From: Gemmatimonadota bacterium
GTDB taxonomy: Bacteria; Gemmatimonadota; Gemmatimonadetes; Longimicrobiales; RSA9
Reading direction: 5' to 3'
Length of the DNA stretch: 24,353 bases
Assembly (NCBI GenBank): GCA_040905425.1
Contig: JBBDRO010000014.1
Location: forward strand, 1-24,353
Shown here: positions 1-24,353 of the stretch, one piece after another
Numbering within the stretch: the first letter of the stretch is position 1
Layout of the letters: the number at the start of each line of letters is the position of its first letter
The notes under the pieces: model-generated
The model's input: the letters and a program-made list of their open reading frames with translations, nothing else
What the model was told of the DNA's origin: nothing
Database searches by the model: none
Position numbers and translations under genes: made by a program

Positions 1-1555
1 AGACCAGCCCCGCGCGCGGGGAGAAGATGGGATCCGGCAGCGCGCTGTGGTCATCCAGGCGGCCGGCCAGGACCAGGTTGAGATTGCCGGTCAGCGCCGT
101 CTCCGCTTGCAGGTAGCCGCCCACCTCGGTGGTCTCGTCCTCGTCCTCGTAGATCCCGTTGATGGTGCCCCGCGTCTGCGGATTGGTGTAGAAGTAATCC
201 GCACCGTAGACCAGGTCGAAGATGCCCACGTTCATGCCGTGCTGGAGCTGAGCCACGAGCAAAGTGGATTCGTCCACGATCGGCTGGCCGGTGCGCAGCA
301 GGTAGGTGTCCCCCGCGTTGCTCGTGTTAAGGTAGACCTGCCCGAACAGGCGGTTCCAGTCCGCGCGCGCCTGGTAGTAGCCGTAGCGCCAGTCCTTCAC
401 CTGTGCCGCTCCGAGCCCGGTCAGTTCAACGCCGTTGCCCACGTTGGTGAGACCGGTCTGGAAGGTGGTGGAGAGTTCGTCGGACGCGCGCCAGTCCAGG
501 CGCGCCTCGCCGCTGTATCGGCTGACGTCATTGTCCCGCATGCCTATGTTGGCAATGCGGGCGTTGGCTTCGGCCTCGGTGAGGCCCAGGTCGCGCCGGT
601 ACGCCGCCCGCGCCGCGGCGCCGCCCGCTCCGTCGAAGCGCTGCCGCTCCGCCGCCTCGTCGGGGTCCACGAAGCTGAACTCCTCCGCCTGCAGCAGCTG
701 CGCGGAGACCTTGAAGCCCACGTTGTCACTCAGCCGGTGGCCGGTGCGCACGGTGCCCTGCAGCACGTCCTGGTTGCCGCCGGTGAACGCCACGGTGGAG
801 CCGGGCTCGAGCAGTGGCGATTTGGTCATGAGATGGAGCACCCCGTCGGCCGTGTTCGGTCCGTAGAGCGCGGCGCCCGGGCCGAGCACCACCTCCATGC
901 GGCTCAGATCCTCGCTCGTGGTGGGCACGAAGTGCATCACGTTCACCCGCAGCGACGGCACGCTGGCCAGGCGGTGGTCCGTGAGCGTGTACAGCGCGCC
1001 CGAAAAGATGTTGTTGAAGCCGCGTACCACCACGTTGGTGGACAGGATGCCCTGCGTGATGACGTCCACGCCCGGGGTGCCGCGCAGATGATCCACGGGC
1101 GTCAGCGTGGGCCGGGCGGCGATCTCCCGCTCGTCGATCACCTCCACGTGGGCGGGCGCTTCCAGGGCACGCTCCACCTTCTTCGAACCGGTCACGATCA
1201 CCTGACCCAGGCCGATGGCCTGCTGGGCCAGGGCCAGGTCCAGTGTGGCCGTGCCGCCCGCCGTGACGCTGACACCCTCCCGCTTGAACGGAGCAAAGCC
1301 GATCAGGATCGCGGACACGTCGTAGCTCCCGGCGGCCAGGCCGGTCAGCAGGAAGCGCCCCTCGGTGTTGCTGATGCCATCCGTGACCACCCGCCCGCCC
1401 TGCGTGTACGCCTGCACCACCACGCCCGGCAGCGCCGTATTCGTGCGTGCGTCCGTGACCCGTCCAGTGATGGCTCCCGACTGCGCGGCGGTCGGAGCCG
1501 CCAGCAGGACCATCAGAAGGGTTGGCAGGAATGACCGTCGGAGCAGCGCGCCCAT
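1..1555 (-). CDS. TonB-dependent outer membrane receptor (signal peptide, carboxypeptidase-regulatory-like domain, plug, start of beta-barrel); 3' end runs off the window
   Basis: Not in the ORF track because it has no stop in the window. Manual translation from ATG at 1555 (SD-like GAGAGGT upstream): MGALLRRSFLPTLLMVLLAAPTAAQSGAITGRVTDARTNTALPGVVV...VIVTGSKKVERALEAPAHVEVI...LRGTPGVDV...VRGF...RMEVVLGPGAALYGPNTADGVLHLMTK, which contains the typical TBDR plug motifs. Confidence 0.93.
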   Translation of the reverse strand, partial: MGALLRRSFLPTLLMVLLAAPTAAQSGAITGRVTDARTNTALPGVVVQAYTQGGRVVTDGISNTEGRFLLTGLAAGSYDVSAILIGFAPFKREGVSVTAGGTATLDLALAQQAIGLGQVIVTGSKKVERALEAPAHVEVIDEREIAARPTLTPVDHLRGTPGVDVITQGILSTNVVVRGFNNIFSGALYTLTDHRLASVPSLRVNVMHFVPTTSEDLSRMEVVLGPGAALYGPNTADGVLHLMTKSPLLEPGSTVAFTGGNQDVLQGTVRTGHRLSDNVGFKVSAQLLQAEEFSFVDPDEAAERQRFDGAGGAAARAAYRRDLGLTEAEANARIANIGMRDNDVSRYSGEARLDWRASDELSTTFQTGLTNVGNGVELTGLGAAQVKDWRYGYYQARADWNRLFGQVYLNTSNAGDTYLLRTGQPIVDESTLLVAQLQHGMNVGIFDLVYGADYFYTNPQTRGTINGIYEDEDETTEVGGYLQAETALTGNLNLVLAGRLDDHSALPDPIFSPRAGLV

Positions 1556-1716
1556 GAAATACCTCTCGGTTGACGGGTGGCCATGCCACGGTCGACCATC
1601 GCGGGGCGCGAGCGTCCGTCGCCGGACGAACGTGCGTTGTCGAGGGCCGCCGCGGGGATGGGGTAATGACACCTGCACCGTTAGACGGTGCGATCGGCTC
1701 TGTTCGTGACCCGCCA

Positions 1717-1746
1717 AAGGTAGGATGCCTACGTGCAGGGGGTCAA
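1717..1746 (-). promoter_or_regulatory. Putative sigma70-type promoter for the TonB receptor
   Basis: Minus strand TTGACC (1746-1741), 18 nt spacer, TACCTT (1722-1717); implies a 5' UTR of about 155 nt. Confidence 0.55.
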
Positions 1747-1785
1747 GCAAAAACATCCAGGGAGGCTGCGGCGCCCCCGGACGCA

Positions 1786-1814
1786 TTGACCCTACCGCGG
1801 CGCCCCGCGATACT
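1786..1814 (+). promoter_or_regulatory. Putative sigma70-type promoter giving a leaderless mRNA for the GH125-like gene
   Basis: TTGACC (1786-1791), 17 nt, GATACT (1809-1814), 6 nt, ATG at 1821; no SD before the ATG. Confidence 0.6.
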
Positions 1815-1820
1815 GGCGCC

Positions 1821-3710
1821 ATGCGCGAGCAGAACCCGAGCGGCCCCACCGAGCTCACCGGCAATCACTACCTCTTCTTTCCCGACGTGCGTACGGCCGA
1901 CGCGGCGCTGGGCAGTGTCACGGCGCTCCACCGCGGGCTCGGCGGGGTGCTGGCATGGGACGGCGGGGATGAGCCGCTGCTGCGCCCGGTCATCCTGGAG
2001 GATGGCGCAGCGCTCGACCTGGGCCGGCTCCGTTGGGAGCGCCTGGACCGCTGGCTGCCGCGCTTCCAGGCGGCGGGTCCCCGGGCGCTAGGTGTCAGCG
2101 GGACGGTGTGCGCGCCAGGGGCGTGGGGCGGGGAGGTGCGTGGCGCCGTGTACCTCCTGGAGCTCGACAATCAGGCCCACCAGGATCGTGAGTTGGAGGT
2201 CCGCCTGGACGTGCGCTGGGCGGAGGCCCGGCTGGGCGTCCAGCACGCGCGCGTCCTGGACCTGCCGCGCCGTCTGCTGCGCCACGTGGACGGCGGTGCG
2301 CTCGTCCTGGAGATGGGCAGCGGTGCCGGGGACGGGGCCGCCCTTGCGCTGGCCGGCCCCGCCGGCACCACCTTCCTGGTGGACGGGGCGGAACTGGTGG
2401 CGGGCCAGGAGCGCCGCGCGGCCGGGGGGGAGCCGCTCGCCAGCACACTGCGCGTGGCGGTGCGGGTGCGTGCCCGCGCCCGGGTCACCGTGGCCTTCCA
2501 CCTGGCAGTGGCGCCTGAGCGGGACGGCGCGGCCGCGGGCACGCGCCGCCTGCGCCGGATCGGCGCTGCGGAGCTGCTGCGCCACGCCCGCCTGGAGCTG
2601 ACCAGCCTGCTCCGCGCACCGCGCCAGGGCGAATGGGCGGGTGTACTGAATCGGAATCTGCTGCTTGCCTACTACGGCACCGTGGGCCGGGCGCTCGACG
2701 ATGATCGTCCCTATCTGGTGGCGGGGCGGGATCCCGGAGCGGGTCCGAGCGGCGTCTTCACGGAGCGGGACGGGCTGCTCTGGACCCTGCCGGCGCTGTC
2801 GCTACTGGATGCGCCGCTGGCCCGCGAGGCCATGCTGAGTGCGCTCGAGTTGCACGGGCAGCGTGCGGGCCAGGGCGTGCGCTACATGGACGGCGGCCTG
2901 CTGGCGCCGGGCCTCTCCACCGCCAGCGCCGCGCTCTGGCCCGTGGCCATCGAACGCTACGCACGCGAGACCGGAGACGCCTCCCTGGCGGAGGATCCGC
3001 TCGTGCAGGAGTTGCTCCGTGATCTGGATGTGCTGCTGGCCGCGCGCCTGCATTCGGAGATCTTCCTGGCCGGCACCGAGACGCTCCTTTCGGGTCAGGA
3101 GGCGGACCATCCCTTCGCCGTGCTGGACAACGCGCTGCTCGCGGCCGCCACGGATGCCATGGACCGGCTACGGCGGCCCATGGAGGGGGAGCCGCCCGCG
3201 CGTCTGCACGGGGCGGGGGAGGAGGTCCGCGCGGCCGTGTGGCAGCATGGCACCGTGCCAGTGGCGGGGGAGGCCGTGCTGGCATCCTCCACGGACCTGG
3301 AGGGCGCCGCGGCCGTCTATGACGATCCCGACGCCAGCCTGGCGTTGCTCCCCGAACTGGGCTTCTGCGACCCGGAGGACCCGGTGTGGTCGGCCAGCAT
3401 GGCGTTTCTGCGTGGCGCGGACTACGAGCTGTGGAGCGAGGCGGGGGTGGTGGCCGCGCTTGCCCGGCGAGACCGACCCTCCGAGGGCCGTCTGGCGGCC
3501 GTATGCGCCGACCTCCTGGGGCCGCGGCGGGCGGAGGCGCTGCGCGCCCTGGCCGCGCTGCGCGCACCCGACGGCTTTGCCCGCGAGGCCTACGACCCCG
3601 CCACCGGTGACCTGGTCGGGCCGCCGCGCCCGGCCCTGGCCGGCTTGCTGGGCTGGACGCTGGCACGGGTGCTGGGCGAGAAGCCGCCGGGAGGATCCGC
3701 AGCGGCTTGA
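1821..3710 (+). CDS. Six-hairpin glycosidase-like protein, GH125 (metal-independent alpha-mannosidase)-like, possibly catalytically degenerate
   Basis: Start trimmed to ATG 1821. Motifs TGNHYL, ERDGLLWTLPAL, RYMDG..L.PG, RYARETGD, YDDPDASLALLPELGF and GFAREAYDPATG resemble the long GH125-like family as I recall it. Confidence 0.65.
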   Translation: MREQNPSGPTELTGNHYLFFPDVRTADAALGSVTALHRGLGGVLAWDGGDEPLLRPVILEDGAALDLGRLRWERLDRWLPRFQAAGPRALGVSGTVCAPGAWGGEVRGAVYLLELDNQAHQDRELEVRLDVRWAEARLGVQHARVLDLPRRLLRHVDGGALVLEMGSGAGDGAALALAGPAGTTFLVDGAELVAGQERRAAGGEPLASTLRVAVRVRARARVTVAFHLAVAPERDGAAAGTRRLRRIGAAELLRHARLELTSLLRAPRQGEWAGVLNRNLLLAYYGTVGRALDDDRPYLVAGRDPGAGPSGVFTERDGLLWTLPALSLLDAPLAREAMLSALELHGQRAGQGVRYMDGGLLAPGLSTASAALWPVAIERYARETGDASLAEDPLVQELLRDLDVLLAARLHSEIFLAGTETLLSGQEADHPFAVLDNALLAAATDAMDRLRRPMEGEPPARLHGAGEEVRAAVWQHGTVPVAGEAVLASSTDLEGAAAVYDDPDASLALLPELGFCDPEDPVWSASMAFLRGADYELWSEAGVVAALARRDRPSEGRLAAVCADLLGPRRAEALRALAALRAPDGFAREAYDPATGDLVGPPRPALAGLLGWTLARVLGEKPPGGSAAA

Positions 3711-3735
3711 TTCTGCTCCCATCCGGGGCTAGACT
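3707..3735 (+). promoter_or_regulatory. Putative promoter of tRNA-Cys
   Basis: TTGATT (3707-3712, includes the upstream gene's TGA), 17 nt, TAGACT (3730-3735). Confidence 0.6.
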
Positions 3736-3781
3736 CGGGCCCGCGAATCCTGCCGGCCATTGGAGGGTAGGACGAGTATCC

Positions 3782-3853
3782 GGCCCCGTAGCCAAGTGGT
3801 AAGGCGAGGGTCTGCAAAACCCTTATGCGGCGGTTCGAATCCGCCCGGGGCCT
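3782..3853 (+). tRNA. tRNA-Cys (GCA), CCA not encoded
   Basis: Acceptor stem GGCCCCG/CGGGGCC, D arm GCCAAGTGGTAAGGC, anticodon arm AGGGT-CTGCAAA-ACCCT, T arm GGCGG-TTCGAAT-CCGCC, U73 discriminator typical of Cys; followed by CTA. Confidence 0.97.
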
Positions 3854-3914
3854 CTAGGGAGATCGAGGTTTCCACAAGCCGGTTGCCAACAGATTTGCCG
3901 ATATTCGGCACCAA

Positions 3915-3948
3915 GAAGCGCCCCTGCCGGGATCGGTGGGGGCGCTTT
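3915..3948. terminator. Probable bidirectional intrinsic terminator between tRNA-Cys and the toxin gene
   Basis: AAGCGCCCCTGCCG-GGAT-CGGTGGGGGCGCTT, a 14-bp stem with two G-U pairs as read on +, A-rich on the left and TTT on the right, between convergent units. Confidence 0.7.
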
Positions 3949-3976
3949 CGTGATGCGATCCGCACATCCACGCAGG

Positions 3977-4315
3977 CTACAAGCCAAGCAAGGCGCACAC
4001 GGCGTACTCTACCTCCGCCATGGTCTTGGAATCGACGGTTCCCAGTTGTTGCTCAAACCGATCTTTCGAAAGGCTGCGGACATCCTCGCACTTGATGAAG
4101 CCCACCTTCTTCATGGCCGGCGGCTCCACCCGGATGTGTGAAACGATCCGCTTGTCCTTCGTGGTCATCGGCAACGCAACCACCAGGTCGGCTGGACCGT
4201 GGTTGAATTTATCCACGGAAAGGACCAGCGCCGGTCGCCTACCAGCTTGTTCCCGGCCCCTGATCGGGTTGAGGTCCACGAGCCATATTTCACCCCGGCT
4301 CGGGTGGCGCTTCAC
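3977..4315 (-). CDS. mazF: Type II toxin, MazF/PemK family endoribonuclease
   Basis: RGEIWLVDLNPIRGREQAGRRPALVLS...VVALPMTT...CEDVRSLSKDRF...LG. GTG start at 4315 overlaps the antitoxin TGA (GTGA). Confidence 0.93.
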   Translation of the reverse strand: MKRHPSRGEIWLVDLNPIRGREQAGRRPALVLSVDKFNHGPADLVVALPMTTKDKRIVSHIRVEPPAMKKVGFIKCEDVRSLSKDRFEQQLGTVDSKTMAEVEYAVCALLGL

Positions 4316-4554
4316 CCGTTGTCCTCGACGTGGCCGGCTGCGTCCCACTCAGCCCGCTCCGCTAGTTCCTCCTGCCAGGCATCGGGATCCGCCCGCAGGG
4401 CGGTGAAGCTATCGTTCAGCCGCTCAAGATATACGTCCCGCTCGAACGCACGAAGGGCCGTGTCGATCACCTCCGACTGTGTCTTCCCGGTCAGGTCGGC
4501 CAGGCGAGTCAAGCGCTTGTGGGTATCGGGGGAGATGCGAGCTTGTGTTGCCAT
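4312..4554 (-). CDS. Cognate antitoxin, ribbon-helix-helix N-terminus with acidic C-terminus
   Basis: 80 aa: TQARISPDTHKRLTRLADLTGKTQSEVIDTAL (RHH pattern), then WQEELAERAEWD. Directly upstream of and coupled to the toxin; SD GAGGT. Confidence 0.88.
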   Translation of the reverse strand: MATQARISPDTHKRLTRLADLTGKTQSEVIDTALRAFERDVYLERLNDSFTALRADPDAWQEELAERAEWDAAGHVEDNG

Positions 4555-4629
4555 GCAGGTACCTCATGCTTCACGGTGGACTACCGTGGGAGGGAGTCTG
4601 CCTTCTCATCTTGATGGGCAGCCAGGATG

Positions 4630-4659
4630 ATCCTAGCGGCAGAACCGTGCTCCTGTCAA
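4630..4659 (-). promoter_or_regulatory. Putative promoter of the TA operon
   Basis: Minus strand TTGACA (4659-4654), 18 nt, TAGGAT (4635-4630). Confidence 0.65.
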
Positions 4660-4706
4660 CAGATACGTCGACGGATCTGTATGCAGGCCGCGCATGGACG
4701 CGTCCC

Positions 4707-5609
4707 TCAGAACACCACGGACAACCCCACCGCCGTGCCGTCCTCCATGCCCGCCTCGCTAAAGGGCTGCACCCGCACCGCCCGCCGATGCTCCTGCCCG
4801 AAACTAGCAATGCAGCGGCCCACCACGGTGCCGATGAGCGCGCCGGCCGTGACGTCGGAGAGGTGGTGCGCATCGTTGACCAGGCGGTGCAGCGCCACGC
4901 CGCCGGCCAGGCCGTAGGCCGCGGCGTCCACCCAGCCGCTGTCGTACTCCGTGGCGATTACGGATGCCACCGCGAACGCCTGCGTGACGTGGCCAGAGGG
5001 AAAGCCGATGTGGCCGCTGAAGGGTTCGAAATCATGGGTATCGGGCGAGTGGCGCGGACGCTTGCGGCCCACGACGCGCTGCAGGACCGGTGTGATGATG
5101 CCTCCCGCCAGCACGCTGGCCGCCAGCCCCTCGAGCGCCACGCTACGCGCGCGTCGATCGTCCAGCACCAGCCCCGCGGCGTAGAAGCCGCCCAGCACGC
5201 CGAAGCTGGCCTCCATGCCCAGCGGCTCCACGACGTCCAGCACGGCGTACGCCGCGTCGGGGAGCGGCCGATTGGCCAGTTCGCGGGCCCACTCGTCCAT
5301 CAGCGAGATGCCGGCAATGCCGCCGACCCACGAGGGAAAGGCGGTCCACGCCTCTTCATCCCAGTTGCGCGGTGAGCTTAACGAGTGCACGAAGGTGGCA
5401 CGCAGTAGCCCGAATTCACCAGCCAGGGTCGGCCCCGCCGGGCGCTGCGTCTTGCCGATGGCCGCGGTTGCGGTCGCGGTGGCGACCGGCAGCGCGGCGG
5501 ATCCGTCCTGCGCGGCCGCCGGCACCGCCAGCAGCAGGCCGGCCAGCAGGGGCATCACCCACCGGCCGGGGCGAGCGCAGCAAGGGATGAGCGTCCGAGG
5601 GTGCGTCAT
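4707..5609 (-). CDS. PAP2 superfamily phosphatase with N-terminal signal peptide
   Basis: Motifs QRVVGRKRP (C1), FPSGH (C2), HRLVNDAHHLSDV (C3); hydrophobic segments; GGAG SD upstream of ATG 5609. Confidence 0.88.
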   Translation of the reverse strand: MTHPRTLIPCCARPGRWVMPLLAGLLLAVPAAAQDGSAALPVATATATAAIGKTQRPAGPTLAGEFGLLRATFVHSLSSPRNWDEEAWTAFPSWVGGIAGISLMDEWARELANRPLPDAAYAVLDVVEPLGMEASFGVLGGFYAAGLVLDDRRARSVALEGLAASVLAGGIITPVLQRVVGRKRPRHSPDTHDFEPFSGHIGFPSGHVTQAFAVASVIATEYDSGWVDAAAYGLAGGVALHRLVNDAHHLSDVTAGALIGTVVGRCIASFGQEHRRAVRVQPFSEAGMEDGTAVGLSVVF

Positions 5610-5713
5610 TGCACGGGCTCCGTACGTGTATGGACCAATGATCGCGGTCGGGAATCCCTCGGCCCGGGTCGGATCACACCGGCGCCGGCAGGCGGTCGGG
5701 GCGAGGGTGGATC

Positions 5714-5742
5714 ATTCTGTCGGATATCGCGTGCCGACGCAA
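5714..5742 (-). promoter_or_regulatory. Putative promoter of the PAP2 gene
   Basis: Minus strand TTGCGT (5742-5737), 17 nt, CAGAAT (5719-5714). Confidence 0.45.
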
Positions 5743-5752
5743 GATGGCCGGC

Positions 5753-5782
5753 TTGACGCCCGGCCACGCCGGTAGCCAGCTT
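5753..5782 (+). promoter_or_regulatory. Putative promoter giving a leaderless argH mRNA
   Basis: TTGACG (5753-5758), 18 nt, CAGCTT (5777-5782), 6 nt, ATG 5789; no SD. Confidence 0.45.
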
Positions 5783-5788
5783 GCCGCC

Positions 5789-7201
5789 ATGGAAAAGCAC
5801 GAGACCGATCAGCACGGGTCGGGGACGCAGGGGCACCGCCTGTGGGGTGGGCGCTTCGAGGGCGGGCCGGCACCGTCCCTCGACGCTCTGAACCGCAGCC
5901 TGCCGGTGGACATCCGCCTGTGGCGCGAGGATATCGAGGGCAGCCGCGCCTGGGTCCAGGGGCTGCTCGGCGCCGGCGTGCTGGACGCGGCCGAGGCCGC
6001 GGCGCTGGACGCCGGGCTGGAGGCGGTGGCGGAGCGCCTGGGGGACGGAGCGGCGGAAGGCGCACCGGACGAGGACATCCACTCTCTGGTCGAGCGTCTG
6101 CTGTACGAGGAGGTGGGCGAACTGGCCGGCAAGCTCCATACGGGGCGCTCGCGCAACGACCAGGTGGCCACCGACACGCGCCTCTGGGCCATGCGCGCCG
6201 GGGCCCGCCTGGCCACTGAACTGGCCGCGCTGCAGGCGGCGCTCGTGGAGCAGGCGGCGGCCACCGTGGATCTGTTGATGCCGGCGTACACCCACCTGCG
6301 CCGGGCCCAGCCGGTGCGCGCGGCTCACTGGCTGCTCAGCCACTTCTGGGCCTTCCAGCGAGACCGCGATCGCCTGCACGACGCGCTCGAACGAGTGGCC
6401 GTGCTGCCGCTGGGCTCGGGCGCCATTGCCGGCACCGGTTTTCCCGTGGATCGCACCCGCCTCCAGGAGTTGCTGGGTTTCCGGGCGGTGGCGCCGAACT
6501 CGATGGACGCGGTGGGGGACCGGGACTGGATTGCCGAACTGGTCTTCTGGGCGGCGCTGACGGGCGCCCACCTGTCCCGGCTGGCCGAGGACCTGATCCT
6601 GTACGGCAGTGACGAATTCGGCTTCGTGGAGCTCCCCGAGGCCTACACCACCGGCTCCTCCCTCATGCCGCAGAAGCGCAACCCCGACGGGCTGGAACTG
6701 GCACGCGGCAAGGCGGCCCGCCTGGCCGGGGACGCCGCCGCGGCGCTGGGCGTGCTGAAGGCGCTGCCCGCCGGCTACAACAAGGACCTGCAGGAGGACA
6801 AGACGCTCCTGTTCGGCGCCTTCGATGCCATGGGCGCCCTGCTGCCTGTGACGCGGGAGACGGTGGCGGGGCTGCGCTTCCAGCCCGACGCCATCGCGGC
6901 GGCGCTGGCCGACGAGGCACTGCTGGCCACCGACCTGGCGGATGCCCTGGTGCGCCGCGGCGTGCCGTTCCGCGAGGCGCACGGCGCGGTCGGGCGGCTG
7001 CTGCGCGCCGCCGCCGCGGCCGGCGTGGCGCCGAGCGCCCTGGAGGACGACGCTTGGGCCGCCGCCCACGCCGCCTTTCTCGAGGGCGGCCGCCCCCCGT
7101 TGGACGCGGAGGCGTCCGTGGAGGCGCGTGGCACCATCGGCGGTACGGCGCGCGCAGCCGTACTGGAGCAGCTGTCCGCCGCGCGCGCCACTCTGGGCTG
7201 A
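5789..7201 (+). CDS. argH: Argininosuccinate lyase
   Basis: LWGGRF, EDIH, KLHTGRSRNDQVATD, MPAYTHL, signature GSSLMPQKRNPD, YNKDLQEDK, GVPFREAH. Start trimmed to ATG 5789. Confidence 0.97.
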   Translation: MEKHETDQHGSGTQGHRLWGGRFEGGPAPSLDALNRSLPVDIRLWREDIEGSRAWVQGLLGAGVLDAAEAAALDAGLEAVAERLGDGAAEGAPDEDIHSLVERLLYEEVGELAGKLHTGRSRNDQVATDTRLWAMRAGARLATELAALQAALVEQAAATVDLLMPAYTHLRRAQPVRAAHWLLSHFWAFQRDRDRLHDALERVAVLPLGSGAIAGTGFPVDRTRLQELLGFRAVAPNSMDAVGDRDWIAELVFWAALTGAHLSRLAEDLILYGSDEFGFVELPEAYTTGSSLMPQKRNPDGLELARGKAARLAGDAAAALGVLKALPAGYNKDLQEDKTLLFGAFDAMGALLPVTRETVAGLRFQPDAIAAALADEALLATDLADALVRRGVPFREAHGAVGRLLRAAAAAGVAPSALEDDAWAAAHAAFLEGGRPPLDAEASVEARGTIGGTARAAVLEQLSAARATLG

Positions 7202-7304
7202 AGCGGACGGGAACGGGAATTGCACCCGCCCCGCCACCGACGAGCGTCGGCCGCGGGCTCCCCGCGCGCCGGCATGCAGCGCACGAGTCGCGTCGGGAGT
7301 ACGC

Positions 7305-8018
7305 GTGAAAAACCCCTTTACAGCCAACGATCTGCCGGAAGCCTTGCGCCGCCGCCTCGACCTGGCCGTGGCCGTGGCGCAGGAACGCCTCCTTACCACC
7401 CACGTGGACCACGCGCTGAGGCTCATCCAGCTCGTGGGTGACCAGGTCCCCTTCGAAAGCGCGCTGGACATCTATACGCGCATGCTGCGCCTCTCGGATG
7501 ATGAGGCGCGCGTCATCACCACGCGGGCGCTGGCTATCCTGGGAGAGCAGGCCGCGGAATCCTCCGAATGGCCCGATCTGGTGGCGGAGGAGCGGGTGTC
7601 ACCGGACACCGAGCGGCGCTCCTTCATGAAGGGCATGCGCGAGCGGCTCCGGGGCCGGGTCAAGGAGGACCTGCGGCGCTATGTGGAGCTGTCGGCGGCC
7701 ACCACCGAGGTAGCCATCCTCGAGACGCACGTGCAGAACGCGCTGAACTTCGTGGAACTGCTCAAGGACGAGCAGCCACTGGGCGAAGCCGTGGAGATGT
7801 ACCTGGAGGCACTCGAGGTGCGCGACAGCGTGGGGGAGGTGACGTACTACATCACGCTCTCCCGCCTGGCCGACGAGTATCTGCCGAACCGTGACAGCCG
7901 GTCCCGCACACCCGACGTGACGGGCCAGCGCGACGAGCGGTCCGTGACGGCCCAGCGCGACGCGTCGTCCGTGGCGGGCCAGCGCGACGCGCCGGGCGCG
8001 CCGGTGGACACCGACTGA
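7305..8018 (+). CDS. Hypothetical helical protein with two internal ~68-aa repeats and a repetitive tail
   Basis: GTG at 7305 with GGGAG SD; G/C-ending codons as in neighbouring genes; internal duplication (see findings). Confidence 0.8.
7916..7991 (+). repeat. 27-nt tandem repeat, about 2.8 imperfect copies, in frame ([25 protein letters not shown])
   Basis: Units begin at 7916, 7943 and 7970 with consensus CGTG(A/G)CGG(G/C)CCAGCGCGACG. Confidence 0.9.
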
Positions 8019-8044
8019 TCCGGGCCGAGCCCGGTCGAACGCGC

Positions 8045-8074
8045 GGCGCGCCGTCCCCACGGGGAGGGCGCGCC
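8045..8074. terminator. GC-rich hairpin between convergent genes; possible terminator without a U tract
   Basis: GGCGCGCC-G-TCCC-CACG-GGGA-G-GGCGCGCC. Confidence 0.45.
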
Positions 8075-8102
8075 CCGCCGCGTTCGGGGATACGCCTGCG
8101 CG

Positions 8103-9152
8103 TCAGACCCCCACGGAGCCCACCGCCACTGGAGGCGCCCCCACGGCGCGGCCGGCCGCCTCGGCAAAGCGCCGGGCGCCCTCCATCACCACCTCGAACT
8201 CCGCGAACGAGAGGGACTGCTCGCCGTCCGAGAGGGCGTCCTCGGGAGAGGGATGGACCTCCACCAGCAGCCCGTCCGCGCCGGCCGCGATGGCCGCCCA
8301 CGCCAGCGGCGCCACCAGGTCACGGCGGCCACCCGCGTGGCTGGGGTCCGCCACCACCGGCAGGTGGGTCTCCGCCTTGAGCACGGGAATGGCGGCCAGG
8401 TCGAAGGTGTTGCGGGTGGCGGTCTCGAAGGTGCGGATGCCACGCTCGCAGAGGATCACCTGCATGTTGCCCTGGCTCATGACGTACTCGGCTGCCAGCA
8501 GCAGGTCCTGGATGGTGGCGGACAGGCCGCGCTTCAGCAGCACGGGGCGGTGCACGCGGCCCACTTCCGAGAGCAGCGCGAAGTTCTGCATGTTGCGGGC
8601 GCCGATCTGCAGCATGTCCGCGTGCTCCGCCACCTGCTCCACCTGCCGCGTATCCATGACCTCGGTCACCACGGGCAGCCCCGTTTCGGCGCGCACCTCC
8701 GCCAGGATGTGCAGCGCCTCCTCCCCCAGCCCGCGGAAGGCGTAGGGCGAACTGCGCGGCTTGTAGGCGCCGCCGCGCAGCAGGGTGGCGCCCGCCGCTT
8801 TGACCGCCACCGCCGTCTCATGCAGCATGGCCGCGCTCTCCACCGAGCACGGCCCGGCCACCACGGCAATCTCCGGCCCGCCAATTTCCACGCTGCCCAC
8901 GCGGATGCGCGTGGGATCCGCCGCGAACTCGCGGGACGCCAGCTTGTAGGGCTTGAGCACGGGCATCACGCTGGCCACGCCCGGAAAGGCGTGCAGCGGC
9001 ACGTCGCGCAGGCGGTCCTCGTCGCCGATGCAGCCGATGATGGTGCGCACCTCGCCGCGGGACACGTGGGTACGCAGGCCTGCCGCCTCGATGCGCTCGC
9101 GGATGTGATCCAGCTCGTCGGCGGTGATGCCGGCGCGGGTGACGATGATCAT
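8103..9152 (-). CDS. aroF: DAHP synthase, type I-beta, with N-terminal ferredoxin-like/ACT regulatory domain
   Basis: Start ATG 9152 (MIIVTR..., SD GGAGAGG). Motifs [70 protein letters not shown]. Confidence 0.96.
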
Positions 9153-9185
9153 GCTGCCTCTCCAGGTGTGGGCTCGGGTACGGGC

Positions 9186-9214
9186 AAAAGAAAAGGCCCC
9201 CGGAGCGGGGGCCT
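9186..9214 (-). terminator. Intrinsic terminator (attenuator) in the aroF leader
   Basis: Minus-strand RNA AGGCCCCCG-CUC-CGGGGGCCU followed by UUUCUUUU, ending about 33 nt before the aroF ATG. Confidence 0.88.
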
Positions 9215-9243
9215 CGTGGACACGCGACGTACGGACTGTGCTG

Positions 9244-9330
9244 CTACACGCGCGCTCCGGCCCCCGGGGTGGTGCCCCGATAGGCGTAGCCAAAATAGCT
9301 GAAGCGGTACGTGTGGTGGCTGGGTCGCAT
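9244..9330 (-). CDS. Tyr/Phe-rich attenuator leader peptide [28 protein letters not shown] (28 aa)
   Basis: ATG 9330 to TAG 9244; 4 Tyr and 2 Phe codons within codons 8-17; lies between a promoter and a terminator upstream of DAHP synthase. Confidence 0.85.
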
Positions 9331-9336
9331 GAATGA

Positions 9337-9365
9337 AGGGTGACGGCGGGGCGCACGGCTGTCAA
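9337..9365 (-). promoter_or_regulatory. Putative promoter of the aroF leader (leaderless start on the leader-peptide ATG)
   Basis: Minus strand perfect TTGACA (9365-9360), 17 nt, CACCCT (9342-9337), 6 nt, ATG 9330. Confidence 0.65.
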
Positions 9366-9456
9366 GGCCGGTGCCATCGAAGGATGCCGCCGCCGGCCCC
9401 CGGAGGGGGTGCCGGCAGTGGCCGCGGGGACGTCGCTTGAAACGGACCCCGCGGCT

Positions 9457-9485
9457 TTGCGCCCGGCCGTAGGCCACCCTACATT
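9457..9485 (+). promoter_or_regulatory. Putative promoter of the tkt-rpiA-rpe operon
   Basis: TTGCGC (9457-9462), 17 nt, TACATT (9480-9485), 40 nt upstream of ATG 9526. Confidence 0.55.
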
Positions 9486-9525
9486 GCCGCGCTATTTCGA
9501 CCCCCGATCTCCGACCCCTGAAGGC

Positions 9526-10419
9526 ATGGCCAACACAGCACCCGGCACGAGCGGCGGCGCCGCGGACCTGGAGGCGCTCCGCGGGCGCGCCACGGTCCTG
9601 CGCCGCCACATACTTGAAATGCTCCACGAAGCGGCGAGCGGCCATCCCGGCGGCTCCCTGTCCGCCGTGGAGATCGTCACGGCACTCTACTTCGGCGGCA
9701 TCCTGCGCTACGACCCGGAGGATCCGGAACGCGTCGACCGGGACCGCTTCATCCTCTCCAAAGGGCACGGCGTACCCGTCCAGTACGCGGCCATGGCGGA
9801 GGCGGGCTACTTCCCGGTCAAGGAGCTGAAGAGCCTGCGCCGCATCGATTCCCGCCTACAGGGCCATCCCGTGCTGGGGAGCCTGCCGGGCATCGAGGCC
9901 TCCACGGGCTCGCTCGGCCAGGGGCTCTCCATCGGCGTGGGCACCGCGCTGGCGGCGCGGCTGGACGGCGCGGATTTCGACGTCTACGTGCTGCTGGGGG
10001 ACGGCGAGTGCCAGGAGGGGCAGGTGTGGGAGGCGGCCATGGCGGCGTCCCACATGAAGCTGACCAACCTGGTGGCGGTGGTGGACTACAACAAGTTCCA
10101 GCTCGACGGCGCCATCGAGGACATCATCGGGCTGGAGCCGCTGGCCGCCAAATGGCAGGCCATGGGCTGGACGGTGCGCGAGATCGACGGCCACGACATC
10201 GGGCAGGTCATGGAGGCCCTTGGGTGGGCGCGCGACCATCATGATGGTCCGGCCTGCGTGGTGGCCCACACGGTGAAGGGGAAGGGTGTGAGCTTCATGG
10301 AAGGGGAGAACGCCTATCACGGCGTAGCGCCCTCGGACGAGGAATTGCCCAGGGCGCTGGCCGAGCTGGACACCTACAAAAAGGCCCTGGCATCGGTGGA
10401 AGAGGAGGCCGGCGCATGA
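9526..10419 (+). CDS. tkt: Transketolase, N-terminal (TPP-binding) subunit
   Basis: SGHPGGSLS, DRDRFILSKGH, LQGHP, TGSLGQG, GDGECQEG..WEA, DGHD, TVKGKG. Start trimmed to ATG 9526. Confidence 0.95.
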   Translation: MANTAPGTSGGAADLEALRGRATVLRRHILEMLHEAASGHPGGSLSAVEIVTALYFGGILRYDPEDPERVDRDRFILSKGHGVPVQYAAMAEAGYFPVKELKSLRRIDSRLQGHPVLGSLPGIEASTGSLGQGLSIGVGTALAARLDGADFDVYVLLGDGECQEGQVWEAAMAASHMKLTNLVAVVDYNKFQLDGAIEDIIGLEPLAAKWQAMGWTVREIDGHDIGQVMEALGWARDHHDGPACVVAHTVKGKGVSFMEGENAYHGVAPSDEELPRALAELDTYKKALASVEEEAGA

Positions 10420-11417
10420 AGGACCTGTACCCCGGTTTCACGTTCGGCAAGGCCACGCGCGACGCGTACGGTGAGGCGCTCCGGGACCTGGGCCGCGACC
10501 ACCCGGAGATCGTGGTGCTGGACGCCGACCTGGCCAAGAGCACCAAGAGCTTCACCTTCGGCGCCGAGTTCCCCGAGCGCTTCTTCAACGTGGGGATCCA
10601 GGAAGCCAACATGGTGGGCATGGCGGGCGGGCTGGCGCACGCCGGCAAGGTGCCCTTCATCCACAGCTTTGCCTCCTTCGTCATCCTGAAGGGCTTCGAT
10701 CAGCTGCGCATGGCGGTGGCCTACCCGCACCTGAACGTGAAGGTGGTGGGCAGCCACGGCGGCATCTCGCTGGGTGAGGACGGCGCCAGCCAGCAGGCCA
10801 TCGAGGACGTGGCGCTGGCGTGCGGGCTGCCCGGCTTCGTGGTGTGCGTTCCCAGTGACGAGCACCAGATGCGGGCGGCCGTGCGGGCGGCCTTCGAACA
10901 CCACGGCCCCGTCTACATCCGCTCGGGGCGGCCCAAGGCGCCGCTCGTCTATGACGCTACGCCCGCCGACTTTGCTTTCGGCAAGGGCAAGCGCCTGCGG
11001 GAGGGCACGGATATCACGCTGATGGCAAACGGCCTGTTGGTGGCCGCCTGCCTGATCGCCGCGGAGCGGCTGGCCGAGGATGGCGTGCAAGCGCGCGTTG
11101 TGGACATGGCCACGGTGAAGCCGCTGGACGCGGAGGAGGTGCGCGCCGCCGCCGCCGAAACGGCCGGCATCGTGGTGGCCGAGGAGCACCTGGTCACCGG
11201 CGGGCTGGGCGCCATGGTGGCGCAGGCCGTGTGCCGCCTGCACCCGGCGCCCGTGGCGTTCGTGGGGCTGGAGGACACCTACGCCGAGAGCGGCGCGCCC
11301 GCGGCACTGCTGCGCAAGTACGGCCTCACCGCCGATGCCGTGCTGGCGGCGGCTGAGCGTCTCCTGGAGCGCCGCGGCAGCGCGGCTTCGACCGGCGCCG
11401 GCCGATCCTCCGCGTGA
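10416..11417 (+). CDS. tkt: Transketolase, C-terminal (pyrimidine-binding plus C-domain) subunit
   Basis: ATRDAYG, LDADLAKST, RFFNVGIQE, GEDGASQQ, GPVYIR, TVKPLD, EEHLVTGGLG; ATGA overlap with the upstream gene. Confidence 0.95.
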   Translation: MKDLYPGFTFGKATRDAYGEALRDLGRDHPEIVVLDADLAKSTKSFTFGAEFPERFFNVGIQEANMVGMAGGLAHAGKVPFIHSFASFVILKGFDQLRMAVAYPHLNVKVVGSHGGISLGEDGASQQAIEDVALACGLPGFVVCVPSDEHQMRAAVRAAFEHHGPVYIRSGRPKAPLVYDATPADFAFGKGKRLREGTDITLMANGLLVAACLIAAERLAEDGVQARVVDMATVKPLDAEEVRAAAAETAGIVVAEEHLVTGGLGAMVAQAVCRLHPAPVAFVGLEDTYAESGAPAALLRKYGLTADAVLAAAERLLERRGSAASTGAGRSSA

Positions 11418-12106
11418 GTGACGCGGAGCGGCTGAAGCGGCGCGCGGCGGAGCGTGCGGTGGGCTTCGTGGCCTCGGGGATGCGGCTCGGTCTGGGCACC
11501 GGCTCCACCGCCCGCCACGTCCTGGACGTGCTCGGCGAGAAGCTGGCCGCGGGTGAATTCACTGACCTCGTGGGTGTGCCCACCTCACGCGCCACCCAGG
11601 CGTACGCGGCCGAGCGTGGTATCCCGCTGAGCACGCTGGATGACACCCCCCGCCTGGACGTCTGCATCGACGGCGCCGACGAGTTCGATCCCGCGCTGGA
11701 CCTGATCAAGGGGCTGGGCGGGGCACTCCTGTGGGAGAAGATCGTGGCCAGCGCCGCGGAGCGCCTCGTGATCGTGGTGGACCAGGGCAAGCGGGTGGCG
11801 CGCCTGGGCACCAGGGCGCCGCTGCCGGTGGAGGTGATTCCCTTCGGCTGGAAGAGTCACCTGGATTTCTTTCGCGCACTGGGCGCCGAGCCCAAGCTTC
11901 GTCCAAGCGACGATGACGCCGCCTTCGTCACGGACGGCGGCCACTACATCGTGGACCTCACGTTTCCCGACGGCATTCCGGCTGCGCCGGAGCTGGAGCG
12001 GATGCTCCAGCAACGCACGGGGATCGTGGAGAGCGGCCTCTTCGTGGGCATGACCAGCGCGGTGGTGGTGGCCGCTCCGGAGGGCACGGAGGTGCTGCAA
12101 GCATGA
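11414..12106 (+). CDS. rpiA: Ribose-5-phosphate isomerase A
   Basis: GLGTGST, DGADE, IKGLGGALLWEKIVA, LPVEV, TDGGHYIVD, GIVESGLF. Confidence 0.97.
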   Translation: MSDAERLKRRAAERAVGFVASGMRLGLGTGSTARHVLDVLGEKLAAGEFTDLVGVPTSRATQAYAAERGIPLSTLDDTPRLDVCIDGADEFDPALDLIKGLGGALLWEKIVASAAERLVIVVDQGKRVARLGTRAPLPVEVIPFGWKSHLDFFRALGAEPKLRPSDDDAAFVTDGGHYIVDLTFPDGIPAAPELERMLQQRTGIVESGLFVGMTSAVVVAAPEGTEVLQA

Positions 12107-12768
12107 GCGTCAAGATTGCACCGTCCATCCTGTCGGCGGATTTCGCGCGCCTGGGTGAGGGCGTGGCGGCCGCCGAGGCCGCCGGCGCGGAGTGGATCCA
12201 CGTGGACTGCATGGATGGCCACTTCGTGCCCAACCTGACCATCGGACCGCCGGTGGTGAAGGCGCTGCGCCGCGTTACCGAGCTGCCGCTGGACGTGCAC
12301 CTCATGATCGAGCGGCCGGACGCCCTGCTGGAGGCGTTCGCTGACGCGGGCGCGGACATCCTCACCGTGCACCAGGAGGCCACCGTTCATCTGCACCGCA
12401 CGCTGCAGCGCATCCGGGACCTGGGCATGAAGGCGGGCGTGTCCATCAATCCAGGCACACCGGTGGGCGCCCTGGATGAGGTGCTGCCGTACGTGGACCT
12501 GGTCCTGGTGATGAGCGTCAATCCCGGCTTCGGCGGACAGCGCTTCATCCCCACCAGCACCGCCAAGGTGGCCGCCCTGCGGCAGGCGCTCGAAGCGCGC
12601 GGTATCGACGGCGTCGAGCTCGAAGTGGACGGCGGTATTGCCCCGGACACCGCGCCCGGGGTGGTGGCCGCCGGCGCCACGGCGCTGGTGGCGGGCGCGG
12701 CCGTCTTCGGCGGCTCCGGTGACGTGGCCGCCAACCTGGCCGCGCTGCGGGCGGCGGTGGGGCGTTGA
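12103..12768 (+). CDS. rpe: Ribulose-phosphate 3-epimerase
   Basis: IAPSILSADF, HVDCMDGHFVPNLT, DVHLMI, MSVNPGFGGQ, EVDGGI. Confidence 0.97.
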   Translation: MSVKIAPSILSADFARLGEGVAAAEAAGAEWIHVDCMDGHFVPNLTIGPPVVKALRRVTELPLDVHLMIERPDALLEAFADAGADILTVHQEATVHLHRTLQRIRDLGMKAGVSINPGTPVGALDEVLPYVDLVLVMSVNPGFGGQRFIPTSTAKVAALRQALEARGIDGVELEVDGGIAPDTAPGVVAAGATALVAGAAVFGGSGDVAANLAALRAAVGR

Positions 12769-12793
12769 GGCGCCCGGCCACGGCCTCTAGATT
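12765..12793 (+). promoter_or_regulatory. Putative promoter of the tRNA-Leu-rnz-tyrA-aroA-cmk unit
   Basis: TTGAGG (12765-12770, includes the rpe TGA), 17 nt, TAGATT (12788-12793), 10 nt before the tRNA. Confidence 0.55.
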
Positions 12794-12803
12794 CAGCGGG
12801 TCG

Positions 12804-12887
12804 GCCGGGATGGCGGAATGGGCATACGCAGCCGACTTAAAATCGGCGGGCCGCGAGGCCATGTGGGTTCGAGTCCCACTCCCGGCA
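12804..12887 (+). tRNA. tRNA-Leu (TAA), CCA not encoded
   Basis: Acceptor stem GCCGGGA/TCCCGGC with A73; anticodon arm GCCGA-CTTAAAA-TCGGC; long variable arm GGCC-GCGA-GGCC; T arm GTGGG-TTCGAGT-CCCAC; followed by TTG. Confidence 0.97.
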
Positions 12888-12900
12888 TTGCTCGAGGGAC

Positions 12901-13227
12901 ATGAACAGCATTCTCCTCCTCCTCTCGGTGGCCGGTGCGGTGGCCGTACTGGCGCGTGCGGTCCGGGCCGGGGTGCGTCTCCTGACCCGCGGGGCGGATT
13001 CCTTCCTGGCCGGCGAGGTGGCCGCTCAGCGGGCGCTGCGCGGCGACCTGACCGGCGTGTCCGACGCCGATCAGGCCCGGCGGGACGCCCGCGTGCGGCG
13101 GCGCGGCGCCGTGGCCGAGCTGGCGGTCTGGATCGCGTTACTCGCGGCGCCACCACTGACGCCCTGGCCGGAGGGCATCTACGCCGCCTACGCGCTGCTC
13201 TGGCTGTTTCCGCGGCGGCGGCGCTGA
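12901..13227 (+). CDS. Small hypothetical membrane protein (108 aa)
   Basis: SD GAGGGA; hydrophobic N-terminus and C-terminal hydrophobic segments ending RRRR; fills the gap between the tRNA and rnz. Confidence 0.7.
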   Translation: MNSILLLLSVAGAVAVLARAVRAGVRLLTRGADSFLAGEVAAQRALRGDLTGVSDADQARRDARVRRRGAVAELAVWIALLAAPPLTPWPEGIYAAYALLWLFPRRRR

Positions 13228-13228
13228 C

Positions 13229-14155
13229 GTGATCCGCCTCACCTTTCTGGGCACCTCCGCCAGCCGCCCCACCGTAGGCCGCAACGTGAGCGCCGTGGCG
13301 CTGCAGCGGGAGGGAGAGACCATGCTCTTCGACTGTGGCGAGGGCACGCAGCGGCAGATGATGCGCTTCGGGACCGGCTTTGCCGTGGCGGACATCTTTT
13401 TCTCTCATCTGCACGCCGACCACTTTCTGGGCGTCATCGGCCTGCTGCGCACCATGGGGCTGCAGGGCAGGGAGGAGGACGTTCGGCTGTGGGCTCCCAC
13501 GGGCACGCGCCGGATTCTCGAGGAAGCCGTGCACCTGGGCGTGGAGCGGGTCCCCTTCCAGGTGGAGATCCGTGAACTCGCTTCCGGTGAGGTGGTGGAG
13601 CGTGACGGCTACCGTATCGAGGCGTTCGCCACACAGCACGGGCGCGGCACGCAATCGCGCGGCTACGCGCTGGTAGAGGATGACCGCCTGGGCCGGTTCG
13701 ATCCGGACCGGGCCCGGGCGCTGGGCATTCCCGAAGGACCACTCTTCGGCCGCTTGCACCGCGGCCAGGCCGTGGAGGTGGACGGCCGCCTCATCCAGCC
13801 GGAGGAACTGGTGGGCGCGCCGCGCCCCGGCCGGCGTGTGGTCTATACCGGTGACACGCGGCCGTGCCGGCAGACCGCCGCGGCGGCCCGGGCGGCCGAC
13901 CTGCTCATTCACGACGCCACCTTCGCCGACGACGAGGCCGAGCGCGCCCGCGGGACGGGGCACTCCACCGCACGGGAGGCGGCCGAACTGGCGGCCGCGT
14001 GCGGCGCGCGGCGCCTCGTGCTGACGCATATTTCCTCGCGTTACGCGGAGGATCCGCGCATGCTCGAGCGTGAGGCGCGTGAGCACTTTCCCGGCGCGGT
14101 CGTGGCGCACGACGGGCTCCTGGTGGAGGTACCGTATCCCGGGGAGGAAGCGTGA
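13229..14155 (+). CDS. rnz: Ribonuclease Z
   Basis: FLGTS...P...RN, FDCGEGTQRQ, SHLHADHFLG (HxHxDH), exosite GIPEGPLFGRL, YTGDTRP, HDATF, GHST, LTHISSRY. Confidence 0.96.
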   Translation: MIRLTFLGTSASRPTVGRNVSAVALQREGETMLFDCGEGTQRQMMRFGTGFAVADIFFSHLHADHFLGVIGLLRTMGLQGREEDVRLWAPTGTRRILEEAVHLGVERVPFQVEIRELASGEVVERDGYRIEAFATQHGRGTQSRGYALVEDDRLGRFDPDRARALGIPEGPLFGRLHRGQAVEVDGRLIQPEELVGAPRPGRRVVYTGDTRPCRQTAAAARAADLLIHDATFADDEAERARGTGHSTAREAAELAAACGARRLVLTHISSRYAEDPRMLEREAREHFPGAVVAHDGLLVEVPYPGEEA

Positions 14156-15027
14156 CGGAGATCGAGTTCAGCGGAGGAGAGAGCGGGGGGGCGCCCCGCC
14201 GGGTGGCCATCGTGGGGCTCGGCCTCATGGGCGGCTCCCTGGCGCGGGCGCTCCGTGCATCCGCGGCGCCGCCGCACGTGGTCGGCTGGAGCTACACGGC
14301 GGCGGAAGGTGAGGCCGCCCTCGCGGCGGGCGTCGTGGAGCGCATTGCCACCGGCGTGGACGATGCCGTGGACGGGGCGGATCTGGTGGTGCTGGCCACG
14401 CCCGTGGAGAGCATCGTGGCCATGCTCGGCCGGTTCACCTCCGTGTTGGCGCGCGTACCGGCCGTGACCGACCTGGCCAGCGTGAAGGGCCCCGTCATGG
14501 CGGCGGCGCGGGCCGCGGGGCTGACCGATCGTTTCGTGGGCGGCCACCCGCTGGCGGGGCGCCACGAGCGGGGCTTTGCCGCCTCGCGGGCGGAGCTCTA
14601 TCAGGATGCGCTCGTCTACCTGGTGCAGGAGGCCGAGTACGCCACCCAGGCCATGCGCACCGTGGCGGCCATGTGGCGCTCTGTGGGCGCTCGGCCACGC
14701 GTGGTGGATGCCGCGGCGCACGACACCCTGCTGGCCTGGACCAGCCACCTGCCGCAAGCCGTGGCCTTCGCGCTGGGTGCCGCCCTGTCGGCGGCCGACG
14801 TGCGCGTGGACGAGCTCGGCCCCGGCGGGCTGGACACCACCCGCCTGGCGGCCAGTCCCTCGCAGCTTTGGGCGGACATCTTCCTGCACAATACGGCGGC
14901 GCTGGCCGAACCGCTGAAGCGCCTGCGGGAGCACATCGCGTTGATCGAACAGGCCCTGGTGGAGGAGGACGTGGCCACGCTCCTGGCGCTCTTCGAGGCC
15001 TCCTCGCGCTGGCGGGACACACCGTGA
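14152..15027 (+). CDS. tyrA: Prephenate/arogenate dehydrogenase (TyrA family, no C-terminal ACT domain)
   Basis: GLGLMGGSLA Rossmann motif, DLASVK, GGHPLAG, HD...A.TSHLP, DTTRLAAS...W.DIF..N. Confidence 0.92.
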   Translation: MTEIEFSGGESGGAPRRVAIVGLGLMGGSLARALRASAAPPHVVGWSYTAAEGEAALAAGVVERIATGVDDAVDGADLVVLATPVESIVAMLGRFTSVLARVPAVTDLASVKGPVMAAARAAGLTDRFVGGHPLAGRHERGFAASRAELYQDALVYLVQEAEYATQAMRTVAAMWRSVGARPRVVDAAAHDTLLAWTSHLPQAVAFALGAALSAADVRVDELGPGGLDTTRLAASPSQLWADIFLHNTAALAEPLKRLREHIALIEQALVEEDVATLLALFEASSRWRDTP

Positions 15028-16310
15028 GCCGCAGCGCGTCGCCGCGTGTGGTGCGTGTACCCGGGGATAAGTCCATAAGCCACCGTGCGCTGCTCCTGGC
15101 CGCGCTGGCGGAGGGGCGGAGCAGCGTGCGTGGCATCCTCACCGGTCAGGATCTGCAGGCCACGGCGGCGGTGCTGCGGCGGCTCGGTGTGGACGTGCCG
15201 GAGCTGGCGGCGGAGCTGGCGTTCGAGGGCGTGGGCGCGGGCGGGCTGCGGGCCCCCGAGCTGCCGCTCGACTGCGGCAACAGCGGCACCACGGCCAGGC
15301 TGCTGCTGGGCATCCTGGCGGGATGCGCCTTCCGGGCCGAGGTGCGGGGAGACGCGTCGCTGTCCATGCGGCCGATGGGCCGCGTCACCGAGCCGCTCAC
15401 CCGCATGGGGGCGCGCTTCGAAGCGCTGGACGAGCCCGGCTGCCTGCCGCTCGCCGTCACCGGCGGCCCGCTCTCACGCCTGGTGTGGGACAGCCCCCAC
15501 GCCAGCGCCCAGGTGAAGAGCGCCCTGCTCCTGGCCGCCCACGTGGGGGGGACGGAGGTGCGCGTCACCGAGCCGCTCCTGTCGCGTGATCACACGGAAC
15601 GCATGCTCGCCGCCGCCGGCGTGCCGGTGCAGCGCGGCACGGCCGAGGACGGCCGCCCCTGGGTGGCGCTGGCGGGCGGCGCCCCGCTCGGAGCGCGGGC
15701 GTACGTGGTTCCCGCCGACCCTTCGGCGGCCGCCTTCCCGCTGGCGCTGGCGTTGCTCGGTGGCACGGGGCCGGTGGAGATTCCGGGTGTGTGCGTAAAT
15801 CCCACGCGCGCCGGCTTCCTGGCCGTGCTCGAGCGCATGGGAGCCGTGGTGGAGGTGGTCGATCGGCGCGAGGAATCCGGCGAACCGGTGGCCACGCTCC
15901 GTGCCGAGCCGGGTTCACTGCGCGCCACCGAGGTGGCGGCCGAGGAACTGCCTGCGCTCATCGACGAGGTGCCGGTGCTGGCCATCCTGGCCGCACGCGC
16001 GGAGGGTGAGACCCGCATTACGGGCGCGGCCGAACTGCGCGTCAAGGAGACGGACCGGTTGGCCGCCCTTGCGGCCAACCTGCGCGCGGTGGGTGTGGCG
16101 GCCGAGGAGCTGCCCGACGGCCTGGTGGTGCAGGGCACGGACGCGCCCCTGCGCGGCCGGGTGCAGGCGCGCGGCGACCACCGCATTGCCATGGCCTTCG
16201 GCGTGCTCGGCGCCACGCCGGGCGCGGACATCCAGGTGGATGATCCGGCTGTGGCGGGCGTGAGCTTTCCGGGCTTCTGGGAGTTGCTGGCTGAACTCGG
16301 GCGCCGGTGA
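15024..16310 (+). CDS. aroA: EPSP synthase
   Basis: GTG 15024 overlaps the tyrA stop. PGDKSISHRAL, DCGNSGTTARL, GDASLSMRPMGR, ASAQVKSA, SRDHTERML, IDEVP, ELRVKETDR, DHRIAM. Confidence 0.97.
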   Translation: MSRSASPRVVRVPGDKSISHRALLLAALAEGRSSVRGILTGQDLQATAAVLRRLGVDVPELAAELAFEGVGAGGLRAPELPLDCGNSGTTARLLLGILAGCAFRAEVRGDASLSMRPMGRVTEPLTRMGARFEALDEPGCLPLAVTGGPLSRLVWDSPHASAQVKSALLLAAHVGGTEVRVTEPLLSRDHTERMLAAAGVPVQRGTAEDGRPWVALAGGAPLGARAYVVPADPSAAAFPLALALLGGTGPVEIPGVCVNPTRAGFLAVLERMGAVVEVVDRREESGEPVATLRAEPGSLRATEVAAEELPALIDEVPVLAILAARAEGETRITGAAELRVKETDRLAALAANLRAVGVAAEELPDGLVVQGTDAPLRGRVQARGDHRIAMAFGVLGATPGADIQVDDPAVAGVSFPGFWELLAELGRR

Positions 16311-16975
16311 TCATCACCATCGACGGTCCGGCGGGATCGGGGAAGAGCACGACGGCCCGCGCGGTGGCCACGCGGCTGGGATTCAGGCACCTGGATTCGG
16401 GCGCCTTCTATCGCGCGCTCACACTGGCGGCCCTGCGCGCCGGTCTGCCGCCGGATTCGTGGGACGCGCTGTCGCCCGCCGCGGTGGAGGCGCTGACCGT
16501 GGAGGCGGTGCCGGTGGCGGCGGGCTTCGCCATGCGGATCGACGATGAGGAGGTCGGGGAGGAACTGCGCTCATCGGAGGTAACCGCACGGGTCTCCGCG
16601 ATGGCGCAGGTGCCCGCCGTGCGCAGCTGGCTGCTGCGTCACCTGCGCGCGGCCGCCCGGCATGGCAGCCTGGTCACCGACGGCCGTGACATGGGCACCG
16701 TGGTCTTCCCTGCAGCGGAGCTCAAGGTCTTCCTGGTGGCCGATCCGGCCGTACGGGCACTGCGCCGCCTCCGCCAGGAGGGCAGCGCGGAGCCGGACGG
16801 CGCCGCGGTGGCCGCCGAGGAGGCACGCCTGCGCGCACGCGACCGGGTGGACAGCGAACGGTCCGTTGCCCCCCTGCGGCGTGCGCCGGATGCCGTGGAA
16901 CTGGACACCACCCACCTGGATTTCACGGAGCAGGTGGAGGGCATCGTGCGCCTGGCGAGGGCGCGGGGCGCGTAG
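16307..16975 (+). CDS. cmk: Cytidylate kinase
   Basis: IDGPAGSGKST, LDSGAFYRA, DGRDMGTVVFP.A..KVFL, RD..DS.R..APL. Confidence 0.97.
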   Translation: MIITIDGPAGSGKSTTARAVATRLGFRHLDSGAFYRALTLAALRAGLPPDSWDALSPAAVEALTVEAVPVAAGFAMRIDDEEVGEELRSSEVTARVSAMAQVPAVRSWLLRHLRAAARHGSLVTDGRDMGTVVFPAAELKVFLVADPAVRALRRLRQEGSAEPDGAAVAAEEARLRARDRVDSERSVAPLRRAPDAVELDTTHLDFTEQVEGIVRLARARGA

Positions 16976-17034
16976 CGCGTTCCAGAGGGAGTGGGGTGAC
17001 CGGCGTCGTCGCCTGACACAGTCCTCGGAATGGC

Positions 17035-17063
17035 TTGACGTCCCATGCAGAATCCGCGATTAT
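17035..17063 (+). promoter_or_regulatory. Putative rpsA promoter
   Basis: TTGACG (17035-17040), 17 nt, GATTAT (17058-17063), with an overlapping TATAAC at 17061, in an AT-richer patch. Confidence 0.6.
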
Positions 17064-17168
17064 AACGATCTGTACCCCCGCACGGTGCGGGGCGGGCGGA
17101 CCACGACGGTCCGTGCCGACCACCCCAACCCGGTGCCATCCCCTGGCCCCGGAGCTCGGAGCGCGATC

Positions 17169-19334
17169 ATGGCGGACGCCAATACCCCCCAGGAAACCGA
17201 AGACGTGACCCCCGCCGCCGAGGCGGACGCGAGCACGCATACCGCGGAGCGCCCCGCCAAGCGGAGCGCGGAAACGGAATATGCCGATTCGTACTTCCTC
17301 GAGGAGGACGAGTACTCCATGGAGGAGTACGAAGAGCTGCTCGGCATGTACGAGGAGACGCTCAGCAACATCGAGGAAGGTGAGATCGTCACCGCGCGGG
17401 TGCTGCGCCTGACGGAAAACGCCGTCATCCTGGATGTGGGCTTCAAGAGCGAAGGCTCCATCTCCCGGGACGAGTTCAAGAACGCGGACGAACTCGAGCC
17501 CGGTGACGAGGTGGAGGTCTTCCTCGAGAACCTGGAGGACTCCGAGGGCGTGGTGGTGCTCTCCAAGAAGAAGGCGGACTTCCTCCGCGTCTGGGAAAAG
17601 ATCAAGACCGCCTACGAGAGTGACGACCAGGTGCCGGGCATCCTCACCCGCAAGATCAAGGGCGGCGTGACGGTGGACCTCATGGGTGTGGACGCCTTCC
17701 TGCCGGGCTCCCAGATCGCGCTGCGCCGGGTCCCGAACATCGAGGACCTCATCGGCCAGCAGTATGACTTCAAGATCATCAAGCTGAACAAGCGGCGCCG
17801 CAACATCGTGGTGAGTCGCCGGGTGATCCTGGAGGAGGAGCGGGAGACCAAGCGCGAGCAGCTCGTGAAGGAGTTGCTGGTGGGGCAGGTGCGCCACGGC
17901 ATCGTGAAGAACGTCACCGACTTCGGCGCGTTCATCGATCTGGGCGGGCTGGACGGCCTGCTGCACATCACGGACATGAGCTGGGGCCGCGTGGGTCATC
18001 CCTCCGAGATCGTGCAGATCGGCGACGAGCTGGACGTGAAGGTGCTGGACATCGACTGGAACCGGGAGCGTATCTCCCTGGGGCTGAAGCAGCTGCTGCC
18101 GTATCCCTGGAAGGACATCGAGCGGAAGTACCCCGTGGGCGTCCGCATTCGTGGCAAGGTGGTCTCCATCACCAACTACGGCGCCTTCGTGGAGCTGGAG
18201 AAGGGCGTGGAGGGGTTGGTCCACATCAGCGAGATGTCGTGGACGCGCAACGTGAAGCACCCCTCGAAGCTGGTCTCCATCGGGGATGAGATCGAGGCCG
18301 TGGTCCTGAAGGTGGACCGCGACGACGAGAAGATCTCGCTCGGCATGAAGCAGATCGAGGAGGATCCGTGGCTGGCGCTGCCGGAGAAGTACCCGGTCGG
18401 CACCCGCGTGGAGGGCAAGGTCCGCAACCTGACCTCCTTCGGTGCCTTCGTGGAGATCGAACCCGGCATCGACGGGCTCATCCATATCTCGGACATGAGC
18501 TGGACCAAGCGCATCCAGCACCCCTCCGAGGTGCTCCGCAAGGGTGATGACGTGGAGGTGGTGGTCCTCTCGGTGGATCCGGAGAACAAGCGCATCTCAC
18601 TGGGTCTCAAGCAGACGCAGGAGGATCCGTGGGAGGAGCTGGCCACGCGCTTCTCGCCGGGCGTGGAGATGGAAGGCAAGGGCGTGCGCGTCCTCGAGGA
18701 CGGTGTGGTGGTGGATCTGGGGGATGACATCGAGGGCTTCGTGCCCCGCAGCCAGACGCAGATCCCCGACGGCCAGGACATGGAGAACTACGTGCATGAG
18801 GGTACGCCGCTCCCGGTCCGCGTCATGGAGGTGGACGTGGCCAACCGCCGTATCGTGCTGACCATCACCGAGGCGCCGGAGCGGCTGCCGGACGAGCCGG
18901 AAAAGCCCGCCGACGAGGAGGGCGCCGAGGGCCCGGAGAGCGACGAGGAGGCCGCCGAAGCACCCGCCGCGGAGGCGGAGGCCGGCGCACCGGAGGCCTC
19001 AGGCGGCACCGAGGCCGCGACGGAACCCGAGGCTGAGGCTGAGGCCGGGACGAAGGCTGAGGCCGACGTTGAGCCGGAGGCAGAGGCAGAGGCCGAGGCA
19101 GAGGCAGAGGCAGAGGCAGAGGCAGAGGCCGAGACCGAAGCGCCTGCCGATCCCGAAGCCGAGACGGAGACCGGGGCCAAGGCCAAGGCAGAGGCCGAAA
19201 CCGAAGCGCCTGCCGAGCCCGAAGCCACGGCTGCCGCGGAAGCGGAGTCGGAGTCCGCTGACGCCGAGCCCGAGGGCCAGGCCGAGGCGGCGGACGCGGA
19301 GGAGCCGGCCGCCGAGGAGGACGAGAAGGCCTGA
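17169..19334 (+). CDS. rpsA: 30S ribosomal protein S1 with acidic N-terminal and long acidic C-terminal extensions
   Basis: ATG 17169 with GGAG SD; six S1-type domains (e.g. FGAFIDLGGLDGLLHITDMSW, YGAFVELEKGVEGLVHISEMSW, FGAFVEIEPGIDGLIHISDMSW); follows cmk. Confidence 0.97.
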   Translation: MADANTPQETEDVTPAAEADASTHTAERPAKRSAETEYADSYFLEEDEYSMEEYEELLGMYEETLSNIEEGEIVTARVLRLTENAVILDVGFKSEGSISRDEFKNADELEPGDEVEVFLENLEDSEGVVVLSKKKADFLRVWEKIKTAYESDDQVPGILTRKIKGGVTVDLMGVDAFLPGSQIALRRVPNIEDLIGQQYDFKIIKLNKRRRNIVVSRRVILEEERETKREQLVKELLVGQVRHGIVKNVTDFGAFIDLGGLDGLLHITDMSWGRVGHPSEIVQIGDELDVKVLDIDWNRERISLGLKQLLPYPWKDIERKYPVGVRIRGKVVSITNYGAFVELEKGVEGLVHISEMSWTRNVKHPSKLVSIGDEIEAVVLKVDRDDEKISLGMKQIEEDPWLALPEKYPVGTRVEGKVRNLTSFGAFVEIEPGIDGLIHISDMSWTKRIQHPSEVLRKGDDVEVVVLSVDPENKRISLGLKQTQEDPWEELATRFSPGVEMEGKGVRVLEDGVVVDLGDDIEGFVPRSQTQIPDGQDMENYVHEGTPLPVRVMEVDVANRRIVLTITEAPERLPDEPEKPADEEGAEGPESDEEAAEAPAAEAEAGAPEASGGTEAATEPEAEAEAGTKAEADVEPEAEAEAEAEAEAEAEAEAETEAPADPEAETETGAKAKAEAETEAPAEPEATAAAEAESESADAEPEGQAEAADAEEPAAEEDEKA
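19077..19130 (+). repeat. Hexanucleotide tandem repeat GAGGC(A/C) x9 encoding (EA)9 in the S1 tail
   Basis: Read directly: seven GAGGCA and two GAGGCC units. Confidence 0.92.
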
Positions 19335-19355
19335 CCGTTGCTCTGGCCGATGAAT

Positions 19356-19391
19356 GGGATGGGGCGCCACGCGGGGCCCCATCCCTTTTTT
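19356..19391 (+). terminator. Intrinsic terminator after rpsA
   Basis: GGGATGGGGC-N10-GCCCCATCCC followed by TTTTTT. Confidence 0.9.
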
Positions 19392-19444
19392 CGTGCCCCG
19401 GCCGTGCGTATGTTGCGGCGCACTTCCCCTTACCCCGGAGATCC

Positions 19445-20587
19445 TTGCTGACGCCACGAAGCCTGGGAACCTGCGCGGCTATCCTCATCTCCGCCTGCGC
19501 CAGCGGTGAATTGCCGCCCGCCGAGTCGATCCCCGTGCCCGATACCGCTCGGACCGCCGAGGGGCGTCCAGAAGCGGCGGCCGCCGCGCCGGCCGGTCTG
19601 CCCCGGCTGGCCGTGGCTGTGGCGCTTGCCGACCCCTCCCTCGGCGGCTTTGGGGAGCGGGTGGTGGAAGGCGTGCGCCTGGCGGTCGAGGAGGGGGGCA
19701 TGGAGGTGGACCTGCTCGTGGAGGACCGGGGCGGTGCCGCCGGCGTGGCGGCGGCGGAGGCGGGGGGCGCCCTCGTGGTGATCGGGCCGCTCGACGAGCA
19801 GGCGCTCGTGACGGCCAGCGAGGCCCGTACGGACCCTGAGCTCGCTCTGGTGAGTCCGACCGCCAGTCGGGCACCCTTCGGAGCCCGTAATGTCTACGCG
19901 CTGAACGGTGAAGACGTGCGTGGGGCCGAAGCACTCGCGGCCTGGGCAGGGGAGCGCGGGCTCCGCACGGTGGGCCTGCTCTATCCGAGCATACCGGGCT
20001 TCATGGCGCAGGCCGAAGCCTTCCGCCGGGTAGCGGAACGCAACGGCGCGCGGGTCGTGGATCGGCCCTTTGCACCGGGCACAACCACGTTCGGGGAGCC
20101 ACTGGAGGAACTGGCCGCGGCGGGCGTACAGGCGGTGTTCATTCCCGGGAGCGAGCGGGACGTGCGCCAGATCGCCCCGCAGGTGCGCTACTTCGGGCTG
20201 GATGGCGTGCGCATCCTGGGCAACGAAGCCTGGGTGAGCGCCGAGGTGTTGCGCGGCGTGGACCGGGCGGTTCTGGAGGGGGTGGTGGCGGCCACGCCGG
20301 TGTCACCAGAGGACGAGGAAGCGTGGGAGGCGTTCGCCCGACGGTACGAGGAGCGCTTCCGCCGCTCCCTGGATTCGCCGGCGGCTGCGCTGGGCCACGA
20401 TGCGGCGCTGCTGGTGCTCGAGGCGCTGGCAGGCGGTGGCGACCGTGCCGCGGTGGCGCGGCGCCTGGCCGCCGTGACCGAGCTGCGGGGGGCCACGGGA
20501 CTGCTCAGCGTGCGCGACGGTGCCATAACCCGGCGGCCCTACCTGGTGATGATACGGGATGGGCGCGTGGGACCGGTGGCGCGATGA
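19445..20587 (+). CDS. Lipoprotein with type I periplasmic-binding-protein fold (LppC/LpoA-like or branched-chain amino-acid-binding-like)
   Basis: TTG start after GGAG; lipobox-like [48 protein letters not shown]. Confidence 0.75.
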
Positions 20588-22134
20588 GCATGCGCGAAAA
20601 GCTGGAGGAACTGGCAGAGCTGCGCCGGCAGGCGGCGGATGGAGGCGGCCCCGCACGCGTGAAGGCTCAGCACGAGCGCGGTAAGCTGTCGGCCCGGGAG
20701 CGTCTGGATCTGCTCCTGGACGAGGGCAGCTTCGTGGAGATCGATGCCTTCGTCACCCACCGGGCAACGGGCTTCGGCCTCGAAGACAACAAAGTTCTGG
20801 GTGACGGCGTGGTCACCGGGTGGGGTACGATCCGCGGACGCCTCGTCTATGTCTTCAGCCAGGACTTCACGGTGTTCGGAGGCTCACTGGCCGAAGCGCA
20901 TGCCGAGAAGATCGTCAAGATCATGGACATGGCGCTCAAGAACGGGGCGCCGGTGGTGGGCCTGAACGATTCCGGCGGTGCGCGCATCCAGGAAGGAGTG
21001 GTGAGCCTGGGCGGCTACGCGGACATCTTCCTGCGCAATACCCTGGCCTCGGGTGTGGTGCCACAGATCAGCGCCATCCTGGGCCCGTGCGCCGGTGGCG
21101 CCGTCTATTCCCCCGCCATCACGGACTTCGTCTACATGGTACGCGGGACGAGCTACATGTTCGTCACGGGTCCCAACGTGGTCAAGACGGTCACGCACGA
21201 AGAGATCGACATGGAGGGGCTGGGCGGAGCGGACGTGCACGCCGGGACCTCCGGGGTGGCGCATTTTGCCCACGACAGTGAGATGGAGAGCCTGGCTGCC
21301 ATCCGTGACCTCTTCCACTACATCCCGCAGAACAACCGTGAGGATCCGCCGCGGCGTCCCACGGACGATCCGTTCGACCGCCAGGATGAGGAACTGCTCG
21401 ACATCGTACCGGATGAGCCGTCCCGTCCCTACGACATCCACGACGTGATCGGCCGGGTGGTGGATGACGGCGCGTTCTACGAGGTGCACGCGGGTTACGC
21501 GGGCAACATCGTGGTGGGGTTCGCGCACCTGGGATCGCACGCTGTGGGGATCGTGGCCAACCAGCCGGCCGTGCTCGCCGGGGTGCTGGACATCAACAGT
21601 GCCGTGAAGGGTGCGCGCTTCGTGCGCTTCTGCGACGCGTTCAATATTCCACTCGTGGTCTTCGAGGACGTCCCCGGTTTCCTGCCCGGCGTGGCCCAGG
21701 AGCACGGCGGCATCATCCGGCACGGAGCCAAGCTGCTCTACGCCTTCTGCGAGGCCACGGTGCCGCGCATCACCGTCATCACGCGCAAGGCCTACGGCGG
21801 CGCGTACGACGTCATGAACTCCAAGCACATCCGCGGCGATGTCAACCTGGCCTGGCCCACCGCGGAAATCGCGGTGATGGGGCCCAAAGGCGCCGTGGAG
21901 ATCCTCTTCCGCAAGGAAATCGCCGAAGCCGGGGAGGGCGGTACGGTGGCGGCCGAGCGCGAAGCGGAGTACCGTGAGAGGTTTGCCAACCCGTACGAAG
22001 CAGCGGCGCGGGGCTTCATCGATGACGTCATCGACCCCCGCGCCACCAGGCCGCGGCTCATCAACACCCTGGACATGCTGCGGAACAAGCGGGACACCAA
22101 CCCGCCCCGGAAGCACGGCAACCTGCCCCTCTGA
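20584..22134 (+). CDS. pccB: Acyl-CoA (propionyl-/methylmalonyl-CoA type) carboxyltransferase subunit
   Basis: ATG 20584 (ATGA overlap). [75 protein letters not shown]. Substrate specificity cannot be fixed from sequence. Confidence 0.9.
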
Positions 22135-22200
22135 GGATGGAGGCCCCTTGGCGCTGATCGAGCCGGTCGTCGCTGGATGCACGCGCGCGGTCGGCGGGGC

Positions 22201-23682
22201 ATGCTGAACAAGGTCCTGGTCGCGAACCGGGGTGAGATCGCGGTGCGCGTCATCCGCGCTTGCCGCGAACTCGGGATCGGCTCGGTGGCGGTGTTCTCCG
22301 ATGCCGACCGCCTGTCGCCGCATGTGATGGCGGCCGACGAGGCCTATCGTATCGGCCCCGCCCCTTCGGCACAGAGCTACCTGCGCACTGACGCCCTGCT
22401 CGACGTAGCGCGGCGATCCGGTTGCGACGCGGTCCATCCTGGCTACGGGTTCCTGGCCGAGCGGGCCTCCTTCGCGGCCGCCGTAGAGGAGGCCGGCCTG
22501 ATCTTCGTGGGCCCCACCTCCGCGGCCATTGCCGCGATGGGGGACAAAACGGAGGCCCGCAGGCGCATGGTGGCTGCGGAGGTGCCCGTCGTGCCCGGCA
22601 CCACCGAGCCGCTGCCGGACGCGGCCGCCGCCGCGGCGGCAGCCGCCGATTTCGGCTACCCGGTGCTTCTCAAAGCCGCGGCGGGCGGGGGCGGAAAGGG
22701 CATGCGCGTGGTGCGCGAGGAGGGCAACATCGCGCGGGCGCTCGAGGCCGCCGTACACGAGGCCGAGAACGCCTTCGGAGACGGTACCGTCTACCTCGAA
22801 AAGTACCTGGACCACCCGCGGCACGTGGAGATCCAGATCCTGGCGGACGACGCGGGCACGGTGCTCTACCTGGGGGAGCGTGAGTGCTCGATCCAGCGGC
22901 GGCACCAGAAGATGGTCGAAGAGGCACCATCGCCCGCCGTGGGACCGGAATTACGCCGCCGCATGGGGGAGGCCGCGGTAGCGGCGGCCGCCGCCGTGGG
23001 CTACCGGAACGCCGGCACCATCGAGTTCCTCCTGCAAGATGGAGCCTACTACTTCCTGGAGATGAACACTCGCATCCAGGTGGAACACCCGGTCACGGAG
23101 CTCGTGACCGGCCTGGATCTGGTCCAGTGGCAGCTGCGCATCGCGGGCGGTGAGCACCTCGACCTGGCCCAGGAGGACGTGATCATCCAGGGACACGCGC
23201 TCGAATGCCGGATCACGAGCGAGGACGCGGCGAACGGCTTTCTGCCCTCGACGGGCCGCATCCACGGCGTGCGGCTTCCCGGCGGCCCCGGCGTGCGCTG
23301 GGACGGAGCCATTGCGGACGGCGTGGACATCTCACTCTACTATGACCCTCTGCTCGGCAAGCTCATCACGCACGGCCCTGACCGCGCGTCGGCCGTAGCG
23401 CGCATGACCCGCGCGCTCCATGAGCTGTCCGTCCGGGGCGTCGAGACGAGCATCCCCTTCCATCGCCGGTTGATGGCCGAGCCCGACTTCAGGGCGGGGG
23501 AACTGGACATCCGCTTTCTGGACCGGCATCCCGATTTGCTGGACGGCGGGGTCGCGGAGGACACGCTGGAGGCGGCGGCCGTGGTGGCAGCACTCCTCGA
23601 GGAGGAGCGGCGCGGCCGGCGGGCGGTAGCTCGTATCGAGGGTAGTGTCTCTTCCAACTGGCGAGACAGGGGGTGGGGATGA
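22201..23682 (+). CDS. accC: Biotin carboxylase subunit (no fused biotinyl domain)
   Basis: KVLVANRGEIAVRVIRAC, HPGYGFLAE, KAAAGGGGKGMR, RECSIQRRHQK, EMNTRIQVEHPVTE, YYDPLLGKLI; no AMKM motif. Confidence 0.92.
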   Translation: MLNKVLVANRGEIAVRVIRACRELGIGSVAVFSDADRLSPHVMAADEAYRIGPAPSAQSYLRTDALLDVARRSGCDAVHPGYGFLAERASFAAAVEEAGLIFVGPTSAAIAAMGDKTEARRRMVAAEVPVVPGTTEPLPDAAAAAAAAADFGYPVLLKAAAGGGGKGMRVVREEGNIARALEAAVHEAENAFGDGTVYLEKYLDHPRHVEIQILADDAGTVLYLGERECSIQRRHQKMVEEAPSPAVGPELRRRMGEAAVAAAAAVGYRNAGTIEFLLQDGAYYFLEMNTRIQVEHPVTELVTGLDLVQWQLRIAGGEHLDLAQEDVIIQGHALECRITSEDAANGFLPSTGRIHGVRLPGGPGVRWDGAIADGVDISLYYDPLLGKLITHGPDRASAVARMTRALHELSVRGVETSIPFHRRLMAEPDFRAGELDIRFLDRHPDLLDGGVAEDTLEAAAVVAALLEEERRGRRAVARIEGSVSSNWRDRGWG

Positions 23683-24353
23683 GCGAACACTGGTTGCGTA
23701 CGGTGGCACTGCGGGCGGGTCTTCCCGAAGCGGATGACCTCGACCTGCCGACGAACACACCGATCGAGCAGGCCTGGAAGCATGCGCTCGAGACGCTCGG
23801 GCTGGACGAGGATCACCTCATTATGGTGATCGCCGACCATTACATGACCCACCGGGCAGACTTCACGGATCCCTCGCCCGCGGCCATTCGCCTCATCCCT
23901 GAGAAAGTGGTGCGCGTCTACAACGTCTTCCCGCTGCGCGAGAACGATCGAGAGATCTACGTGGCCACTGCGGATCCCACGGACGAGGAGGTGGTGGAGG
24001 CGCTCCACTACGCCTCGGGTCGCACGCCGGTCTTCCGGATCGCCACGCCCTGGGCCGTCCAGGAAGCCATCGACCGGTGCTACGCCAGCGAAGGTCCGGT
24101 GTCGAGCCTGCTGAGCCAGGTCACGCGGACCGTCGATGAGTCCGTCAGCGTCGAGCCTGAGGTGGAGCATCGGCCCGCGGCGCCGCCGTCGCCACCGGCC
24201 TCGCCTCTCGAGCGAGCGTTCGACGCCGTGGTGCCCGCGGAGTCGGCCGGGGCAGCGGCCGAGCCGGAGGCCGCGCCGGACGTTGAGGCGGAGGCCGAGC
24301 CGGACGTTGAGGCGGAGGCCGAGCCGGACGTTGAGGCGGAGGCCGAGCCGGAC
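23679..24353 (+). CDS. GspE/PilB N-terminal (T2SSE_N-like) domain protein with acidic Pro/Ala linker; truncated by the window end
   Basis: Not in the ORF track. ATGA overlap with the BC gene; MSEHWLRTVALRAGL...AIRLIPEKVVRVYNVFPLRENDREIYVATADPTDEEVVEALHYASGRTPVFRIATPWAVQEAIDRCY matches the GspE/PilB N1 pattern. Confidence 0.8.
   Translation, partial: MSEHWLRTVALRAGLPEADDLDLPTNTPIEQAWKHALETLGLDEDHLIMVIADHYMTHRADFTDPSPAAIRLIPEKVVRVYNVFPLRENDREIYVATADPTDEEVVEALHYASGRTPVFRIATPWAVQEAIDRCYASEGPVSSLLSQVTRTVDESVSVEPEVEHRPAAPPSPPASPLERAFDAVVPAESAGAAAEPEAAPDVEAEAEPDVEAEAEPDVEAEAEPD
24275..24353 (+). repeat. Perfect 24-nt tandem repeat GCCGGACGTTGAGGCGGAGGCCGA, at least 3.3 copies, encoding PDVEAEAE
   Basis: Units at 24275, 24299 and 24323, plus a partial unit at 24347 that reaches the window edge. 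Confidence 0.95.

Follow-up and report, generated by a model that had tools for sequence, protein, structure and literature searches.

Transcription of aroF, the DAHP synthase gene on the minus strand of a 24,353-nucleotide stretch of Gemmatimonadota DNA (the window), is, with high confidence, governed by a conserved and probably leaderless aromatic attenuator, a function that we infer from sequence. The leader very probably raises DAHP synthase expression when aromatic amino acids are scarce. Its sequence elements, their conservation, their spacing and their covariation are observed directly, and from these we infer the start site, translation, stalling, termination and the dominant amino acid. 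A preliminary description of the window had proposed a ribosome-mediated aroF attenuator that senses the charging of aromatic tRNAs, and the comparative evidence presented here strongly supports that proposal. The positions it gave for the promoter, uORF, terminator, repeat, SD and aroF ATG were all confirmed by reading the sequence (Table 1).

Table 1. Features of the aroF leader and gene, in window coordinates; all lie on the minus strand.
Feature	Position (strand)	Remarks
-35 element TTGACA	9360..9365 (-)	17-nt spacer to -10
-10 element CACCCT	9337..9342 (-)	A at -11, T at -7; uORF ATG 6 nt downstream
Leader uORF	9244..9330 (-)	28 codons, ATG at 9330, TAG ends 9244, no SD
Control codons Y8 F10 Y12 F13 Y15 Y17	9280..9309 (-)	best placed: Y15, Y17, F13
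Segment 1, 5' arm of protector hairpin 1:2	9275..9285 (-)	pairs with 9269-9260, P 0.93-0.95
Segment 2, antiterminator 5' strand, copy of segment 4	9259..9266 (-)	2:3 alignment and pairing tests
Inner helix around stop codon	9218..9258 (-)	9258-9247 with 9231-9218; predicted
Segment 3, terminator 5' arm and antiterminator 3' strand	9206..9215 (-)	core 9213-9206
Segment 4, terminator 3' arm	9193..9202 (-)	3:4 covariation
U tract of intrinsic terminator	9186..9194 (-)	directly read
SD-like GGAGAGG of aroF	9157..9163 (-)	23 nt past U tract; hairpin leaves SD free
aroF	8103..9152 (-)	type I-beta DAHP synthase, 349 aa, N-terminal ferredoxin-like regulatory domain

By its sequence, the aroF product belongs to the type I-beta DAHP synthases and has the domain build of the Thermotoga maritima enzyme, which is feedback-inhibited by Tyr and Phe. 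The protein scores 489.7 bits against PRK08673 (cut-off 335), carries PF18152 on residues 1-67 followed by the PF00793 barrel, and aligns with PDB 1RZM over residues 1-336 (E 8.5e-110); the N-terminal domain named in the preliminary description is thus recovered. A single full-length copy of aroF was found in the source genome. The gene is apparently monocistronic, flanked by a divergent, split transketolase gene and a convergent ORF of no known kind. Two longer candidates were dropped: a 174-aa ORF (9768-9244), already called spurious, overlaps the divergent transketolase gene, and a 424-aa extension of aroF would begin at 9377, while aroF homology begins at 9152.

The uORF was examined across an orthologue set drawn from 60 relatives and the 80 closest GTDB loci (58% identity or more over the segment used), the latter titled Gemmatimonadota, a group within Gemmatimonadota, or 'uncultured bacterium'. 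Removal of duplicates and of loci with less than 200 nt upstream left 116 orthologues. The control set comprised 23 of the more distant paralogues of aroF, 22 of them usable, with one locus (L048) assigned to it by hand. The leader filter called for an ATG 33-39 nt past a TTG hexamer, an ORF of 15-45 codons and a terminator of -10 kcal/mol or better beginning after the ORF ends, and was blind to amino-acid content. It was passed by 86/116 orthologues and 0/22 paralogues, and the uORFs found in this way are rich in aromatic codons, as a search among relatives should find if the leader is real. When the 30 orthologues that failed were inspected by eye, 10 proved to have a complete leader, 2 a leader lacking a start codon and 1 a leader before an inserted phhA; 4 were degenerate and 13 leader-free.

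Tyr, Phe and Trp make up 10.9, 5.7 and 3.3% of the 86 uORFs, a count that includes one mispicked ORF (L017). The corresponding figures for the remaining five frames of this DNA are 1.6, 1.4 and 0.9%, so that aromatic codons are in 4-7-fold excess. Tyr occurs in 85/86 leaders, Phe in 62/86, Trp in 55/86 and all three in 37/86. The order of the six aromatic codons reported for the window's uORF, and its lack of Trp, were both verified. Codon choice is also skewed: TAT accounts for 119/245 Tyr codons in the leaders and 11% in aroF genes, and TTT for 68/128 Phe codons against 10%.

Several features place the uORF ATG at about +1, a point that had been missed earlier. The distance from TTG to ATG is 35-36 nt in 67/86 leaders; the full range of 33-39 nt was a filter criterion, and the sharp peak inside it was not imposed. 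At the -10 region of the 86 leaders, A is found in 44-47% at -12/-11 and T in 53-62% at -8/-7, while an SD-like motif precedes only 2/86 uORFs as compared with 61/86 aroF starts. The window's own uORF conforms, with its ATG about 36 nt after TTG and no SD. Its -10 element is weak, which is why a consensus promoter scan of the window did not list the aroF leader promoter. Overall, the TTG-ATG peak, the -10 base preferences and the scarcity of SD motifs suggest that the aroF leader transcript is probably leaderless, beginning at or beside the A of the uORF ATG. Streptomyces provides documented cases of leaderless leader peptides, as passages of PMC8079986 describe.

Downstream of the uORF, a hairpin followed by a U tract is present in 100/116 orthologues. 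U tracts are poor in a few leaders (L008, L084, L112). In the window's own leader, one terminator stem (9215-9193) was found against 0.4 ± 0.7 in shuffles. Taken singly, this leader is unremarkable, its fold alone giving z = -1.56 versus shuffles. Because a single-sequence fold does no better than shuffles, it is conservation that sets the leader apart from chance.

A 9-nt repeat lies at 9267-9259 and 9203-9195 (-), and its first copy had been proposed to form an antiterminator with the terminator 5' arm. Across leaders, the best complement of that arm starts a median of 13 nt (IQR 11-14) past the first base of the last control codon; segment 2 begins a median of 13-14 nt past that codon, immediately beyond the reach of a stalled ribosome. 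Between 6 and 30 nt past the last control codon, 67/86 leaders can form 7 or more contiguous pairs with the terminator arm; the same test succeeds at 1% in three other search windows and at 16% with arms of a different core. A looser version identified an antiterminator in 72/86 leaders versus 12/100 terminators of the source genome. The result is weaker when all other arms, whatever their core type, serve as the comparison: the leader's own terminator arm paired better in only 57/86 leaders. Codon shuffles were outdone at p <= 0.05 in 45/86, with p 0.02 for the window.

Covariation was scored in a structure-blind alignment of 51 leaders chosen by hand to avoid length variants; two MAFFT alignments with register slips between core types were left out of the pair counts. 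Pairing in the 2:3 helix stands at 92.9%, as against 25-50% in slid registers, and 4/8 pairs change on both sides. For this helix, the percentage paired, number of two-sided changed cells and covariation score were matched by 0/500 shuffles, while the count of pairs changing on both sides was reached by 112/500. The 3:4 terminator helix is 95.5% paired, with compensatory changes at 8/12 pairs. Core types cluster on the aroF tree (a quick tree, on which the placement of the frameshifted L046 is meaningless), so the changed-cell counts overstate the number of events, kin not being independent; the starred branches, those with strong support, require a minimum of 2 changes of type A, 5 of type B and 2 of type C. 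The alignment thus indicates that the antiterminator 2:3 covaries among relatives, and the terminator/antiterminator pair and the role given to the 9-nt repeat both stand.

Two other helices of the preliminary description find no support as functional parts. The protector it proposed, 9290-9284 with 9249-9243, does have 7 bp of complementarity, and its probability is 0.0 in three folds; the folds favour instead GCCU/UCGGGG with CCCCGG/GGGC (9285-9275:9269-9260, P 0.93-0.95). A second antiterminator, 9260-9253 with 9207-9200, has a counterpart in 1/79 leaders and appears incidental. Its probability is 0 with a ribosome at the control codons and reaches 0.87 only with the ribosome further on and segment 4 incomplete.

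Folding in the presence of a ribosome was modelled for those 79 leaders whose antiterminator has 6 or more pairs; a stalled ribosome was represented by masking as far as +12, counted from the last control codon. In naked RNA ending before segment 3, segment 2 is held in an upstream hairpin (P > 0.5 in 73/79); once segment 3 is included, 2:3 displaces 1:2 at equilibrium in 34/79, the window among them (0.82). With a stalled ribosome and segment 4 not yet made, 2:3 forms in 65/79, and with a ribosome at the stop codon the terminator 3:4 forms in 79/79. An inner helix around the stop codon is predicted to draw segments 2 and 3 close together. The expected switch between helices is therefore recovered for a ribosome stalled before segment 4 is transcribed, and not for the complete RNA, where equilibrium favours the terminator: with a stalled ribosome 2:3 exceeds P 0.5 in 3/79, and the window gives 0.30 for 2:3 versus 0.65 for the terminator. 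The terminator is favoured over the antiterminator by a median of 9 kcal/mol (4.5 in the window). As the terminator wins at equilibrium even with a stalled ribosome, read-through must be kinetic. In the E. coli trp leader, too, the antiterminator is weaker than the terminator.

Taken together, these elements suggest the following sequence of events. RNA polymerase would start on or beside the first base of the uORF, where a ribosome would then initiate without an SD. Hairpin 1:2 is predicted to fold first and sequester segment 2. When charged aromatic tRNAs are ample, the ribosome would reach the stop codon and mask segment 2, upon which 3:4 would form and polymerase would terminate near 9186. 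When Tyr-tRNA is short (less certainly Phe-tRNA, and in many relatives Trp-tRNA), the ribosome would stall at the last control codons, masking segment 1 and freeing segment 2; the inner helix and 2:3 would then form ahead of segment 4, and polymerase would read through into aroF in a predicted, kinetic competition.

Which codons could act was judged from the protector, which a ribosome stalled at the control codons is predicted to open. In the window, a stall at Y8 or F10 leaves it in place (P 0.81-0.83), a stall at Y12 opens it at the longest footprint only, and a stall at Y17 opens it (P 0-0.27); values for Y15 (0.27-0.64) and F13 (0.27-0.81) depend on the footprint. In the stretch 9-23 nt ahead of segment 2, 77 of the 79 leaders have Tyr, 44 have Phe and 34 have Trp. 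Since the codons placed to act are mostly Tyr, the modelling points to Tyr as the likely dominant signal, to which Phe would contribute in part, as would Trp in relatives; the equal gating by tRNA-Tyr and tRNA-Phe read into the preliminary description finds no support here. The codons that a leader carries need not be those to which it responds: the F-Y-F leader of Corynebacterium glutamicum answers to Phe, not Tyr, according to excerpts of PMC11802643.

Related leaders before other genes provide what is, at the sequence level, the best functional argument short of experiments, namely the matching of control codons to the downstream gene. A scan of the source genome for promoter-spaced uORFs with terminators matched 4/61 short ORFs, among them the aroF leader and a His-rich leader before hisG; among hisG loci with enough upstream DNA, 19/25 carry such a leader (His 21%). 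A covariance model built from the aroF leaders matches leaders before phhA, pheA, tyrA, a LeuA-family gene, leuC and cysH, as well as one before a PLP enzyme gene, where the uORF was read by eye. In most of the leaders found with this model the codons match the product of the downstream gene. Matches at E <= 0.001 occur in 50/121 genomes, terminator-only matches among them, a proportion that reflects the 29 candidates scored per genome and is not a prevalence.

The composition of these leaders differs from gene to gene. At phhA, 6/30 loci have a leader (Tyr 11.9%, Phe 0.0%), and at pheA 8/30 (Phe 14.9%, Tyr 1.9%). The absence of Phe from phhA leaders is notable relative to aroF leaders and not relative to background. 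For trpE, a leader was found at 5/29 loci, all outside the window's class; within that class 18/18 trpE loci have no attenuator, and none was seen in the regions upstream of trpE and pheA in the source genome.

We lean slightly towards a reading in which one ancestral leaderless attenuator scaffold was copied before aroF, phhA and hisG and retuned by control-codon swaps only. The same scaffold may perhaps also stand before pheA, tyrA, leuA/cimA, leuC, cysH and trpB. The codons would then be, by a margin only a little better than even, His for hisG, Tyr without Phe for phhA (which encodes a Phe-consuming hydroxylase), Phe for pheA, and Tyr/Phe/Trp for aroF. A profile of type-A aroF leaders stripped of control codons ranks the his leader first in the source genome (E 0.0084), and the reciprocal his profile gave 20 matches at E <= 1 in 593 kb, all of them aroF-operon leaders. 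The consensus sequences of phhA and aroF type-A leaders are nearly identical; one locus (L083) is a leader-phhA-aroF operon and another (L072) retains a phhA remnant. The type-A core occurs in 1/100 terminators of the source genome, the his one. The window's own leader is not a full-length match of the type-A profile. Against common descent, GC-rich hairpins and U tracts can converge, and the E-values are modest. If the scaffold reading is true, no gene examined in the class other than aroF would have a transcriptional Trp sensor, since 18/18 class-level trpE loci lack an attenuator.

The same comparisons bear on other explanations of the aroF element. The best placed of these, at a very small probability, is nascent-peptide arrest of the TnaC kind, in which a free aromatic amino acid or other ligand would stall the ribosome through the peptide and operate the same RNA switch. 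Leader lengths are kept near 27 codons, their tails are Arg-rich (R 17.2%), and many contain RYYW- or YYYAT-like stretches, as a functional peptide might. However, Arg is equally common in other frames of the same DNA (14.8%), and the frame of segment 2 relative to the last control codon varies (42/9/28), so conservation there acts at the RNA level. The runs of cognate codons also differ with the downstream gene, and a stall at control codons turns a biosynthetic gene on, which fits shortage rather than excess.

Fainter still is the chance of an essentially constitutive terminator that dampens aroF by fixed leakage, the uORF and repeat being by-products. The greater stability of the terminator in nearly all leaders, and the loss or degradation of the leader in 17/116 orthologues, would be expected on such a reading, which nevertheless leaves unexplained why aromatic codons are enriched and rare codons favoured, why the spacing is fixed, why segments 2, 3 and 4 covary three ways, and why control codons match the downstream gene. 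A switch acting mainly on aroF translation or by Rho-dependent termination is no likelier, for although C. glutamicum aroR is called a translational regulatory leader in part of PMC7356990 and the few poor U tracts noted above would suit it, most orthologues (100/116) have a U tract after the hairpin, the window hairpin stops at least 23 nt short of the aroF SD, and 3:4 covaries.

Ribosome-mediated attenuation at an intrinsic terminator, the reading we prefer, would add to a phylum that is widespread and mostly uncultured an uncatalogued cis-regulatory RNA as well as a small ORF that is unannotated. Entry into the shikimate pathway there would probably be set by tRNA charging on leaderless messages, atop presumed feedback inhibition of the enzyme. 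Since the mechanism is a textbook one and other organisms are known to have aroF attenuators, the surprise is modest. What the phylum offers is a natural series of about a hundred aroF leaders with varied Tyr/Phe/Trp mixes in a fixed geometry, extended by the sister leaders of hisG, phhA and pheA, in which the weighing of several amino acids by one leader and the evolutionary re-specification of attenuators become testable.

The preliminary description overrated the novelty of the element: aroF leader attenuators are known in C. glutamicum and predicted in Acholeplasma, with a putative attenuator before a DAHP synthase gene in Thermus thermophilus. AroF of C. glutamicum is of type I-alpha, and that organism belongs to another phylum, the RNAs being compared here by description. 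Leader-peptide attenuation of its aroR-aroF has been tested, as portions of PMC4046766 report; as in the window, a Phe/Tyr leader peptide stands before a Tyr/Phe-inhibited DAHP synthase and stalling raises transcription. Three codons (F-Y-F) are present in aroR, whereas the window leader has 4 Tyr and 2 Phe, with Trp in many relatives. Acholeplasma uORFC-13-1, a predicted uORF with an intrinsic terminator found exclusively before aroF in 24 representatives (sections of PMC8632094), is similar in arrangement when compared by description; it possesses an RBS together with a Phe-coding U run, while the window leader is probably leaderless and Tyr-led with a covarying 2:3. Putative attenuators are also tabulated before aroA-Ibeta > tyrA in Thermus thermophilus (PMC1173090, Table 7) and before aroF-tyrA in Vibrio and Shewanella (PMC2659441, Table 3). 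Attenuation is thus proposed before DAHP synthase genes in all three, as here, and in Thermus before a type I-beta gene; these tabulated entries are terminator or structure predictions in which no leader peptide is shown.

Searches of other resources add little to these precedents. At the gathering score, Rfam identified only tRNAs and one SAM riboswitch in the window and 16 related loci, and no riboswitch, T-box or known Rfam leader reached its cut-off for the aroF element; the best match was Phe_leader RF01859, at 19.7 bits versus a cut-off of 55 and on the terminator side only. A literature search for Gemmatimonad attenuators or leader peptides, judged by title or the start of the abstract and with subscription papers and supplements outside its scope, gave nothing pertinent, and one for a phenylalanine-hydroxylase attenuator returned a review and nothing pertinent. 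The main texts of PMC2965389 and PMC4833913 mention neither aroF nor Gemmatimonads.

In its start, the aroF leader resembles trpL1, leuL and ilvL of Streptomyces lividans, where a leader ORF beginning at the transcript's first base precedes hairpins and a U tract; these serve other amino acids and genes, and none stands before a DAHP synthase in Table 4 of PMC8079986. Apparent leaderlessness is also what separates the aroF leader from the enterobacterial trpL, pheL and hisL, with which it otherwise shares its design: a 1:2 protector, a 2:3 antiterminator and a 3:4 terminator, with the control codons just before segment 1.

Leaders that resemble the predicted attenuator of aroF, with its aromatic control codons, stand before several other biosynthetic genes (see the table). 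In the window's own genome, the leader of the his operon matches that of aroF in geometry, and its core is like type A, one of the terminator/antiterminator core types among aroF leaders. No attenuator was found in the region upstream of the same genome's trpE (L163, G000:C111, about 40560), a gene that itself appears to be leaderless, judging from a TTGACA 38 nt 5′ of its ATG. Among the trpE loci of family f10 (L304-L311), the leaders carry Trp codons first and His codons after them, and His accounts for 9.5% in five automated trpE leader picks, one of which is a locus of family f11. A further upstream region of the own genome (L165) holds a SAM_alpha riboswitch match at 423-497 (G000:C81; 41.3 bits versus a cut-off of 36). 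On contig G000:C26, the ORF and terminator preceding the methionine-synthase-like gene are probably part of a riboswitch leader.

Leader-like elements and neighbouring genes. L, upstream locus; G000:C, contig of the window's own genome.
Feature	Location	Strand	Description
Predicted attenuator, hisG and his operon	L162:107-249 (G000:C52)		Leaderless, His-rich uORF of 24 codons; antiterminator; terminator
Cys/Met-rich uORF and terminator	L165 about 549-704 (G000:C81)		3′ of SAM_alpha match, 5′ of RimK-like ATP-grasp gene
ORF of 26 codons at promoter spacing, and terminator	G000:C26:24544	+	Precedes methionine-synthase-like gene
LeuA-family gene leader	L216		Leu/Ile codons; resembles aroF leader
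leuC leader	L222		Leu codons; resembles aroF leader
cysH leader	L224		Cys codons; resembles aroF leader
PLP (TrpB-like) enzyme leader	L244		Trp codons; resembles aroF leader
tyrA leader	L201		Tyr codons; resembles aroF leader
tktN-tktC-rpiA-rpe-tRNA-rnz-tyrA-aroA-cmk cluster	window 9340-16975		Divergent from aroF
ORF, ~240 aa	window 7284-8015	+	Convergent with aroF
Putative PemK/MazF-like toxin-antitoxin pair	window 3977-4554	-	Named by appearance of translation
tRNA gene	window 3782-3853		Adjoins putative toxin-antitoxin pair

Within the window, the pentose-phosphate genes of the divergent cluster, a source of erythrose 4-phosphate, are oriented away from aroF, and transketolase adjoins aroF in only 4 distinct genomes among those fetched. 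Within the window's family, 8 distinct genomes have the convergent ORF next to aroF; neither NCBIfam nor Pfam gave a match for this ORF.

Several aroF leaders are shortened (L099, L102, L108 and L140) while retaining promoter and terminator, reflecting either real loss or assembly collapse. In L102, the repeated segments 2 and 4 appear to have lost the DNA between them, and the remaining uORF continues into the hairpin. At L026 (G046:C16), the start of aroF is present a second time 5′ of the promoter, and the leader has ACG in place of its ATG, possibly through decayed duplication or mis-assembly.

Upstream of phhA, leaders rich in Tyr and without Phe occur at L246, L249, L250, L251, L253, L254, L257 and L083; a terminator is absent upstream in 23 of the 30 phhA loci. 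The operon order at L083 is leader-phhA-aroF, and at L072 a short phhA-like remnant separates the leader from aroF. Together, these two arrangements would constitute a route for one leader to pass between genes.
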